DNA of 64,000 bases, taken from positions 18,457-82,456 of the IMG/VR virus record IMGVR_UViG_3300048918_000089; one strand, given 5' to 3'. Source of the stretch: a virus. Positions 1 to 64,000 of the stretch are shown piece by piece. The notes under the pieces are model-generated. The model saw nothing but the letters and a program-made list of their open reading frames with translations. It did not search any database and was not told where the DNA came from. Each line of letters opens with the position of its first letter. Positions within the stretch are counted from its first letter, which is position 1. The position numbers and the translations under genes were made by a program.

Positions 1-700
1 GGCCACGTGCTGCAACAACGGCTTCTTCAAGAGAGGCGAGCCCAGCATCAATACCGTCATGTGCCTCACAGAGTTCTTCGGCAAGCTTATTGACGGCGGT
101 CGCGATGCCCTTCAGCCGCTTGTTCTTGATGGACGTCTGATAGTTCGCAGCACGATCCATGTGCTTCGCGAACCCGGACGTCTTTGCATTCTTCGCACTC
201 GCGCGAGCCGTGGTCGAAGCATGTGAGGCCGCATCAACGGCACCCGCGGCCTTCGTGACATACGACGCCAGTGTATCCTTCTTGAGTTCAGTGATAATCT
301 CAAGTGCCTCAGTCAGGTCCGCTTCTTCCTTGACCGTCTTGGGCTTCGACTGTGCAGCACCCATCGCATACACGGCTGCGGCACGCTCATGGTTGCGCGC
401 AACTGAGCGGTGTGTCTGTGCGTGCATGGCATGCAGTTCGGGATACCCAGCCTTAGCGTTTCCCTGCGATGCACCCACATGGGCGTTGGCCGCTTCATGG
501 TGCGCGTCAGCCGCAGCAAGGTGTGCCGCATGCTGGTCAGCATACGGGGCCGTTGATGGCGCCTGATCGGCCGTGCGCGAGGTGTTCACTGCCTTCTTGG
601 AAAGCGATTCAGCGGACTCGGTGGGAGTCGGTTCTGCTTTCTTCGCAGGTTCCTTCTTGGGCAGCGCGGCCTCAGTGAGTAGTTCGCTGAATCTCTTCAC
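1..700 (-). CDS. His/Ala-rich prohead core or internal head protein (partial, runs off the window), with a capsid-targeting-like N-terminus
   Basis: Not in the ORF track because it has no stop in the window. GTG at 700, open to position 1: MKRFSELLTEAALPKKEPAKK...HAAHLAAADAHHEAANAH...ELKKDTLASYVTKAAG. Lies downstream of the portal, in the gp67/gp68 region of T4-like phages. Confidence 0.6.
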   Translation of the reverse strand, partial: MKRFSELLTEAALPKKEPAKKAEPTPTESAESLSKKAVNTSRTADQAPSTAPYADQHAAHLAAADAHHEAANAHVGASQGNAKAGYPELHAMHAQTHRSVARNHERAAAVYAMGAAQSKPKTVKEEADLTEALEIITELKKDTLASYVTKAAGAVDAASHASTTARASAKNAKTSGFAKHMDRAANYQTSIKNKRLKGIATAVNKLAEELCEAHDGIDAGLASLEEAVVAARG

Positions 701-701
701 C

Positions 702-878
702 TTAATTCTCCGTTGTTTCTGTTGCGGGTGCAGAGAAGATCGACGCGGCCACATCGGCCTTCATACCGTCAATCACAGCCGACGCACGGTCGTCCATGAT
801 TTCGGAGAAGAGCGGGGTCGCTGCATCAGTGTTCCCTGCAAGGATGTTGTCTACGAGTGCTGTCAGTCTTTCGTCCAT
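702..878 (-). CDS. small acidic prohead core protein, gp67-like (58 aa)
   Basis: Hand-translated: MDERLTALVDNILAGNTDAATPLFSEIMDDRASAVIDGMKADVAASIFSAPATETTEN. Directly after the portal, preceded by a CTAAATA late-promoter-like motif. Confidence 0.6.
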   Translation of the reverse strand: MDERLTALVDNILAGNTDAATPLFSEIMDDRASAVIDGMKADVAASIFSAPATETTEN

Positions 879-880
879 AG

Positions 881-887
881 TATTTAG
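881..887 (-). promoter_or_regulatory. T4-type late promoter (CTAAATA) overlapping the portal stop codon
   Basis: Plus strand tatttag; resembles the gp55 consensus TATAAATA. Confidence 0.5.
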
Positions 888-2509
888 CCTTCTACAGGTT
901 GAGCGGGCTGGGGTCCCTTAGCCTTGGGTCCAGGAGCCTGCGGTGGTAGTTGTGGTGCATTCGGACCCGCGATGCCGCCTGGGAGTCCAGGGCCCATGCC
1001 CTGCAAGCCCAACATTGGGGGTGGCGGTTCCGAATCAATCTCCGATTGCATCTCTGCAATTTCTTCCTTTGTCAATTGCATGATGTTCTTCCAGATGTAC
1101 GCCTTGGAGACGAACTGACCCTGGAACTGTGCCGCAATCGTGAGCAGTTCAAAGCGAGCGCGGAGAATCTCCTGCTGCTTCGATTCCGTGTAGTACGCAT
1201 CCTCAGCATACTTGAACAGAATGAGCGGCTCGTTTTCAAGCCAATCCTGGTCAGTGAAAATACCCTTGAGGATGAGTTGCGTGCGGAGCAGGTCCAAGAA
1301 CAGGACCGAGAACCGTGTACGCAGCTTTCCTACGAACTTGGTGAACTTGAGTTCATCGCGGGTGATCTCCGCAGCACGACCGAAGTTCATGCCGCCTGCT
1401 TCCTTGAGGCGTGAGGACGGCACATTCAGCGACGTGTACAACAGGTCGCGGAAGTATTCAATGTCGCCCATCTCGCCGAGGTTCTGTGCACCCGGGAGCG
1501 TCTCAATCTGAGTACCCTTGCCGCCTTCACGACGCGGGAGCCAGAAGTCTTCCAACATGGACATGAACTTCTTGTCGTCACGCACTTCACCGGTCGTGGC
1601 GTCATACGTCATCTTGTTCCGGTACTTCATCATCGTGTCTTTCAGGAACTGATCTGCCTTGGCCTTCGGCAGATTGCCCACGTCGATGTAGAAGATCCTG
1701 CGCTCAGGCGCGCGAGCAAGACGATAGATGAGCGCCGCATTCTCGGCCATCCGCAACTGATTGGCAGGCTTGATCGCCTTGTTCAGATACGAGAGGACCA
1801 TGTTGCGCTCCTGATCCACAAGACCAGACGGCGCGTATGCGATGGCGTCGGGCATGATGTGAACGGGTGCGTTCGTTGCCGTCGGCTGAATCGCAGGCGT
1901 CCGCGTTGCGTAGGTGCCACGTTCATCATAGACGTAGAACTCACGCGTCCCCTTGATGATTTCGGTACCCGTAATCGGATCGCGATCCTTGATGATTTCG
2001 CGTACCTTCCGAATCTTGCGACCGTCGATGTAGCGAATGTCCTTGATGCCGTCCTTCAGTGCCTTCGTGTCGATCACCTTATGGAAGTGCAGGCGACCGT
2101 CGATGTACCAACGACGGAAGTAATCATGACCCCGAATACGGAAGCGCATGATCTTGAGGATGTTCTTGAACTCCTCATCAACCTTCTTCTTGATGGACTC
2201 AGAGAGTTCGGTCTGCTCAAGGTCAATCTTGACAGGCTCCTCGTTCTCCAGTGCAGCAATGGCCTCGTTGACGATATCCTCAATCGCCGAGTCCACATCA
2301 GGCATCATTGCAATGTCGCGATACCGCTTGATCTGCTCCTGATCGGAGCGCGCAGCACCATCGAGGTCTAGGTACGTGCCGTAGTATCCTGCATAGCCCG
2401 TACCCGGAACGGCAATGTCAATTGTACCATCGTCGGTAGGCGGTACAATCGAGGGTTCCGATTGTACCGGCTTCCGAGAGACTTTCAGATTGTAGCCGAA
2501 AATGTCCAT
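884..2509 (-). CDS. gp20: portal vertex protein
   Basis: Typical T4 gp20 motifs: YLNKAIKPANQLRMAENAALIYRLARAPERRIFYIDVGNLPK; MLEDFWLPRREGGKGTQIETLPG; ITRDELKFTKFV. Pro-rich C-terminal tail. Confidence 0.97.
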   Translation of the reverse strand: MDIFGYNLKVSRKPVQSEPSIVPPTDDGTIDIAVPGTGYAGYYGTYLDLDGAARSDQEQIKRYRDIAMMPDVDSAIEDIVNEAIAALENEEPVKIDLEQTELSESIKKKVDEEFKNILKIMRFRIRGHDYFRRWYIDGRLHFHKVIDTKALKDGIKDIRYIDGRKIRKVREIIKDRDPITGTEIIKGTREFYVYDERGTYATRTPAIQPTATNAPVHIMPDAIAYAPSGLVDQERNMVLSYLNKAIKPANQLRMAENAALIYRLARAPERRIFYIDVGNLPKAKADQFLKDTMMKYRNKMTYDATTGEVRDDKKFMSMLEDFWLPRREGGKGTQIETLPGAQNLGEMGDIEYFRDLLYTSLNVPSSRLKEAGGMNFGRAAEITRDELKFTKFVGKLRTRFSVLFLDLLRTQLILKGIFTDQDWLENEPLILFKYAEDAYYTESKQQEILRARFELLTIAAQFQGQFVSKAYIWKNIMQLTKEEIAEMQSEIDSEPPPPMLGLQGMGPGLPGGIAGPNAPQLPPQAPGPKAKGPQPAQPVEG

Positions 2510-2512
2510 GAT

Positions 2513-2722
2513 CTATTCCTTCTTCTCAGGTGGCTTGGGCGGCCAGGGTTGCGGGTGCTTCGTGCTCTTGCACGGTGTCGTGATGTTACCATCACGATCC
2601 GCAATGCGCCAGAGACACTTTGAATGACTGCAATAGTGCTCTGGGTGTTCCGCCTTTTTCTTTGCAACAGACGCAGCGACCGAGCCGTAGGATTCAGTCA
2701 GAAACTCACTGAAGGACAGCAT
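2513..2722 (-). CDS. small basic protein with a capsid-targeting-like N-terminus (putative internal head protein)
   Basis: Starts MLSFSEFLTE; Cys/His cluster HYCSHSKC...PCKSTKH; lies between gp19 and gp20. Confidence 0.55.
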   Translation of the reverse strand: MLSFSEFLTESYGSVAASVAKKKAEHPEHYCSHSKCLWRIADRDGNITTPCKSTKHPQPWPPKPPEKKE

Positions 2723-2747
2723 GTGTTATCCTTACGCTAGGGTGAGA

Positions 2748-3263
2748 CTACTGCGGCTTCGCTTCGAACCACTGGTACTGTAGCGTCACCTGGAACTCAG
2801 AAATTACGTCATTCTGGGCATACGCCAACGCGATTTCAGACACGTTCACTGGGAACGCATCCTTGATCTGATAGGACCGAATGACTGCATCGTTGCGGTC
2901 AAGCTGGTCAACCTGAAGATCAGCCATGTACAGCGCAGGCGTAATCTCGCCGCCGTTGTTCAGACGGTTGTTCATGAGGTCAGACCAACGCTCAAAGAGC
3001 GTGCGGAGACGCATCGACGTATCGTTGGCAATCGTAATCACCCACGGATCGAATGTGCGCTCACCCGCAAACTTCACCTCACGACCGCGGTACTGAATGA
3101 TCGTGGCGTTGACGTTCGATGCAGGAATCGACGCCGCTGTGACCAGGAGTGAATCCTGGCCAGCGGACGCGCCGACTGCTGTAGGGAACGTGAGTGTGAC
3201 GAGGAACTGGTTCGGACGAGCACCACCAGCACCCAAGCGAGACTTAAATTCGTTGATATCCAC
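2748..3263 (-). CDS. gp19: tail tube protein
   Basis: GGARPNQFLV, YRGREVKFAGERTFDPWVITIAND, LDRND...FPVNVSEIAL...FQVTLQYQWF. Confidence 0.95.
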   Translation of the reverse strand: MDINEFKSRLGAGGARPNQFLVTLTFPTAVGASAGQDSLLVTAASIPASNVNATIIQYRGREVKFAGERTFDPWVITIANDTSMRLRTLFERWSDLMNNRLNNGGEITPALYMADLQVDQLDRNDAVIRSYQIKDAFPVNVSEIALAYAQNDVISEFQVTLQYQWFEAKPQ

Positions 3264-3283
3264 TATGTTCTCCTAGGGTTTGA

Positions 3284-5167
3284 TTAGCCGCCGATGATTT
3301 CTTCAAAGCTGACCGACGAGCGGACTGCGATGAAGTTGAGCGTAATGCCGTTGATCGAACGGTTCGGCTTCACGTAAATGTCCGCCACAAACTCAGCGCG
3401 GTCAACCACGCTTCCCGTGTTGTTCGTGCTATCGCACACAACCTCGAAATCAGTGACACCACGACGCCCCTTGATATCCCGAAGGAAAGGTTCGACCATG
3501 TTGCGGAACTGCGCGCGAGTGAAGGTGTCGTTGAACTCAAACAACTGATACTTAGCTGCGACAGCAATCGCCTTCTCAAGGACGATGAACAGACGACGCA
3601 CGTTGATGAAGCCAAACGCCGACGGCTTCGTGAGCATCGTCTTGTCGCCGTAGAGGACAGTGCCTTCACCCGGGAATGAAGCAACCGGATTGACGCCCGC
3701 CTTGTACAGTTCGTCGCGATAGGCCTTCTTCGGGTTCCATGCGAGCTTCACCACGTTCTTGACGACGCCGCGGTTAAAGCCTGCTGGTGACCACCACGCA
3801 TCGTTGGTCAGTTCAGTACGAGCAGTCAGACCCGCCATGTCCGCGTTCAGCGGAACCCAGCGAAGTGTGTCGTTGTACTTGTCGTACTGCTGCTTCCAAC
3901 CTGAGTCCATGAAGCCGTACGATGAATTGACCGAGAAAGCATCGAGGTCGGCGAGAACCGATTCCGACTCGTTGCCGATGTTGTTCAGCACAGACGACAG
4001 CAACGGTGAAACGAAACCGATGCAATCCTTGCGTGCTTCTGCAATCTGGATGATGTACTGACCGACCGTCGCCGAAGCGGGACCCTGGAAGAGCAACGAA
4101 ACGTCAATCGTCTCTGGGTCGCTGAGGAGGTCGAGGCCAAGCATGATTGACGCATCCGAAGGAGCCAGATCATCAACACCGCCCGAGAGCGTGGTGACGA
4201 GTGGAGACGGTAGCGAATCATATGCGGCACCCGATGCGGACGCGAGTGTACCCCAGTCCGTACCTACTGACGGATGACCCATCCACCAGATGTAGCGCGA
4301 GCCACGAAGCACATTCTTGTAGTAGTTGGTCGAGCCCTGCTCGGTCTTGGCATCAGATGCCTTCGACACGAATGCAAACTTCTCAAGGATCGTACCAGCA
4401 GTACCCGTCCATGCACCCGTCTTGTCAAGGACAATGATGTGCATTTCATCAAGCGAGCCACCCGCGCGCGCAACGGATGCGGACGTAGTTGGCTGTGAAT
4501 CGAACTGTGCGGCGTACGCCCACTTCGACTTGATCGTAGAACCGACAAGCGTGATCCGTGCGTTTGCAGCAAGCGTGAGCAAGTTGTCCGATGCAATGGA
4601 CGCAACGACACCGACCACAGCGTTCGCTGAGTTCAGGATGACTGCACCGACGTGCGTCTCAGTCAAGAATGCTGTGCCTGTACCCGAGACAGTCTTGGAA
4701 GACGTGTTTGCTGCTACGGTACCCGTCAAGGTAATGAGCCACGACACGCCGTCAGCGACCGACACCTGTAGCGAGTTGCCTAGGGTACCGGCCCACTTCG
4801 CAGCGACGTGTCCGACTGATGCTGCACCGGTCGAGAAGTTGTTGTCCCAGTCATCAAGGTTCTTGATGAGGATTGCAGTACCTGATGCAACTGCGTTCTT
4901 CGCAGCCGCGCCGACGACGCGCACCAGCTTGAGCTGATTCGCATATGACAGATAGTTGGCAGCCGACAACCATGACGCGGCAATAGCCGTCACAGGACGT
5001 CCAAACTCGCTAACTAGCTGAGCCTCGTCAGTAACGGTCTGCACATCCATGACGGGACCCCAGACGAACGGTCCGACGTAGCCACCCGTTGTTGCGGCGA
5101 CTGCGGGAACGATGTTGGTTAGGTCCTGTTCATTGATCTGCACACCTGGGGATACTTGGAAAGCCAT
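3284..5167 (-). CDS. gp18: contractile tail sheath protein
   Basis: MAFQVSPGVQINEQDLT; WWSPAGFNRG; RDELYKAGVNPV; INVRRLFIVLEKAI; FEFNDTFTR. Confidence 0.97.
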   Translation of the reverse strand: MAFQVSPGVQINEQDLTNIVPAVAATTGGYVGPFVWGPVMDVQTVTDEAQLVSEFGRPVTAIAASWLSAANYLSYANQLKLVRVVGAAAKNAVASGTAILIKNLDDWDNNFSTGAASVGHVAAKWAGTLGNSLQVSVADGVSWLITLTGTVAANTSSKTVSGTGTAFLTETHVGAVILNSANAVVGVVASIASDNLLTLAANARITLVGSTIKSKWAYAAQFDSQPTTSASVARAGGSLDEMHIIVLDKTGAWTGTAGTILEKFAFVSKASDAKTEQGSTNYYKNVLRGSRYIWWMGHPSVGTDWGTLASASGAAYDSLPSPLVTTLSGGVDDLAPSDASIMLGLDLLSDPETIDVSLLFQGPASATVGQYIIQIAEARKDCIGFVSPLLSSVLNNIGNESESVLADLDAFSVNSSYGFMDSGWKQQYDKYNDTLRWVPLNADMAGLTARTELTNDAWWSPAGFNRGVVKNVVKLAWNPKKAYRDELYKAGVNPVASFPGEGTVLYGDKTMLTKPSAFGFINVRRLFIVLEKAIAVAAKYQLFEFNDTFTRAQFRNMVEPFLRDIKGRRGVTDFEVVCDSTNNTGSVVDRAEFVADIYVKPNRSINGITLNFIAVRSSVSFEEIIGG

Positions 5168-5231
5168 TGGTGATCTCCTATGTGTGATTCAATTCAACTG
5201 CACGGTCGTTAATTTGGACTGAGCGTGCAAC

Positions 5232-5239
5232 TATTTATC
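5232..5239 (-). promoter_or_regulatory. T4-type late promoter (GATAAATA) upstream of gp18
   Basis: Plus strand tatttatc in the gp17-gp18 intergenic region. Confidence 0.65.
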
Positions 5240-5251
5240 GTTTTCGGAGCT

Positions 5252-6952
5252 TCACCAATAACCTTCCACTGTCTTGTCGATGTTCCAGATATCACCATCC
5301 TCAACGAACGACTCCTCAGGATCACCTCGATCAATGATACCGAATGGCGTCATTTCATCCTCAATTTGCTGCATTTGATTTTCAAAGATCCGCGTCCGCA
5401 TATCGACATTGGTCAGTTCCTTGAAGAACTGATTGGTCGTGAGCCACCCAAACAGGACCAGGGTCATGGCCATGTCGTCGTGATAACCTTCATCAGCCTG
5501 ATAGGATCCATTCTTCTCAACGAACGTCGAGAACTCCATGATCGTAACCGCGTCAGGGATTTGGATCTTGAACTCCTCAACCAGTGTCTTGATAGCAAAG
5601 CATCCCTGACGCTTCACCGTCTTGGTTGTACGAACGCCCAGATCGGACGACTTGGCGAAGCCCCCTGAGATATAGGTCTGCTTCTTTTCCTGACCCGTCG
5701 CAAAGACGTTCTCGTACTCAAGATCCGAATAGAGGATGTTTGCCGTCTGTGCGCCAATGTCGTTTGACTCAACAAGAACCCAGGCATTGTTGTAGTCCTT
5801 AGCGAGGCGCCAGATGACATTCGGAAAGAGCAGGGGTGAGATTGAGTTGGAGCGGTACCTCGCGACCATCTTGTACGGAACTTCCGTTACGTCGATAACC
5901 GAGACAGCCGAATAGTCGCCTCCCACACCACGGGATGTGTCCACAATGATCGTGTAGATCCGATCTAGCATGGGCTGTTCGTACACGGCCAAGTATCCAT
6001 CCTCATCGGCAAAGATAGGCTCGGTCGAGGACATTTGCCCGAGCGCACGACCCGAGATAAGCGTGTACGATGATCCCAAGAATTGGCACAGCACTTCCTG
6101 ATTGAACTTGACTTCCTGGAGCGACTTCAGTTGCTCCTCAGCCCACTTCTCGTCACGGTTGGGAATCTCCCAGTAGTGAATCTGAATAGGCACAAAGCCG
6201 TTCTTATTCTCTCCTCCATTCCCACCCGCTTCATTCCAGAACTTCCAGAAGTGATTGTAGCCCAGTGGAGTGGACGTAATGAGCATCTTCGTGGTCTCAC
6301 CCGAGGAGATCGTCGGGATGACAGACGCGAAGAACGCTTCAGCGACGTTGTTCGGGATGATGGCAGCCTCGTCAACGTAGAGCCAATTGACAGACTTGCC
6401 TCGAATACCGGAAGAGGTCGTCGCCGCAGTGAAGACCTTCGATCCATTCTCTAGCTTAATGTCGCCCTTGTTCCAGGTGACGATACCCTGCTGGAGCCAG
6501 ATGGGGAGCATCTCATACATGAGTTGCAGACGATCCATGACTTCGCGCGCCGAGTCGCCCTTGTTCGCGAGGATGGCGACAGACTTTCGATCTTGGAACA
6601 GTACGTAATGGAGAATGCAGGCAGCGGCCGTAATCGACTTGCCGTTCTGTCGCGGCTCCATGATGATAACCTTTCGGTTACCGAGGATCGCGAGCACCTT
6701 CTTCTTCTGGCAGTCGTACAGCTTGAACTTGACGAGGCCACGATCAAGCGAGGTGATGTGGCAATAGTTCTCAATGAAGTAGATAGGATCCCGTTGGCAC
6801 CGTTCAATCTCACGGATCTGATCCGTCGTGAATTGGTGCTGGTATCCTACAGGCTTGAGATTCGGATTGCCCTTGAAGGACGATGATTCTTGATACTCGT
6901 CATCATCCCACGCCTCACGATATTCCGTTTCGACTAGTTCTGCTTCTACCAT
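5252..6952 (-). CDS. gp17: terminase large subunit
   Basis: Walker A-like PRQNGKS; Walker B LYVDEAA; ITSTPLGYNHF; RNase H-like nuclease IVDTSRGVGGDYS and HDDMAM. Confidence 0.97.
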   Translation of the reverse strand: MVEAELVETEYREAWDDDEYQESSSFKGNPNLKPVGYQHQFTTDQIREIERCQRDPIYFIENYCHITSLDRGLVKFKLYDCQKKKVLAILGNRKVIIMEPRQNGKSITAAACILHYVLFQDRKSVAILANKGDSAREVMDRLQLMYEMLPIWLQQGIVTWNKGDIKLENGSKVFTAATTSSGIRGKSVNWLYVDEAAIIPNNVAEAFFASVIPTISSGETTKMLITSTPLGYNHFWKFWNEAGGNGGENKNGFVPIQIHYWEIPNRDEKWAEEQLKSLQEVKFNQEVLCQFLGSSYTLISGRALGQMSSTEPIFADEDGYLAVYEQPMLDRIYTIIVDTSRGVGGDYSAVSVIDVTEVPYKMVARYRSNSISPLLFPNVIWRLAKDYNNAWVLVESNDIGAQTANILYSDLEYENVFATGQEKKQTYISGGFAKSSDLGVRTTKTVKRQGCFAIKTLVEEFKIQIPDAVTIMEFSTFVEKNGSYQADEGYHDDMAMTLVLFGWLTTNQFFKELTNVDMRTRIFENQMQQIEDEMTPFGIIDRGDPEESFVEDGDIWNIDKTVEGYW

Positions 6953-6955
6953 AAC

Positions 6956-7348
6956 CTATTTCCTATGTACGTCTTTGACACAACTGACGCAAATAATCCC
7001 GGGCTGTCCCCACGTGCCCCAACCACCCAATGATCTGGAAGACGCCATACATCTTGCGCAGGTGTGCAGTGGTTGCGGTGATGGATTGTCTTCGTTGGGC
7101 CAATCGAGAAGTCTCGGAGTTGGATGCCAAGCACAGGCTGTTCCATCCTCACGAAGGTATGAATCAGGATGACCAATTGAAGGCGAGACCTGCCCTTCGG
7201 GGGAAATCGTGTGATGCACAAGACATAGTGGACGTTCGCATTCGGGACAGAATACAACTGCCGACCAACGAGGATGATCGCCATTTGCATCAAGGAGAAT
7301 CAATCTCCATGTCCCCGGCCCCGTGCCACGAGGAATAGTATCAGACAT
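6956..7348 (-). CDS. Cys/His-rich putative Zn-binding hypothetical protein between the terminase subunits
   Basis: CPEC...HHTISPEGQVSPSIGH...CAWH and CARC...CVSC; its start overlaps the gp16 stop (TAATG). Confidence 0.65.
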   Translation of the reverse strand: MSDTIPRGTGPGTWRLILLDANGDHPRWSAVVFCPECERPLCLVHHTISPEGQVSPSIGHPDSYLREDGTACAWHPTPRLLDWPNEDNPSPQPLHTCARCMASSRSLGGWGTWGQPGIICVSCVKDVHRK

Positions 7349-7824
7349 TACTCAACAACCTCTGCGAATGCCTCGGGGATCTGTTCCCGATTCTTTCGCA
7401 TAGCCTCAAACAGTTCGCGCGTCGTTCCCGCGAACACGACGTTGGTCGTATTGTTGTGCTGGTTGATGACACCCTTATTCTTCTCGGGTGTAGGTCCCTC
7501 GCGGAGTTCCTTGGCCTGCTTCTGCAGGACAAGAAGATCCTTGGCGAGTTCCGAAACCGTCTTGACAAGCTGACCTGTCACTTCAAACGCGCGAGGATGA
7601 TCCGACTGCTTCGCAATCGCGAGCATGGTATCGACCGCGTCAAGTCCCTTGTCGATCAATTCGTGGATCGTATCTCGGGCACGCTCTGCATCCTGCTGGA
7701 TGGGGTCTTCAGGTTCGACGGACACGTGGACGATCGGTGCTTCCTCCTGCACGGCAAGCGCCATCGGCTCAGACGGCGCTTCAGGTAGATCAAACTTCGC
7801 GTCCAACTTCTCAAACGTCCCCAT
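7348..7824 (-). CDS. gp16: terminase small subunit
   Basis: ARDTIHELIDKG...SDHPRAFEVTGQLVKTVSE...NVVFAGTTREL; lies between gp15 and gp17. Confidence 0.9.
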   Translation of the reverse strand: MGTFEKLDAKFDLPEAPSEPMALAVQEEAPIVHVSVEPEDPIQQDAERARDTIHELIDKGLDAVDTMLAIAKQSDHPRAFEVTGQLVKTVSELAKDLLVLQKQAKELREGPTPEKNKGVINQHNNTTNVVFAGTTRELFEAMRKNREQIPEAFAEVVE

Positions 7825-9179
7825 TAGGGCTCCATGATTCTAAGACCAGTAAGCTGCACAGGTGTGTCAGTTGAATTGGGCTGCCAGATGCCGAATGCCT
7901 GTGCTGTCGCCTCTCCGTGTCGTGTTTCATTCACGGAGCACACAATCACACCGTTGAGCCATGCATCAATTTGCGTACCCACCGTAATGACGCGGAGCAC
8001 CGATCCATCGTGTGGTGCCACTGTCACATTACTTAGAACGCTGTCACCATTGATCGAATCGAATACATGGACACTCAGACTATAGCCTGTTGGGCTCGCC
8101 GTATCAACATGGAGACGCACTTCGATGGAGTTATTGGCATCGACATATCGAGGCGCCAAGAATGTATGGGCATCAGTGCCGCCCGTAGGTGCAATGCCCG
8201 TGGGCAATGTGGCCACAGTGACTTCCATATCTGTATCAACACGGCCCGTAACAATCTTCGCTTCAGTCAGGGGCAGCGTGATATCCTCACCCGTTGCACC
8301 TTCTGTGGTACCCATCATGGCATTACTTACATTCACAAACATGTGCCCACCCTGCTGCGCGAGTCCGAGGGATGCATCAGACCGCACTAGCGAATCAAAC
8401 AGAATCAGATTCGTCAGGTCACCCGAGCCACCCAAGAACTCCTGCAAGAAGTCGAATCTATCCGTGTACTCTGCACTGAGCGGGATAGGTGTCGTGCGGA
8501 TCGTCTCGTGGAACGTATCCGATGTAACGTCACCAATCGAATCGGCGTAGATGTTCTGAATGACCTTCTTGATCCGCGCTGCATTCGCAACAGGGCCCCA
8601 GAGGTTGATCTTCATGGTGAACATGAGATCCCAGAGCATGATGGTCTTCTCGCCGAATGATCCCTCGTAGTCCTCAGAATAGGCCGTGTCATCAAGGATC
8701 AACTGCCAGTCGCGAGTGATGCCTAGCTCGGGCAGTTCCTTCATTGAGACGGAGAAATCAGGACAGAAGTACGGAAGGATCTGCTCAACAATCTGTAGCC
8801 CGTCATCCTGATTGCGGGCCATGATCGAAAGTGAGAATCCGATATTGTACGGGGTTGACACGTACGCCGTCTGATTGCCTCGTGCAATCTGGCGCAACTG
8901 TGTCAGCTTTCGCTCGGCGTCATATTTGACCGACGTGATTTCAAACCCCATGCGCGGCAGTGTGATTTCAACCCGCGCGCGACCCTCTGTGAGCGTCGGC
9001 GCTTCCCGGGCACGCGCGATCCATTTCTGCTTAGGCCCATACCCAATAGGAACCGCAATGGACTGCGACCGCTGATCCGTTACCGACTCACGATACACCT
9101 GAATCGAATTGAAGATGGTTCCGAAAGCAGTGACGGCCTTCTTGAATCCTTCGTGGTAGAAGTAGATGTTCTTGAACAT
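7824..9179 (-). CDS. gp15: tail sheath stabilizer/completion protein with a long C-terminal extension
   Basis: YFYHEGFKKAVTAFGTIFN, VPIGYGPKQKW, ITLPRMGFEI, QIVEQILPYF. An extra beta-rich C-terminal domain follows the gp15 core. Confidence 0.9.
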   Translation of the reverse strand: MFKNIYFYHEGFKKAVTAFGTIFNSIQVYRESVTDQRSQSIAVPIGYGPKQKWIARAREAPTLTEGRARVEITLPRMGFEITSVKYDAERKLTQLRQIARGNQTAYVSTPYNIGFSLSIMARNQDDGLQIVEQILPYFCPDFSVSMKELPELGITRDWQLILDDTAYSEDYEGSFGEKTIMLWDLMFTMKINLWGPVANAARIKKVIQNIYADSIGDVTSDTFHETIRTTPIPLSAEYTDRFDFLQEFLGGSGDLTNLILFDSLVRSDASLGLAQQGGHMFVNVSNAMMGTTEGATGEDITLPLTEAKIVTGRVDTDMEVTVATLPTGIAPTGGTDAHTFLAPRYVDANNSIEVRLHVDTASPTGYSLSVHVFDSINGDSVLSNVTVAPHDGSVLRVITVGTQIDAWLNGVIVCSVNETRHGEATAQAFGIWQPNSTDTPVQLTGLRIMEP

Positions 9180-9904
9180 TAGACACCACCAAGAGGATTG
9201 TGTTCCGAGAAATCAATGATGCCGTCACCACTCTGCTGAAACACGTCCGACTGGTCGAACGGGGACACGCGAGGATCATCAATGAGAATCGGTGCATCAT
9301 TCTCATTGAGCATCGGCTCACCTGCCTCATCCAAGACCTGATGCGCAGCCTGATCCTGCGACTGCCCATTGAGAAGACCGTCGATCTCCTCGTTGCCCGT
9401 CTGCGCCAATTCTGAGGAGTACGTGAATAGCTCGCACTGGAGTGAGTACACGTAGAACTTGCTGAGTTGGTAGAATGGGTTGAGGTGCTGTGTGAACTTG
9501 ATTTCAAAGAAGGAGCGCGTCAGCGGGAAGTAGAGCAAGTCGCCTTCAAGCGGACGAGGTGGAAGCACGAACTCAAGTGTCTGGAGGACGTTCTCTTCCC
9601 ACCGACGACGCGCGACAACGAACGTTGCCTGGTCTGTCACTTGAATGCCGAACTTGGAGAATAGCTCACCCGAGCCTTCGAAGCCCGCAACGTTGTTCAT
9701 GTACATCTCAATCGGATACGCCCGAGTGAACTTCGACATTGTAGACTCAAGGAAAATCTCGTCTACGTCCACTTGTGTGCGCGGTAGGTAGAACACTTCA
9801 TGCCCATAGATTTTCAGACTCTCGATGATGAGGTCCTCAATGAGCCGCTGTTCCGAAGAAACACCGATTCCAAGACCGCTCTGAAAGAAGGGATTGATAG
9901 GCAC
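9179..9904 (-). CDS. gp14: neck protein
   Basis: EQRLIEDLIIESLKIYG, YLPR, IEMY, FSKFGI, RPLEGDLLYFPL, PFYQL. Confidence 0.93.
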   Translation of the reverse strand: MPINPFFQSGLGIGVSSEQRLIEDLIIESLKIYGHEVFYLPRTQVDVDEIFLESTMSKFTRAYPIEMYMNNVAGFEGSGELFSKFGIQVTDQATFVVARRRWEENVLQTLEFVLPPRPLEGDLLYFPLTRSFFEIKFTQHLNPFYQLSKFYVYSLQCELFTYSSELAQTGNEEIDGLLNGQSQDQAAHQVLDEAGEPMLNENDAPILIDDPRVSPFDQSDVFQQSGDGIIDFSEHNPLGGV

Positions 9905-9929
9905 GAATGGACAACCTGAGTCGTTGAAA

Positions 9930-9962
9930 GGGCTTGCGTGAGGGCTTGACTCCAGCTAACTT
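9930..9962 (+). promoter_or_regulatory. sigma70-like promoter TTGCGT-N17-TAACTT, antisense to the neck operon (copy 1 of a duplicated element)
   Basis: -35 at 9934-9939, -10 at 9957-9962; near-identical copy on the minus strand at 43572-43604. Confidence 0.55.
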
Positions 9963-9965
9963 ACG

Positions 9966-10060
9966 AGTGTCTGGGTTCATGTAGATACTGCATAACCCCT
10001 CATGATGATCTACTTTGAATCATTAATGAAATGCTGTGGCTCACAGAGTCGCAGCATCCG
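9966..10060 (+). ncRNA. candidate small or antisense RNA in the gp14-gp13 intergenic region
   Basis: Follows the promoter-like element. Two hairpins: GTAGAT/ATCTAC (9981-10013) and a 12-bp stem at 10031-10057 that pairs fully (with G-U) only on the plus strand. Confidence 0.3.
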
Positions 10061-10071
10061 TTGTATCAGTC

Positions 10072-11097
10072 CTACCCAATCATGAAAGGCTCTGCGGGCA
10101 TCTCAAAGCGCGAGCGCACGTCATCCTCGATTTCTTTGATTTCGGCTACAGCCTTCTCATAGATGATATCACCATTCAGTGTGACACCACCGGGAAGCTG
10201 AATGCCCGCGAACTTGATGAGGTTCTCTCCCCACTGCCGCTTGAACAGAGCCGTGAGATACTTCTTGAGGAACATGTCGTCGTAAATCTTTGGCCAATCA
10301 GTAGGGTCAAGGATTCGGTAGCACTCGACAATGAGGAACTGGCCGTCCGTCAGGGACTCTCTCCAATTCATGTCGATGAAGATCCGATTCATCTTTCGGT
10401 TGTACCGCAATGACCTATCGCCCACGAACATCTGCTCCAGCATATCAAGATGCTGCTTGACCTGATCGTAATAGATCATGTCCGATGACAGCAGGTTGTA
10501 CATGTCGTTCTGACGGAACTGGTACATTACGTCGAAGATGTTACCCGCGGCGTTGCCACCGATTGTTGCACCGATTGGGAATACCCGAATAACACCAATT
10601 ACAGAATCGGGCACGTCAATGTAGCCACGCTCAATCGCGCCGATAGATCCGGGTGATGCTGCGCCCCACTGTGCGCCTGAATGAAGTCCATGAATGACTT
10701 CGCCTGTTGTGAAGTTCGACACACCCGGTGCACAACCTGAGTCATCAATCAGGTCGATGGACATGACCGTCGATGACACATAGCCCTTGACACGCGCCTT
10801 GAATCCCGATGCTTGGCCGACAATCGTTTCGCCGATGATGTAGTCGGCGGTGTTTGCAGGTATAACCTGATCGTTCTCATCCAGGCGTCCGTCTGAGTCG
10901 ATTGTAAGCGACGACCCGTGGACAGCCTGCTTGAGGAACATCCGCTCAACACCGTCATAATGGTACTCCCGGAAGAACTGGAGCGCATCATCTACTCGGT
11001 CATTGAGTTGGTCCATATCGGCATTGATTTCAATGACGGGTGCTCCGAGACGGCGTAGGCAATACTCGACCAACTCCTGACGTGTTGTAACGGCCAT
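10072..11097 (-). CDS. gp13: neck protein
   Basis: RQELVEYCLRRLGAPVIEIN, DDALQFFREYHYDG, FLKKYLTALFKRQWGENLIKF..IQLPGGVTLNG. Confidence 0.93.
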   Translation of the reverse strand: MAVTTRQELVEYCLRRLGAPVIEINADMDQLNDRVDDALQFFREYHYDGVERMFLKQAVHGSSLTIDSDGRLDENDQVIPANTADYIIGETIVGQASGFKARVKGYVSSTVMSIDLIDDSGCAPGVSNFTTGEVIHGLHSGAQWGAASPGSIGAIERGYIDVPDSVIGVIRVFPIGATIGGNAAGNIFDVMYQFRQNDMYNLLSSDMIYYDQVKQHLDMLEQMFVGDRSLRYNRKMNRIFIDMNWRESLTDGQFLIVECYRILDPTDWPKIYDDMFLKKYLTALFKRQWGENLIKFAGIQLPGGVTLNGDIIYEKAVAEIKEIEDDVRSRFEMPAEPFMIG

Positions 11098-11103
11098 TGG
11101 TGA

Positions 11104-11535
11104 TTACCGAATGATGATGGGAGACAGGGCCTGCAACTTCTCGGGTTCAAGGCAGAAGTCCTTGGGGAAATCTGCGATCTTAATACCGACATTCAGGAAC
11201 GTTGTCGTCTGTGAGTTCAACACTTCGAGGTCGGCGAGGAATGCGGGGGTGAGTTCAGTCAAGACCTGGAACGTTCCGGGAACTTCAGCACCTTCCGCAT
11301 CGCGTCCCAGAACAATCGCGCCCACACCTTCATCGACCTTATGTCGAAGTGCGTACTTCTCTTTGATCCGATCGTAGTGCGAACTGTAGACAGGCAGCAT
11401 TGGTGACAACGCCTGCAGGGTCAGGGTGATATCCCATGCTAGTCCGATAGGAAGACTCGTCGGATTCAGCGCCTGCAGGATTGGTACAATCGCAATGATC
11501 TGATGATTCGCCAGCACAAATTCTTTCTCAGACAT
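11104..11535 (-). CDS. hypothetical protein (fibre-associated)
   Basis: 143-aa ORF in the virion operon; no recognised motif. Confidence 0.6.
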   Translation of the reverse strand: MSEKEFVLANHQIIAIVPILQALNPTSLPIGLAWDITLTLQALSPMLPVYSSHYDRIKEKYALRHKVDEGVGAIVLGRDAEGAEVPGTFQVLTELTPAFLADLEVLNSQTTTFLNVGIKIADFPKDFCLEPEKLQALSPIIIR

Positions 11536-11573
11536 ACTATCTCACAGTGTTGGGGTTTGAATTATATAGTGTC

Positions 11574-12722
11574 TTACTGGGTGCGAATCCACTGAGAGAC
11601 ACCATCAGAGACAAGCCTTGCGCGTGAACCACTCGTTGACGAGCGGAGTGTCACAGTGTTGCCCGCATCCTGAATAGTATCTGAACCCTGTGTCTGCTGA
11701 TTGAATGTGACCGAACCGCTGTAATTCACGAACGTAAATCCACGACCTGCAGGGACTGTATTCGCGAGTGGGAGCAGGACTGCAAATGTTGTAGCGGGGT
11801 TCCACCGCTGAATTTCGGGATCTGATGCTGTGAGTGTTACAACCGTAGTCTGAACTGTGCTAGACATGCTCGGGGCAAGACTGTGCGCTGTGATACCGCC
11901 CGAGAATGTTGCATTTGCGAATGTTGGAGAATCGGTTGTGCCCAGATTCTGGTTGATCGTGTACGCCGTGATGTTCGCAGCATTACCCGAAATATTACCT
12001 GTGATCTTTGAGCCCGCAAGTGCTGTGAGCCATGAGGGGTCAGAGTACGTCGATGTGGTGACAACTGCATTCACAGCACCTGCCCCCGCTGAACCCGTGA
12101 AGCCGATCGCTCCTGCCGAGCCCGTGAAGCCACCCGGTGATCCCGCTGAACCCGTGAAGCCCGAACCGGCTGAACCTGTAAAACCGTTTGTGCCAGCAGA
12201 GCCGGTAAAGCCTGCAGACCCGGTGAAGCCGCCCGGTGATCCTGATGACCCAACAAAGCCCGTCACGCCCTGTGATCCTGTGAAACCTGCACCCGCAGAA
12301 CCCGTAAATCCTAGACCGCCCGAACCAGTGAAACCTGTTGCGCCTGCCGAGCCCGTGAAACCCGCGCCTGCAGATCCTGTGAAGCCAACTCCTTGTGATC
12401 CGGTGAAGCCTACAGATCCAGTAAAGCCGGTAGCACCTGCTGTACCCGCTGCACCCGCAGATCCCGTGAAACCCGCGCCCGCCGAACCGGTAAAGCCTTG
12501 GCCGCCTGAACCCGTGAAGCCAATGACACCGGCTGAGCCCGTGAAGCCACCAGCAGGACCCGAGGATCCTGTGAAGCCGTTAGACCCAGACGAACCCGTG
12601 AAACCGGTCGGACCTACTGTGACGTTAACCCAGCTTTGGCCATCCCACTTGAAGATGCGGCCGTTTGCTGAGTACGTGTCATTGAGTGCAGGTGATGCCG
12701 GAAAGTTTAGTGCTGTAGGCAT
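11574..12722 (-). CDS. GFTGS-repeat collagen-like fibre protein
   Basis: N-terminal NFPASPALNDTYSANGRIFKWDG module, many G-F-T-G-S-x repeats, small C-terminal beta domain. Confidence 0.8.
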   Translation of the reverse strand: MPTALNFPASPALNDTYSANGRIFKWDGQSWVNVTVGPTGFTGSSGSNGFTGSSGPAGGFTGSAGVIGFTGSGGQGFTGSAGAGFTGSAGAAGTAGATGFTGSVGFTGSQGVGFTGSAGAGFTGSAGATGFTGSGGLGFTGSAGAGFTGSQGVTGFVGSSGSPGGFTGSAGFTGSAGTNGFTGSAGSGFTGSAGSPGGFTGSAGAIGFTGSAGAGAVNAVVTTSTYSDPSWLTALAGSKITGNISGNAANITAYTINQNLGTTDSPTFANATFSGGITAHSLAPSMSSTVQTTVVTLTASDPEIQRWNPATTFAVLLPLANTVPAGRGFTFVNYSGSVTFNQQTQGSDTIQDAGNTVTLRSSTSGSRARLVSDGVSQWIRTQ

Positions 12723-12743
12723 GATGATTCTCTGAGAGTTAAT

Positions 12744-13598
12744 TTACAAGAAGCGGATCCACTTTGACACACCATCGGATACAAATCCACCACGCGAGCC
12801 CGACCCCTGTGAGCGCAATGTTAGACCACTATTGACGCCGTCCTGCATGGTGTCTGATCCCTGTGTGGCTTGATTGAAGGTAACAGAGCCACTGACGTTG
12901 ATAAAGTAAAATTGAAATCCGGCTGACACTGAATTTGCGAGCGGAAGCGTTACGCTAAAAGTAGTTCCCGGATTCCAGATTTGAATTTGCGGTGATGATG
13001 ATGTGAGCGTTATCGCTGCCGATTGTCCAAATGTGCTGACTGCGGGTAGTGATCCCGCACCGGCAGAACCCGTGAAGCCGACAGAGCCCGCCGATCCTGT
13101 GAAGCCCGCGCCTGCCGAGCCGGTGAATCCTAGACCTCCCGCTGTGCCTGCTGATCCCGTGAAGCCCGCGCCTGCCGAACCGGTGAATCCTAGACCTCCT
13201 GCAGATCCTGTGAAGCCGGTAGACCCCGCTGAGCCCGTGAAGCCCGCTGAGCCTGTGAAGCCACCTGCAGGGCCCTGCGATCCTGTGAAGCCGTTCGTAC
13301 CTGCAGATCCTGTGAAGCCAGCACCACCAGATCCCGTGAAGCCTAGTGAGCCCGAGAATCCTCGCGAGCCTGTGAATCCTGCCGATCCCGTAAAGCCGCC
13401 CGCAGGGCCCTGTGATCCTGTGAAGCCGTTCGCTCCTACGGAACCAGTGAAGCCTCCTGCGGGCCCCGCAGATCCTGTGAAGCCTACGGGGCCAATTGTA
13501 ACATTGACCCAGCTTACACCGTTCCACCTAAAGACCCGACCATTCGCGGAGTACGTGTCATTGAGTGCAGGTGATGAAGGGAAATTAAGAGCCGCCAT
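12744..13598 (-). CDS. GFTGS-repeat collagen-like fibre protein (paralog of 11574-12722)
   Basis: Same N-terminal module (NFPSSPALNDTYSANGRVFRWNG), same repeats, homologous C-terminal domain (TLPLANSVSAG...SGSVTFNQATQGSDT...VSDGVSKW). Confidence 0.8.
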   Translation of the reverse strand: MAALNFPSSPALNDTYSANGRVFRWNGVSWVNVTIGPVGFTGSAGPAGGFTGSVGANGFTGSQGPAGGFTGSAGFTGSRGFSGSLGFTGSGGAGFTGSAGTNGFTGSQGPAGGFTGSAGFTGSAGSTGFTGSAGGLGFTGSAGAGFTGSAGTAGGLGFTGSAGAGFTGSAGSVGFTGSAGAGSLPAVSTFGQSAAITLTSSSPQIQIWNPGTTFSVTLPLANSVSAGFQFYFINVSGSVTFNQATQGSDTMQDGVNSGLTLRSQGSGSRGGFVSDGVSKWIRFL

Positions 13599-16500
13599 TT
13601 AGATTCTCCAGTTCAATGACTCGGCCTGTCAGTTCCTTGATTGCCTCAATGAGCAGGGGAACCAACTTCTCGTACCGAACAGTCAAGTATTTATCGTCAA
13701 TCGGAGCCGGTACCACAACTTGTGGTAGCACAGCCTGCACTTCTTGTGCAGACACACCGACCTGTATCTTCTCATTTGTATAGCCCAACTCGCGTGCCGT
13801 ATCATTCATCTGGAAGTAGTAACCGTTCAGCGAGAGCACCTTGTGCAATGCATCGGGAATACGTCCGAGGAACTTCTTCAGACGTTCGTCTGAGTAGTAC
13901 GCGGTCACTTCGTTCGTTGCACGAATTTCACCTGCTGTACCTGATGCAGCCGTTCCTACTCCGAGCGAACTGAATTGCGGAGTATTTGACGTCCCAAGAT
14001 TCTGGTTGATCGTGTACGCCGTGATGTTCGCAGCATTACCCGTGATGCTGATGCCCCATGTACCCGATGCATTTGAACCGTCAGACCATGCAACATCCTT
14101 GAATGTCGTGAACGCCGTTGACGAACCATACGCCTGTTGCCAGACGCGAAGGCCGAACGTGTCCTTGCGGAGTGTGAGCAGATTATCACTGCCGCCCGAT
14201 GAATCAGAGAATGAGCGGAACAAGAGATAGTCGGCGTATGGTGACGCGCTATCATTGTTCCATGATGTGAAACCGAAGGACATGCTCGATGCCGCAAGAT
14301 CCGATGGGTGGAGCGTGCGAATATCGAAGGCCGTCATGGTCGTCGTTGACGCCGAGCCTGTATATCCTAGTCCACCCGTTGGGCCTGTCGATCCTGCTGT
14401 ACCCTGCGATCCTGTGAATCCGGTGAGACCAGCAGAACCCGTGAAGCCGATCGTGCCCTGCGAGCCCACAAACCCAACGGAGCCTGTGAATCCGATAAAA
14501 CCCTGAATACCCTGGGAGCCGCTGAAGCCGGTAACACCACGTGAACCTGTGAATCCCAGAGAACCCACGAAGCCTGTTACGCCCTGTGAGCCCGTGAAAC
14601 CCGCACCAGCAGATCCCGTGAATCCTAGTGAGCCGGTGAAGCCCGCAGAACCCACGAACCCGACAGAGCCCGTGAAACCCGCACCAGCAGATCCCGTGAA
14701 TCCTAGACCACCTGATCCTGTGAAGCCGGGAGCGCCCGCGGAGCCCGTGAAGCCAGCGCCTGCTGAACCAGTAAAGCCCAGTGATCCTGTGAATCCTGTA
14801 GTGCCTGCAGTACCTGCCGAGCCTGTGAAGCCGGCACCTGCAGATCCAGTGAATCCTAGTGAGCCCGAGAATCCTCGCGAGCCGATGAAGCCGGTCGATC
14901 CCGTGAACCCAGCAGACCCTGTGAAGCCAAGAAGACCCTGTGACCCGACGAAGCCCACTGATCCGGTGTAACCCAATGCACCCGAGTTCGCGTCAACGAA
15001 CTGCGCTGTGTCACCGTCATCATACCAAATCTTCAATTGACCGTCAGTCGAGTCCCACCATAGTTGTCCTGGTAGAGGCGATGACGGTGCTGCCGTTGAG
15101 ACGTTGATCGTGACAGCAGAACCCGTGAATCCCAGTGAGCCCGAAAATCCGCGCGAGCCTACAAAGCCTACGGAGCCCGTGAACCCGACGTCACCACGCG
15201 AGCCGGTAAAGCCGACACCCTGTGAGCCAGTGAAACCGATTCCGCCCAGTGAACCCGTGAAGCCCGAGATACCCGCATTACCCTGTGAGCCTGTAAAGCC
15301 CAATGAACCCGAGAAGCCTGTTGCACCGCGTGATCCCGTGAAGCCAGCACCTGCAGATCCAGTGTAACCCAATGACCCATCATAACCCTGTGAACCTGTG
15401 TAACCCAAGGCTGCTGAGTTCGCGTCAACCCACTGGGAATGTGTTCCGTCATTGTACCAAATCTTCAACTGACCCGTAGACGAATCCCACCATAGCTGGC
15501 CATCGAACGGTGACACAGGTGCAATCGTCGTGACAATGATCGTGACTGACGAACCCGTATATCCGTATGAACCCGTATAGCCCGTTGAGCCAGTAAAGCC
15601 CGCACCGCGCGATCCCGTGAAGCCCACACCCTGCGATCCCGTGAACCCCCTTGAACCGATGGGGCCTGCGGGGCCTACTGGTCCTGCAAGACCGAATGAA
15701 CCCGTGAATCCAGTGACACCCACTGATCCTGTGTAACCCAGCGATCCGGCGAATCCTGTGCCGCCGCGCGATCCTGTGAATCCCTGCGAGCCTGTATTAC
15801 CGATTGAGCCTGTGAAGCCTTGCGATCCCACAAAGCCAGTTGATCCTGTGAAGCCCTGTGATCCGATATAACCTGTTGCACCACCCGATCCCGTAAAGCC
15901 AATGACACCGCGAGAACCCGAGAATCCCAGTGCTCCTGAGTTCGCGTCAACCCACTGCGAGTGTACACCGTCATTGTACCAAATCTTCAACTGGCCTAGA
16001 CCCGAATCCCACCATAGCTGACCGTCGAGAGGCAGAAGCGGTGCAGTCGTTGAGACAAGGATTGTGACAGAAGAGCCTGTGTAGCCGTATGAACCCGTGA
16101 AGCCCTGCGAGCCGACGAACCCAGTAAAGCCGCGTGAACCCACGAAGCCAATACCCTGTGAGCCGGTATAGCCGACGCCCTGTGAGCCTGTGTAGCCCAT
16201 CGCTCCTGAGTTCGCGTCAACGAACTGCGATGAGGTACCGTCATTGTAGTAGACCTTTAGCTGACCCAACCCAGAGTCCCACCACAGCTGACCGTCAAGT
16301 GGTGATGACGGCGCGACTGCCGAGACAATGATCGTGACAGCAGAACCGGTGTAACCGTATGAACCCGTGAATCCGCGCGAACCGGTGAATCCGAACGAGC
16401 CCGCGAAACCGAGTCCACCGTCTGATCCTCGCGAACCCGTGAAGCCCTTTGAACCGACAAGGCCCTGAGAACCCACGAATCCAACATCACCCTGTGAACC

Positions 16501-16797
16501 GGTATAGCCCAGGGCTGATGAGGACACGTCAACAAACTGAGCACTGACACCGTCATCATAGTAAATCTTCAACTGGCCGTCGGTTGAGTCCCACCATAGT
16601 TGACCGTCAAGAGGTTCACTCGGAGGTACTACATCGACAAAGACTGCACCTGTGATATCCAGAATTGAGTCATTCGTGTCCTTGATGAACACGCGCCCAT
16701 CGGCGACGTTCAGCGCAAGCTCACCTAGCTCAAGTTCTGTAGGCAGCGGAATCTGTCCTGGGACAGAACTACGCTTGTGAAGAATAACAGTTGCCAT
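13585..16797 (-). CDS. long tail fibre: five DGQLWWDS modules, GFTGS collagen-like spacers, C-terminal peptidase S74-type chaperone
   Basis: Likely start MATVILHKRSS at 16797 (fibre-type N-terminus ...GELALNVADG); C-terminus YYSDERLKK...GVSAQEVQAVLP...VRYEKLVPLLIEAIKEL. Confidence 0.85.
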   Translation of the reverse strand: MATVILHKRSSVPGQIPLPTELELGELALNVADGRVFIKDTNDSILDITGAVFVDVVPPSEPLDGQLWWDSTDGQLKIYYDDGVSAQFVDVSSSALGYTGSQGDVGFVGSQGLVGSKGFTGSRGSDGGLGFAGSFGFTGSRGFTGSYGYTGSAVTIIVSAVAPSSPLDGQLWWDSGLGQLKVYYNDGTSSQFVDANSGAMGYTGSQGVGYTGSQGIGFVGSRGFTGFVGSQGFTGSYGYTGSSVTILVSTTAPLLPLDGQLWWDSGLGQLKIWYNDGVHSQWVDANSGALGFSGSRGVIGFTGSGGATGYIGSQGFTGSTGFVGSQGFTGSIGNTGSQGFTGSRGGTGFAGSLGYTGSVGVTGFTGSFGLAGPVGPAGPIGSRGFTGSQGVGFTGSRGAGFTGSTGYTGSYGYTGSSVTIIVTTIAPVSPFDGQLWWDSSTGQLKIWYNDGTHSQWVDANSAALGYTGSQGYDGSLGYTGSAGAGFTGSRGATGFSGSLGFTGSQGNAGISGFTGSLGGIGFTGSQGVGFTGSRGDVGFTGSVGFVGSRGFSGSLGFTGSAVTINVSTAAPSSPLPGQLWWDSTDGQLKIWYDDGDTAQFVDANSGALGYTGSVGFVGSQGLLGFTGSAGFTGSTGFIGSRGFSGSLGFTGSAGAGFTGSAGTAGTTGFTGSLGFTGSAGAGFTGSAGAPGFTGSGGLGFTGSAGAGFTGSVGFVGSAGFTGSLGFTGSAGAGFTGSQGVTGFVGSLGFTGSRGVTGFSGSQGIQGFIGFTGSVGFVGSQGTIGFTGSAGLTGFTGSQGTAGSTGPTGGLGYTGSASTTTMTAFDIRTLHPSDLAASSMSFGFTSWNNDSASPYADYLLFRSFSDSSGGSDNLLTLRKDTFGLRVWQQAYGSSTAFTTFKDVAWSDGSNASGTWGISITGNAANITAYTINQNLGTSNTPQFSSLGVGTAASGTAGEIRATNEVTAYYSDERLKKFLGRIPDALHKVLSLNGYYFQMNDTARELGYTNEKIQVGVSAQEVQAVLPQVVVPAPIDDKYLTVRYEKLVPLLIEAIKELTGRVIELENLNGGS

Positions 16798-16836
16798 CGG
16801 GTGCTCTCTATATAAGAGTGTACAGGATTTCAACGT

Positions 16837-16844
16837 TATTTATC
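16837..16844 (-). promoter_or_regulatory. T4-type late promoter (GATAAATA) upstream of the long fibre gene
   Basis: Plus strand tatttatc in the divergent intergenic region. Confidence 0.6.
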
Positions 16845-16863
16845 GAACCGCTTGAGAGTGGAA

Positions 16864-18900
16864 ATGGCTATGAGAATCGCTATCGTTGATGTGCTGGGTC
16901 TGGCATATGATGGATATACCGTCGAGACTTTCGGACTAGGTGGGTCTGAGTCAGCGGTGACGTACATGGCAAAGGAGCTTGCTGCGTTGGGCCTTGATGT
17001 AACCGTATTCAATTCGTGCATCGACTCGCGGGCAAAGCCTGGGATCTACGACGGTGTTCAGTATCGTGACCTGACTGTTTTGGACAAAGCGGGAGATCAC
17101 CACTTTGACGTGATGATCGGCTCGCGTTCAGTGCAGCCGTTTCTGCCCAATCACCCGCGCTACTCCAAGATCAAGGCGAAGCACAAGATCCTCTGGCTCC
17201 ATGACACCTTCTGTGACGGCGACCAAATGGTCGAGGACTTGGTCCTACAGGGACACATCACCGAACTGTTCACCCTCTCTGATTGGCACACGTCATACAT
17301 CCTGAATTGTGACCACGGGAAGCGACGGAACTTCGAGGTGCTCAAGCGGAAGACGTTCCTGACGCGCAACGGAATACAGCGCCGCATTGAGGAAGTGGAC
17401 GTATCGGCCAAGGACCGCTATCGGTTCATCTACAATGCCTCAGCGACGAAGGGCATGGTTCCGTTGTTGGAGCAGATTTGGCCGCAGATCAAGACGCGCA
17501 TCCCTGCTGCGAAGCTCACTGTCATCGGAGGCTACTACCGATTCCGTGATGGGGCTGAGCCCGATGCGCAAGAAAATGTCGTAGCGAAATACGCCGCCGA
17601 TGAACGCCTGAAGGCACTTGACGTTGAGTTCACGGGCGTCATCCCACAGGGCGAGATTGCACGGCGCCTCGCAGGGGCATGGGCCACGATCTATCCCGCA
17701 GCATTCCCCGAGACGTTCGGCATCTCAACTCTGGAGTCGCTCGCGTACAACACCCCCGTCATTACGTCTCGCTTCGGCGCGCTTGAGGAGACGGCGATTG
17801 AGGAGGCATCGTACCTCATGGACTACGCAATCACACCCAACGTCCTCTTTCAGACGATCAATGAGGGCACGCAGGTTGCGCAGTTCGTGGACATGTTTGT
17901 CTCCGTCGTGATGAATCCCTATCTGCACCAGCAGAAGATTCAGGCATGCAATGCCGTGCGCCCCGTCGAAGGATGGGATACGGTCGCCCTGCAGTGGAAG
18001 CAACATCTGTTCAAGGTGTTCGGTGAGTTCCTTCCGGTAGACGAGTTCCGCCGTGTGCGCAAGATCAACAACGAAGTCCATCGGATCTTCAAGCGACGTT
18101 TCTCAAATCCCGAGGAGTGGACCCCGACGCCGCGTGCAAATGAGCAGGCGATTCACGTCGTCGTGCCATTCTACAATTCGCAGGAGTACATCGCGAAGTG
18201 CATTGAGTCCATCGCAACACAAGATTACCACAATTATAAGGTCACGCTGATTGATGATGCCTCAACCGATAATGGCTATTTGGTTGCACAGGCTGCGCTG
18301 AATCAGGTGCCCGAGAAGATTCGCAGGCGGTTTGGGCTCATTCGCAATCCTGTGAATGTGGGTGCGGTGAAGAACACCTTTGACATACTCAAGCGCATCC
18401 ATCTGAATGAACCAGGATCAACCATCGTCATGCTTCTCGACGGCGACGACTCGTTGGTTGCAGAGAACACAATCTTCCAATTCTACAATGACCTCTATCA
18501 GGGTCATGTTGATTTTGCATACGGATCCTGCTGGTCGATGGCAGACAACATCCCACTGATTGCACAGCCATATCCACAGCGGGTGCGTCTGGAGGGGACG
18601 TATCGACAGCACCTATTCGCGTGGAACATGCCGTACACTCATCTGCGCACATTCAGGTCGTATCTGATAAATCAGGTTTCAGAATCGCAGTGCAAGGATG
18701 AAGAGGGTAACTGGTATCGTGCAGGTGGTGATACCTCGATCTTCTATGCACTCATTGAAGGGGCAGACCCTAGAGGAGTCGTCGCAGTGTCCAAGATCGT
18801 CGTGAACTACAATGACCTCAACCCCCTGAATGACTACAAAGTCAACGGAGCAGAACAGACGCGCACAGCGCGGAAAGTTCTGGGACTAGATAAAGCATGA
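16864..18900 (+). CDS. bifunctional glycosyltransferase, GT-B (GT4-like) fused to GT-A (GT2-like)
   Basis: GLGGSESAV; EX7E motif FPETFGISTLESLAYNTPVI; VVVPFYNSQEYIAKCIESI...IDDASTD...LLDGDD. Confidence 0.88.
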   Translation: MAMRIAIVDVLGLAYDGYTVETFGLGGSESAVTYMAKELAALGLDVTVFNSCIDSRAKPGIYDGVQYRDLTVLDKAGDHHFDVMIGSRSVQPFLPNHPRYSKIKAKHKILWLHDTFCDGDQMVEDLVLQGHITELFTLSDWHTSYILNCDHGKRRNFEVLKRKTFLTRNGIQRRIEEVDVSAKDRYRFIYNASATKGMVPLLEQIWPQIKTRIPAAKLTVIGGYYRFRDGAEPDAQENVVAKYAADERLKALDVEFTGVIPQGEIARRLAGAWATIYPAAFPETFGISTLESLAYNTPVITSRFGALEETAIEEASYLMDYAITPNVLFQTINEGTQVAQFVDMFVSVVMNPYLHQQKIQACNAVRPVEGWDTVALQWKQHLFKVFGEFLPVDEFRRVRKINNEVHRIFKRRFSNPEEWTPTPRANEQAIHVVVPFYNSQEYIAKCIESIATQDYHNYKVTLIDDASTDNGYLVAQAALNQVPEKIRRRFGLIRNPVNVGAVKNTFDILKRIHLNEPGSTIVMLLDGDDSLVAENTIFQFYNDLYQGHVDFAYGSCWSMADNIPLIAQPYPQRVRLEGTYRQHLFAWNMPYTHLRTFRSYLINQVSESQCKDEEGNWYRAGGDTSIFYALIEGADPRGVVAVSKIVVNYNDLNPLNDYKVNGAEQTRTARKVLGLDKA

Positions 18901-20183
18901 AGAAAATTCTTATTGCGATTCCGACAGCGAAGTATATTGAATCCGAGACGTTCAAGTCCATCTATGATCTTGACGTCCCTGAGGGGTACGAAGTCTCCTT
19001 CCAATACTTCTACGGCTATCAGATCGACCAAGTGCGGAACTTGATCGCATCGTGGGCAGTGAAGTACGACTACCTGTTCTCAGTTGATTCCGACATTGTG
19101 CTCCCGAAGGATTCACTGCGGAAGTTGCTCGCAGCGAACGTCGATGTGATTTCAGGTGTCTATGTCCAACGGATCCCGGGTGAACAGAACATCGAAATCT
19201 ACGGCTTCCATCCGAGCGGGGCAACCCCTCGACTGAAGTACGAGCAGATTGCAGGGGGCATCCACAACGTTGCGGGTGTCGGCATGGGTTGCTGCCTCAT
19301 CAAGTCTGATGTATTCCGCACGCTTCAGTACCCGTGGTTTGAGTATCACTCGGCCCTCGACCATGCGAACACCCTCTCTGAGGATGTTGACTTCTGCAAC
19401 AAGGCTCGTGTCGCAGGCTTCAATATCTTTGTTGACGCCACGATCATCTGCGACCATATCGGCGCAACGACCTTTCGGCTTACACCCATGATCCCAAAAG
19501 AAGATGAATCCGTAAAAGTCGCCAAGCGCCTAGAGGAACTATCGAACCAACCCCTGCTGCCGCAGAAGCACATTGATCACCTCTACAAGATGTACGCCGA
19601 GGGTGTGCAGCCGAAGGTCATCTATGATGTGGGCTCATGTGTGCTCCACTGGACGAACCCCGCGAAGAAGGTATGGCCCAAGGGCCGCTTCATCTGCTTT
19701 GAAGCGATGCGCGAAGTCATGCCTCTCTATGCAGCACAGGGTGTCGAGGGCTACTCGGCGGTACTCTCTGATGAGGATGGGAAGGAGATTGCGTTCTTTG
19801 AGAACCTTGAACACCCAGGTGGAAACTCGTACTACCGCGAGAACAAGGCCCACAACCCCGAAGTCGACCAGTACTTCAACGACTCACATCGCAGGGCGCG
19901 AGTGACGAGGACACTTGATTCGCTCGCGGCGCAGCACGACCTCCCACTGCCCGATCTTATCAAGATGGATATTCAGGGAGCGGAACTCGACGCGCTCAAG
20001 GGTGCGAAGATGGTTCTCCAGCAGGCCAAGTGGCTGATCCTTGAACTCCAGCATGTGGAATATAACAAGGGAGCCCCGAACTGGCAAGAGGTAGTAACCT
20101 ATCTTGACAGTCAGGGCTTCGACTTGGTTGAAAAGTTCGTTGAGACGAACGTGGACGGCGACTACTATTTCCGCAGACGTTAG
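18897..20183 (+). CDS. GT2-like glycosyltransferase fused to an FkbM-family methyltransferase
   Basis: ILIAIPT...YLFSVDSDIVLP...GMGCCLIK...SEDVDFC; VIYDVGS...DLIKMDIQGAELDALKG. Confidence 0.85.
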   Translation: MKKILIAIPTAKYIESETFKSIYDLDVPEGYEVSFQYFYGYQIDQVRNLIASWAVKYDYLFSVDSDIVLPKDSLRKLLAANVDVISGVYVQRIPGEQNIEIYGFHPSGATPRLKYEQIAGGIHNVAGVGMGCCLIKSDVFRTLQYPWFEYHSALDHANTLSEDVDFCNKARVAGFNIFVDATIICDHIGATTFRLTPMIPKEDESVKVAKRLEELSNQPLLPQKHIDHLYKMYAEGVQPKVIYDVGSCVLHWTNPAKKVWPKGRFICFEAMREVMPLYAAQGVEGYSAVLSDEDGKEIAFFENLEHPGGNSYYRENKAHNPEVDQYFNDSHRRARVTRTLDSLAAQHDLPLPDLIKMDIQGAELDALKGAKMVLQQAKWLILELQHVEYNKGAPNWQEVVTYLDSQGFDLVEKFVETNVDGDYYFRRR

Positions 20184-20572
20184 CCGAACGTACCCCCGTC
20201 GATGACACCTGGGTCGGCAGTCACAGTGATTGTGCGACCCACGAGTGTTGTTTGGACGCCGTTCTCGCCAACAATAGAAAGCATCTGTCCGGGACCCACT
20301 GAGCCCACACCAATGTCTGCCGCAATGTTAATCGTTGAATCGGGGACAACAGGTGCGGGCACTTCGATGGGCTGAACCTTCCAGCGCCCAGTGTCACCAT
20401 CATAGACGAGCATGTCGCCGTCATTGACACCATTGCTTGAATCAACGTTGGAGAGGTCCTCAAGCGGAAACGGATCGAGCTTGATGGGCTGGTTGACCGT
20501 GCCTGCCGCAGCCAACGGTCTGTTGAGCGAGACGGTAACTTGTGGGGGCGTGTGTGCGATTGGATCAGCCAT
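20180..20572 (-). CDS. small virion structural or fibre-associated protein
   Basis: LEDLSNVDSSN...DGDMLVYDGDTGRW motif and IDGGTF C-terminus, both typical of T4-like virion proteins. Confidence 0.6.
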   Translation of the reverse strand: MADPIAHTPPQVTVSLNRPLAAAGTVNQPIKLDPFPLEDLSNVDSSNGVNDGDMLVYDGDTGRWKVQPIEVPAPVVPDSTINIAADIGVGSVGPGQMLSIVGENGVQTTLVGRTITVTADPGVIDGGTFG

Positions 20573-20937
20573 TATGCGATAACCCGTGAGATTGTGGGAT
20601 TCAGCGTAATGAGGCCCTCAAGGATCTTGTATTTTCCTACAGCCTGAAGGAGTGTGTCGTCTTCAAAGACGGTCACCATCACGTCATAGAGATAACGACC
20701 CGATGCCATCGCGTCGGTTTCAGACGACTCAAGCGTGAGTTCAAGGACGCCATCTGCTGAGGGGCCGACTACCGCCTGTGAAAATGAGACGACGTTTTGT
20801 GCCGTGGGGTGGCGACGAATGAGCGCACGCACAAGACAGAGCGACAGGTCCAGTGGGGATCCGAGAGGATCCCTCACCGTGATTCGGAAGCTGAATGATG
20901 CGCCTTGGTCAACAACTAGATTTTGAATGGCTGCCAT
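20572..20937 (-). CDS. virion structural protein (BppU N-terminal-like Ig fold)
   Basis: NLVVDQGASFSFRITV...DLS...GRYLYDV...KILEGLITLNPTIS; late promoter at 20962-20969. Confidence 0.65.
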   Translation of the reverse strand: MAAIQNLVVDQGASFSFRITVRDPLGSPLDLSLCLVRALIRRHPTAQNVVSFSQAVVGPSADGVLELTLESSETDAMASGRYLYDVMVTVFEDDTLLQAVGKYKILEGLITLNPTISRVIA

Positions 20938-20961
20938 GGGATACTCTGTGAGGGTACAGAG

Positions 20962-20969
20962 TATTTATC
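20962..20969 (-). promoter_or_regulatory. T4-type late promoter (GATAAATA) overlapping the stop of 20965-22065
   Basis: Plus strand tatttatc. Confidence 0.55.
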
Positions 20970-22065
20970 GGATTGAGCAAAGCTCCATAATCATTGGATG
21001 GACCTGCACGGGCATCGACGCCGTGGACAGGTCGTGTCTCTCAAAATTGGATTCGAGGTCCTTCCACTCAACCGTTACCTTACCTGGGTAATTGAGGATT
21101 CCGTGTGCCGAACCCTGCAATGCACCTGCGCGAACATTCTCCCAGTACTCGCCAATATTGCCGCGAACCCACGTGTCAAGACGCTGCGAAGCGATGGGGT
21201 CCTTGGTCATGATGATCCTACGAGTAAGCTTGAATGACTCGCGATACGCCGTCCTGAATGCCTCCCACGGAGACGTTGCAAAGCGACCCTCTGAGACAGT
21301 CCAGGGAATGGAATGGAACGGCGACGCCATCGTGAAGTCGAGACCGAAATCGTCGGGGGTCGTGTGGACTGAGTGGGCTGAATAGAGTCCGATTCCCATG
21401 TGCCCGTACTCAAGCCCATTGGAGGCATTCTTCGACTGAAAGATCCAGTGATGATCGGGTTGAAGAATATCAGGGTAGAAATTGAACACGTCGGGATCGG
21501 TGACGTAGTTCTTCCCTGTCACGACCCAAAAGTGGGAGTCGTACTGTGCTCGCAGCGAACACGCGAGGAACATATTCTTTCGACCCTGTACGTTCTTCAC
21601 CCACTTCGCTTCAGGATACAGGGACTTGAGACGAAGCCAATTCACCTCAGCGTTTTTCTCGCCGTTCGACACAAAGAATACGGGGAAGTGTCCGTACTTT
21701 GGGAACGTCAGTCCAGCCGTGAACACCGTCTTGGATCCCAAAGCCTCATCGTTGAGCACTGCCTGCTTGTGGAAGAGGCGTAGCGGTCCCCATTCAGAGA
21801 CGTATCGGTCTGAATATTCTAGGGGTTGAAAGACGTACTGGCGGGTCTGTGAGATTGTCGGATGCTCAGGGACAAACTTTTCTAGTTCACCCTTGGACTT
21901 GATTTGATCGGCGTCGTTAAGGAGCCAGAACCAATTCGTCTTGGCGTATGCCGCAGCTTGACGTGCAGCATGTTTCCAGTGTGTCTCATTCTCCGAGATG
22001 ACGTAATCACCGAACCCCCGATGATTACGCCAACCCCACGACACTACATCAAACTTGCCGATCAT
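20965..22065 (-). CDS. putative glycosyltransferase-like (GT-A-related) protein
   Basis: VFFVSNGEKNAEVNW...KNVQG...FWVVTGKN...KNASNGLEYGHMGIGLY...SPWEAFRTAYRE, a pattern seen in GT-like proteins of large phages; no canonical DxD. Confidence 0.5.
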   Translation of the reverse strand: MIGKFDVVSWGWRNHRGFGDYVISENETHWKHAARQAAAYAKTNWFWLLNDADQIKSKGELEKFVPEHPTISQTRQYVFQPLEYSDRYVSEWGPLRLFHKQAVLNDEALGSKTVFTAGLTFPKYGHFPVFFVSNGEKNAEVNWLRLKSLYPEAKWVKNVQGRKNMFLACSLRAQYDSHFWVVTGKNYVTDPDVFNFYPDILQPDHHWIFQSKNASNGLEYGHMGIGLYSAHSVHTTPDDFGLDFTMASPFHSIPWTVSEGRFATSPWEAFRTAYRESFKLTRRIIMTKDPIASQRLDTWVRGNIGEYWENVRAGALQGSAHGILNYPGKVTVEWKDLESNFERHDLSTASMPVQVHPMIMELCSIR

Positions 22066-22909
22066 GGAACTTGAGGTCTGGGTAGTCGTTCAGGGTTCCC
22101 TTCTCGGAGACAAGCGTGAGCACGGGCCCAATAGGCATGAACATCTCACCACCATACTGACCTTCTGAATCGGGGAACAGATGGATCGTCGTCAACTCGG
22201 TGTCGTTGTCGGGGAACCAACCTGGCCATGCGCGCGAATCTGAGACCCATGCAAAATTCAATTTCTGATGTTGCATCGTTGCCAGTGCATGTCGTAGGTC
22301 GCGCACGTCGAAGCCGACCTCAAGAATCGCCGTACCCATCTTGATCTTCCCGGTGTCAACGAGCCACGTTCGATTGCCGATCTTGCTGACGCCCACACAT
22401 CCAGGTGCCGCCGCGACAACTTCTGGTGATTCAGTCGTGAGCGAATCGGTGTAGAGCTTCAAGCCCTGATTCACTGCATACCGCAGAAGAGGACTCGGCA
22501 GCGTGTGCACCTTTGCAGCGACAGTGGGATTCACGTCGATCACATGAATGCCAGGCCAGTGCCATTCATCATAATCCTGAGCAGAGTTCTCCTTGAGCAC
22601 CTCTGGGGCGCCCACGACACCTGCGATGATGCCGCCCGCAGAGAGAACAATCGGGCCGTCAATGTGATCCCACTTCACTCCATTCCACTTATACAGCTTT
22701 CGCGTTGCACCGTGTTCGGCGACGATAGGATAGATCGTCTGCTGCGACGGCGCGTTTGCATCGTCTCCAAACATGATCCACCCAGTGCTCTTTGAAGATG
22801 TGTGAACCATTCGGTCAAACCAACCGAGATTGCGCACCCACCCCTTGCGTTCAATCGTGAAGTGTTCCCACAACTTTGAATGACAAAGCCACGTCTCACC
22901 TTTCAGCAT
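22049..22909 (-). CDS. hypothetical protein
   Basis: 286-aa Trp-rich ORF overlapping both neighbours within the GT cluster. Confidence 0.55.
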   Translation of the reverse strand: MLKGETWLCHSKLWEHFTIERKGWVRNLGWFDRMVHTSSKSTGWIMFGDDANAPSQQTIYPIVAEHGATRKLYKWNGVKWDHIDGPIVLSAGGIIAGVVGAPEVLKENSAQDYDEWHWPGIHVIDVNPTVAAKVHTLPSPLLRYAVNQGLKLYTDSLTTESPEVVAAAPGCVGVSKIGNRTWLVDTGKIKMGTAILEVGFDVRDLRHALATMQHQKLNFAWVSDSRAWPGWFPDNDTELTTIHLFPDSEGQYGGEMFMPIGPVLTLVSEKGTLNDYPDLKFHDRQV

Positions 22910-23600
22910 GTTGTTTCACCAGTTTGCGTTTGACGATTTGATCCTCGTTCGTACCGATCGACGGGCCGTAGGCCCAATGCCCAACATGTCGAATCTGCCG
23001 CGAGAGATTCATGTCCACCATGATCTTGTGCCCTGCTTCGCGAAGCTTCTGTTGGAAGTAGAAATCTTCGCCCATCCAATCCTTCTGTTCTTCTTGCCAC
23101 GTGAATGCGAACCACGGCTGCACAATATCTCCGAGGAGTTTCGTGTCCATGAGCACACAACCCATGCCAATGCCCTCGACTTCTTCCAACTCCTCTTGCG
23201 ACTCAAGCGGGAGCCACGAATCCCAATCACCTAGTTTCTCATACGCAACCGTCGTGAGGGGCGCCGCCCGCTTCATGTAGTTTGCTGCGACAATGGATTC
23301 ATTGTGCGCCATGAGGCGGATCGCCGTCGTTGACGGGAAGATCATATCAGAGTCGAGCCAGAGGATCCACTCTGCATTGATTTCTAGGGCGCGCTTCGCG
23401 AGGTTCTCTCGTTGGTTCAAGAGAATCGTGGACATGTCATAGAGGACATGGACGTCATGACCTACGAGCGTTGTGGTCTTGACGAGTTCAACGAGCGACG
23501 ATGAGAACGTGGCGTAGACCTGTTCGCGGCACGGAACCAAGATCGCCAGCTTTGACGGACGACCTTTCCAGGCCGACAGATCATAGATGGAGCGACTCAT
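22896..23600 (-). CDS. GT2-like glycosyltransferase
   Basis: Likely start MSRSIYD at 23600; AILVPCR...RENLAKRAL...LWLDSDMIFP...GIGMGCVLM...GEDFYF. Confidence 0.8.
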   Translation of the reverse strand: MSRSIYDLSAWKGRPSKLAILVPCREQVYATFSSSLVELVKTTTLVGHDVHVLYDMSTILLNQRENLAKRALEINAEWILWLDSDMIFPSTTAIRLMAHNESIVAANYMKRAAPLTTVAYEKLGDWDSWLPLESQEELEEVEGIGMGCVLMDTKLLGDIVQPWFAFTWQEEQKDWMGEDFYFQQKLREAGHKIMVDMNLSRQIRHVGHWAYGPSIGTNEDQIVKRKLVKQHAER

Positions 23601-24049
23601 TGTCCGGGAATGCCCGAGCCCAACTTCTCTGCCTGCGCTGTCACGTCTGAGATGAGTGCAACGAGTTCCTGCACTCGCTTGACGACGAGGGAGTAGTCGG
23701 CAAGGGGGAACTGCGAGATAGTTTGGAATGTCGCGAGGGAATATTTCCCGTCGATGAGCATTTCGGAAGCGGCCACCCGTGCCCACTTCTCGATGGTCTT
23801 CAGACGATCAATGCGAAGATCACCTGAGAACCAGCGTGCAACCTCATCCGAGTTCTGCTCAGCCCAAATTGATTCGAGGATTTTGCTCATCCTCGAATCG
23901 GGGAAATGGTCACGCCAATATGCGAGCGTGTCAAGGAAGGTGTGCATTTCCTCCTTGTCGTAACCGATCTTGGCCCAGAGTACATGCCGAAGATGGTACT
24001 CTGACTGAGGATGGTTGCCCGCCAATTCACGAATCTCTTTCAGTTCCAT
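23597..24049 (-). CDS. hypothetical helical protein
   Basis: ATG at 24049 with a GAGGA Shine-Dalgarno; start/stop-coupled to the downstream GT gene. Confidence 0.6.
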   Translation of the reverse strand: MELKEIRELAGNHPQSEYHLRHVLWAKIGYDKEEMHTFLDTLAYWRDHFPDSRMSKILESIWAEQNSDEVARWFSGDLRIDRLKTIEKWARVAASEMLIDGKYSLATFQTISQFPLADYSLVVKRVQELVALISDVTAQAEKLGSGIPGQ

Positions 24050-24079
24050 TTTCAATCCTCACGTTAAACTTCACATAAC

Positions 24080-24108
24080 AATGTAACTTACCTAACCGAA
24101 AGACGCAA
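24080..24108 (-). promoter_or_regulatory. sigma70-like promoter TTGCGT-N17-TACATT driving the minus-strand GT cluster
   Basis: -35 at 24103-24108, -10 at 24080-24085. Confidence 0.55.
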
Positions 24109-24113
24109 TCGTT

Positions 24114-24293
24114 TTAGTATGTGTTTGGAGTAGTTCGTCCGCCGAAAGTTCCCGAGAGAGGAACGGCACCGGTTGAGATGCCGATTGCGCCCGCCTCGTT
24201 GCCGCGCAGGGTAACCTGGCCCGCGCCGAGTCCGTATGCGTTTCGGACTCGGCCCATCGTGATAGCTGAACCAGATGCTGGGATTAGACCCAT
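24114..24293 (-). CDS. small Gly-rich fibre-tip or adhesin-like protein (59 aa)
   Basis: Below the ORF-track cutoff: MGLIPASGSAITMGRVRNAYGLGAGQVTLRGNEAGAIGISTGAVPLSGTFGGRTTPNTY; directly follows an S74-bearing fibre. Confidence 0.6.
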   Translation of the reverse strand: MGLIPASGSAITMGRVRNAYGLGAGQVTLRGNEAGAIGISTGAVPLSGTFGGRTTPNTY

Positions 24294-24305
24294 TTGATGC
24301 TCCTA

Positions 24306-25448
24306 CTAGTAACGGGCCGTGACCAGCGAAACCTGACGCTGGAGCGAATCAACCTGACCGCGGAGTTCCTTGATCGACTCAATGAGCAGGGGAACGATCT
24401 TCTCGTACTTGACGGCCAGCGTACCATCTTCGCGCTGGGCGACGACTTCAGGAAGAATGGACTGCACTTCCTGCGCGATGATACCTACGTCATGCTTGCG
24501 GACAAAGAAGCCGTCCTCACCACCGCGCGCATCAATGACTTCCTTCTTCCAATCAAACGTGACACCGCGAATCTGCTGGATCTTCTGCAAGGCGCCGAGA
24601 ATCGGAACGACGTTCTCCTTGAGCGATGCATCCGACGAGTAGTACGCGGTCACTTCGTTCGTTGCGCGAATTTCACCACCGACACCCGATGCGGCCGTGC
24701 CGACACCGAATGACGCGAACTGAACAGCCGCGCCCGTGTGAATGTTCTGCGGCAACGAGAACGTTACTGAACCCGTGTTCGCAGAGACAGAGACCTGATT
24801 GACAGTTCCCGCGACAGAGACGACCGTACCGTCAACGTACGCCTTTGTTGCCGCATGCGTGCCGACTGTCGGTGCACCTGCGAGCGTGAGCGCACCCGAC
24901 ATGGTGCCACCCGCAAGAGGCACATACAAGCCCGTTCGCGTGTCCACATACTGCTTCGTTGCAGCACCGAGACCGGTCGTCGGATCGGACGCAAGAATCA
25001 GCGTACCGATAAGCGTACCACCCGCGAGCGAGAGGCGCAGTGCAGCGACGGCGTCGGCATACTGCTTCGTTGCAGCCTGCATTGCCGACGCAGGATCGCC
25101 TGCGAGCGTGAGTGCACCCGTGAGAGCGCCACCCGTCAGCAGAAGGTAGAGCGCAGCCTTCGTATCAACGTAGGTCTTCGTTGCAGCACCGAGACCCGTT
25201 GTTGGATCGGCTGCAAGAATGAGCGGGCCTGTGAGCGTGCCGCCTGCCTTGGCAACGAATGTGTTGTCGGCATACTGCTTCGTTGCAGCGTGTAGACCCG
25301 CAACAGGATCACCATTAAGGGTTAGCGCACCCGACATGGTGCCGCCCGTCTTGTCCAACTTATCGTTGTACAAGTCGTTGAAGTTGCCGTCAACCTCAGC
25401 GTTCGTTAGCGGCGCACCCTTGACGAGTCGTAGGACCGGAGGAGCCAT
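24306..25448 (-). CDS. short fibre with GGTxTGxLxLxxDP...ATKxYVD repeats and a C-terminal S74-type chaperone
   Basis: Five ATKxYxD repeats; YYSSDASLKENV...VGIIAQEVQSILPEVV...VKYEKIVPLLIESIKEL. Confidence 0.8.
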   Translation of the reverse strand: MAPPVLRLVKGAPLTNAEVDGNFNDLYNDKLDKTGGTMSGALTLNGDPVAGLHAATKQYADNTFVAKAGGTLTGPLILAADPTTGLGAATKTYVDTKAALYLLLTGGALTGALTLAGDPASAMQAATKQYADAVAALRLSLAGGTLIGTLILASDPTTGLGAATKQYVDTRTGLYVPLAGGTMSGALTLAGAPTVGTHAATKAYVDGTVVSVAGTVNQVSVSANTGSVTFSLPQNIHTGAAVQFASFGVGTAASGVGGEIRATNEVTAYYSSDASLKENVVPILGALQKIQQIRGVTFDWKKEVIDARGGEDGFFVRKHDVGIIAQEVQSILPEVVAQREDGTLAVKYEKIVPLLIESIKELRGQVDSLQRQVSLVTARY

Positions 25449-25451
25449 GGT

Positions 25452-25667
25452 TTATCCTTTAGTGGTGACGGTGTTGATTAGTTGGAGCATCAGATCCCGC
25501 AGGGATCCGATTTCTTCGCTCACTCTATTTAGTTCCAGTTGCATCCTATCAATAACTGCTCTGTCCCCGCGCGACTGAATGTACGCCGCGCGAGATTTGA
25601 CGTCCTTGTTCACGAGCCCCTTTGAATTGGGGTCGCGGACAAATGGGTGTTCTTTGATAGCGTTCAT
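25452..25667 (-). CDS. small coiled-coil hypothetical protein
   Basis: FVRDPNSKGLVNKD...LELNRVSEEIGSLRDLMLQLI; typical small gene after the large virion protein of T4-like phages. Confidence 0.65.
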   Translation of the reverse strand: MNAIKEHPFVRDPNSKGLVNKDVKSRAAYIQSRGDRAVIDRMQLELNRVSEEIGSLRDLMLQLINTVTTKG

Positions 25668-25674
25668 TGTGCCT

Positions 25675-28600
25675 CTATGCCATTAGCGAGATGGCACGCA
25701 TGTCGCGCACCTTCGGTACCAATGACGTGTTGTTGGATAGTAGAACGATCTTGATAGCGAACGTCTTGTACCCCGAGTAGCTTGAATATGTATAGACGCC
25801 TGACGTGAGTACCGAAGAAGGCAACTCGTAGATGACTTCAGCTGGTGTCTCGGTTGACGACGACTGCGGATCAAGCAGAATCCACGGCCGTGCCAAGAAC
25901 GATGTGGGGTCAGATGCGTGCAACAGCTTTGCGTAGACCTCAATCGTCGTACCCGCAGGCGTTGACTGTGTGAGATAGACGCGCAGATCCTCCGCATCCA
26001 TTCCTGCATCAAGCACAACCTTTCGTGAGATGTACCGCGAGAGTGCAGAACCACCCGCAGCGGCCGTCTCATTCGTGTCAACATCGTTGATGGAATTCGA
26101 CACGAGGATGACACCCGCCTTCTTGAGGTCGATGACAGGCGACACATCAGAATTTGTTGACGACAGCACACCCGTGAGATTGAATGTTGACAGTGTGGTC
26201 GAAGCGGGATACACTGAGCACTCGGCATGCAGGTCTGTTGACTGTCCAACACGAACAGCCAGCGCAGTACCTGCAGAACCACCCGTCAGCGTCGGGGTGG
26301 CACTCCAATCAACGGCCGTACCCACGAAATTCAGCACACCCACATTCGGGGTCAGCGTATTGTACGGGCGCGTCACCAGTGCAACAACTGTCGCCGTCTT
26401 GACCGAATCAGCCGATCCCGAGATGAGCGACGTTGCCGTGAGCGCCGACCCCGCAACGAATGGGACTGATGACGGCGACAACTTCTCAACCTGCAGAATG
26501 AGTGCTGTCTTGTACCGTGCAACATACTTGATACGTCCATTCTGATTTGTTGTCGTTGTTGCAATCACTTCGCCTGGGACAAAGTCAGCCGAGTTACCCG
26601 TCATCGTGACCGAGAGAAAGTCATATGGCGCGTTGTTCAGCACCGCCGTTCCCGATGATGCCGTATTAAACACCGCCTGATACAGCGTGAACTTGACGTC
26701 CTCAGCCTGAATCGGAGTCCATGATGAGTTGTTCGCCGAGACAAACAGAACACCCGTTGCAGGCTGTTCCGTAATGCGTGTCGTCGTACCGAGCATGTTC
26801 TCGCCTAGCTCAGAGACCCACAGTTCATACTCGTCTGAGTTGCCAGCGGGCATGACGACGAAGCAGTACTCCGTATCATTCTTGAGGTACACTGGGGCTG
26901 GGAACACACATGGGGTTGCGTTCGTCGCCGTATCATCAGCATTGATTTCGCTGGGCAGCAGGGTCACAGATCCGAACGGCACCGTGCGTCCCGTTGGGAC
27001 ACCGTTTGAAACCTCACGAATCTCTACTGTGATCGGAGCCGTTACAGCCTTCTTGCGGAAGTAGAGGTCGATCTTCGACACAAACATGCCCGCTGACTTG
27101 CCCGAGACGAGGAACGTCTGTGCGATAGGATCTTGATTCGTGAACTGCCCGAATGGACCCAGATCAACGGGGAACGTATTGTTGAACACAATATCAGCCA
27201 CATCGCGAGTTTCCGTAACCGTCTGCTGTGAGACGACTGGTACGCGTGTTGCGACGATGGTGTTCTGCTCAACCGTGCTCAGTCCCGATGCGGTGAACAT
27301 CGTGATGCCCGATGAGTGAATAAAGCCCGGGCGATTCTGCGAGTCATCAACAACTGAGAATGTCTTGGTCCCTGTGCGGAACTTACCCGCTGGGATTCGA
27401 AACTCACCCACCAACTTACCCGTTGCATCGGCAATCATCGGCGCGCCGTACGCGGGTGCTGAGATTGTTGCGCCCGCCTGATCCTTCGTTGGACGGCAGA
27501 ATGCTGTAACATCCTCACCGTCGAAGAAGGCGTACATGCGCGTGAGTGGCTTGAGCCGCGTTGCCGTAAAGCTAACGACGATTGAGCGCATGTACGGCAG
27601 CAGGGCCGTTGACAGCACGCGCGAGCCACTGTTCTGATATGTGGTCTGTGAGGAAACTGACGTCTGGATTCCCGTACGTGACTGATGCGAGGTCGATGTT
27701 GTAATGACACGATCCTGCGCAACAGGCACATCAGGAAGAAAGTCGATGTGTGTTGGGATCATGTCGATCAGTGGGCTGCTCGGTGTGAGCATTCCAAACG
27801 CACCAGGCAGCGATCCTGTGAGGATCGGTGACGCGACAGGGATTGGAGCAACAATCGGTGGCATATTCAGCGTCTCAATATCAACGCCTACCCAGATTGT
27901 CTCCCATGCACCCCATTCGGTGCTCCATGAATCCTGACGATTGTCCCAGTTATCAGTGCCGCCGTCAGTGTTTACATCTGGCGCGCGGGTCACGTCCGTC
28001 CAGATATCCTGGGGCGGATCAAGCACGATGTTGCCGACATAATCGAACAACAGTGCGCCGACGCAATTGCGGGGCTTCGATGCGAACGGGTTGCGCGCAT
28101 AGATGCCGTGCGTGTAGGGCAGCATGAGCAAGTCGCCCGAGAGTGAGACGATGGGCGTGCCGCTAACCGTTGATGCAATACCACCGACTGTTACAGCCTG
28201 CAAGTCAGAGAATGATCCTACGATGTTCTCGACGTGAAGCTTGGTGCCGACACGATGACGAACAGTTCCTGATGCAGCAGGTCCCGACGTTGAAACAATC
28301 GTGTCACCTTCGTTACCCACAAGGCCCGCGAGGGTGATGATTGCATCCGACGCCTTGCGAACCAATCCTGTTGAAGAATTGAGTGCGAGGTCGATGTGGT
28401 CAAGATTGAAGTACGGGCGAAGCTCTCCCAACTTAGGATCAATCGAGCAGAGGTATTCAGAATCGTAGACGTTACCAATCGTGTGATCGTTGAACGAATC
28501 AACCAAGATGCCGTTCTTGAACCGATCAACCCCGGGTGCCGTCGGCGAGTCGATCAGGAGGTTCGAGGTCTCCTGTTCAAGCAAGGACAGCGAGGTGTAG

Positions 28601-31404
28601 TACTCCAGACGGTCAATGCGCTTACCGATTGCAGCAATGTCGCGCATCGTGTACCGACGGTTATCAAGCGTCGAAGACCATGCACCCTCATTGATGTAGC
28701 CCGTCATGCGAGCGACAAACGGTGAGAGCGATGGATACGGTGGGACGTTCACCAATCCAATCGACATAGCCGATGGGATTTCCTGCGGTACGAGGGGCTC
28801 GTCGCGCGAGACGCCACGCACAACAACGAAGTTGCCTTCCGAAGTCAACATGATTCGGTCAATGCGACCGAGATAGTACGACAGATCGGTGACAAACTCC
28901 TCTGTCGGAACGGGATCCATCATGCCCGTCGTGAGTGGTGCTGTAGACGTAGCAGGATTGACCGTCGCTGCGGCAACCGTTGTCGTAGTTGCCGTATCGG
29001 TAATACGAGCGCGGAAGTCAAGCGTGTTGCGAAGATCGAACACCTGGCCCGAGCGCGCGACATAGCGCGGGATCTGCCACGTGTAAATCTGTGACGATGA
29101 TGGTGACGTATCGTTGACGGGGTACGAATCGACAGAGAAGTAACCGACCGAGTTCGATGCCGTTGAGTGCGAGTAGTAGGACAGCTTGACGAGGATTCGC
29201 TTGTTCGTAAGAACGATAGTCGATCCCGCCTTCAGTGCCAGTGTGCCGTGATTGTAGAGCGAATCAGACTGCCCACCATTGAGCACGAACTGATCCGTCA
29301 CATCAAGATACGGTGAGCCTGTGGGTTCAGCCGCGAGTGCTGCGAACGTACCTGTTGTAACCGTCGCACCGTCAACAAGCCAAATCTTCTCAATGCCGAG
29401 CACGTCAGAGACACCAAGAGTCCATGGACCGCTCGGTGTACCGTGTGTTGACGTGTCGATCTTTACGAACCGACTTGTGAGAAGCGACTTGGTCTTGGGC
29501 GCAGGATTCACGCGAACAACATTGACCGCAACGCGGATGTTCTTACCCGCCGACGTACCGGTCGAGATTGATGTTTCGTGCGAGAGCTTGAGCGCACCTG
29601 TTGTTGAATCGAACACCGCCGTACGTGTGCCCGACGTGAAGTCGATTGACTGCCCCTTGTGTAGGGTGCCGATATCTTCTTCTGCCGTTGCGTACACGTT
29701 TGCTGCAAACTGCCCCGCCGTGATTGTACCCGAGAATGCAAACTGCTCATTTGCACCGAGCGTGATGACCGCCGTACCCGCCGTGAACGATGCTACGACT
29801 TCCTTGCGATACTGGAAGGTCGTGTCGTATGCGCCCGTGGGTTGCAACGTCTTGACGCCGTTGTACGGTACTGGGAACAGCATGGGCTCAATGCCCGCCT
29901 CCTGAATCTGCCCTGCTGGCGACAGCTTACCGAATGCTGCAATGCCTCCGACAAGCGCATAGACACCCAGCACTTCCGAGAATGCATGGCCCGCATTCAT
30001 CGTAATGTCATATAGGTGTAGCTTGTACACTGCCGCAGCGGCACCCACAGAACCCGACTCATACAGGATCATACGCACGCGTGCCGTGCCGATGATCGCA
30101 CCGCCCGATGGTGCTGTCGTTGCTGAATACGTCGCCGACGTAACCGCGGTCGGTGCAGTGTTCAACAGCGAGACGAATGCTCCTGTGTTCAGATTCCAAG
30201 GACCTGCAACTTCGATGATTTCTACGTATGAACCGTAGTAGGTCGAGATGGGCTTATTTGAGATGACCGACGTGTCGGTACCCTTATCAACCGCAACAGT
30301 CTCGGTGATGTAGGTCTCGTATTCAAAGCCCTGTACATACGCCTTACCCGGCTCAACACCAACAGCAAGCTTCGTCGCATCACCCGTTGGGAGCGGATAC
30401 TTGCCGTTGTTGACAGTGTTCTTGAGGTGCTCGCGAATGTTCAGAGCGAACGGACGAACCGTATAGTCGCCTGACTCATCGCGCGTGCGTCGTGCCATTT
30501 CCTTGCGCAGTTCACCATATGTGGTCTTGTTGAACTTGCGACGGATCAGCCCATCTTCAATCTCAAAGAGAAGGAAGAAATCCTGTGGCGTTGTGGCATC
30601 GAGGTCATAGGTGACAAGCTCGGTGACAATCTTGTACCGATCTGCGCCAGGCGCCGTGTAGTTGAATGAACCCTGCGCAGGGTCGAGCAGGGTCGGATCG
30701 TTCTGATATGACTCAGCGGTTTCGACCAAGCGATACCCCAACTTCGCCGATGGCGTTGAGGAGTACTTGTCGATGATGGTCGTCTGTGAGTTGTGCAGGA
30801 CGAACACACCCGATGCATACACGATACCTGAATCGACCGTAAAGACTGATCCAAAACCCGTTGCATTTGGGACCGTCGAAACGACAGGGCGTGAACCCGA
30901 TGCAGGCACACCGTTAACAAGTAGCTGGAGTGCTTCTCCTGGCTGGAACGTCGAAACTGTACCGAGCACGTTTGACCCTGAACCCGCACCACCTGAGGCA
31001 GTGTACTGGATGTAGAGGGTCTTGAGATTGACAGAATCTGTCTCCGATCCGTCCTGCACGTACTTGACGATACCGCGGACAAGGGAGTTGACACCCTGGA
31101 ACTCAGAACCGACGAGAGCCTGCAACTGCGCGGGCGTCCAATTTGTTGAGGACGCACTCGGCGTATTCAGGATCTTGACGTACGGGAACGTGAAGTTGTA
31201 CGACTCCGCACAACCCGTAATGACAGTTCCGTCCTTGAAGATGTTGTCACCGAACCGACGAATCTGCTCTTGGAGAATCGTCTGTAGTTGGGTTAGTTCA
31301 CGTGCCTGGACAGCATAACCTGGCTTGAACAGAATGCGGTTGTAGCCCTTTGCAACGGCTTCATCCGAGTCATCAAAGTACGGAAACTTATTGAGATTGA
31401 GCAT
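25675..31404 (-). CDS. large virion/baseplate structural protein (DUF4815-type)
   Basis: PYFDD...YNRILFKPGYAVQARELTQLQTILQEQIRRFG; APGADRYKI; LEYYTSLSLLE; DRFKNGILVDSF; DPIAQTF. Confidence 0.85.
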   Translation of the reverse strand: MLNLNKFPYFDDSDEAVAKGYNRILFKPGYAVQARELTQLQTILQEQIRRFGDNIFKDGTVITGCAESYNFTFPYVKILNTPSASSTNWTPAQLQALVGSEFQGVNSLVRGIVKYVQDGSETDSVNLKTLYIQYTASGGAGSGSNVLGTVSTFQPGEALQLLVNGVPASGSRPVVSTVPNATGFGSVFTVDSGIVYASGVFVLHNSQTTIIDKYSSTPSAKLGYRLVETAESYQNDPTLLDPAQGSFNYTAPGADRYKIVTELVTYDLDATTPQDFFLLFEIEDGLIRRKFNKTTYGELRKEMARRTRDESGDYTVRPFALNIREHLKNTVNNGKYPLPTGDATKLAVGVEPGKAYVQGFEYETYITETVAVDKGTDTSVISNKPISTYYGSYVEIIEVAGPWNLNTGAFVSLLNTAPTAVTSATYSATTAPSGGAIIGTARVRMILYESGSVGAAAAVYKLHLYDITMNAGHAFSEVLGVYALVGGIAAFGKLSPAGQIQEAGIEPMLFPVPYNGVKTLQPTGAYDTTFQYRKEVVASFTAGTAVITLGANEQFAFSGTITAGQFAANVYATAEEDIGTLHKGQSIDFTSGTRTAVFDSTTGALKLSHETSISTGTSAGKNIRVAVNVVRVNPAPKTKSLLTSRFVKIDTSTHGTPSGPWTLGVSDVLGIEKIWLVDGATVTTGTFAALAAEPTGSPYLDVTDQFVLNGGQSDSLYNHGTLALKAGSTIVLTNKRILVKLSYYSHSTASNSVGYFSVDSYPVNDTSPSSSQIYTWQIPRYVARSGQVFDLRNTLDFRARITDTATTTTVAAATVNPATSTAPLTTGMMDPVPTEEFVTDLSYYLGRIDRIMLTSEGNFVVVRGVSRDEPLVPQEIPSAMSIGLVNVPPYPSLSPFVARMTGYINEGAWSSTLDNRRYTMRDIAAIGKRIDRLEYYTSLSLLEQETSNLLIDSPTAPGVDRFKNGILVDSFNDHTIGNVYDSEYLCSIDPKLGELRPYFNLDHIDLALNSSTGLVRKASDAIITLAGLVGNEGDTIVSTSGPAASGTVRHRVGTKLHVENIVGSFSDLQAVTVGGIASTVSGTPIVSLSGDLLMLPYTHGIYARNPFASKPRNCVGALLFDYVGNIVLDPPQDIWTDVTRAPDVNTDGGTDNWDNRQDSWSTEWGAWETIWVGVDIETLNMPPIVAPIPVASPILTGSLPGAFGMLTPSSPLIDMIPTHIDFLPDVPVAQDRVITTSTSHQSRTGIQTSVSSQTTYQNSGSRVLSTALLPYMRSIVVSFTATRLKPLTRMYAFFDGEDVTAFCRPTKDQAGATISAPAYGAPMIADATGKLVGEFRIPAGKFRTGTKTFSVVDDSQNRPGFIHSSGITMFTASGLSTVEQNTIVATRVPVVSQQTVTETRDVADIVFNNTFPVDLGPFGQFTNQDPIAQTFLVSGKSAGMFVSKIDLYFRKKAVTAPITVEIREVSNGVPTGRTVPFGSVTLLPSEINADDTATNATPCVFPAPVYLKNDTEYCFVVMPAGNSDEYELWVSELGENMLGTTTRITEQPATGVLFVSANNSSWTPIQAEDVKFTLYQAVFNTASSGTAVLNNAPYDFLSVTMTGNSADFVPGEVIATTTTNQNGRIKYVARYKTALILQVEKLSPSSVPFVAGSALTATSLISGSADSVKTATVVALVTRPYNTLTPNVGVLNFVGTAVDWSATPTLTGGSAGTALAVRVGQSTDLHAECSVYPASTTLSTFNLTGVLSSTNSDVSPVIDLKKAGVILVSNSINDVDTNETAAAGGSALSRYISRKVVLDAGMDAEDLRVYLTQSTPAGTTIEVYAKLLHASDPTSFLARPWILLDPQSSSTETPAEVIYELPSSVLTSGVYTYSSYSGYKTFAIKIVLLSNNTSLVPKVRDMRAISLMA

Positions 31405-31424
31405 TCCGAATCCCTAGAGTTGGT

Positions 31425-33008
31425 CTAGAAGCGCAGGAAGACCTGCACGATTTCATCTTGGTTTGACGAGCGTGTGATCGGCACACGATTGCTGAGGTAC
31501 ATGACCTCACCCGACAGCTTATCTACGTCAGGGATGACAAGGGTATTTATAGCCACCGGTGTCGAACCCACGACATTTTTCTGCACCGTTGAGGTGCTTG
31601 TAATCAGCGGAATGATAGCAAGCAACCACAGAGTGTTACCTGACTTTTGTACGACTGTAAAGAGCCCACCGTCATTCGTAATGACGGAATCGCCAACAGT
31701 GAATCCTGCGGCGCTGGTCACTGTCGCCTTATAGCACGTCGTTCCAACCGACCCCCGGAACAGCTGGTCAGATCCTGCAACCTTTGGATTCTTGAGCAGA
31801 CCGACCTGACGAAAGACTGTCGGCGCAAATTCAACACCCGGTTCGCCGTCGAGCACAACCTGAATACCCAGGGTCGTTGCGAACAGTTCCTTGGGCGCAT
31901 GTGCACCGTGGCCGCCTGCGGGCGACAGAATTGGGCGGAGTACTGCGCCGAAACCCGTTGACTGACCAATAACGGTCAGGTCTGCAAATGAGTAGCCCGC
32001 TCCTTCTGAGGCGACAGATACCTGCGTGATTGCACCTTCATTGATTCCAGTAACAGTAATCACCGCATCCTGTCCGTCGCCCACAATAGAAACGAGTGTT
32101 TCACCGAGCACGTAATCGGATCCAGGATCAACGATTTCGACAGAGAAGATTGCACCTGTGAGTGAGCCCTCGGCAGCAACCTGTGTGTTTGCTGAATACC
32201 CGAATGCTTCGTTAATGTCGCCGTCCAAAAGCTGAACGGTTCCCGCTGCGCCTGTACCGTTTCCTAGAACATGAACCTCAGCGTGCGAGTATCCATACCC
32301 CTGCTGGACGACGGTGATGGATGCGATGACGCCGCCAACGATGTTTGCGCGAACAACAGCACCGATACCGTCTCCAACAATATACGCGTCCGCCGTCGTG
32401 TAACCCGAACCACCAGATGTGACTGTGACGCCATTCACAAACGAGTTGGTGTCGAAGTCCGTTTCTGCTGTGTAGTATCGGACGGGGATATATTCGCTTG
32501 TGAGGAATCGCGTGACGTCCTGCGCGGGGAGTTCAAACATGAACTTCCAGACGTATCCATCCGATGGACGCTCGGGTTCGACCGGATCGACTGTCGTGGG
32601 CTTGACGAGTGACGGTGTGGCGCCTGCATTGTCGAGGCACTTGTACACCCGATTGTTGTTGGTCAGGACATAGAAGTCAGCATCGGCCAGCGTCTTGGCT
32701 CCAGAATTTGCGGGGTGCGTTGAAGTAATCTCAGAGTCATACCGATCGTATACGGTGCCTCCTGCCCAGTCAATGCGGCGCGCGAGATACACCGCGTCGA
32801 TGGGGCGCACTGACTTGAGGAACAGCATGTCTCGCTGTGCACCTAGGACCTCTTCCCGCGAATCTTCCAGAGCAGGAGGAACGGCGTCATCCGCCCACGC
32901 ACCAATGCGTGATACGAATGCATACCAGTAATCCTTTGAATTTACAATGTCGCGATAGACCGAGCGCGCGAGTTCAAAACGGGCACGGTGAGGAAGCAGA
33001 GTGGGCAT
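31425..33008 (-). CDS. gp8: baseplate wedge subunit
   Basis: RRIDWAGGTVYDRYD, FYVLTNNNRVYKCLDN, DGYVWKFMF, FRQVGLLKNP, SGEVMYLSNRVPITRSSNQDE. Confidence 0.88.
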   Translation of the reverse strand: MPTLLPHRARFELARSVYRDIVNSKDYWYAFVSRIGAWADDAVPPALEDSREEVLGAQRDMLFLKSVRPIDAVYLARRIDWAGGTVYDRYDSEITSTHPANSGAKTLADADFYVLTNNNRVYKCLDNAGATPSLVKPTTVDPVEPERPSDGYVWKFMFELPAQDVTRFLTSEYIPVRYYTAETDFDTNSFVNGVTVTSGGSGYTTADAYIVGDGIGAVVRANIVGGVIASITVVQQGYGYSHAEVHVLGNGTGAAGTVQLLDGDINEAFGYSANTQVAAEGSLTGAIFSVEIVDPGSDYVLGETLVSIVGDGQDAVITVTGINEGAITQVSVASEGAGYSFADLTVIGQSTGFGAVLRPILSPAGGHGAHAPKELFATTLGIQVVLDGEPGVEFAPTVFRQVGLLKNPKVAGSDQLFRGSVGTTCYKATVTSAAGFTVGDSVITNDGGLFTVVQKSGNTLWLLAIIPLITSTSTVQKNVVGSTPVAINTLVIPDVDKLSGEVMYLSNRVPITRSSNQDEIVQVFLRF

Positions 33009-33023
33009 GACAGTAATTATGAG

Positions 33024-35024
33024 TTATGAAACTACGTCAGAAAATTGCACTAGGTCAGACGGTGCCGACAGCACAGTGAAGTCTCTGAAGTGAATTGCCG
33101 TAGTCGGCGTCAGACCTGCGAGATAATGGCCGAATGACTGCTTTGTGACTCGCATGAAACGAACCTCCGTGCGTGATGCAACCTCAGCACCGTCAACATA
33201 CGCGCGAATGATGGGTCCCTGCGCAGTAACACGAATCACTGAGCCCGCATGAAGAGGAGGAATTGCTACCTTGATCGCGTCGAGATCCGGATCGCTTCGG
33301 TTTGTCCCGAGCAACGCATCGGCATCATACACGCTAATTACACCCCACCAACCTGTTGGGCTCGCTGAATCTGGCCATGTTTCAAAATACACGGCCTGTT
33401 GCCTCGTGTTACTATCATCAACAAAGCGGGGTGAGATCCAAATGTCGTTAAAATAACCAGCACTTGCAAGACCACCTGTACGTACTTCACCCAGCGTGAC
33501 GGACACATCAACATCACTGTATCCTGTGTCTACAGATTGTTCTGCCCAATACTCCGTTGTCGGATTTACGGTTGTGGCACCATCTGTTGTTCCGATGACG
33601 GGGAATGTGCCGTCTGTTGGGACGAATGTAAAGCCGCCGACCTCAGTAACACCTAGCGGTACATCGAAGCGACGAAGCGAATCGAATGCGACCAAGAAGG
33701 GAGCAGAGCCCGCAACGTTCTCAACCGCACCATCCAGAATCAAATCTGAGAACACGCGGGTTCCCGCAGGGTGGGCCGAGTTCTTGTACTGCTCATACCA
33801 CTGGTCAGTTGGGATGTGTGTCTGAATGACGTAGGCGTACTGCTGAATTTTCTTGTTGTCCTCGATCTTGCAGATATCCGAAAGGAAGCCCGCAGGCGAA
33901 CGGAACTTTCCTGGATACGTCTTGACGAACCCAGTGTAGAAATCAATGTTTGCTGGTAGACCACCTGTGCGCGGCGGGGCAATCGACGTAGAGAATGTTG
34001 ACGTTTGGAAGCGGTATCCCGATGCAAGAATCTTCAGCGCACCTAGATATCCCACTTCAGGCGCACCGTCATTAGCCGTGACGCGAAGGATCGCGCGGTT
34101 GTCGATGTTATTGCCCGCATACATGTCCTTACCGACGAGATCCACCACATAGTCCTGCGCGAAGTATGCACCGCCCGCGCCCTGTTCGTCAATGATGAAC
34201 GTTTCGCCGATACGAAACTTCGCACCCGGGGTCGTGATGTTATATGACAGCAATTGCCGTGTGAGCGCACCGTACTCAATATCATTGTAGACGATGCGAA
34301 TTTTCTGGTCAATGTCACCTGCTGTGGGTGCGAGCACATAGGTGTCATCGCAATAGCTTGAGAAGAAGTATCCGAGCCGCGTGAGGCCAAAGATTTCTTC
34401 CAGATCAATCGCTGTCTGAATCTGTTCGGCATCTGCCGACACGTCGAGCGTGAAGATGTAGGGATCGTTGGTGCCCGTAACTGACGAAACCTCAGCCGCA
34501 ATTTCGAGCGGGCGGACACCCACCTGTGGGACATAGCGGAAGAAGCGCAGGATGACCCGCTTCGACACGAGGTCAAAGGGATCTGCTGAATAATCTTCGG
34601 TGTCAATCTTGATAGTCCGACGCTTCTCCCATCGACCGTCTGACGCGCGCAAGATGAACTGACCTGGATACTGAACCTTTACCAGATCATTAAACATCAT
34701 GCGGAAGAAGAGTTCGGTTGCTTGCTCCGATCCCTTTGTTGAATAGTACTGGTCGACCTGCTTAATCAGCGTGCGATTTGCAATCAACGCCTGTTCGGAA
34801 ATGTCGCTCGCATACTGAGCACGCATCTTCGTGACAAATTCATCTAGCGTTGAATCAACGTCTATCCAATCTGGGGCTGAATTGAGCAGAGCCTGGGGCT
34901 GCGACTCCTGTTCGAGGAACCGGTAGTACGCCTCTAGGAAGGTCACAAATCCGGGATACTCATCCCGGACAAATGCGGGGAGTTGCCCCGCAACTAGCTG
35001 TGCAACCTTGACCTTAATGGACAT
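33024..35024 (-). CDS. baseplate wedge protein (gp7-like) with an appended C-terminal beta domain
   Basis: QLPAFVRDEYPGFVTFLEAYYRFLE, YSTKGSEQA...FFRMMF, LRASDGRW, AHPAGTRVF; lies between gp6 and gp8. Confidence 0.75.
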   Translation of the reverse strand: MSIKVKVAQLVAGQLPAFVRDEYPGFVTFLEAYYRFLEQESQPQALLNSAPDWIDVDSTLDEFVTKMRAQYASDISEQALIANRTLIKQVDQYYSTKGSEQATELFFRMMFNDLVKVQYPGQFILRASDGRWEKRRTIKIDTEDYSADPFDLVSKRVILRFFRYVPQVGVRPLEIAAEVSSVTGTNDPYIFTLDVSADAEQIQTAIDLEEIFGLTRLGYFFSSYCDDTYVLAPTAGDIDQKIRIVYNDIEYGALTRQLLSYNITTPGAKFRIGETFIIDEQGAGGAYFAQDYVVDLVGKDMYAGNNIDNRAILRVTANDGAPEVGYLGALKILASGYRFQTSTFSTSIAPPRTGGLPANIDFYTGFVKTYPGKFRSPAGFLSDICKIEDNKKIQQYAYVIQTHIPTDQWYEQYKNSAHPAGTRVFSDLILDGAVENVAGSAPFLVAFDSLRRFDVPLGVTEVGGFTFVPTDGTFPVIGTTDGATTVNPTTEYWAEQSVDTGYSDVDVSVTLGEVRTGGLASAGYFNDIWISPRFVDDSNTRQQAVYFETWPDSASPTGWWGVISVYDADALLGTNRSDPDLDAIKVAIPPLHAGSVIRVTAQGPIIRAYVDGAEVASRTEVRFMRVTKQSFGHYLAGLTPTTAIHFRDFTVLSAPSDLVQFSDVVS

Positions 35025-36925
35025 TACATGCTCTCAATGATGGGGATGGCCGTGACTGTGACACCTGCTGAAACTCCCGCTACGTTATTTAGCCCGTTCT
35101 TGTCCAGGCGCAGAATAAGATTCCTTGAGGGAGCAGGTGCCGTTGCAGTCGCAACCAAGACTGTGTTGTTGAGGATCGCTGGGGAAATGTCGTAATGTCC
35201 ATCCTGTGGGACGCCGTAGAGAATCACACCCACCGCACCGACTGGGTAGTCGCGCACATAGAGGTCCGAGATGTTGACCACGCCCGTCTCGTAATTCACA
35301 CTGCCATAGTTATCTGAGATAACCTGACCGGTTGTCGCATCAATCAGCTTCAGCACGCCTGCTGTCGGATCGACGCCGAACGTCTCTGTCGGCACATCCT
35401 GAATGAAGACCGCAGAGTTGATAATTGAATTGCCGATTGAGGTGAAGAAGTTTGATGACCGCAGACTGCGCGGTTCCAGCGACGTGTTGAACGTCGTGGT
35501 TACGTCCGTATCAAGAAACTTGACCGGCTGAATCAGCTTGTTCAGCCGCAGAGAAACCTGCACGCCGATGATCGAAGGATCAACACCATCCAATACCGAC
35601 AAGAGCTTTGAGTAATACATGGTCTTGTCGAGCGTCGAAACTTCGTTGTCGAAGTACGAGGTGATGCGATTCACAATCAAGGCACGCATCTGGCCAGCAT
35701 CAAGTGTCGTCGTGAGCGTGCTGTACTTCACATCAACATTCATGCCGATGAAGAGGTATTCAGGCTCAACAAACTCATGCTGGAGAGTGAGCATTGACCG
35801 CGGTCCCACGATGTTGTTAATGATGTTCGACTTGTCTGCCTCTGACAGGACGTATTCATCGACCGTATCAATCGAGATGAAGACCTTTCCGTAGATAGGA
35901 GGCATGTTGTCCTCGCCACCCCAGACTGAGATGCCCTTGACGAATGGGAACATCGACTTGATAAGGGTCTTGTAATCCTGTGCCGTCACGGCACGATTGC
36001 GCGTTGCATTTAGCCGCGGTGCATTGAAGCGAATCGAATCAATGTCCTCAGCAGGAGCACCGCCCGCAGCAGAGAGGACAATATCCACCACTACGTCAGC
36101 GGCACCCGGGAACACCGACGCGAGCGCAAAGACGCTCGCACCATTCGCGCCACTTGTGGCTGACGTCTGGAAGTATTCAACATAGACGACATTGCCCACT
36201 TCAAGCTGCGCGCCCAGAATATCATTGCCGAATTGAATCTGATACCGTCCCGTCGGAGTCTCTTCAACCCAGAACACCTTTGATGTGGGCAGCAGATCAA
36301 CAATCGTATCCGTCTTGGTATACACTTCACCATTCACTGAATCTGATGCGGGCGCGACAATGACGCCCATCGTCGTTGTATCAATGTTCGGGGTAGGCAG
36401 CAAGAACGGTCCCGAGACCGTATCCTGAATGACTGTGAACTGCGCACCGAGACGAATGCCCTCAATGAGTTCAACCGCAGGGAACACGTACTGGTTATTG
36501 ACCTGGTCGTAGATCGCAGAGTATGTTTCCTTCGGATAGAACGTGTATCCAAAATCATCAACCAACGTCGCAAACGCGGTCGTCTTGGGGAGCGTAATGA
36601 TAGGCTCGGGTGTTGAACTCGACGGTGTGACCGTCAAGGAGACCGTCGCATGGGCCGCACGTCCTGAACGAGGAATGTAGCCCAGCGTCTTGGCATGGGA
36701 CACGACCGATGACCGCTTGATTGCCGTGTCAATGAACATTTCATTGGCAAGCAAGTGTGCGAGCATAGCATTGTAGGACGTGTTGTACGCCAGCACGTCA
36801 AGCAAGACCGACATGGTTGAACCTTCAAAGTCGTAGTCCGCAAGTTCATTCTGACCCTTGAGGAACGTCTTGAGGTTTCCCTTGATGGTTTCAAAGTCTA
36901 GCTCGGTTAGCCGAATGTCAGCCAT
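35024..36925 (-). CDS. gp6: baseplate wedge subunit
   Basis: LDFETIKGNLKTFL...DYDFEGS...LLDVLAYNT; QNRAVTAxDY-like NRAVTAQDY; VWGGEDN.PP.YGKVFISI. Confidence 0.95.
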   Translation of the reverse strand: MADIRLTELDFETIKGNLKTFLKGQNELADYDFEGSTMSVLLDVLAYNTSYNAMLAHLLANEMFIDTAIKRSSVVSHAKTLGYIPRSGRAAHATVSLTVTPSSSTPEPIITLPKTTAFATLVDDFGYTFYPKETYSAIYDQVNNQYVFPAVELIEGIRLGAQFTVIQDTVSGPFLLPTPNIDTTTMGVIVAPASDSVNGEVYTKTDTIVDLLPTSKVFWVEETPTGRYQIQFGNDILGAQLEVGNVVYVEYFQTSATSGANGASVFALASVFPGAADVVVDIVLSAAGGAPAEDIDSIRFNAPRLNATRNRAVTAQDYKTLIKSMFPFVKGISVWGGEDNMPPIYGKVFISIDTVDEYVLSEADKSNIINNIVGPRSMLTLQHEFVEPEYLFIGMNVDVKYSTLTTTLDAGQMRALIVNRITSYFDNEVSTLDKTMYYSKLLSVLDGVDPSIIGVQVSLRLNKLIQPVKFLDTDVTTTFNTSLEPRSLRSSNFFTSIGNSIINSAVFIQDVPTETFGVDPTAGVLKLIDATTGQVISDNYGSVNYETGVVNISDLYVRDYPVGAVGVILYGVPQDGHYDISPAILNNTVLVATATAPAPSRNLILRLDKNGLNNVAGVSAGVTVTAIPIIESM

Positions 36926-37323
36926 TAGCGCAGCCTCTTGAGAATCGTTGAGAATGTGACAGGTGTGCCAATCCCAACGATGTTGAAATTGATTGTGACA
37001 GCGTATGCCGACTCGTCATAGTACGGAACAACGTCCAGTGAAATGAGTTGAGCACGAGGCTCATCATTCTGGATGACCCGCTCAATCGCCTGCTTGAGCA
37101 TGTTGGTCGTGATCGGATCAATGGGCTCAAACAACAGGCGATAGAGAGGCGACCCCCGCTCGGGATGAAACAGGCGTTCATAGAAGCTGGTCATGAGGAG
37201 CAACTTCATCGACTGCTTGACCGCGTTCACGTCCGTGACCCTAGACACGTCTCGCGTTACCGGATGCGGTGCGAGACCTAGCTGAAGATCCTTGTAGAGT
37301 CGAACTGGGTTTCCGATGGCCAT
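36925..37323 (-). CDS. gp25: baseplate wedge subunit (gp25 / sheath initiator)
   Basis: YKDLQL...HPVTRDV...AVKQSMKLLLMTSFYERLFHPE.GS...EPRA. Confidence 0.93.
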   Translation of the reverse strand: MAIGNPVRLYKDLQLGLAPHPVTRDVSRVTDVNAVKQSMKLLLMTSFYERLFHPERGSPLYRLLFEPIDPITTNMLKQAIERVIQNDEPRAQLISLDVVPYYDESAYAVTINFNIVGIGTPVTFSTILKRLR

Positions 37324-37328
37324 ACCGT

Positions 37329-37336
37329 TATTTATT
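37329..37336 (-). promoter_or_regulatory. T4-type late promoter (AATAAATA) upstream of gp25
   Basis: Plus strand tatttatt. Confidence 0.6.
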
Positions 37337-39863
37337 AGGCTAGCTGTGAGTACAGCTTATTGAAGTTGTCGATTCTCTGTGCCAGTCCGTTTGCACCACC
37401 GTTAACGACCTTCGTGACAGCCGTCACCGCCTGAACGTCTGATCCCGCGTCTGCCTTGGGATTTGCGTTGTGCGTTGACCAGAACCACGCTGCGGAGAGC
37501 AGGGGATACTTCGTTGCAACCAGATCGGGGTTTGCGACAATATCATCCGACACATACCGAGCGAATGCACGATAGTTGTCCTTTCCTGTCAACTGAATGT
37601 AGCCGCGACCACGATACTTGTACCCGTCGCCTGATGCTTCTGAACCGTTGCCCAGACGATCTGCATATGCACGGTTCGCGATTTTCTCGGGCTGATGTTC
37701 GTATGCCGCAGCCTGAGCAGGCGTGAAGTGCGTTGGGAACGTCTTGAGGAGTGCCACAGCCTTGTAGTCGAGTTTTTCAGTTGTCGCAGTGAAGTCCTGC
37801 GACTCCTGCTTGATCTGCGCGATGAAGTGCGCAAGACGGAGAGGCGTATTGATACCGAACTTGTCAATGACCGACGGTAGTTCATCCAACACCTTCTGCG
37901 GTACTGAGCCCTTGAGCTTTTCGAGTGCGTCTGTCATTTCATCTGGAATGGTTGTGGGAACAGGCTCTGCTGTCGGCTTGCATCCCGGTGGGAGAACGTA
38001 GCCCGAGATACGCTCGCGCTTCGCCGTCTTGAGGAAGCAACCACATCCGTTTCTGGAGAAGCCGCCACCTGATGTGTTACCTTCAATCGACGTGAGGTAT
38101 TCATCTGAGTCAATTGAGACGACGATACCTGTATGATTTTCCTTACCTTCGGCACCGTACAGAATTGCAGCACCCGGGCACGGTGCCTTTGAGTACAGTC
38201 CATTCTGCTTGGCCCATGATGCAAAGCCTGCGACTGTCGCAATCTTCGGTGCTTGAATGCCCGCCTGTGACCACCAGTCAATAACGGCACCCATGCACCA
38301 GTAGTAGCCCGATCCTGTTGCCCTCACCTGCGCCTGATTGTTGAGCCCCGCCGACTGCATCATTTCATCAATGCGCCCAGGGAGACCCTTCGCGAGTTCA
38401 CCACCACCTGCACGACCGCCATAGTTGAGGCCGAAACCGCCCGTCGCTTGTGTGCCCGTCTCAAGAATACCTACATCCTTCTTGGCAGCCTCGATGATAG
38501 CGAGCCCAATCGGACAGTCAGTCTGCGGTGGTGTATCATCTGCAGGCGCTGCTGGAACCGACGCCTTCTCATTTGTGTCAAGTTCATCCTGCTTGAGCGC
38601 CGCGTATTCATCTGACGTGTGGATCTGACTATCCTCAGCAATCTTCTTCTCGACCGTCGCTGCCTGACGATCTTCGGCCGTCATTGTGAATGCTGGCGTC
38701 TTGAGATTCACTGCACTCGGATTCAACTTGTTCGTTGCAGATGGCACATCAGCATCATCCGCAGTTGCCGCAACCGGTGCAATACCCGGCATCAGGGAGA
38801 GGCCGAATCCGTTGACGACCGCGCCGCCACCTGAGTTCAACACCGACGTTGCCTTACCGTAGAGCAGGAGCGCAGCGCCTGACTTCACATTCAACACGCC
38901 CGACGAATAGGCCGAGAACGTATGAGTTGCCTTGAGATTGAGGTCCTCACCTTGCACACTAAAGCTCTTGGACTTCATCTGGATTGCGTCGCCCGCTGCA
39001 ATGCGCAGGGTGCCTGCAACGTTCAGTTCCATGTCCTTGTGCACCTTGGCCGTCAATCCACCCTGCACTTCGAGGTCACAGTCATTCTGGACGAGTACGC
39101 GGCACGCACCTGCAACGGTCAGTGAAGCAGAACCTTGTACGAGGATGTGTCCATTCCGTTCAATGATCTGGTAGTCGTCACCGACGATACGCCGCACCAT
39201 TGTGCCATAGGCATCAATCTCGACAAACGATCCCTTCATATGATACAGCTGGATACGCTCAGCACCAGGCGTATCATCAAACTCGACAACGTGTCCCGAC
39301 TCAGTAGCGGTTACATGATTGAAGGGATACTTTGCACCGTACGGAACTTGCGGCTGATCCCACGTCTCACCCGTATTCGCCTGCGGGATCTTGACTGCGC
39401 GAGTGTCCTTCTTCTTGCCGACAGGAGTATCAGCGAGGCCCTGTGCGCGCGCAAGCCGATTCGTGTCGGGCTCACCTCGCAGTTGCTGGAGTGGATACTT
39501 CTTGTTTGGGTCAGTGAAGCCCGAATCAGCAGTCAGTGAGCGGTAGTAATCATCCTGTGGGATACCACCGACCGTGCCCATCATGACAGGCTCTTGACAA
39601 TCGTCACCATCTCGGAAGAAGCCCATGACGGTCGTACCCTCAACGGGGCCGACGGGTGCAGTGCCGATACCAGTCATGGCAGCGGACGTAATAGGCTGAA
39701 GCGGATACGCCCATGGAAGATCAACAGTCGGTAGTTCTTGCTTCGACTGATTGTGGTATCCCATGATGCGGACACGGCACCGTCCTAGAAAGAGCGGATC
39801 ATTCCGATCTTCTACGACCCCCATCCACCAGAAGAACCCACCGTTATTGTACAGGTTAATCAT
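37335..39863 (-). CDS. gp5: baseplate hub spike with CHAP/NlpC-like amidase and GH19 muramidase domains
   Basis: OB fold FFWWMGVVEDRNDP..LGRCRVRIMGYH; ESGHVVEFDDTPGAERI; YWCMGAV...NHTGIVV...IEGNT; LAHFIAQIKQES...YRGRGYIQLTGKDNY. Confidence 0.9.
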   Translation of the reverse strand: MINLYNNGGFFWWMGVVEDRNDPLFLGRCRVRIMGYHNQSKQELPTVDLPWAYPLQPITSAAMTGIGTAPVGPVEGTTVMGFFRDGDDCQEPVMMGTVGGIPQDDYYRSLTADSGFTDPNKKYPLQQLRGEPDTNRLARAQGLADTPVGKKKDTRAVKIPQANTGETWDQPQVPYGAKYPFNHVTATESGHVVEFDDTPGAERIQLYHMKGSFVEIDAYGTMVRRIVGDDYQIIERNGHILVQGSASLTVAGACRVLVQNDCDLEVQGGLTAKVHKDMELNVAGTLRIAAGDAIQMKSKSFSVQGEDLNLKATHTFSAYSSGVLNVKSGAALLLYGKATSVLNSGGGAVVNGFGLSLMPGIAPVAATADDADVPSATNKLNPSAVNLKTPAFTMTAEDRQAATVEKKIAEDSQIHTSDEYAALKQDELDTNEKASVPAAPADDTPPQTDCPIGLAIIEAAKKDVGILETGTQATGGFGLNYGGRAGGGELAKGLPGRIDEMMQSAGLNNQAQVRATGSGYYWCMGAVIDWWSQAGIQAPKIATVAGFASWAKQNGLYSKAPCPGAAILYGAEGKENHTGIVVSIDSDEYLTSIEGNTSGGGFSRNGCGCFLKTAKRERISGYVLPPGCKPTAEPVPTTIPDEMTDALEKLKGSVPQKVLDELPSVIDKFGINTPLRLAHFIAQIKQESQDFTATTEKLDYKAVALLKTFPTHFTPAQAAAYEHQPEKIANRAYADRLGNGSEASGDGYKYRGRGYIQLTGKDNYRAFARYVSDDIVANPDLVATKYPLLSAAWFWSTHNANPKADAGSDVQAVTAVTKVVNGGANGLAQRIDNFNKLYSQLA

Positions 39864-41255
39864 TTAGACCTGAGAATGAAATGAATCCTTCGCAACTTCT
39901 AGCGTCATCGTGTGCTTGCCCGTGAGCGAGAAGTTGTGACGGATTGCTGTCACGAGGTAGAGACCCGAGAGAATCGGGTCGAAGTTCTGCGAGAACTCGG
40001 GGCTTGATGATCCACCCTTCGGAAGACGGATGTACACAAGGCGCCCCACTTCAATGTCAGTACGGCCAGGGACCTGCATCTCAAAGCGCACTGACGACAA
40101 ATCCTGAAGGAGCGAGTTCCGCTGGAGTGCAAACTGCTCGACGTTGTTGTCGGGATTCTTATCACCGAACATCTTGTGCTGCTTGGACCTAAATCCCCGA
40201 TACGAATTGGGTGACCGCAATGTCGAGCCCGCGAACGTGGGTGTTCCTGCCTGCAGATCCTGCACGACACTATTACCCGCTACGCGATATGATTCGAGGT
40301 GATTGAACTTGCTGAACTGTGTGAAGTAATCCCACTGATGCTCGCGATACCGCTTGAGCGTGAGATCGTGGGTAATCAACGTCCCTGCATAGTACCCGAA
40401 GTCCTGTGCCTTCAACCAATCAGATGCTTCAGGAAATGCGAGCGTCTGGATGATCGAATACTGGCGGAATACATCGGGCGGCGCGTATGAGAATCCTGAA
40501 TTGTCACGAATGGCCGCTTCAGCGAAGTAATACTCGGCAAAGATTTGCTGTGCATTCCGCTGGGTCGAGATGACGTCCTCAATTGAACCACAATAGAATG
40601 ACTTGTTTGATTCCCAGAAGAGGACATTCGGCGCATTGCCTTGATCGGAGATGGCGCGCGTGCAGACCCAATTAATGAGCTTGAGCGGAGTCCAGTAGGG
40701 CGAGACAACCTTAACCTGTGTGCGATGATTCGCGATGAAGCGGAGTTCAGAGACAGCGGGGCCTGCACGGAGATAGCGAGGATACTGCAGGTACGTCTGG
40801 AACACCTTCCGGATGATCGTGTCCGTCGCGCCCTCGTATGCGCGAGAGATGGGCATGACGTTATCCATCACACCTTCGGGGGACATGAGCATGAGAGTAT
40901 AGACCTGCTGCTTCGTGTCGAGGACGCGGTGCTTCACGCCCACTACGGCCATCGTGCGCTGAATGAATGAATTGAGTGTCGGCGTCTTGATACGGAATGT
41001 GATTGCCTCTCCGCCCATGATGGGGAGCATTGACACCAGCCCAGCCGCATCGGATAGCTCCAATTCGCCCATCATGACGTTGGCGAAGAGGTCTTCATAG
41101 AGGACAAGATTGAGGGCAAAGTTCTTAATCTCAACATCCTGACCGTTCTTGGTCAGGATCATCTCCTCAATGTACACATCACCCGCAGCTTGGACAGACT
41201 CCGCAGCACCTGCACCCTCTGTCGGAACTGCGGCCGTATTAGAGGTTTCGGCCAT
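39864..41255 (-). CDS. baseplate hub protein (gp27-like)
   Basis: LYEDLF..MMGELELSDA.G...PIMGGE; PNVLFWES; VPGRTDIEVG...SGLYLVTAIRH; adjacent to gp5. Confidence 0.7.
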   Translation of the reverse strand: MAETSNTAAVPTEGAGAAESVQAAGDVYIEEMILTKNGQDVEIKNFALNLVLYEDLFANVMMGELELSDAAGLVSMLPIMGGEAITFRIKTPTLNSFIQRTMAVVGVKHRVLDTKQQVYTLMLMSPEGVMDNVMPISRAYEGATDTIIRKVFQTYLQYPRYLRAGPAVSELRFIANHRTQVKVVSPYWTPLKLINWVCTRAISDQGNAPNVLFWESNKSFYCGSIEDVISTQRNAQQIFAEYYFAEAAIRDNSGFSYAPPDVFRQYSIIQTLAFPEASDWLKAQDFGYYAGTLITHDLTLKRYREHQWDYFTQFSKFNHLESYRVAGNSVVQDLQAGTPTFAGSTLRSPNSYRGFRSKQHKMFGDKNPDNNVEQFALQRNSLLQDLSSVRFEMQVPGRTDIEVGRLVYIRLPKGGSSSPEFSQNFDPILSGLYLVTAIRHNFSLTGKHTMTLEVAKDSFHSQV

Positions 41256-41761
41256 TAGCTATTCACTTCGTTCTTGAAATTCTGTAGGAACTGTGCGAGA
41301 TACTTGGGATCAATCAGGACGATTGACCGCTTGTTGTCATTCTCGCGAATCTCATAATCCCAATTTGTGATGGGGATTAGGTCAGCCTGTGCGTAGAGCG
41401 GTACCGACTCCTCTGCAATCTCGGTACCCGTAAACGCGAGCTCCGTATGATGGAGTGCGTAAATATCATCGTATGCGGCAAGGGCCTTTGCCTCAAGATC
41501 GCTCTGCGACAGCGGCCACTCATTGCGCGGATCAACGATGTTGTTGAGGAGAAGAATCACCCAATAATATGTAGCGGCACCATACACATCAAAGGCAACA
41601 GTCTCGGGGCGATCGCCGTCCTTGATCTGATAGGGGAGAAGCATCGCCGCGTACTTGACGAATCGCTGTCCGACACCTACACGGATAAAGAAGTCGGTGA
41701 TGACTTTCTGTTCGTCACCGACCTTTGCGAGGAAGCGCGGGAACTGCTGAAAGTAGTCCAT
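41255..41761 (-). CDS. gp53: baseplate wedge protein
   Basis: YFQQFP...YQIKDGDRPETVAFDVYG...YYWVILLLNNIVDPRNEWPL. Confidence 0.92.
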   Translation of the reverse strand: MDYFQQFPRFLAKVGDEQKVITDFFIRVGVGQRFVKYAAMLLPYQIKDGDRPETVAFDVYGAATYYWVILLLNNIVDPRNEWPLSQSDLEAKALAAYDDIYALHHTELAFTGTEIAEESVPLYAQADLIPITNWDYEIRENDNKRSIVLIDPKYLAQFLQNFKNEVNS

Positions 41762-43017
41762 TAGAATCCTTGCTTGATGCGTTCAGCCGTGAGCATTTCC
41801 ATTTCAACGAACGTCAGGTTCATGAAGATTTCTGTGGGCGCCCCTTCCATGTCCTGGAACGTCAGGAAGTCCTGACCCCCAAACTCAACCTTCATGTCAG
41901 TAAGCGCGCATGAGGTAATCTTGTGGAGGTGTTCATTCTCATTATCCTTATAGTAATGGATGATGTTGAACTCAGCAGGATAGACGAGGTAATACTTCGA
42001 CGGATCAACGACGGGGTGCATGTACGTCTTGAAAGACCGAATGATCCGCTGCACTTGGTTGTACTCAAGTGCAGACTTTGGTGCAAAAATGTACTCAAAG
42101 GAAAACTTGCGCATGCCCATCGAACGGAACAACTGTTCCTTGTGGGGATTGTTCACACGCGACTCAGCCTTTTCAACGAACGAACGGAAGTCGAATCCTA
42201 GACCGACAAGCTTCGGAAGCATCGCCGCCTTCAGGATTGCTTCACGTGCCATGAAGGACATGAAACCTGTGCGCCCTGCCTGCGCGATAGACCCGATCGA
42301 CCCCAGATCCTGGTCAGACCAATTCGCCGAATACTCCGTCGAGGGCTTCGATTGGATATGGAGCGCGATGCATTCCTTGAGGAGCACGTGCGGCTGCCGA
42401 TTCAGAAGCTTGTCCGCTGTCCCACCTGCCGCATTGCCCGCTGCGAGACCCGCGGTACCCACGATAGAACCCTGTAGAAGTTTTGCCCCCGCACCTGCAA
42501 AATCACCCGCGACAGCAGCACCACCCGCCTTGGCAACTGACACAAGCGCAAGAGACGCACCAAGTGCCTGTCCTGCAATTGGGAGCACGTCTATATTGGC
42601 CGTGTTGATTCGGTTCAGAGAGGTGGGGTCATAGTATGCCCGCGCAGCAGAATCACCACCCGCTTGGTCAAGTCGCGACTGCGGGATGTTGATGAAGAAC
42701 ATGACGTAATGAGGATTCTCGTCATTTCCCAACTCGGCAGGATATCGGTGAACCTGCAGGGTTGAATCGGTCAGAGGTCCCTGAGAGGCAACGGTCGCGC
42801 GAGAGACGGTCGTGAGCATCTTGCCGTCAGGACCCAAGAGCGTCTTGGGCTGGGCGCCGATCGCTGTCGCATTCTTGATTTGGTTACTGATCTCCTGAAA
42901 GCCGCTGACCTCCGCGTTTACTCCTTCTGTCAACTTGTCTTTCGCCAACTGAAAGGCAGACTGACCGAGGAGACTGAAGTCCTGCGGAATTTCTGGCTGT
43001 GGTAGTGGTCCGGGCAT
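41761..43017 (-). CDS. gp48: baseplate tail tube cap
   Basis: RYPAELG...VMFFI; NNPHKEQLFRSMGMRKFSFEYIFAPKS; L.YPAEFNI; CALTDM.V; LTFVEME. Confidence 0.85.
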   Translation of the reverse strand: MPGPLPQPEIPQDFSLLGQSAFQLAKDKLTEGVNAEVSGFQEISNQIKNATAIGAQPKTLLGPDGKMLTTVSRATVASQGPLTDSTLQVHRYPAELGNDENPHYVMFFINIPQSRLDQAGGDSAARAYYDPTSLNRINTANIDVLPIAGQALGASLALVSVAKAGGAAVAGDFAGAGAKLLQGSIVGTAGLAAGNAAGGTADKLLNRQPHVLLKECIALHIQSKPSTEYSANWSDQDLGSIGSIAQAGRTGFMSFMAREAILKAAMLPKLVGLGFDFRSFVEKAESRVNNPHKEQLFRSMGMRKFSFEYIFAPKSALEYNQVQRIIRSFKTYMHPVVDPSKYYLVYPAEFNIIHYYKDNENEHLHKITSCALTDMKVEFGGQDFLTFQDMEGAPTEIFMNLTFVEMEMLTAERIKQGF

Positions 43018-43025
43018 GGGGCTCC

Positions 43026-43067
43026 AATAAATATCGTATGGGCTAGGAGGCTTGCGAGATATTTATG
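43026..43067. promoter_or_regulatory. face-to-face late promoters for gp4 (+, AATAAATA 43026-43033) and gp48 (-, CATAAATA 43060-43067)
   Basis: Both motifs lie in the short divergent gp48/gp4 junction. Confidence 0.6.
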
Positions 43068-43517
43068 CCATATTCCAAGAACGTGTTCTCGGGTCGCTTC
43101 ACACCAAAGCACCCGGAGAAGTACAAAGGAGACCCGACCAATATCATCTATCGGTCGAGCTACGAAATTCGTTTTATGAAGTGGGCCGATCTATCGGAAC
43201 ACGTCCTCGCCTGGAACTCAGAGGAAGTGGTAATCCCGTACATTCACCCGAAGGACGGGCGCGCTCACCGCTACTTCGTGGACTTCATGATCCAAGTCAG
43301 GACCAAGTCGGGGGAGATTAAACGGTTCCTGGTCGAAGTCAAGCCATTTGTGTTCACGCAGGAACCTGTTGTGCCGAAACGCAAGACAAAGCGGTTTCTG
43401 ACAGAGGTCATCCAGTACGCGGTCAATCAAGCGAAGTGGAAGGCAGCGAGGAGTTACGCTGCGGATCGGGGGATTTCGTTCATCATCATTACTGAACGCG
43501 ACTTGGGTACTCTTTAG
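43065..43517 (+). CDS. gp4: head completion protein (TnsA-like endonuclease fold)
   Basis: GRFTPKHPEKYKGDPTNIIYRSSYE...WNSEEVVIPY...HRYFVDF...VEVKP...NQAKWKAA. Confidence 0.93.
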   Translation: MPYSKNVFSGRFTPKHPEKYKGDPTNIIYRSSYEIRFMKWADLSEHVLAWNSEEVVIPYIHPKDGRAHRYFVDFMIQVRTKSGEIKRFLVEVKPFVFTQEPVVPKRKTKRFLTEVIQYAVNQAKWKAARSYAADRGISFIIITERDLGTL

Positions 43518-43542
43518 TGATTGTCAGTTATTCAGTGACTCA

Positions 43543-43549
43543 CTAAATA
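43543..43549 (+). promoter_or_regulatory. late promoter (CTAAATA) for the gp2-gp54-gp26 operon, inside nested inverted repeats
   Basis: Lies between TTCAGTGA (43531-43538) and TCACTGAA (43552-43559). Confidence 0.5.
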
Positions 43550-43571
43550 CTTCACTGAACGACCACACTGC

Positions 43572-43604
43572 AAGTTAGCTCTCCGCAAGCCCTAACGCAA
43601 GCCC
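43572..43604 (-). promoter_or_regulatory. sigma70-like promoter TTGCGT-N17-TAACTT, antisense to gp4 and facing the gp2 late promoter (copy 2)
   Basis: -35 at 43595-43600, -10 at 43572-43577; shares GGGCTTGCGT.AGGGCTTG....AGCTAACTT with 9930-9962. Confidence 0.55.
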
Positions 43605-43616
43605 CAGGTTAGCCGA

Positions 43617-44192
43617 ATGCCGAAGAATCCCCTAGAGTCCATTCGTGAAGTCGCTGGTACCAGACAGCGGTCCTTGCAATGGTATCAAGGGCAGATCAAG
43701 CAACTCGGCCTCTCGCACATTTCGGCTGCAGGTGCTATGTCGGCTGGGATCGGCAAGTTCGTCCCACGCCCCGAAATGGGGAAGATGTATCTGTACGCCT
43801 ACGATCCCAAGACGAAGGAGACGCTGCCGTTCTATGACACGTTCCCGTTGGTCTTCCCGTTCGCCCCTGCGCGCGGCGGTTTCCGTGGGATCAACCTGCA
43901 CTACATCCCACCGATGCTGCGGAATCAGTTCATCCAAGAACTGATGGGTTACGCTGGGTCAAAGACCCTCTCGGAGACGAGTCGGCTCCGCTTGACGTGG
44001 GGTGTCTTGTCGCAGTATGCCGAATCGTTCGCTTGCGTGAAGCATTATCTCACTGGTCACATTCGGTCACGGTTCCTGCAGATTCATCCTGCAGATTGGA
44101 ACACGGCGACGTTGCTACCAATTGAAGGATTCGTGGGAGCCTCGAAGGATGTAGTCTACAAGGACAGCCTAGGAGTCATCGGTGCCGAATAG
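43617..44192 (+). CDS. gp2: DNA end protector protein
   Basis: GKMYLYAYDPKTKETLPFYDTFPLVF...GINLHYIPP...CVKHYL.GH.RS. Confidence 0.93.
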   Translation: MPKNPLESIREVAGTRQRSLQWYQGQIKQLGLSHISAAGAMSAGIGKFVPRPEMGKMYLYAYDPKTKETLPFYDTFPLVFPFAPARGGFRGINLHYIPPMLRNQFIQELMGYAGSKTLSETSRLRLTWGVLSQYAESFACVKHYLTGHIRSRFLQIHPADWNTATLLPIEGFVGASKDVVYKDSLGVIGAE

Positions 44193-45087
44193 TCTGAAGG
44201 AGCTAGCAAACCAGCTACTCAACAACACGCGGAACAGAGTACAGGATACGGTCGCGGGTAAGATCAAGGGTCTTGCTGACGATGTGATTAGTAAGGTCCC
44301 GTACGGTGACCAACTCTCGCAGTGGGCGGGGATCGACCGTGTCGCCAAATTGGTTCGCGACAATGACGCCGATCCCGCAAGCCTCCAGCGATTCATCTCC
44401 CTCCTGAAGGCTGAGGGGATCCAGACGACGGATCGGTTCATGGTGCAGTTCTCAAAGCCGCAGATTGACCTACCTGCTGACACGAATGCGATGGTGGCGC
44501 TGTCCCTCCTCTGTGAGGAAGCGTCACTCCCACAGCACTCGCTTCGGACTCGGACGGTGAAGATTAACGGGCTTGAGTCGCATCGTGCATCGGGCATTGA
44601 CTATCACTCAGACACGATCACCTTCGGGTTCTATCTACAGCGGACCCTGCGCGCCAAGCGATTCTTTGAGAATTGGATGGACGGTATCGTGTCACCGGTG
44701 ACGCGCGAGATTGCATTCTACAACGACTACACGGCGGACGTTGAGATGACGATCCTTGATAAGTCGAACTCACCTGTGTTTAAGATCAAGTTGATGGAAT
44801 GCTTCCCGAGAAGTGTGGAAGCGATTCCGTTGTCGTTCGGATCCCATCAGGCTATGAAGCTCCAAGTCAAGATGGCATTCAACAAGTGGGTCGCGGTGAA
44901 GCACACTGAAGATTCAATCATGCAGGCGGGTGACTCGTTGGTCGATCAGGCTGACAATTCGTTCCTCGGCAATCTGGAACGTCAGGCCATTAACGGTATG
45001 CGTGATATCGGTATCCGGACAGCGACACAAAAGATCGGCGGACCGATCGTCGGCGCAGTGAACAAAATTCTAAGTCGTACACGATAA
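44182..45087 (+). CDS. gp54: baseplate tail tube initiator
   Basis: DRFMVQF...LCEEASLP...FFENWMDGIV...FYNDYTA...L.ECFP.SV.AI.L. Confidence 0.8.
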   Translation: MPNSLKELANQLLNNTRNRVQDTVAGKIKGLADDVISKVPYGDQLSQWAGIDRVAKLVRDNDADPASLQRFISLLKAEGIQTTDRFMVQFSKPQIDLPADTNAMVALSLLCEEASLPQHSLRTRTVKINGLESHRASGIDYHSDTITFGFYLQRTLRAKRFFENWMDGIVSPVTREIAFYNDYTADVEMTILDKSNSPVFKIKLMECFPRSVEAIPLSFGSHQAMKLQVKMAFNKWVAVKHTEDSIMQAGDSLVDQADNSFLGNLERQAINGMRDIGIRTATQKIGGPIVGAVNKILSRTR

Positions 45088-45096
45088 CAACCTGAG

Positions 45097-45801
45097 GTGA
45101 GCATGGCACTACCAACAATGATGGTTCCGAAGTACACGCTGACGCTCCCGTCCAACGGCGTGTCGATCACGTATCGTCCCTTTGTCATGCGCGAGGAAAA
45201 GATCCTGCTTATGGCGGCGGAGGGTTCTGAGAAGGATGTCGTGGATGCAGTAGAGACAGTTATCAACTCCTGCACCTACGGGGCAGTGTCCACAAAAACG
45301 AATCCTCTGTTCGATATTCAGTACGTTTTTCTTCAGATTCGTGCGAAAAGTGTCGGTGAAGTTGCAGAATTTGAACTCGTTTGTGGCAGTTGCTCCGCTC
45401 GACTACCGGCATCGCTGAACGTCGCAGAGCTTGAAGTTGAGAGAACGGAAGGACATTCGGCCGTGATTCTGCTTGAGGGAAAGACGGGTGTGAAGATGCG
45501 GTATCCGCGCCTCGAACATCTGGCACTCCTTGAAAAGGCGGATGACGTTGAAGCCATCTACGGTGTGCTGGCGGCGTGTGTCGAGTCCATTTTTACTGAG
45601 GACGATATCTTCGTCTGTGATGGCTCCAATGTCGAAGAGGTGAAGGAATTTCTCGATGGGCTCACGGCCGACCAATTCAAGAAGGTGCGTGCGTTCTTTG
45701 ATACGATGCCCAAGATGGTGCACACCATTGCGTACACCTGCGAGAAGTGCCAGCAGCCGAATGAGGTTGTCATGAAGGGGCTCGCGGGTTTTTTCGACTA
45801 G
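45097..45801 (+). CDS. gp26: baseplate hub assembly chaperone
   Basis: LP...PKYTLTLPS....YRPFVMREEKILLMA; FDIQYVFLQIRAKSVGE; CGSC; MRYP; FFDTMPK; CEKC; ends GLAGFFD. Confidence 0.92.
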   Translation: MSMALPTMMVPKYTLTLPSNGVSITYRPFVMREEKILLMAAEGSEKDVVDAVETVINSCTYGAVSTKTNPLFDIQYVFLQIRAKSVGEVAEFELVCGSCSARLPASLNVAELEVERTEGHSAVILLEGKTGVKMRYPRLEHLALLEKADDVEAIYGVLAACVESIFTEDDIFVCDGSNVEEVKEFLDGLTADQFKKVRAFFDTMPKMVHTIAYTCEKCQQPNEVVMKGLAGFFD

Positions 45802-45977
45802 CTCTCTCACATGAGACCCTTGCCAACTATTTCAAGACGGCACACATCCTGAAGAGCAAGCATCAATACTCGCTGACCGAGATTGAGAACATGCTCCCAT
45901 GGGAGAGAGACATTTACGTTGCGTTCATCATTCAGGACATTGACAAGAAACTCAAACAGAACCAGCAACCGGTATAA
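45786..45977 (+). CDS. gp51: gp51-like baseplate hub assembly ORF in the -1 frame, with no start codon of its own (probable frameshift extension of gp26)
   Basis: -1 frame reads GFFRLALSHETLANYFKTAHILKSKHQYSLTEIENMLPWERDIYVAFIIQDIDKKLKQNQQPV* (YSLTEIENM.PWER.IY is the gp51 motif). In-frame TGA at 45762-45764 and no ATG/GTG/TTG before the conserved part. Confidence 0.75.
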   Translation, partial: GFFRLALSHETLANYFKTAHILKSKHQYSLTEIENMLPWERDIYVAFIIQDIDKKLKQNQQPV

Positions 45978-45983
45978 TAGGAA

Positions 45984-47615
45984 ATGGCTAAGCCCAGATC
46001 ACACAGTCGGCAGATCGCACTAGCGGGGAAGTCGATCATGTCAGCCGGTAATTCGACGGCTGACTTTGAGCGCAACTCGGCTAACATCTCCTTCGTGCGA
46101 GGAATGGTTCAGCCGATCTCCAATGTCGCCGCATCGCTCGACTCGATGACGGAGGAGCAGGAGAAGCACTTCAACGAACTCATCGCCGTGATGAAGTCGT
46201 CGGTGCGGTCCAACGACCTCCTCGAGGAAACACAGAAGGCACTGACCGATAAGATCGCAGCCATGATCGCATCGCTTCAGCTACAGGGCGGCGGGAAGAA
46301 CAAGGATGCGATTGACAAACTCAAGGCACTGCACAAGGGTGTAGGCAAGAGTGGTGGGACAGGCTCTAACTTCATGCGGTCATTTCTAGGCGATGAGTTT
46401 GAGTCGAATCGTCAGACGGGTGCGTCGGCAGGAACATTGGTTGCATCAGGCACAACAGGACTCCTCAAGTCCATCCTCGCCGACTTCGGTGTCAATTCGG
46501 GGAAGCACAAGGAAGGCCTGAACTCGGCTGTGAATCGTCACATGGCCGCCCAGACAACACTGGGCTCAATTGGCGGGCCAACACGGCTCGGGGGTCTCGG
46601 CGGTGGCGATGATCTGGGATACGGTCCTGGACGGAAGCCGAACGGCACAGGAACTCAGTTGGGTGTTCTGAATCTCATCCGCCGCGAGATTACCCTCATT
46701 CGTATGGTTGTCGAGGGACGCATCAAGTTCAAGCCCGGGTCCAAGAAGAACGCCGAGCGCGAAGATTATCAGAAGAAGACCTCTGATGCAGCGAAGGGCC
46801 GCCCCGCAATGTTTACCAATCTCGCCAAGGGTGACTCGGCACTGATTGAAGCAGTGAAGCATGCCATTGAGAACAAGGGCGTGCCAATGCCGAATAAGGA
46901 TCCTGATACGGAGAATGATTCAAAGGCTGCGCACTCAAGCATTCTTGCAGGCACGAAGGCAACGAGTGATGCGAAGAATATGGAAGCCGATGATGACGAC
47001 AAGAAGGCGACTCCGATCAAGTCTGTCGCCCCCATCGCAGAAGGTTTCGGCGGGGCTGCGATTCTGTCGATGGCCAAGAAGTTCTTCTCGCGCGGTAAGG
47101 TTCCGTCCGAAGTTGTAAAGGCGACTGCCAAGGTTGGCTCGACGGCAGCGGGCGGTGCAGGGGCAGCTGCCGCAGGGGGCGCTGAAGCGGCGGGGGTCGC
47201 AGGCGGTGGAAGTAGCGCAATCGCCACGCTCGGCCCAATTGCGCTACTTGTTGCGGCAGGTGCTCTTGCCAAGTATGACATTGACAAGACATTTGAGGAG
47301 CACGACGACGCCATCGAAGAGGATTCGAAACTCGGTAAGGCACATCTCGCGTATCTCAAGGCGCGGGGTGTCGCCCATGCTCACGCAGGGAAGTTCTCGG
47401 GGACGCCAAATAACTCGGGCATTGCGATGGATACCATGGGTGATATGCTTGAGACGCTGAAGGGACATGGTGAACACCCGCAGGCGCCGCAGATCATTCC
47501 AATCCCGACGCCTATTACGCAGCGGGTTGTTGAAACACAGACGATGCTCCCAACGCGTCCGACGGACAATTCGTTCCTGCGGTATCTCGACAAGCGAGCA
47601 GTCAGAAGCCTATAG
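45984..47615 (+). CDS. probable tape measure / baseplate hub protein (gp29-like)
   Basis: 543-aa helical, Ala/Gly-rich protein following gp26/gp51; the call rests on position and composition only. Confidence 0.55.
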   Translation: MAKPRSHSRQIALAGKSIMSAGNSTADFERNSANISFVRGMVQPISNVAASLDSMTEEQEKHFNELIAVMKSSVRSNDLLEETQKALTDKIAAMIASLQLQGGGKNKDAIDKLKALHKGVGKSGGTGSNFMRSFLGDEFESNRQTGASAGTLVASGTTGLLKSILADFGVNSGKHKEGLNSAVNRHMAAQTTLGSIGGPTRLGGLGGGDDLGYGPGRKPNGTGTQLGVLNLIRREITLIRMVVEGRIKFKPGSKKNAEREDYQKKTSDAAKGRPAMFTNLAKGDSALIEAVKHAIENKGVPMPNKDPDTENDSKAAHSSILAGTKATSDAKNMEADDDDKKATPIKSVAPIAEGFGGAAILSMAKKFFSRGKVPSEVVKATAKVGSTAAGGAGAAAAGGAEAAGVAGGGSSAIATLGPIALLVAAGALAKYDIDKTFEEHDDAIEEDSKLGKAHLAYLKARGVAHAHAGKFSGTPNNSGIAMDTMGDMLETLKGHGEHPQAPQIIPIPTPITQRVVETQTMLPTRPTDNSFLRYLDKRAVRSL

Positions 47616-47626
47616 TGTAAAACATG

Positions 47627-47700
47627 CTTTACGTTAAGTGGGATAACGTAAAGAATCCTTTACGGGCATAAGGAAAGCGCATCTTTCGATGCGCCTTTCT
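47627..47700. terminator. paired hairpins between convergent operons (bidirectional terminator region)
   Basis: CTTTACGTTA/TAACGTAAAG (47627-47653) and GCGCATC/GATGCGC (47677-47694), the latter flanked by A and T runs. Confidence 0.7.
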
Positions 47701-47766
47701 TACGCCGGTATCGGTGAGATACCCGTCACCACTCGATTTGTCTTTGGTTAGCGAACCGAGACGCTA

Positions 47767-48672
47767 TTAGTCGTTCGCGAGACCTGCGAAGTACGAAATG
47801 TCGTCTGCCTGCTCATCAGCACCCGATGACTTGGGCATTGAAGGAGCCGCAGTGCGACCTACTGATGGCGCTGGGGCAACTGCATCGTCAGCAATCTTCG
47901 CCGCCGCTTCAGCCGTCCGTGCACCTGCCGGTCCCTTGAGGACGAAGTCAAGCCGCTTCTTCAGATCCTCGTAGCTCTTGAAGTTCGACGGGGCCAAGAA
48001 CTCCTGGAGCGAATGTTCCTGCTTCCAGATTGCTTCGATAGCCTCATCCGTCTTGGCGATCGGGGTCGAGTTGTCAAACTTCGACTTGTCGTAGTTCCGA
48101 TAGCCTTCAACCTGCTGAATCAGGAGCTTGAAGTTCGCGCCCGTGTCGAAGTCGAACGGGTTGATCGGATCCTCACCCTCAAACTGAGGCTGCATGAGAT
48201 CCTTGATCTTGTCGAAAATCTTCTTGCCGAACTTGTACAAGAACACCTTCCCCTCGTTCGCAGGAACTGCGGGATCCTTGATAACGAGAATGTTGGCGAT
48301 GTACGTGAGCCGACGCTTCTGCTTGCGTGCGATATCCTTGTTGGATTCGATGCCAGAGTTCCAGAGTTCGGAATTGAGTTCCGAAACGGGGTCAGTCTGG
48401 CCTAGCGTCGTGAGAGAGTTTTCGATATACCACTTGCCAGTCGGGCCCTGGAAGCCGTGATTCCACGTGCGAACCCACGGAACATCTTCGCCTTGAACTG
48501 GGGGGAGAAAGCGGATGATCGCGGAACCGTTCTGCGCCTTGTCAACAGTCGGTGTCCAGAAACGATTGTCATCCTTGCGGTCGCCGCCAGTTGTCAGCTT
48601 TTCAACTTCCTTCATCAGGTTGTCGAAGTTGCCGCGGGCGGAACGCATTTCTGCGAGGGAACTGTAAGCCAT
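47767..48672 (-). CDS. gp32: single-stranded DNA-binding protein
   Basis: DNRFWTPTVDKAQNGSAIIRFLP, HGFQGPTGKWYIENSLTTLG..DPVSE, YKFGKKIFDKI, GANFKL, FKSYEDLKKRL; acidic C-terminus. Confidence 0.96.
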   Translation of the reverse strand: MAYSSLAEMRSARGNFDNLMKEVEKLTTGGDRKDDNRFWTPTVDKAQNGSAIIRFLPPVQGEDVPWVRTWNHGFQGPTGKWYIENSLTTLGQTDPVSELNSELWNSGIESNKDIARKQKRRLTYIANILVIKDPAVPANEGKVFLYKFGKKIFDKIKDLMQPQFEGEDPINPFDFDTGANFKLLIQQVEGYRNYDKSKFDNSTPIAKTDEAIEAIWKQEHSLQEFLAPSNFKSYEDLKKRLDFVLKGPAGARTAEAAAKIADDAVAPAPSVGRTAAPSMPKSSGADEQADDISYFAGLAND

Positions 48673-48729
48673 TGTAGTGCTCCTGTATAACGGTGTATGA
48701 GAGTATGGACTGCGAAGTATTTCACCCGA

Positions 48730-48915
48730 TTAGAGTTCCTCGTAATGAGGACCCTCGTAATCATCATTATCAACGTCGAAGAATAGGTAGTCCTTGTTCT
48801 CGGACAACTCATCCTCCAGCATCTTATTTATACTACCACGATGCTTAGACGCGCGGTCTTTTGTACCTTTGGAAGAATTGCGTAGCCGCGGTTCGTCCCG
48901 TCGAAACTTGCTCAT
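48730..48915 (-). CDS. small conserved hypothetical protein
   Basis: Basic N-terminus and acidic C-terminus; typical small gene upstream of gp32; contains a perfect TATAAATA. Confidence 0.6.
   Translation of the reverse strand: MSKFRRDEPRLRNSSKGTKDRASKHRGSINKMLEDELSENKDYLFFDVDNDDYEGPHYEEL
48825..48832 (-). promoter_or_regulatory. T4 late promoter TATAAATA upstream of gp32
   Basis: Exact gp55 consensus (plus strand tatttata). Confidence 0.65.
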
Positions 48916-49514
48916 AGTCCTAGTTGAGTTGTTGTGATGGTCAGAAAATGCTCCCTTGGCACTCTGACAAAAGGTGAATACTTCCTAACGAGAGAAATGA
49001 CCTCTTCAATCACAGGATCGGTCACTTCAGTTTTGTCGGTGAACTGAAACAGCTTGTTAAAGATCACCAACGTTTCTAGCGATACCTGTTTCGCCAGATA
49101 GCAATGGATCAGAGGTGGATGACTTTCATCCTCTCTGACCAATCTCCAGAAACACTCAGGTGCAATGAGTTTCGGATTCCCATACTCAGAGGAGAGAAGT
49201 TCCAACTCTTGCTTGTACCTATACGTGAGCGACTCGGTACGCTTCATCCATTCCTTGTAGACGGAATCAGCTTGACCCAGTTGATACATACCGCCATACC
49301 GATCACCCGCTGCAAAGTTCGCAGCGAGGAGTGACACGAATTGGGGCTTGGTGTACCGGCTTGCAACTTTCGCGAACGTGAATCGTTCCTTCTTCTGCAT
49401 GAAGGTGTATTCACTCGCGCGTACCGCACCCTTCGACTTCACAATATCGTACTTGGGCGACGTGAAGTGTAGGCGCATTGCGAGGTATATCTTGTACGCC
49501 TCAAATGGCTTCAT
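48912..49514 (-). CDS. gp59: helicase loader
   Basis: FEAYKIYLAMRLHFT..KYD...G...HPPLI..YL...VSLETLVI...KYSPFV. Confidence 0.9.
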   Translation of the reverse strand: MKPFEAYKIYLAMRLHFTSPKYDIVKSKGAVRASEYTFMQKKERFTFAKVASRYTKPQFVSLLAANFAAGDRYGGMYQLGQADSVYKEWMKRTESLTYRYKQELELLSSEYGNPKLIAPECFWRLVREDESHPPLIHCYLAKQVSLETLVIFNKLFQFTDKTEVTDPVIEEVISLVRKYSPFVRVPREHFLTITTTQLGL

Positions 49515-49813
49515 TCAAATTCAAGGGTCTCGGATGTGCGCTTGAGCAGGTGAAGATTCTCGGCCTCAACCCGAATCTTGTCCTTGAGCGCGGGCGTAAT
49601 CATGCCGGCGATTGTCGCGGGCTCAATGTCGCGTTCCTCGCAGAACTCCATGAGTGCTTCCATGCATCCGATCTTTCGGGTAATGGCCGTGCGCTCAATG
49701 TGCTGTGAGAACTCGATGGCACTGCGGAATTGCTTGGTGATCAAAAGCTCATCGGTAACATCTTCAGGCTGAAGATCGCCGAGTTGTTTGATCGGTGTTG
49801 CTAGGTGCATCAT
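49511..49813 (-). CDS. gp33: late transcription co-activator
   Basis: Likely start MMHLAT at 49813; FSQHIE...MEALMEFCEERDIEP...LKDKIRVEAENLHLLK. Confidence 0.85.
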   Translation of the reverse strand: MMHLATPIKQLGDLQPEDVTDELLITKQFRSAIEFSQHIERTAITRKIGCMEALMEFCEERDIEPATIAGMITPALKDKIRVEAENLHLLKRTSETLEFE

Positions 49814-50297
49814 GGTTGCTTCTCTGAGGGAAAGCGTAGAAAATATGCCGACCGATCTTTGCAACCCGAACCAACTCGACTTGCATCCAACGCGGCCAAA
49901 CGTCCACATTGTGAAAGTACACAGCCTTCTTGATGGGTGCCAGTCTCACCGAATCAATGAGCGCGGAGCGGGCGACGTCCTCTGCTTTCGCAAAGAGAAC
50001 AGGATCGCGCCGAATCCGATGCCCACATACCCATGAGAACTGGCACCCTTTCTTACCTCGCTGATACACGACACCGCAAATCGTTTTCGGAAAGTGTTTC
50101 GATTCCGTTCGATTCATGACGACTGTTGCAACTGCGAGTTTACCTGCAGCCGATTCCTCAGCCGCTTCAAAATACACCACTTCGGTCAAGCATGTCAATT
50201 CTCGTTGCGTAGCAGAATCAATCGGTGCAGCACCGCGGGGTAGTGCCAAAGACAGAACCAACATGCTTGAGGCGAACATCGACGTGAAGCCGATCAT
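49764..50297 (-). CDS. SleB/CwlJ-like (Hydrolase_2) cell wall hydrolase with an N-terminal hydrophobic segment
   Basis: CLTEVVYFEA..E...GKLAVATVVMNR....FPKTICGVVYQ....CQFSW...AVYFH...IGRHIFY. Confidence 0.9.
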   Translation of the reverse strand: MIGFTSMFASSMLVLSLALPRGAAPIDSATQRELTCLTEVVYFEAAEESAAGKLAVATVVMNRTESKHFPKTICGVVYQRGKKGCQFSWVCGHRIRRDPVLFAKAEDVARSALIDSVRLAPIKKAVYFHNVDVWPRWMQVELVRVAKIGRHIFYAFPQRSNHDAPSNTDQTTRRSSA

Positions 50298-50369
50298 TGC
50301 GACCTCTCTTGTTGTATGCTCTGTAATTTACTACCTTCTCGCCCCGCGGTCAATCCTTTTCGGCTAACC

Positions 50370-51899
50370 TTAGATACCCGAGCAGTCCGTGTGACAGCGT
50401 GCATCCTCGCAGCAGAACTGTCCCTTCGGGCACTGGTCGTCCGAGACACACAGAGCAGGCGTAACGACGAGGGTATCGGTCTGGTCGATGTAGTGTTCAA
50501 CCGTAACCGTTGCCAACTCAGCCGACGTTTCTGTGAATACGCCAATTCGGAAGCGCCCAAGATATGGTGCGTTGTACGCATCCTTTCCCTGCACCCACAG
50601 CGTGTAGTAGCCTGTTGGGAGATCGGTGGGTGGGGCGATAGTGAGTTCAAGCCACGTGTCATGGGCATACGGCGTGATCCACTCCCATACCCGATTGAGC
50701 CGCTTCGGTGCAACGGCATCAGTCGTGTACACGTCACCGTAAGACCATGACACAATCGGCGCCTTCGGGGTGATACCGATTGTCACTGCGGCTCCCCGCT
50801 GAAGGGTCGCTAGTGTATCACCGATCGGCCGACCCCAGACGAGTCCGTCTGCGACAGGTGACGAGAGCAGAACATTGGGCGTTGTGCCGTAGATGGTTTC
50901 ATCACGGAACAGAAGATCAACATTACCCGACTGGATGACCAATTCCTGAATCTTGTCCGCAGTCAAGCTGGGGTTATCGGTGATGAACTGTGCGACAACG
51001 CCCGACGCGATTGCCGCCGCCGCCGATGTTCCTGCCGTTTCGATGAAGTTCTCTGTCGCCATATCAGCAACGGTCACACCCACGCCAGGCGCGGTGACGT
51101 CCACTTCAGGACCCCAGTTCGATGACTGTCCAGTGCTCCATGGGATGACACGATCAAACGCGTCCGAAGCGGCAACACCGAGCACCGAGTCAAGACCGAC
51201 TGGTGAGAGTGTGTCGGCACTGACGCCCGTGTTACCCGCTGCGGCAACGACAACAAGCCCTGCCGATTCCAACTCGGCAATCTTCGCGTCAAGAATGAGG
51301 CTCTTCGGGACAGTCCATGAGCAGTTGACGACCTTGACCCCAGGTGTCTTGGCATGATCGCCCAGAATTGCGTCAAGCGCCTCGAGGAGTACTGCAACCG
51401 AAATCGTTGTCCCCATTGGAATCTTGACGACTCGGATTGTTGCGGACGGCGCGACGCCGAGTCCCCAGCCACCGATCAGTGATGCCATCGCAGTGCCGTG
51501 ACCCGAGGGGTCAGTAATGTCAAGCGATGACGGGTACAGTGGGATGACCGTACCGCGCGCGAACTCGGGGTGCCCAACATCAACACCCGAGTCAACAAGA
51601 TAGACGGTCGAACCCTCGCCGTGATTCTTGGGCTTGTAGGTCTGCTTCAGTGGGAGCGACTCAGTGACGAGGCGCTGAAGGTGCCATGTCGAGACTTGCG
51701 GTGTGACCTCAAGCGTGACCTCTTCCTCAGCAAGCACGACGCCGGGAATCGCGAGAATGTCAGCCACTGGCTTGGTCGTCTCAAGCACCACAAACCGCGC
51801 GTTGCTCAGGGTCTGCTTGATTTTGCCAATCGCACGAAACGCCTTGGACAACTTCAGAATGTCCGCAGTCGGCGAGTAGAGAATATGGAACGTTGTCAT
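50370..51899 (-). CDS. S8 subtilisin-like serine protease with prodomain and Cys-rich C-terminal tail
   Basis: Start ATG 51899 (AGGA SD); catalytic residues YLVDSG, GHGTAMAS, AAAGN, AGTSAAA; ends ALCVSDDQCPKGQFCCEDARCHTDCSGI. Confidence 0.9.
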   Translation of the reverse strand: MTTFHILYSPTADILKLSKAFRAIGKIKQTLSNARFVVLETTKPVADILAIPGVVLAEEEVTLEVTPQVSTWHLQRLVTESLPLKQTYKPKNHGEGSTVYLVDSGVDVGHPEFARGTVIPLYPSSLDITDPSGHGTAMASLIGGWGLGVAPSATIRVVKIPMGTTISVAVLLEALDAILGDHAKTPGVKVVNCSWTVPKSLILDAKIAELESAGLVVVAAAGNTGVSADTLSPVGLDSVLGVAASDAFDRVIPWSTGQSSNWGPEVDVTAPGVGVTVADMATENFIETAGTSAAAAIASGVVAQFITDNPSLTADKIQELVIQSGNVDLLFRDETIYGTTPNVLLSSPVADGLVWGRPIGDTLATLQRGAAVTIGITPKAPIVSWSYGDVYTTDAVAPKRLNRVWEWITPYAHDTWLELTIAPPTDLPTGYYTLWVQGKDAYNAPYLGRFRIGVFTETSAELATVTVEHYIDQTDTLVVTPALCVSDDQCPKGQFCCEDARCHTDCSGI

Positions 51900-51925
51900 T
51901 GAGAGTCCTAAAAGGGGTTTGCTGA

Positions 51926-51933
51926 TATTTATG
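51926..51933 (-). promoter_or_regulatory. late promoter (CATAAATA) upstream of the subtilase
   Basis: Overlaps the TAA of the QueC-like gene. Confidence 0.6.
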
Positions 51934-52477
51934 CTAGATCGGGATCCGGAATCCCTACAACTTGTGTGCTCCATGCGCGCTCCCTACAGAAGAAGCAGGT
52001 CCCGCAGCGTCCCGGGGTCTTTGATCCACAAGATCGTGTCAGAGAGAGCAGGGGAAGGAGCCCCAGGCGCTGGTATTCCGCTATGATCGCGGCCTTGTCG
52101 AGGGTCATGAAGGGCCGAAAGTGTAGAGCGTTCGCGGGGTCGCCTCGCATCGGGACGAATCCCGCGTCCAAATCGACGGGCGGATTGAGCGTGCATCCCG
52201 TATAAACAACCCCATATGAAACGGATTGGACGAGTTCGACGGCGCGCCGAATCAGCATCGGCTGTGACTTGCCCCATGATCGAACGGTGAGCGTCGTCCC
52301 GAGAAGGGTGTTGATCGCATCGACAGTTACCTTCGCATGATGCGCGGTGTTTGCCCATGTGGAGATGACATGGACCTGAACGTCTGGGTTCTCTCGTGCA
52401 AGGAGATAGACCAAGAGCGTTGAGTCAGCCCCGCCCGACGTGAGGACGTGGACGGGAAGCTTGGGAATGACGATCAT
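51929..52477 (-). CDS. QueC-like PP-loop ATPase with a C-terminal Zn-binding motif
   Basis: LTSGGADSTLL PP-loop; RPF..LDKA.I; TRSC....GRCGTCFFCRER. Confidence 0.78.
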   Translation of the reverse strand: MIVIPKLPVHVLTSGGADSTLLVYLLARENPDVQVHVISTWANTAHHAKVTVDAINTLLGTTLTVRSWGKSQPMLIRRAVELVQSVSYGVVYTGCTLNPPVDLDAGFVPMRGDPANALHFRPFMTLDKAAIIAEYQRLGLLPLLSLTRSCGSKTPGRCGTCFFCRERAWSTQVVGIPDPDLA

Positions 52478-52494
52478 ACCGATATGTATATGGC

Positions 52495-52520
52495 AATACC
52501 CAGACCGAAGCCTGAGTATT
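52495..52520 (-). terminator. 11-bp hairpin with a cUUCGg tetraloop at the 3' end of the tmRNA coding piece
   Basis: Minus strand AATACTCAGGC-TTCG-GTCTGGGTATT. Confidence 0.65.
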
Positions 52521-52795
52521 GGAACTGTTTCTGTTGCTAGGCTTGTTCAAGCCCCGCCATGCTTACGCAGCGATGGCAAATGCAGAAGTGTCCATTGCAT
52601 TTAGATTTTCTGCTTTTACGGCAGTCAGCTACCGAATGGCGTCTTATTCTTTACTTTACACTCAGTCGAAACCGATCGCCCCCGAAGGTACTGTTTGCTT
52701 CGGTGTTTCTAGTGGAGGCGCGGGGAATTGAACCCCGGTCCTAAATGTGGTTCGGACAAGCATGACCATCATTTCCAACAACTACACGCAACCCT
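52521..52795 (-). ncRNA. ssrA: circularly permuted two-piece tmRNA: acceptor piece (~52795-52712), intervening segment, coding piece (52683-~52521)
   Basis: T-arm CGGGG-TTCAATT-CCCCG then CGCCTCC-A. Downstream 5' end GGGGGCG-ATCGGTTTCGAC pairs as an acceptor stem with G3-U70. Tag ORF 52598-52563 encodes AMDTSAFAIAA*. Outer ends are approximate. Confidence 0.9.
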
Positions 52796-52803
52796 GTCAG
52801 TTC

Positions 52804-52811
52804 TATTTATG
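52804..52811 (-). promoter_or_regulatory. late promoter (CATAAATA) upstream of tmRNA
   Basis: Overlaps the stop codon of 52807-53259. Confidence 0.6.
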
Positions 52812-53259
52812 ATCCCTCGTACTTCTTGCAACCGTGCACGCAGGGTGCATCGCCTACCCAGCACGTTCCAGTTGACCAATGCTTCCCCTTCGGATGACCA
52901 CATGTCTTGCACGGACCCTTCAGTTCGCCCCTGACGAGCATTTTGAGCAGGTCCTCGGTTAGCAACGACTCGGAATAACGAAGCACACGATCCGTTTCCG
53001 TCAGCGTTACTTCCTTCGCTTCGGCTCGGTCGTACATATCACCTTGGATAGAAACGACCCGCATGGTGACGTTCGTCACCTCGCTCTTCCAACGTCCTTC
53101 GGCCTCGTAAATCTTGAGCACCATGCCGACAGCAGTCTTAGATGCGCGACCGATTGCGTTCGCGTAGACGATGGTGTCACCTGGCTTGATAACGTTCCCC
53201 ATTCGATCAACGAATGAGTCAACCTCAGTGCGTGGATCCTTCGTGCCCTTGAGTGCCAT
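52807..53259 (-). CDS. hypothetical protein with an SH3/KOW-like barrel and a C-terminal Cys/His finger
   Basis: DRMGNVIKPGDTIVY; CKTCGH...HW...C...C..GC. Confidence 0.65.
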   Translation of the reverse strand: MALKGTKDPRTEVDSFVDRMGNVIKPGDTIVYANAIGRASKTAVGMVLKIYEAEGRWKSEVTNVTMRVVSIQGDMYDRAEAKEVTLTETDRVLRYSESLLTEDLLKMLVRGELKGPCKTCGHPKGKHWSTGTCWVGDAPCVHGCKKYEGS

Positions 53260-53615
53260 TATGAGCCCAGCTTCTGTAGGGCGGCGATCCGCGACTGGAT
53301 CTCCTTTGCGACTGCCGCTTCTGCTTCAACCCGCGTCGGGAAGACAGGTGTCAGCGACCTACTGAAACTGCGGATCCGGGGCTGAATGGCTTTGGTATGA
53401 TCGAACGTATGACCGACTTTTGACCAATCAACCTCCCAGACCAAATCCCCGAAGCCCATGGCAAGCATGATCTTCTCGGCCACTTTCTCATCAAGGGAGA
53501 TTGACACACCGCCGACTTCAAGGGCGTAGGTCACGCCACTCTCGTACTGCTCGGACCAACGGTGTGCAACGAACTCCACATTCGGTAGAGGCCGTTTCTC
53601 GTCACGCATTCCCAT
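53259..53615 (-). CDS. hypothetical protein
   Basis: 118-aa ORF with SD (AGGAGA), coupled to the downstream gene. Confidence 0.6.
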   Translation of the reverse strand: MGMRDEKRPLPNVEFVAHRWSEQYESGVTYALEVGGVSISLDEKVAEKIMLAMGFGDLVWEVDWSKVGHTFDHTKAIQPRIRSFSRSLTPVFPTRVEAEAAVAKEIQSRIAALQKLGS

Positions 53616-53630
53616 TCACGTCTCCTGTCT

Positions 53631-53912
53631 TTAGTTGGCTGAATCCCACGCGGCTTCTGCTGCTCGCATCGCTGTCCTACACACGTCGCAAATGTCGTAC
53701 CCACGAACGTTTTGCGTAGGTGCATCACCCTTGCAAAGAGAACTGATCCCGAAGTAGTCGCAGTGGATTTTCGGATACAGACGATTGATCGCCTCAATCC
53801 ATTCCGCGCGAGTTGCCGTGATTCGTCCGATGCGCAGCGTGTCCCCTGCTACTGTGTACTTCCAGTCGCCCCGATCTAGCGGAACGAGCGGGAGTGTGTT
53901 GTTTGTTGTCAT
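53631..53912 (-). CDS. hypothetical protein with a Cys finger (possibly leaderless)
   Basis: ATG at 53912; HCDYF...LCKG...ICDVC. Confidence 0.6.
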   Translation of the reverse strand: MTTNNTLPLVPLDRGDWKYTVAGDTLRIGRITATRAEWIEAINRLYPKIHCDYFGISSLCKGDAPTQNVRGYDICDVCRTAMRAAEAAWDSAN

Positions 53913-53917
53913 GATGT

Positions 53918-53946
53918 AAAGTAACACCTGCGGGAAAGCCCCGCAA
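53918..53946 (-). promoter_or_regulatory. sigma70-like promoter TTGCGG-N17-TACTTT
   Basis: -35 at 53941-53946, -10 at 53918-53923, 5 nt from the ATG. Confidence 0.5.
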
Positions 53947-53970
53947 TGTCAGAGTTGACCATTGCGGGGC
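53938..53970 (-). terminator. rho-independent terminator after the PKD/Ig gene
   Basis: 11-bp stem GCCCCGCAATG/CATTGCGGGGC followed by TTT on the minus strand. Confidence 0.7.
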
Positions 53971-53986
53971 GTCCGTTTCTCAGTGA

Positions 53987-56900
53987 TTAGGGAACAATCA
54001 CCGCTGCCGTTGCTGCGAGTACCGCGTCAATGTCAGCACCCGGATCGCGTCCGTCCGTTGCCAATCCCTTGTACGCGCTGCCTACTGCAAGGCGGAAGTC
54101 GAGTCCTACTGCATTCACGAATCCGATTCCCGCTGCGGTCGAGGGGTAGAAGTTACCCGTGGGGTAACCGCTTGTACCTGAACCCACTGCGGCTACGATG
54201 TTACCCTTGACATTAGCACCAGGTGCGAGCACGGTCAACATCGTCTGACCAAAGCCTACCTGGTCGCCGATCATACCGTATGTACCACCCGTCGATGCGT
54301 TGTCCCGAATCGTCATGCGTGTCTCGGCTGGGCCGACAAGATACATGAATGAGTGACCTGGTGCGTAGAACGTGTTGTGCGTGAACGTCATGTCGGTCAA
54401 GTCGCCGCCGAGCATGAATCCACGACTGTCACCCGTGTACACACCGATGTTGATGTTGTACGCGAGATTGTCCGTAATCGTGATCCGTCGTGCATGAATG
54501 TCCGTGTAGTTGTTATCAGGAGACGCGGCGAATGAGAAGATGGAGCCGACATTCCGAATAATGTTGTACCGCACAGTAATGTCCTGCGTGACGCACCATG
54601 AGCAGGTGTTGCTCTGATTGACGGTCTTCATGATGATGGCCGAGCCCGTCTGCGCTGCATTCCACGAACCTTCGAAGATGTTGCCTTCAACGAGAACCCG
54701 TTGCGCGTGCTTGAACTCAGTCAGATTCTTCACAGTGAAGGACGTGTTCGGTGTGCGGGGCTTGTTGATGTGATTGCCGCGAATCTCAATATCCGACGGG
54801 GTCAGATTCGCGATTGACGGATCAGCACCACCGAACATGATGTTCTCACCTGCACCTTCGAGGTAGTTGTTCACGATCTTGAACGGACCCGGGCCATTCC
54901 AACCCGCGATGGCCTGCGAGTCTGAACCCAGTTCGTGGCAATTGCGGACGTCCGAATCAATCACCGCAGTGTTGATCGAATGGAGACCGAAGCAACGACG
55001 AAGGTTATTCGTCGCAATACCGTGCACATACATTCGGTCGAACACGAGGTCAGAGGGCACCTGCGAGAGTGTCGTCTGTCCGCTAAAGGCATCCGTCGAG
55101 ATGAGACCGAAGTTGCCGTTGAACGAAGTCATCGCCTCGATACCCACGAACCGATAGTTGTGTGCCGATGCTGCTGGCTGAAGAACCGGTGATGAGTTTG
55201 TTGACTGGATGATCGGCAGTGACAGCGCCGCAGCGATAGTCGGGGTCATGCGCGAACCCGGTGCTGGGAGCGAAGTCCAATTTGACGGACGAATGACGAT
55301 CCAATTCGTACCAATCTTGTTGGGTAGAACGAAGTTACCTGTGTACGTTGCACCCGCTGCAAGTTCGATAACGTCACCTGGCTGCGCCGAGTTCAGTGCA
55401 GACTGGAAGTTACCACCCGCCGCAACTGAGATGATCGTACCACCGCTCGCAGGCGCTGTCGGCATCGTCGTGTTGAGGAAGACCTGCGGGAGTGTCGCAA
55501 TCACTTCGGTGCCCGATGGAGCAACAACCGTCACTGACGCCGACGTTGATACTGCGCCTGACGTAGCCGTGATGTTGACGGTACCTGCAGCAACACCCGT
55601 CACCACACCACCCGTCACAGTCGCAACAGAAGCGTTACTCGTTGACCATGTGAACGTGACGCCCGAGATTGTGACATTGGATGCATCCTTCGCTGTCGCG
55701 ACAATCGTCGTTGCAGAGCCTGCCGTGAGCGACGAAACCGATGTTGGAGCCAGCGTAATAGATGCGACTGTTGGGGCAACAACCGTTACCAACGCACCCT
55801 GAGTCACACCACCCGCCGTCGCACTGATGGTTGCCGTTCCTGCTGCAACTGCTGTTACGACACCCGAGCTATTGACCGTTGCAATGGACGAGTTGTTTGT
55901 TGCCCATGTGAACGTCGTCGGTGAGATTGTTGATCCTGCCGAATCCTTCGCCGTCGCGACAAGCGTTGACGTTGAACCGATTACGAGCGACGAAACAGAC
56001 GTCGGTGCGATTGTGATAGTCGCAATCACCTGGACAGGGACAATCACGGTCACTGATGCGGAGCCGGTGATACCACCTGCTGCTGCATTGATGGTTGTCG
56101 TTCCTGCTGCAACTGCCGTCACGACACCCGAACTGTTAACGGTCGCGACCGACGAGTTGTTTGTCGTCCACGTGAATGAAGTCGAGATTGTCGTGCCTGC
56201 TGAATCCTTCGCCGTCGCGACAAGCGTTGACGTTGACCCTACTGCCAGAGATCCGATCGACGTGGGCGCAAGGGTAACCGTTGCAATCACTGGGGCTGCT
56301 GCTGGGACAGTGACCGATACGCTGGTCGTGATGCCACCCGCTGTCGCAGTGATTGAGGTTGTACCTGCAGCGACCGCCGTCACGACACCCGAGCTATTGA
56401 CCGTCGCGACTGACGAGTTGTTTGTTGCCCAAACGAATGCTGTCGTGACGACAATGCTGCTTGCCGTTCTAGCCGTCGCGACAAGTGTGGTTGTCGCACC
56501 AATCGCAAGAGACGAAACCGACGTAGGCGCGATTGAGATAGTTGCAATCACTGGGGCTGCTGATGGGACAGTGACCGAAGCAGATCCCGAACGACCGCCT
56601 GGTGCGGTTGCGACGATAGATACCGTACCGGGAGAGATACCCGTCACGGTTCCTGTGCTGTTCACAGTGACTTTGGACGTATTGCTTGAAGTCCACGTAA
56701 ACGGCGTGAACACAGTTGCACCGTTTGATTCCTTCGCCGTTGCAGTGAGCGATGATGTTGCACCAACGTTCAGCGCCGCAATCGACGTAGGTGACAGCGT
56801 GACCGTTGCAATGACTGGATTTGAAACGGCAACCGTCTTTGCTGCTGCGGTGGATGCGTAGACTCGCAACAACTTCAACTGCGGGCTATACCGTCCAGGC

Positions 56901-57136
56901 GCGGTGTAGTTGTGGGTCGTTACTGCGGTGCGAACGGTATCGGTTCGTCCGTCACCCCATGTCCAAATGTATCCCGAAATATTCGTCGGGACAGAGCTGG
57001 TAGACGCATCGACCGTACAGGTTAGATGCGTGCAGCTAATGTTAAAGGCAGTGCGCAATGTGGTTGTTGTCTGCGCATTCAGCGGGACTGCCGCCATGAG
57101 CAAGATCATTGCCAGACTGAGAAATCTACGGAACAT
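53987..57136 (-). CDS. secreted protein: signal peptide, PKD domain, five Big_2 Ig-like repeats, right-handed beta-helix (pectin-lyase-like) domain
   Basis: MFRRFLSLAMILLMAAVPLNA-Q; YIWTWGDG...HNYTAPGRY; five WxTxNxSVATV...GVVTxVAAGT-type repeats; FQSALNSAQPGDVIELAAG...NYLEGAGENIMFGG. Confidence 0.85.
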   Translation of the reverse strand: MFRRFLSLAMILLMAAVPLNAQTTTTLRTAFNISCTHLTCTVDASTSSVPTNISGYIWTWGDGRTDTVRTAVTTHNYTAPGRYSPQLKLLRVYASTAAAKTVAVSNPVIATVTLSPTSIAALNVGATSSLTATAKESNGATVFTPFTWTSSNTSKVTVNSTGTVTGISPGTVSIVATAPGGRSGSASVTVPSAAPVIATISIAPTSVSSLAIGATTTLVATARTASSIVVTTAFVWATNNSSVATVNSSGVVTAVAAGTTSITATAGGITTSVSVTVPAAAPVIATVTLAPTSIGSLAVGSTSTLVATAKDSAGTTISTSFTWTTNNSSVATVNSSGVVTAVAAGTTTINAAAGGITGSASVTVIVPVQVIATITIAPTSVSSLVIGSTSTLVATAKDSAGSTISPTTFTWATNNSSIATVNSSGVVTAVAAGTATISATAGGVTQGALVTVVAPTVASITLAPTSVSSLTAGSATTIVATAKDASNVTISGVTFTWSTSNASVATVTGGVVTGVAAGTVNITATSGAVSTSASVTVVAPSGTEVIATLPQVFLNTTMPTAPASGGTIISVAAGGNFQSALNSAQPGDVIELAAGATYTGNFVLPNKIGTNWIVIRPSNWTSLPAPGSRMTPTIAAALSLPIIQSTNSSPVLQPAASAHNYRFVGIEAMTSFNGNFGLISTDAFSGQTTLSQVPSDLVFDRMYVHGIATNNLRRCFGLHSINTAVIDSDVRNCHELGSDSQAIAGWNGPGPFKIVNNYLEGAGENIMFGGADPSIANLTPSDIEIRGNHINKPRTPNTSFTVKNLTEFKHAQRVLVEGNIFEGSWNAAQTGSAIIMKTVNQSNTCSWCVTQDITVRYNIIRNVGSIFSFAASPDNNYTDIHARRITITDNLAYNINIGVYTGDSRGFMLGGDLTDMTFTHNTFYAPGHSFMYLVGPAETRMTIRDNASTGGTYGMIGDQVGFGQTMLTVLAPGANVKGNIVAAVGSGTSGYPTGNFYPSTAAGIGFVNAVGLDFRLAVGSAYKGLATDGRDPGADIDAVLAATAAVIVP

Positions 57137-57181
57137 TCATTACTCCGGTAAAGGGTTTGGTTCTGTTGCAAAATGCGACTG

Positions 57182-57218
57182 CAACGGGAGTCTCTTATCT
57201 ATACAGAGACTCCCGTTG
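57182..57218. terminator. 13-bp perfect hairpin upstream of the secreted-protein gene
   Basis: CAACGGGAGTCTC/GAGACTCCCGTTG; the loop reads TGTATAGATAA on the minus strand (late-promoter-like). Confidence 0.6.
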
Positions 57219-57226
57219 GTCCTACG

Positions 57227-57838
57227 TTAGAGACCCAAGTGGACTCGCTGGGTGTCGGTGAGTCCCGACTTTGGATACGGGAGTACACGCGAGACCTTCT
57301 TGAGTGTCGTCGTGCCTGCGTAGTACTGCACCTTGAAGCGGATGTTGTCATTGTCGGTTGACCAACGCTTCGGCGCCACGTAGATGTGGGTGATCTTCGC
57401 GACGACGATGCGGCCACGCTTCCCGCGTGAGAACACGATGGTGTCGCCCGGGACGAACTTGGTGCCACCCTGATTCGTGTACTCAAAGACCTCAGTGAGG
57501 TTGCTGCGGTTGTTGACCTTGTTCAGCTTGGTCTTGAGTGCTTCTGGAATCAGATCACCCGAGACCTTCGTCACGCGCTTTGCGTTCAGCACCTTGATCG
57601 TGACCGGATCATAGGACGTTGTCTCAACATCGAGACCGCGCACTGAGATGGTGCGCGTCTTGTGCGTCTGTCCCTGTGACCCCGCCCAACCCCACCCCTT
57701 GTGTACCTCGTCCCAAATCTGCTTGACGACGCCAACGCGCGTGCCGCCCTTCGCACCACCGTAGATGACGTAATCACCCTGCTTGATGGTGTTGCCTAGC
57801 CCATCCGTGTGATCGGTTGCGGGTGTTCTTGAAATCAT
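57227..57838 (-). CDS. hypothetical protein with two SH3/KOW-like barrels
   Basis: DGLGNTIKQGDYVIY...RVGVVKQI and FVPGDTIVF...VVAKITHI. Confidence 0.7.
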   Translation of the reverse strand: MISRTPATDHTDGLGNTIKQGDYVIYGGAKGGTRVGVVKQIWDEVHKGWGWAGSQGQTHKTRTISVRGLDVETTSYDPVTIKVLNAKRVTKVSGDLIPEALKTKLNKVNNRSNLTEVFEYTNQGGTKFVPGDTIVFSRGKRGRIVVAKITHIYVAPKRWSTDNDNIRFKVQYYAGTTTLKKVSRVLPYPKSGLTDTQRVHLGL

Positions 57839-57931
57839 GTTGTCTGTTCCTCAGGTTGTTGTTAGGACTTCTCTGACCACTGCTTCTCTCTACGAAGGTG
57901 ATGCTCATGGGCGTCAATGAGGGCGAACCAC

Positions 57932-58240
57932 TCAGCCCTCACTCGCCTTTCTACGTCTGGATCGAACTTTTCGGCGTGGAGTGCTGTCGTGTTCTGCCAC
58001 ACCCTGTGTGCCCTCCGGAGCCGCGCTGTCCACGTCTGCGACACTCGGGGCTGCGTTTTCACAGAGGAAGTTCCCATAGAGTTCCCTCGCTTCATCAAAG
58101 TTGGCGAGGTTCAGAACATGCGCACATTCCTCGCAATAGTGCTTCCGTGTGGACTTGTTGAACCACGTTGCATCCGGTGCTCGGCACGCTGTCCGATTGC
58201 AGAGACCGTGCAGTGTTCCGATTTCAGGCTGCGGCGTCAT
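57932..58240 (-). CDS. small Cys-rich putative Zn-binding protein
   Basis: GLCNRTACRAPDATWFNKSTRKHYCEECA; likely ATG at 58240. Confidence 0.6.
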   Translation of the reverse strand: MTPQPEIGTLHGLCNRTACRAPDATWFNKSTRKHYCEECAHVLNLANFDEARELYGNFLCENAAPSVADVDSAAPEGTQGVAEHDSTPRRKVRSRRRKASEG

Positions 58241-58894
58241 AGTGCTCCTCGAAGAAGTCACGGGCTTTCAGTAGTCCTTTCACCCATGGGTTACGCTTCT
58301 CAATGAAAATCTGCGGCGCTTCGTTCTCAACGGTGATGATGACGACTGACCGATTGATCGGCTGACCTGTCAACTCCTCCCACATGATTGCGTACGCCGC
58401 GCATTGCATGAAGTAATTCTCAATCCATTCGGGCTTCTTGATGGAGTTCGAGGTCTTGAAGTCAATGATGGACAGCACTCCGTCGAACTCCGCCACGCAA
58501 TCGACGCGCCCCGCAAGTCGCAGGTAATGTGAATAGAGACCTGCTTCCTGCATCCTGATGTTGTTGATCCTTGATAGGATCGGCACCATTTGCTTGAACA
58601 TGATGTTGTCAAGCAACGACGACCTCGGGATGCGAACCAACTCGTTGTTCAGATGCATTTCGATCATCGAATGGACCTTCGTGCCGCGCACTGCCGCCTG
58701 TCGTCCGATCTTCAGTGCTTCGTCATACCCCACTCGCTCGCGCCACTGGTCGAGCCCAGCCTTGGACTGATATCCGAGCACCGTTGTGACTGACGGATAC
58801 TTGCGCCCGTCGGGGGTCTTGTAGAAACGAACACCAGACGCTTGCGTCTCCGCTTCGATCTGGGCAATTTCAGGCGGCGGGATGTGAATGAACA
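58224..58894 (-). CDS. PD-(D/E)XK exonuclease (lambda-exonuclease/Cas4-like family)
   Basis: RFYKTPDG..YPSVTTVL, RGTKVH, AGRVDCVAEFDG.LSIIDFKTS, YFMQCAAYA; likely GTG start at 58894. Confidence 0.88.
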
Positions 58895-59347
58895 CTAGTG
58901 GGTCTGCTCGCCATTGATGACACAATCCATGCAATCGCATGTCCGCCAACCTTCGGGGAGATAGCAGTTCTCTGGCGCATTCGCGAACATCGGAGCAATG
59001 TCATCGTCAGTGAAGCCCGCGAGACCGCAACCAACGCGCGTCACGATGAAGGACAGTTCGGGATGATTCTTGGCGAACACCAATAGTTCATCGACGTACA
59101 CCTTAACGTCACCCTTTGCCAATTGCACACCTGGCGTAGAGACGGTTGGGAGCGCATAGCTTCGACCATAGAGACCGACACCGCGACCGAACACAGCACC
59201 ATACTGCTCGCGCGCAACTCGCGCAGCGCCCGCACCATGAATGCCTAGCTCGTTAGAGCCGAATACGAAGATCGTATTCGGCTCTTGCATCTGAAGTTCG
59301 ACGCGACGAATGTCGGTTTTGATTTCTTTGATGCCGTATTGGATCAT
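58895..59347 (-). CDS. macro-domain-like (Appr-1-p processing-like) protein
   Basis: IFVFGSNELGIHGAGAARVA...SYALPT...FIVTRVGCGLAGF...IAPMF. Confidence 0.7.
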   Translation of the reverse strand: MIQYGIKEIKTDIRRVELQMQEPNTIFVFGSNELGIHGAGAARVAREQYGAVFGRGVGLYGRSYALPTVSTPGVQLAKGDVKVYVDELLVFAKNHPELSFIVTRVGCGLAGFTDDDIAPMFANAPENCYLPEGWRTCDCMDCVINGEQTH

Positions 59348-59604
59348 GTTGTTACCTTGTCTAGGTCGTCAGGATGAATCACCCACGAGGACATACACTC
59401 CGCCTGATGAAATCCCTGAAATGTTGATTCCTCGACGCCGCATGAACGACAGATCAGCCGATAGTTTCGCTTGGGCTGCTCGGGCTCTTTCGGTTTCGTG
59501 AACTTTGCACAACGGCACTCAGTCGGATACTGCGGGCAAACCTGATCGGGATACACACCGTATTGATTCGTGTGGTCGTGCCCGCACTCACAGAGATTAT
59601 TCAT
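59344..59604 (-). CDS. small Cys-rich putative Zn-finger protein
   Basis: CECGH.H...CPQ...CRC..F and CRSCG...EC. Confidence 0.6.
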   Translation of the reverse strand: MNNLCECGHDHTNQYGVYPDQVCPQYPTECRCAKFTKPKEPEQPKRNYRLICRSCGVEESTFQGFHQAECMSSWVIHPDDLDKVTT

Positions 59605-59610
59605 AGATGA

Positions 59611-59639
59611 AATGTAAGTCCTTCGTCCTCTTTTCGCTA
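59611..59639 (-). promoter_or_regulatory. sigma70-like promoter TAGCGA-N17-TACATT
   Basis: -10 at 59611-59616, 6 nt before the ATG at 59604. Confidence 0.4.
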
Positions 59640-59710
59640 CTGCTCGGTTGTCCGAAGGTGAAGGCGGCGTCCCATTTCAGAGACGCCGTTCACAGATTCG
59701 ATCACCTCCT

Positions 59711-60238
59711 CTAACGGTTTCTACAGTTGTCTCCGTGCCACCTTACAAATGTGCAGTGAGCCATTTCTTTCTGGCAGTATTGACAGACCACAAGAGGCTT
59801 CCTTTTTGACTGTAAGCGAATCTTCTCCCTGACAGATTCTGGGTGTGGATCACGAACTCTAACCTTAGCCGCCTCGCTCATTTTCTGCTTTGATTCAGCA
59901 GTGCGGCGCTGGCCTGTATTACCTCGAATCATCTTCTCCCTAATCTCAGGACGTTTCATAGGATGAAGATCACCCGACGCCCAACCTACTGGACTGTTGT
60001 TGAAGTTCATACACCCCTCGGTTCCGATATTCTCAGAGAGATGTTGCCGCTCCAATTCCATTAGGTCTTCTGTTGATTCGGCAAATTCCAGAATCTCTCT
60101 GGTGAGTTGACTCTTGTCCTTCATTGCACGAATCCATTTTCCAGATCCTAGATAACCGTCAGCTATATTGACCGTCGAGTGACGACCAATGTAGAAACGA
60201 CCTGATGGGCTAGAAGTTCGGTAGATGAAATGGTGCAT
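59711..60238 (-). mobile_element. free-standing GIY-YIG (Seg-like) homing endonuclease with NUMOD3-like repeats
   Basis: HFIYRT.SPSGRFYIGRHST....DGYLGSG; EILEF; E.REKM/ESKQKMSEA/ESVREKI repeats; lower GC (about 43% in sampled lines). Confidence 0.85.
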
Positions 60239-60240
60239 AG

Positions 60241-61005
60241 TTATCCTTGGTGTAAATCTTCATATTCCATACGTGCGATGATCCATTCCTTCACCAAAGC
60301 ACTTCGGACAATATCCTGCACTCCAAATTCGATCATTCGGAATGATTCCATGTGCGCGATAATTCCCATGAACTTAGATAGTCCCGACATATCATGTCGT
60401 TTCTGTAAGTCTGTTTGGCGGAAGTCGCCACAGAAAATGATCTTCGTATCCTCACCGACTCTTGTTAGGATTGAGTTCAGTTCCATGTCATTGAGGTTCT
60501 GTGCTTCGTCCACAATCACAATAGACCCCTTGAGAGTCAAACCTCGCACGTAGGAGGTAATCATGAACGTGAGGAGCTTCTGCTCTTGGAGGCGCTTGAA
60601 GGCCTGAGAGCCAAATCGCGGGAGGAGGTCCGCGAGCATTTCAACGTAGGGTTGGGTAAACACGTCCGACTTCTCGTTCTCGTCACCGGGCAAGTGACCA
60701 ATATCCCGTGAAGGAACTGCGGACCGAACAATCACGACGCGCTCGTAAGGAGTATCCTCACGCAGGACTTCCTTCAGCGCATTGTAAACGGCAATGTACG
60801 TTTTGCCTGTGCCCGCGACGCCGTGAAGCATGAACGCGGGGAAACCTCTGCGAAAGAGATTAAAGAAGTGGGCTTGATTCTCTGTGATGGGTTCAACTGT
60901 GGCAAGGTCCTGGGGCTTGACCTTGAGTTTAGGTTCGCGCTCCTCGATGACTTGATGTGAGCGCGGAGCGGGTGCGGCTTTCCGCCGGTCCTTTGTGCGT
61001 GACAT
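60241..61005 (-). CDS. phoH: PhoH-family ATPase
   Basis: GVAGTGKTYIA; VIVRSAV..RDIGHLPG; SYVRGLTL...IVDEAQN; IIFCGDFRQTDL; DIVRS.LVKE. Confidence 0.95.
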   Translation of the reverse strand: MSRTKDRRKAAPAPRSHQVIEEREPKLKVKPQDLATVEPITENQAHFFNLFRRGFPAFMLHGVAGTGKTYIAVYNALKEVLREDTPYERVVIVRSAVPSRDIGHLPGDENEKSDVFTQPYVEMLADLLPRFGSQAFKRLQEQKLLTFMITSYVRGLTLKGSIVIVDEAQNLNDMELNSILTRVGEDTKIIFCGDFRQTDLQKRHDMSGLSKFMGIIAHMESFRMIEFGVQDIVRSALVKEWIIARMEYEDLHQG

Positions 61006-61079
61006 GATGCTGGTGTTTGAGGCAAGGAGGAGGCGTCGTGCATTGCACGACGCCGTGGGATACTTCTCCTGACGCCACC

Positions 61080-61346
61080 CTAGAAGTGCGAAGCGGTCTT
61101 GTTGAGTTGAGAACCGGGAGTGAGTTCATGGATCTTGTGCAAGACCTCTTTGAAACCCGAGTTAGGTTTGACGAGACCCAATCGCATTGGGTCAGCGAGA
61201 CCGGCTGGCGTCAAGATGACTTTCTTCACGTTCTCCGCTGCGCACTCCGGGCAAGGTTCACCCTCGGGGCCCAGCATATCCGCAATCTTGCGTTGACGGT
61301 CAAAGACGGCCGCGCAAGATCCGCATTGATATTCATACGTTGGCAT
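61080..61346 (-). CDS. FmdB-family Zn-ribbon protein
   Basis: MPTYEYQCGSC...CPEC; late promoter AATAAATA at 61364-61371. Confidence 0.85.
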   Translation of the reverse strand: MPTYEYQCGSCAAVFDRQRKIADMLGPEGEPCPECAAENVKKVILTPAGLADPMRLGLVKPNSGFKEVLHKIHELTPGSQLNKTASHF

Positions 61347-61372
61347 GTTGTATTCCTCGCGTTTATTTATTC

Positions 61373-61957
61373 CTAGAAGGGGCTCCGATCATCTCCCATC
61401 CACGGCTCTTGCTTTGCAGGATAATTCCAACCCCTCGCGTTCGGGTCCGCGGGAGACGCATAGCGCCCGAATCCCTTGTCCCTCATCAATTTCTGAAACT
61501 CATCCGCCATCTTCTGCACGATGAATTGGAATACATCATCCTGATTTTTCACCATATCCAGCATATCCGACGTGAATCGCACCCGCATTTCGTGAGTTAT
61601 GGCGAATGTATTTGGTTCAACTGTTCTGGACACTGACGCCGTAATGTCTCGCGAGGGATCGAACGTGGTCGCGTTGCTCCCTCGCGTTCTAGTTATCTCT
61701 TTCTCAAGGCGCTCTACGCGCTGTACCCAGGCGCCCTCGCGTGCGGACAGATAGCGTTTCTGGACCCACTGCTCACTCTGATACTTGATTGTCGCGGGGT
61801 CGTTAGAAACGACGCTAGGGACTTCGGGAGGATCGGGATTTGGCTCAAGATCCTTGAGCGATACGGCACACTCGCGGATTGCGTCCGCGAGTGTGTCCAT
61901 CCCCTCATCCTCAACCTCGTCAGCGTATTGGTTAAGGTACCTGAGTGCTTCCTTCAT
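61373..61957 (-). CDS. hypothetical protein
   Basis: 194-aa ORF with an SD; no recognised motif. Confidence 0.6.
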   Translation of the reverse strand: MKEALRYLNQYADEVEDEGMDTLADAIRECAVSLKDLEPNPDPPEVPSVVSNDPATIKYQSEQWVQKRYLSAREGAWVQRVERLEKEITRTRGSNATTFDPSRDITASVSRTVEPNTFAITHEMRVRFTSDMLDMVKNQDDVFQFIVQKMADEFQKLMRDKGFGRYASPADPNARGWNYPAKQEPWMGDDRSPF

Positions 61958-62360
61958 ACTTTGCCTTCAGCTTTTGGTATTGTTCGCGGTCGCGACGTTC
62001 GTTCGCTGCATTCAACTCTGCAATCTCTCGGGCTCGCTGAGCCCTTGCTTCGTCGTTGGCTTTTTGCGTCACTGCACGGAGATGCTCTGCGATAGCGCCT
62101 GGCGGCCCACCCCATAGTTCTACTGGGAATCGAATCTCGTACCAGTCAGGGCAACCCGCAAAACTGTTCTCGTAATTGATGATCGCCTCAGAGCACTCCG
62201 TCGAGACCTTCGTGCGCCCCATTGTGCCATCCCTCGGCACGTAGCAGTAGCCGGTTGAGCGCAGAAGACCACGCACATGAGGTAGAACCTCCTTTGCGTA
62301 TGATTGAAGCTCGGCATGTGCCGATGCAATCACATCGAGGTTGTGTTGTAGGGTGTTCAT
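61932..62360 (-). CDS. hypothetical protein
   Basis: ATG at 62360 overlapping the upstream TGA. Confidence 0.6.
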   Translation of the reverse strand: MNTLQHNLDVIASAHAELQSYAKEVLPHVRGLLRSTGYCYVPRDGTMGRTKVSTECSEAIINYENSFAGCPDWYEIRFPVELWGGPPGAIAEHLRAVTQKANDEARAQRAREIAELNAANERRDREQYQKLKAKYEGSTQVP

Positions 62361-62524
62361 CTGTTGATACACTCCAGTTGAAGGACACCCACGACGGGAA
62401 TCTTGCCTTGCTTGCGACAGTCGTGCGTGTAATGAACCATCGCGTAGATGCTCAGAAACATCAGAAAGATGGTTAGAGCAATTCCCGCGTCGATCCCTGC
62501 GCTAATGACTGTGTTGCGGTGCAT
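62357..62524 (-). CDS. small single-pass membrane protein (55 aa)
   Basis: Hand-translated: MHRNTVISAGIDAGIALTIFLMFLSIYAMVHYTHDCRKQGKIPVVGVLQLECINR; coupled to the ligase stop. Confidence 0.5.
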   Translation of the reverse strand: MHRNTVISAGIDAGIALTIFLMFLSIYAMVHYTHDCRKQGKIPVVGVLQLECINR

Positions 62525-63852
62525 CACTTGACGTCCTCGAACGCATCCGCCTCGTCCTTGTCCTCACGAATCTCGACAAAGCGGGGGAGAAAGAGCGACC
62601 AGTTACCTGACTCGTCCATGATCTTCTCATTGTAGAGCACCGCGATGATCTTGCCGACGACGTCCTCAGGCTTGAGTTCTCTCCGCTGCTTGTCTGAGAG
62701 ACCACCGCCGACGTTCACCTTGATGATGCCTTGCAGTGATTCGCAGGCCAGCGCGCCGAGCAGACCTTCATTCTTGGTGCCCTTGCGGCCCTCGACCCAA
62801 CCCGTGCAGAGCAGGTCGCACTCCTTCTCGGCCTTGAACTTGATCTGCGACTTGGAGCGTGTGTCCTCCCATGGCATGTTCTCTTCCTTGAGAATAATGC
62901 CTTCTTGACCTTTCGCGAGATAGTCCTCGAACACAATCTGTGCCCCAGTTAGATCATGGACCCGAGTGGTCTCGACAACAGACACGGCGCCGAACGCAAT
63001 CGCCTGTAGCACGCGAAGTCGCGCATGATATGGGACACCCCACACACCCGTTTCCCAGTTAGTGAAGGGGATGGCGTCCCAGATCGTCGCACGAATGCGG
63101 AACGATTCTTCCTGAGACAGCGTACCCTTCTGTGCCTTGTTCAGGATACCGTTGCCGACCTTGCGCGGGAGAATGTTGCCCTTCGCGTCAACGACGACCA
63201 ACTCGCCGTCGAACACAACATCCTTTGCCCCAGCGAATTGGCCATCGAAGGCCAGCGCCATGTCGCCGAAGGTGTTGTCGAGCGCACCGAGAATGTCGAG
63301 TTCCTTACCGTTGCGTGAGCGATACTCGACGATTCCGTTCTTGACGATGGCGTTGAATCGCATACCGTCCATCTTGCACTGCGCGAGCGCAGGGAACTTG
63401 AACTTCGCGAGGATCTTTTCGTCGTTGGCCGTCGCGAGCATACAAGGAAACTCGGGGATCAGCTTCGGCCAAACCTTGTTGACGGTGTTCGTCTGCGCAC
63501 CGATGCGTGGATCCTTCTTGATGATGCGCTCAAGGACTAGCGCATCCCATTCGGTGAGTGACTCCAGCGTACTCTTGAGGAGCGCGATGGCCGCGTGTCC
63601 CGTGACTTGACGCTGGGCGAGCTTCGGCAGCACTGCAACCATCGCAAGCGACAGCGACAGTTCCTGTGCCTTGCGATTCGATTCAGGCTTGTAGGTGGGG
63701 ATTTTCTTGACGTGAAAGCGCACCATTGGCGACAGTGCGTTCACAAAGAAGGCTTTGAGCACCTCATTCTGCTTGTACTTTCGCAGAATCGCTTCCTTCT
63801 CATTCTTCGACGCGGTTGCTGCGACTTCTTCCAGAATCTTATAGATGCTCAT
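62524..63852 (-). CDS. gp30: ATP-dependent DNA ligase
   Basis: Motif I QCKMDGMRFN; VFDGEL; EGIILK; K.KAEKECDL; VNVGGG; SLFLPRFVEIREDK. Confidence 0.96.
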   Translation of the reverse strand: MSIYKILEEVAATASKNEKEAILRKYKQNEVLKAFFVNALSPMVRFHVKKIPTYKPESNRKAQELSLSLAMVAVLPKLAQRQVTGHAAIALLKSTLESLTEWDALVLERIIKKDPRIGAQTNTVNKVWPKLIPEFPCMLATANDEKILAKFKFPALAQCKMDGMRFNAIVKNGIVEYRSRNGKELDILGALDNTFGDMALAFDGQFAGAKDVVFDGELVVVDAKGNILPRKVGNGILNKAQKGTLSQEESFRIRATIWDAIPFTNWETGVWGVPYHARLRVLQAIAFGAVSVVETTRVHDLTGAQIVFEDYLAKGQEGIILKEENMPWEDTRSKSQIKFKAEKECDLLCTGWVEGRKGTKNEGLLGALACESLQGIIKVNVGGGLSDKQRRELKPEDVVGKIIAVLYNEKIMDESGNWSLFLPRFVEIREDKDEADAFEDVK

Positions 63853-63888
63853 AGACCCTCCTTGATGTTGATCCTGCTCACGTTACTG

Positions 63889-63917
63889 AAGATAGCACCG
63901 GGGACAAGCGAAGTCAA
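63889..63917 (-). promoter_or_regulatory. sigma70 early promoter TTGACT-N17-TATCTT upstream of the ligase
   Basis: -35 at 63912-63917, -10 at 63889-63894; strong SD AAGGAGG downstream. Confidence 0.65.
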
Positions 63918-64000
63918 CCGGATTCCTATGTCCGTGTATTCCAACGACTTAGCGCGTGTTCCCGTAGGGGATCAGGAAGCACTTTGGCACGTCTGAGTGC

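Follow-up and report, generated by a model that had tools for sequence, protein, structure and literature searches.

A conserved -1 frameshift of tail assembly chaperone genes, as in the G/GT pair of phage lambda, was reportedly described by Levin, Hendrix and Casjens in 1993 and by Xu, Hendrix and Duda in 2004. For the T4-like phages the tail assembly chaperones (TAC) are gp26 and gp51 according to Vladimirov, Gautam and Davidson (Virology 2022;566:9-15, pmid 34826709), as quoted in two later papers (PMC10885494 and PMC12846349). Where the PRFect paper (PMC10885494) cites this work, it states that some T4-like phages have a short TAC gene and a longer fused gene and use no frameshift, and the paper on phage Adele (PMC12846349), citing the same source, speaks of poly-T -1 slippery signals in T4-like TAC-N genes. 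As far as these citing passages go, the gp26/gp51 frameshift arrangement is already published for T4-like phages since 2022, and the locus described here is one more, divergent example of it. Leiman et al. 2010 (PMC3004832) list gp26 and gp51 as hub assembly chaperones, where gp51 is said to be required without being present in the particle, and GenBank record MN709128 calls both of them "tape measure protein assembly chaperone". A literature search linking the hub-assembly names of gp26 and gp51 with frameshifting returned nothing relevant.

The window, i.e. the whole stretch of 64,000 nucleotides analyzed here (IMG/VR record IMGVR_UViG_3300048918_000089, positions 18,457 to 82,456), comes from an uncultured and divergent T4-like phage of a root metagenome with a GC content of 54%; the nearest gp26 that we found is at most 44% identical to that of the window. 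The features of the locus are as follows.

44182 to 45087, plus strand: tail-tube-family gene (gp54-like) directly upstream of gp26 (PF23849 Phage_TTP_2, E 2.4e-9; phrog_45 tail tube, E 2e-34)
45103 to 45801, plus strand: gp26, short tail assembly chaperone (TAC-N) of 232 amino acids, read in the 0 frame and closed by the TAG at 45799-45801
45762 to 45764, plus strand: TGA that ends the -1 frame ahead of the slip site
45775 to 45780, plus strand: AAGGGG, Shine-Dalgarno (SD)-like stretch of purines with its end 9 nt ahead of the conserved heptamer, a candidate stimulator of frameshifting from the upstream side
45786 to 45792, plus strand: G_GGT_TTT, second in-phase slippery heptamer, overlapping the next one (GGT precedes the T run in only 2 of 86 loci)
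45789 to 45795, plus strand: T_TTT_TTC, slippery heptamer, in phase and conserved, at which the -1 shift is proposed to occur (T_TTT_TTY in 86 of 86 loci)
45795 to 45977, plus strand: -1 extension ("gp51", TAC-C), 60 codons and a TAA (phrog_634; phrog_150 positions 226-280; T4 gp51 residues 200-247)
45803 to 45843, plus strand: weak predicted local RNA structure 3' of the heptamer (window fold -9.4 kcal/mol, z -2.1)
45984 to 47615, plus strand: Gly/Ala-rich ORF of 543 amino acids, probable tape measure protein (gp29 equivalent) by position, size and a low-confidence model (Atlas pLDDT 0.42)

We consider it likely that the gp26-gp51 long form is produced by programmed -1 ribosomal frameshifting, an interpretation supported by the conserved signal, by the coding capacity of the -1 frame ahead of its first possible start, by homology to T4 gp51, by synteny with a tail-tube-like and a probable tape measure gene and by the fold of the N-domain. 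Gene 26 would be translated mostly into the short chaperone of 232 amino acids, while a minority of ribosomes would slip one base back on T_TTT_TTC, where they decode two Phe codons, and read a further 60 codons in the -1 frame to give a long form of 291 amino acids, whose extension is what annotators call gp51. The proper annotation of the gene would be join(45103..45795,45795..45977). The first-pass annotation had put the two products at about 234 and about 295 amino acids; these figures have to be replaced, since the likely start is ATG 45103, which is preceded by GAGG and gives an N-terminus like the MALP of the homologs, with GTG 45097 as the alternative start.

The 3' end of the short ORF reads ATG AAG GGG CTC GCG GGT TTT TTC GAC TAG and does contain the two overlapping in-phase heptamers reported from the first reading of the sequence. 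Slippage on either of them, G_GGT_TTT or T_TTT_TTC, would give the identical 291-amino acid product with the identical junction peptide, GLAGFF followed by RLALSHE. The -1 frame is closed by the upstream TGA, open from 45765 to 45974 and terminated by TAA at 45975-45977, and it encodes a peptide containing GCHEGARGFFRLALSHETLANYF and YSLTEIENMLPWERDIY. Trypsin would be expected to release the diagnostic peptides GLAGFFR and LALSHETLANYFK from the long form, and GLAGFFD as the C-terminus of the short form. TTTTTTY occurs only once on both strands of the 64-kb window, against 9 +/- 3.8 copies expected from shuffled sequences, and this sole copy is the frameshift site, which suggests that T6 runs elsewhere in this phage of 54% GC are under negative selection. 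As judged by its uniqueness in the window and its conservation in the relatives, the putative slip site is not a chance occurrence.

Aligning the gp26/gp51 junctions of related T4-like phages had been proposed as a check in the first-pass annotation, and the outcome is in favor of recoding. A tblastn search with the 70-amino acid -1 peptide gave matches in 554 phage records, mostly from cyanophages and otherwise from phages of Vibrio, Rhizobium, Sinorhizobium, Pelagibacter, Methylophilales, Pseudomonas and Stenotrophomonas, and the matches often extend upstream into the annotated 3' end of gp26. A set of 86 junctions (80 IMG/VR contigs, five GenBank phages and the window) was compared, comprising 82 distinct junction contexts with a median nucleotide identity of 47% over the upstream 300 nt. 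An in-phase T_TTT_TTY is present in all 86, the last base being C in 62 and T in 24, and gp51 lies in the -1 frame in every case with an extension of 57 to 70 codons. The T run is T6 at 62 loci, T7 at six, T8 at 17 and T9 at one. The second heptamer fared differently from the first: its GGT before the T run recurs at two of the 86 loci only, and G_GGT_TTT was therefore rejected as a conserved slip site.

The codon in front of the heptamer is always NNT (AGT 30, GAT 19, TCT 17, AAT 15, GCT 2, GGT 2, CAT 1), so that the encoded residue may be Ser, Asp, Asn, Ala, Gly or His while the third position is invariably T. Elsewhere in gp26 a third-position T is found in 31-77% of the codons for these amino acids, and the chance of finding T at all the preceding wobble positions is about 1e-18 if the loci are independent. 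The 0-frame stop follows zero to one codons past the heptamer at 83 of the 86 loci. Two IMG/VR loci have a 0 frame that runs for 8 codons past the heptamer, instead of 0-2, with both the heptamer and the -1 extension intact, and a closely following stop thus appears to be usual, not obligatory. At 18 loci the junction reads NNT GAT TTT TTT TAA, where a TGA shuts the -1 frame just before the heptamer and the 0 frame is shut just after it; at these loci the frame change is therefore possible only within the seven nucleotides of the heptamer.

The same alignment bears on the trivial explanation that an assembly or sequencing indel in the homopolymer has split what is truly a single gp26-gp51 ORF with a T7 run. 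One extra T would indeed fuse the two frames, and homopolymers are error-prone; against this, the identical interruption is seen in 86 of 86 independent genomes and metagenomes, and for the probable source run a Logan contig assembled independently (a contig, not raw reads, and probably from the same sample) is identical to the window. The indel check raised at first reading thus came out in favor of a genuine interruption, and an artifact is so improbable that it can be set aside.

As the first reading had it, the -1 frame carries a stop at 45762-45764 and no start codon before the conserved region: the earliest ATG, GTG or TTG in the -1 frame is the ATG at 45891, at codon 34 past the T run, and the ORF from there has only 28 amino acids and misses most of the conserved gp51 motif. 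The ORF listing contains no ORF of 30 or more amino acids in the -1 frame of the gp51 region. The -1 peptide matches phrog_634 "baseplate hub assembly catalyst" with an E-value of 5.7e-22, and it matches positions 226-280 of phrog_150, continuing directly where gp26 ends. Among the relatives the -1 protein is conserved from the slip onward and ahead of any start, following the pattern FFR[I/L]xLxH..L...HKYSL.E.E...PWER..Y with H8 and L11 conserved to at least 90%, while the first ATG, GTG or TTG in the -1 frame varies from codon 3 to codon 34.

An independent small gp51 protein of about 28 to 60 amino acids, which is how most GenBank records annotate gp51, could begin at its own start codon or at a non-canonical one, or ribosomes could re-initiate once past the stop of gp26. 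Such a protein would agree with the ATG, GTG or TTG that many relatives have 3-10 codons from the slip, and with the GenBank records of S-CAM9, phiM7, Vibrio D482 and DLP_6, in which gp51 is annotated from an arbitrary start as a stand-alone CDS of 53-57 amino acids. The records of S-WAM2, ACG-2014d and Sf-CH1b, however, leave the region unannotated, and the position of the start is not conserved even though the residues upstream of the starts are. Moreover, no start precedes codon 34 in the window, gp51 stands in the -1 frame throughout, and the homologous segment in T4 is the C-terminus of a gp26-like protein. Taken together these observations make separate initiation of gp51 very unlikely. 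None of nine GenBank records inspected had a joined (ribosomal slippage) CDS for gp51. Across GenBank, hundreds of entries still show gp51 as a small gene of its own or leave it without annotation.

In T4 itself the same two protein forms are found in a different genetic arrangement. T4 gp51 (249 amino acids) spans positions 13-280 of phrog_150 in a single ORF, and T4 gp26 (208 amino acids) spans positions 14-235; the two T4 proteins are weakly similar to each other by BLASTP. Residues 200-247 of T4 gp51 align to the -1 peptide of the window, beginning at the Phe of the slip site. T4 gp51 therefore consists of a gp26-like domain and an extension in one ORF, and is the in-frame equivalent of the gp26-gp51 fusion. 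As in the window, T4 gp26 aligns to the short form and T4 gp51 combines a gp26-like domain with the same C-terminal extension, but in T4 they are two separate, divergently transcribed genes without a slippery run, whereas the window has one gene with a -1 extension. T4 gene 26 ends in ...GLKEFFELL with the Phe-Phe pair encoded by the non-slippery GAG TTC TTT. At the level of sequence, T4 gene 26 can serve as a natural control, in that a phage with a separate gene for the long form has retained the amino acids but not the slippery nucleotides. T4 and its close relatives would accordingly be phages in which paralogous genes 26 and 51 supply the same two forms separately.

Full-length gp51 in a single ORF was found in 1380 records of T4-like phages of enterobacteria, Acinetobacter and Aeromonas. 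The KVP40-like Vibrio phage D482 has the frameshift arrangement, reading GAT TTT TTC GTC TAA with gp51 in the -1 frame. Frameshift and two-gene arrangements may both occur among phages that are usually grouped with T4, the D482 record itself naming no family.

We now turn to the signals around the slip and to the question whether the frame is changed by the ribosome or by the RNA polymerase. Relatives of the window phage read GA(G/A)GG at positions -14 to -10 from the heptamer, and an SD-like core of the GAGG/GGAG type is located 9-10 nt upstream at 56 of the 86 loci, compared with 3.5% of the 9-nt background windows inside gp26. The Glu codon within this element is GAG in 46 of 60 cases (77%), compared with 27% at Glu codons outside the element, and likewise 27% at those among them that are followed by Gly (p 8e-16). 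The element is found in phages of cyanobacteria and of alpha- and gamma-proteobacteria. It is possible, and from codon usage we put it forward only tentatively, that GAGG at 9-10 nt upstream of U_UUU_UUY is a third element of the cassette, selected at synonymous sites and perhaps unreported so far, that would pause the ribosome in the manner of dnaX. If true, such a pausing cassette would speak for recoding during translation and not during transcription. Downstream of the site the RNA signal is modest: across the loci the 40 nt past it fold better than controls (mean z -1.3 versus -0.48, p 2e-5), and no consensus pairs of a conserved stem-loop or pseudoknot emerged when 33 junctions, each taken from the heptamer as far as +70, were analyzed with RNAalifold. 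The likely stimulators of the shift would be the SD-like purine run, the 0-frame stop one codon downstream of the heptamer and the weak RNA structure.

Some of these data have to be counted against a ribosomal slip. U_UUU_UUC is not known as one of the most efficient slippery sites in bacteria, the AAGGGG of the window is an imperfect version of the SD-like element, and the phase of the T run is in part dictated by coding, as the two Phe residues are conserved in the protein. The competing possibility is that the RNA polymerase adds one U on the run of U6-U9, in which case some of the mRNAs would encode the fusion in a single frame. This would account for a conserved element that is a homopolymer run of T6-T9, one inserted base yields exactly the needed frame, and the T at the preceding wobble position fits as well by lengthening the run. 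The lack of a conserved downstream RNA structure points the same way, and a small fraction of long form may suffice; in lambda the long form GT is needed at only a few percent. Efficient slippage of bacterial RNA polymerase is, however, usually reported for runs of about nine or more, and most loci, the window included, have only T6 (62 of 86), with T8-9 in 18. Furthermore, the SD-like element with its enrichment at synonymous sites would act on ribosomes and not on the polymerase, which favors translational over transcriptional slippage, and translational sites are typically followed as closely by a 0-frame stop as the heptamer is here. The poly-T run is also called a -1 frameshift signal in the passage of the Adele paper that cites the published T4-like system (PMC12846349). 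We therefore regard transcriptional slippage as unlikely, although clearly less so than separate initiation of gp51, and retain programmed -1 ribosomal frameshifting as the probable mechanism.

The identity of gp26 as a tail assembly chaperone is supported by family profiles and by its predicted fold. The window protein matches PF12322 T4_baseplate with an E-value of 4e-58 (197 bits against a curated cut-off of 24.5) and covers positions 5-232 of the 282 of phrog_150 "baseplate hub". An AF2 model with a pLDDT of 89.5 was compared with 48,161 PDB chains, and the best matches were the HK97 TAC 2ob9 (Z 7.5, 83/104 residues), 3fgx (Z 7.4) and YqbN 3klu (Z 6.9), which we take to be a prophage TAC of the XkdN type; the Z values are modest and the next match is at Z 4.6. 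All three top matches cover the N-domain of gp26, approximately residues 1-93 (1-89 in another delimitation). Foldseek of the gp26 model against the PDB gave nothing at E <= 0.001, and a profile search of the PDB sequences with the gp26 family alignment gave only chance-level matches.

Two Cys motifs are present in gp26, CGSC at approximately residues 96-99 and CEKC at approximately residues 217-220. Residues 86-231 of the model match small Zn-ribbon proteins (ZitP, LysW and the DnaJ Zn finger) with Z about 3, which agrees with the CxxC...CxxC pattern. T4 gp26 and gp51 also have CPxC, and S-CAM9 and S-WAM2 have NPNTG at the second site, so that the metal site seems to be optional in this chaperone family.

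The first-pass annotation placed the pair immediately before a tape-measure-like gene. The position holds, and the 543-amino acid ORF is a probable tape measure gene, as judged by its location and by one weak lead, an Atlas feature similarity of 0.89 to the cluster of PF25671 T4_Tape_measure. This ORF had no Pfam or PHROG match, and BLASTP against T4 gp29 gave nothing. The gene in the tape-measure position of S-CAM9 (locus 3126-4577) contains an endolysin-like segment at residues 239-401 (phrog_90, E 2e-12), a match that is absent in its 543-amino acid counterpart in the window. The gene order in T4 is 51-27-28-29, whereas in the window there is no homolog of gp27, gp28 or gp5 between gp51 and the tape-measure candidate. 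Directly after this candidate comes a gene for a gp32-like single-stranded DNA-binding protein (47767-48672, minus strand); as it lies on the other strand, the structural module ends at 47615.

By analogy with lambda G/GT, the N-domain common to both forms would hold the tape measure protein, i.e. the product of the 543-amino acid gene, while hub and tube are being assembled, the extension would link this tape-measure complex with proteins of the tube or the hub, and both forms would be absent from the finished virion. A complex prediction for the gp51 extension with the gp19 tube protein of the window (2751-3263, minus strand) had a score of 0.00, which is not evidence either way.

The reading of the locus as a G/GT-style frameshift, proposed from the sequence at the outset, is supported by the comparative evidence. 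The window resembles lambda G/GT in having two products with a common N-terminus, an X_XXY_YYZ heptamer near the end of the short ORF, a position downstream of a tube-family gene and, probably, upstream of the tape measure gene, and an N-domain with a TAC-like fold. It differs from lambda in that the heptamer is U_UUU_UUY and not G_GGA_AAG, in that the short form has about double the length and an extra Zn-ribbon-like C-domain, and in that lambda G has no detectable sequence similarity to the gp26 of the window. In E. coli dnaX an A_AAA_AAG heptamer is combined with a strong downstream stem-loop and an SD stimulator at a similar spacing. The window shares with dnaX the SD-like element about 10 nt upstream of a slippery heptamer, but its heptamer is U-rich and its downstream structure is weak and not conserved. 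With the T4-like system of Vladimirov et al. 2022, as far as it can be followed in the papers citing it, the locus shares the same families (PF12322, phrog_150 and phrog_634) and the same logic of a short and a long form. Recoding would explain why the T4-type phages seemed to lack the near-universal G/GT frameshift, a point that according to those papers is already in print (Vladimirov et al. 2022). Measured against that system as cited, the window adds an overlapping G_GGT_TTT heptamer and a gp26 with at most 44% identity, and there is no difference in kind.

Follow-up and report, generated by a model that had tools for sequence, protein, structure and literature searches.

The locus described here raises the question of whether a T4-like phage carries its own trans-translation RNA and, if so, from where that RNA derives and when during infection it would be made. 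The window (the whole 64,000-nucleotide stretch of DNA that was analysed) belongs to an 84-kb IMG/VR contig that originates from a plant-root metagenome and is ~46% complete. Marks of a T4-type phage in the contig include genes for gp32, gp59, gp33, tail sheath, baseplate and fibre proteins, and gp32 is ~52% identical to the gp32 proteins of cyanomyophages, Pelagibacter phage HTVC008M and Methylophilales phage Melnitz. The sequencing runs found to contain the sequence are DNA runs from root metagenomes. Two-piece tmRNAs have been described in the related phage Melnitz and in pelagimyophage contigs, and a published count gives 53 two-piece forms among phage tmRNAs, 50 of which are of marine or aquatic origin (Buchholz et al. 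2022, PMC9004378). The gene in the window is a divergent further example of the two-piece tmRNA already described in this phage group, and its plant-root source widens a class of which almost all described members belong to phages of marine and aquatic habitats.

ARAGORN and two Rfam models place a permuted tmRNA gene at 52494-52814 on the minus strand. The ARAGORN match, which is of the permuted type (tmRNA*), covers 52472-52802. RF04321 (tmRNA_permuted) aligns over its full length (1-213) with 106.9 bits (gathering score 47, E 7.5e-20), and RF01850 (beta_tmRNA) scores the same RNA at 89.6 bits (gathering score 84). Other phage permuted tmRNAs scored in the same way give 84.5-136 bits, a range within which the RNA described here (107 bits) falls. 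An initial annotation of the window had proposed a phage-encoded, circularly permuted two-piece tmRNA, and had named an ARAGORN tmRNA search and a covariance-model comparison as ways to check it. Both now bear the proposal out, since ARAGORN calls a permuted tmRNA and both Rfam models score above their gathering thresholds. The accompanying claim that standard scans miss or mis-call the gene is contradicted by the same two programs, which both detect it. The acceptor stem, G3-U70 pair, T-arm, spacer, P2, resume context, tag and UUCG hairpin that the annotation had described were each found in place on the minus strand (Table 1). The agreement of the elements and the model scores goes far beyond chance. 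It is likely, in our view, that this is an intact two-piece tmRNA (ssrA) gene in a conserved locus of a T4-like clade near cyanomyophages, HTVC008M and Melnitz, and that it is expressed late for ribosome rescue via host factors.

Table 1. Elements of the tmRNA gene and neighbouring features, with positions in the window
Feature	Position	Strand	Basis or remark
T4-late-type promoter motif CATAAATA	52804..52811	-	7/8 match to TATAAATA; candidate, function inferred
5' arm of acceptor piece (5' strands of P2)	52741..52770	-	RF04321 alignment (one 4-bp segment holds two non-standard pairs) and direct pairing check
P2 segment GAUGG with CCAUU	52770-52766 with 52639-52635	-	RF04321 alignment
P2 segment ACATTTA with TGAGTGT	52748-52742 with 52664-52658	-	7 pairs, 2 of them G-U
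T-arm CGGGG / UUCAAUU / CCCCG	52721..52737	-	Rfam alignment; present in unconstrained folds too
Acceptor 3' strand CGCCUCC (52720-52714) and discriminator A (52713)	52713..52720	-	
Intervening segment, 29 nt, without ORF	52684..52712	-	predicted to be removed on maturation
Mature 5' end of coding piece, GGGGGCG (52683-52677) and D-loop analogue AUCGGUUUCGAC	52665..52683	-	
Hairpin CGGU-AGCUGACU-GCCG, first stem of PK1 in Rfam models	52619..52634	-	4 pairs, all standard
Resume context UAAAU and tag frame GCA...UAA (52598-52563), AMDTSAFAIAA*	52563..52603	-	
3' structured region of coding piece	52494..52555	-	small hairpin near 52550-52530; terminal 12-bp UUCG hairpin 52521-52494
PP-loop (SGGxDS) QueC-like gene	51929..52477	-	begins 17 nt past tmRNA
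S8 subtilase gene	50370..51899	-	tight pair with PP-loop gene; own CATAAATA at 51926-51933
gp33-like late-transcription coactivator gene	49511..49909	-	phrog_254
gp59	48912-49514		part of conserved locus downstream of tmRNA
gp32	47767-48672		part of conserved locus downstream of tmRNA

The order of the elements is permuted, with the T-arm and the 3' strand of the acceptor stem (52737-52713) followed by the 29-nt spacer and then by the coding piece from 52683 onward. The two ends form a 7-bp acceptor stem (GGGGGCG/CGCCUCC) in which G3 (G52681) pairs with U52716 as the G3-U70 pair. The D-loop analogue GGUUUCGAC stands in place of the D-arm and anticodon arm, and the region of this analogue, ATCGGTTTCGAC, occupies 52676-52665. 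CUA directly follows the discriminator A, so that CCA is not encoded; ACCA is missing in 30 of 99 viral and in 71 of 78 bacterial beta-type copies. The spacer, first reported as ~28 nt with a CCGAAG/CTTCGG stem, was found and measures 29 nt. Its hairpin (CCGAAG 52703-52698, CUUCGG 52687-52682) is present in the minimum-energy fold of the precursor, and the 3' arm of the hairpin overlaps G1-G2 of the mature 5' end. P2 comprises 15 modelled pairs in the Rfam alignment, two of which are non-standard, and a C-G pair (52665/52741) lengthens P2a to 8 continuous pairs. Across phage relatives the acceptor and T stems covary with G3-U70 held constant, and comparison of P2a with that of the relative L186 reveals both-sided changes at several pairs. 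The minimum-energy fold of the precursor differs from the tmRNA fold (z -1.1). In an unconstrained co-fold of the two pieces, the acceptor stem (G-U pair included) and the T-arm form, and the 5' arm pairs in preference with the tag region. The latter pairing is not taken as a feature because it is only nominally unusual (z -2.0, 12/300 shuffles) and is absent in relatives.

In the coding piece, the first stem of PK1 alone is supported by the Rfam alignment, and the second, ~3 bp by eye, is weak. ARAGORN starts the tag 15 nt earlier than the frame in Table 1, at 52613 (AENLNAMDTSAFAIAA). The shorter tag, AMDTSAFAIAA* after UAAAU|GCA as originally proposed, is preferred based on the Rfam alignment and on the relatives L186, L188 and L194, which have the UAAAU resume context in common. 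No T-run terminator follows the terminal UUCG hairpin.

The gene order around the tmRNA is that of Melnitz, running from a PD-(D/E)XK nuclease gene through the tmRNA to gp33-gp59-gp32. In 30 of 80 gp32-related contigs a permuted tmRNA on the gp32 strand is found 1.5-4.5 kb upstream of that gene, as it is in 18 of the 23 such contigs that have at least 6 kb of upstream DNA. That much of the phage group has a tmRNA in this fixed slot ahead of gp33-gp59-gp32 appears, like the late-type motif and the unreliable Rfam labels discussed below, to go slightly beyond published work. The PP-loop gene immediately downstream is probably co-transcribed with the tmRNA, and the module formed by the tmRNA, the PP-loop gene and the subtilase gene is common to L186, L241, L017 and others. 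When the PP-loop protein was used as a probe, no relative was found among viral contigs in the related-locus search; its relatives were recovered by tblastn on loci gathered by other routes. Obligatory coupling of the tmRNA to the PP-loop/subtilase pair was considered and rejected, as L301, L307, L319 and L329 have the pair but no tmRNA, and most tmRNA-bearing relatives lack the pair. The locus was likewise rejected as an attP or integration site, given that the tmRNA gene is complete and not just a 3' fragment, the phage is T4-like and no integrase occurs among the genes scanned.

Close relatives of the RNA were sought by several routes. Blastn against INPHARED phages returned no relative of the tmRNA, a general permuted-tmRNA pattern matched 99 contigs in IMG/VR with none close to the RNA described here, and a pattern tuned to the T-arm and acceptor gave one match, in an unrelated metagenome contig. 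Pseudomonas phage pf16, which is T4-like and has a soil bacterium as its host, has no tmRNA. A scan of genome contigs yielded 80 copies, mostly from Rhodocyclaceae, with ~60-65% identity. The highest RNA identity found, 63-66% in two trees, is to L188, which is not close. The nearest relatives found (L186, L188, L241, L045 and L298-L328 in IMG/VR) have the same tmRNA/PP-loop/subtilase order upstream of gp33. The L186-type module phages resemble the phage described here in having a late-type motif upstream, a CCA that is incomplete or absent in several of them, and scores of ~110-120 bits on RF04321. They differ in that RNA identity is only 63-67%, translation would resume at GAC or GGN and add DNNYMSFATSYALAA or GTYNAPLALAA as the tag (GCA and AMDTSAFAIAA here), and TATAAATA is about 18-30 nt nearer the gene than is the motif in the window.

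The placement of the RNA relies on a careful tree of 65 rows and ~195 columns, from which Melnitz, ten viral rows with long branches and a random part of each group had been removed. A quick 183-row tree was non-optimal, as all constrained searches beat it, and AU values are therefore those of the 65-row tree. In that tree the RNA, which sits on a long branch (0.44-0.54), joins the PP-loop/subtilase-module phages with support of 82/81 (a grouping that the AU test does not reject, p 0.31) and lies outside the Rhodocyclaceae-type clade (100/100); bacterial copies of the alpha type make up a clade of their own (100/100). The RNA thus appears to group, loosely, with phage copies that share the downstream PP-loop/subtilase pair. 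The beta bacterial clade is nested in a phage-dominated polytomy, apart from alpha bacteria at 100/100, in a tree that is unrooted, poorly resolved and missing cyanobacterial references. It is conceivable, though unlikely, that the tmRNAs of the gp33-gp59-gp32 locus constitute a phage lineage of their own, inherited vertically under late-type promoters with tags evolving for a phage purpose, and that the Rhodocyclaceae-type beta lineage is one branch of the same radiation. If true, the bacterial two-piece form would have been exchanged with, or even derived from, phages.

Alternatively, the gene could have been captured recently from a betaproteobacterial host as a moron carrying a Rhodocyclaceae- or Burkholderiales-type ssrA, rather than being a long-standing phage gene. 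The best match within the Rfam clan is indeed beta_tmRNA, the tag end FAIAA resembles ANDEQFAIAA of Azonexus-type bacteria, and the sample is a root metagenome, a habitat in which Burkholderiales are common. Recent capture is nevertheless quite unlikely. The beta score of 89.6 bits is weak next to the 269.7 and 323 bits of bacterial beta members, identity to all sampled bacterial copies is only ~60-65%, and Melnitz and dozens of phage contigs share the conserved locus. Forcing a Rhodocyclaceae-type sister is disfavoured (delta lnL 30.7, AU p 0.066, with a long branch and ~195 columns). In addition, the alpha and beta labels of Rfam flip among sister phage copies of one subclade; such labels are unreliable for phage RNAs, and caution is needed in inferring host transitions from them. 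A different possibility starts from SmpB (PF01668), which was found neither in the 84-kb contig, itself ~46% complete, nor in five tmRNA-bearing relatives that include the complete Melnitz and a 99%-complete record. These results support the earlier suggestion that the RNA would need host SmpB. The phage tmRNA presumably uses the host protein, and host SmpB is, to our knowledge, presumed for all known phage tmRNAs. With no phage smpB found, the RNA would have to compete for host SmpB, and it could act mainly as a decoy that titrates this protein or blocks host trans-translation without tagging proteins. A decoy role has been proposed for a molecule of mycobacteriophage DS6A that consists only of a tRNA-like domain (as cited in a passage of PMC4131195). 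The N-terminal part of the tag is also atypical in having no ANDE start, and resume codons in the phage subclade vary among Ala, Asp and Gly. A decoy seems very unlikely, however, given that the full mRNA-like domain is kept (UAAAU context, open frame and stop codon) and that the C-terminal ALAA/AIAA alone is conserved across the subclade as the rest of the tag drifts, a pattern that translation of the tag and its recognition by a protease would be expected to leave. That the gene is a decaying relic without function is highly improbable: the long terminal branch, the displaced and imperfect promoter motif, the unencoded CCA and the weak second PK1 stem might suggest decay, but every identity element and helix is intact, the Rfam alignment shows no more than two non-standard pairs, the tag has an open frame that closes with a regular stop codon, CCA is often absent in functional lineages, and the score of the RNA is within the range of other phage copies.

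The remaining alternative accepts a real tmRNA and concerns its expression. The initial annotation placed the gene behind a late promoter, which is a probable reading. T4-type late promoters have a TATAAATA-like octamer at about -10, need no -35 element and start transcription about 6 nt past the motif. The motif NATAAATA, counted as ATAAATA, occurs 12 times in the window versus 1.4 expected, a number that 0 of 100 shuffles reach; 11 of the 12 sites are on the minus strand and 7 are ahead of virion genes, and the C/G/A-ATAAATA variants stand before genes for tail sheath, fibre, fibre assembly, baseplate wedge and tube cap. Of 88 viral tmRNA copies, 25 have the same motif in front of them; of 99 bacterial copies, none does. 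That the motif stands before many phage copies but before none of the bacterial copies sampled speaks for expression late in infection and not early. Of the coactivator gp33 and the sigma factor gp55 of the T4-type late-transcription machinery, the analysis covered gp33, for which a gene is present in the ~46%-complete contig. In the window, however, CATAAATA matches at 7 of 8 positions only, and its distance to the GGAC junction is 62 nt versus 32-45 nt in most relatives, so that it sits about 20-30 nt farther from the gene than theirs. It is possible that the tmRNA has no dedicated late promoter. Transcripts begun in minus-strand genes upstream could read through into it, or it could be made early or constitutively, with CATAAATA incidental or minor. 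In keeping with this, the motif overlaps the TAA stop (52807-52809) of an upstream 150-aa ORF, and there is no terminator between this ORF and the tmRNA. In Melnitz and L189, moreover, the motif overlaps a consensus sigma-70 promoter (TTGACA-N17-TATAAA/T), suggesting that it may serve as a -10 box in some phages, and the Melnitz tmRNA has been assigned an early promoter and proposed to be expressed early (Buchholz et al., PMC9004378). On the other side are the enrichment of the motif and its position before structural genes, the perfect TATAAATA without an obvious -35 in L186 and L188, and the finding that 51800-53700 contains no sigma-70-like promoter. The chance that a dedicated late promoter is lacking is low but appreciable, and from the motif statistics we infer that CATAAATA serves as a late promoter.

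With late expression from CATAAATA as the preferred reading, the timing, processing, charging and tagging of the RNA can be envisaged as follows. The late-transcription machinery of the phage, with the gp33-type coactivator encoded 3 kb downstream, would start a transcript a few bases past CATAAATA (52811-52804). As there is no terminator, the transcript would continue through the tmRNA and cover the PP-loop and subtilase genes as well. Host RNase P would cleave 5' of G52683, host 3'-processing enzymes would trim the acceptor piece to A52713, and the host CCA-adding enzyme would supply CCA. The 29-nt spacer would be discarded, leaving two pieces held together by the 7-bp acceptor stem and helix P2. 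Host alanyl-tRNA synthetase could then charge the RNA through G3-U70, and host SmpB and EF-Tu would bring it to ribosomes that have stalled on mRNA that is broken or lacks a stop codon. Translation would resume at GCA (52598) and append (A)AMDTSAFAIAA, the ...AIAA end of which would mark the product for host ClpXP-type proteolysis as the ribosome is recycled. The benefit to the phage is likely that ribosomes are kept free at peak translation demand, when the host ssrA can no longer be transcribed. The role proposed here for infection leaves the prevailing view of tmRNA function unchanged.

Among known systems, the betaproteobacterial two-piece lineage (RF01850), reportedly described by Sharkady and Williams in 2004, shares with the RNA described here the permuted order, the helix plan, the two 3' hairpins that replace PK2-PK4 and, in Azonexus-type bacteria, the tag end FAIAA. 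It differs in that the sigma-70 promoter within its Rfam model is not conserved here, and the score on that model is barely over threshold. The two-piece tmRNA of Caulobacter and other Alphaproteobacteria (Keiler, Shapiro and Williams 2000) is, in the passages of PMC9004378 and PMC11915505 that cite it, the sole two-piece form experimentally shown to be functional. Its precursor (RF01849) is cut by tRNA-processing enzymes, with the acceptor and coding pieces held by base pairing, as envisaged for the RNA in the window, which Rfam does not score as alpha. One-piece tmRNAs occur in mycobacteriophages of the Bxz1 group and in Bacillus phage G (Hudson, Lau and Williams 2014, PMC4131195); these are likewise phage-borne ssrA genes without a phage smpB, but the genes are unpermuted and the phages and hosts are unrelated. 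The ssrA gene of Melnitz is closest in kind, being a two-piece tmRNA in a T4-like phage with the same locus order, no phage smpB and TATAAATA upstream. Unlike the gene in the window, it has an alpha-type score (106.7 bits) and a glutamine riboswitch at its 3' end, none being present in the window, and the overlap of its motif with a consensus sigma-70 promoter is not seen for the motif in the window. Between the tmRNA and gp33 the window has the PP-loop gene, the subtilase gene and an endolysin-like gene, an arrangement that differs from that of Melnitz. Melnitz, which is a cultured phage, comes from seawater, and the phage described here from a plant-root metagenome.

The permuted, two-piece tmRNA gene proposed in the initial annotation is real and intact, a divergent member of an already published kind, carried by a T4-like phage from a root sample. 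Two scans recover it. A permuted tmRNA at 52472-52802 on the minus strand is the sole gene that ARAGORN calls across the window, and Rfam at its curated thresholds returns two matches in total, RF04321 (tmRNA_permuted; 52563-52770, 106.9 bits, E 7.5e-20, gathering score 47) and RF01850 (beta_tmRNA; 52494-52814, 89.6 bits, gathering score 84). The expectation that standard scans would miss the gene is thus not borne out, while the anatomy described from the sequence proves accurate, each element lying where it had been placed on the minus strand. Location in a phage is not new either, since a two-piece ssrA has been described in Methylophilales phage Melnitz (Buchholz et al. 2022, PMC9004378). 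Earlier catalogues held one-piece phage tmRNAs only (PMC4131195). Two-piece forms account for 53 of 133 distinct phage tmRNAs, with marine or aquatic phages contributing 50 of these 53, and permuted tmRNAs occur in 17 of 47 Melnitz-like contigs (PMC9004378). A strict permuted-tmRNA pattern is matched by 99 IMG/VR contigs.

Features of the tmRNA gene and of neighbouring genes, in window coordinates
Feature	Position	Strand	Basis
gp32	47767-48672		
gp59	48912-49514		
gp33-like late-transcription coactivator	49511-49909		
Terminal 12-bp hairpin, UUCG loop	52521-52494	minus	sequence
Resume context TAAAT/GCA and tag frame AMDTSAFAIAA (stop)	52598-52563	minus	sequence
P2a (part of helix P2), TGAGTGT with ACATTTA	52664-52658 with 52748-52742	minus	pairing
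ATCGGTTTCGAC	52676-52665	minus	sequence
Acceptor 5' strand GGGGGCG, 7/7 pairs with 3' strand including G3-U70	52683-52677	minus	sequence
29-nt spacer with CCGAAG/CTTCGG stem	52712-52684	minus	sequence
Discriminator A, then CTA instead of CCA	52713	minus	sequence
Acceptor 3' strand CGCCTCC	52720-52714	minus	sequence
T-arm CGGGG/TTCAATT/CCCCG	52737-52721	minus	sequence
Putative late-promoter motif CATAAATA	52811-52804	minus	sequence
PD-(D/E)XK nuclease	58224-58949		

The acceptor stem, T-arm and spacer hairpin form in unconstrained folding of the window tmRNA; P2 does not, and the second stem of PK1, the pseudoknot upstream of the resume codon, is weak by eye. The 3' arm of the spacer stem shares G1 and G2 with the mature 5' end. 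Absence of a full CCA is unremarkable, as ACCA is missing from 30 of 99 viral and 71 of 78 bacterial beta-type copies. ARAGORN places the start of the tag 15 nt further upstream in the same frame (AENLNAMDTSAFAIAA), but the Rfam alignment and the UAAAU context kept in three relatives (L186, L188 and L194) favor the shorter tag of the initial annotation. Across the module phages, the uncultured phages with the order tmRNA, PP-loop gene, subtilase, the resume codon (GCA, GAC or GGN) and N-terminal residues of the tag vary while a C-terminal ALAA or AIAA is kept, as expected if a ClpX-type protease reads the tag, and this conservation supports translation of the putative tag. The 5' arm of the acceptor piece (52741-52770) can also form four collinear helices, 23 bp in all, with the resume context and tag frame (52572-52604, minus strand), which would mask the resume codon; this pairing is nominally unusual (z -2.0, 12 of 300 shuffles) and is not conserved in L186, L188 or the related L241.

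T4 tRNAs lacking an encoded CCA are matured by host enzymes through 3' trimming and CCA addition. The window tmRNA would be transcribed late from 52811-52804 and cut by RNase P 5' of G52683, and host enzymes would likewise trim its 3' end to A52713 and add CCA. The acceptor stem and P2 would hold the two pieces together, G3-U70 would allow alanylation, and host SmpB and EF-Tu would deliver the charged tmRNA, with translation resuming at GCA 52598 to add (A)AMDTSAFAIAA. We infer all of these steps from the sequence features, which are what is observed. The initial annotation correctly saw no smpB, and neither SmpB nor tRNA genes were found in the contig, which is ~46% complete. Five relatives, among them the complete Melnitz genome and records of 99% and 92% completeness, lack SmpB as well, so use of host SmpB appears to be the rule.

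According to Geiduschek and Kassavetis (2010), as cited in PMC9004378, T4 late promoters have TATAAATA at -10 as their only element and are recognised with the help of gp55, gp33 and the gp45 clamp; the window phage encodes gp33. The window contains 12 copies of ATAAATA where 1.4 would be expected, 12 being reached in 0 of 100 shuffles, and 11 of the 12 lie on the minus strand. Across the whole contig, 11 of 15 occurrences of NATAAATA are intergenic or at gene edges, though ~96% of the contig is coding, and in the window the motif stands 5' of the genes for tail sheath, two fibres, fibre assembly, baseplate wedge and tube cap. When non-redundant tmRNA copies were surveyed for NATAAATA 25-70 nt upstream of the GGAC junction, it was present in Melnitz, in 14 of 23 viral copies at the syntenic locus and in 11 of the remaining 65 viral copies, but in none of 28 alpha and none of 71 beta bacterial copies. 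The motif lies mostly 32-45 nt from the junction in relatives, so that the transcript would begin at or near the first nucleotide of its acceptor piece; the 62 nt in the window predict a leader of ~27 nt, with the caveat that its motif is CATAAATA. Neither a sigma-70-like promoter nor a terminator was found in 51800-53700, so read-through from upstream and into the PP-loop gene is likely. In Melnitz (L181:4150-4235, MZ577097.1) and another relative (L189:7043-7100), a consensus TTGACA-N17-TATAAA/T sigma-70 promoter overlaps TATAAATA. Buchholz et al. read this Melnitz promoter as early (PMC9004378), yet it could equally be late or dual.

The window belongs to an 83,943-base IMG/VR virus record, and a search of sequencing runs found the DNA holding it in root metagenomes only. 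Its neighbours are T4-type, with tail sheath, fibre, baseplate-wedge and tube-cap genes elsewhere on the carrier, and its gp32 is ~52% identical to those of cyanomyophages, Pelagibacter phage HTVC008M and Melnitz. The Melnitz order of PD-(D/E)XK nuclease, two small genes, tmRNA, gp33, gp59, thyX and gp32 is kept along the minus strand of the window, where the tmRNA and gp33 are separated by three inserted genes, for a PP-loop (QueC-like) protein, an S8 subtilase and an endolysin-like protein. A homing-endonuclease-like ORF (59711-60238, minus strand; phrog_314, E 2e-25) lies just past the nuclease, with two small ORFs between them. Among 80 IMG/VR contigs with gp32 59-82% identical to that of the window, 30 have a permuted tmRNA upstream of gp32 on the same strand; where 6 kb or more of upstream sequence is available, 18 of 23 contigs do, at 1.5-4.5 kb from gp32 (3.8 kb in the window).

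The tmRNA is followed immediately by the PP-loop gene and subtilase in L186, L241, L017/L020/L035, L061/L076/L082 and many of L298-L328; in L045 only the PP-loop gene is seen. With the subtilase as a tmRNA-independent probe, the PP-loop gene lies directly 5' of it in all 33 loci having upstream sequence, and 22 of 28 loci have a tmRNA ahead of the pair. Rfam finds no tmRNA in four representatives of the six pair loci without one. Since the pair occurs with and without it, the tmRNA is frequent but not obligatory at the locus and has no obligatory functional tie to the pair. The pair itself (50370-52477, minus strand; also L298-L332 and L020) is a tight two-gene unit in uncultured T4-like phages, and its 182-aa PP-loop product has an N-terminal SGGxDS, the QueC match being confined to the C-terminal part. 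One module-clade tmRNA (L316:4203-4372) aligns to the permuted model over no more than 172 of its 213 positions (1-172), its tag region being either very divergent or lost.

On tree and synteny taken jointly, the best reading is that the tmRNA was inherited within the phage group and is not a recent host capture, the RNA alone being no proof. Its beta label carries little weight: with RF01850, which gives it 89.6 bits, genuine bacterial beta tmRNAs reach 269.7 and 323 bits and other viral copies 96-145. The best clan label flips within the subclade, from alpha in L186 and L188 (~58 bits) to beta in L045, L241 and L017 (93-100 bits), all five scoring 111-120 bits on the generic permuted model, and by blastn the window tmRNA shows ~60-67% identity to all copies sampled, whether from viruses or bacteria. 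A maximum-likelihood tree was built from 65 cores (P2 arm to tag stop, spacer removed), leaving out Melnitz, ten long-branch viral rows and random subsets of each group. It splits alpha bacteria from everything else (100/100) and groups the window, on a long branch (0.54), with the module phages and an odd Herbaspirillum copy (82/81). AU tests do not reject a grouping with the module phages (delta lnL 1.1, p 0.31), and they disfavour one with the Rhodocyclaceae-type clade (delta lnL 30.7, p 0.066); nor do they reject an alpha placement (p 0.33), where long branches are involved.

The Herbaspirillum copy (L138:3305-3634; Herbaspirillum sp. CF444, NZ_AKJW01000033.1; RF04321 114.8 bits, ARAGORN tag ANQPQYIAYGT) lies on a bacterial contig beside LysR, alpha/beta-hydrolase and YceI genes, apart from bacterial beta copies in the tree, and could be a second ssrA derived from a phage or carried on an island. 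Rhodocyclaceae-type beta two-piece tmRNAs (L101-L180 compared with viral loci) make up a single clade (100/100) within a phage-dominated polytomy, itself apart from alphaproteobacterial copies (100/100; unrooted, cyanobacterial references left out). The strict beta-like pattern also matches contigs labelled Cupriavidus (L106, L134, L137, L173) and contigs from other phyla, labelled Pseudobdellovibrionaceae, Gemmatimonadota, Fimbriimonadaceae and Hydrogenedentota (L114, L125, L146, L160, L167). None of these belongs to the classical two-piece lineages; they may represent additional copies on mobile elements or further permuted lineages.
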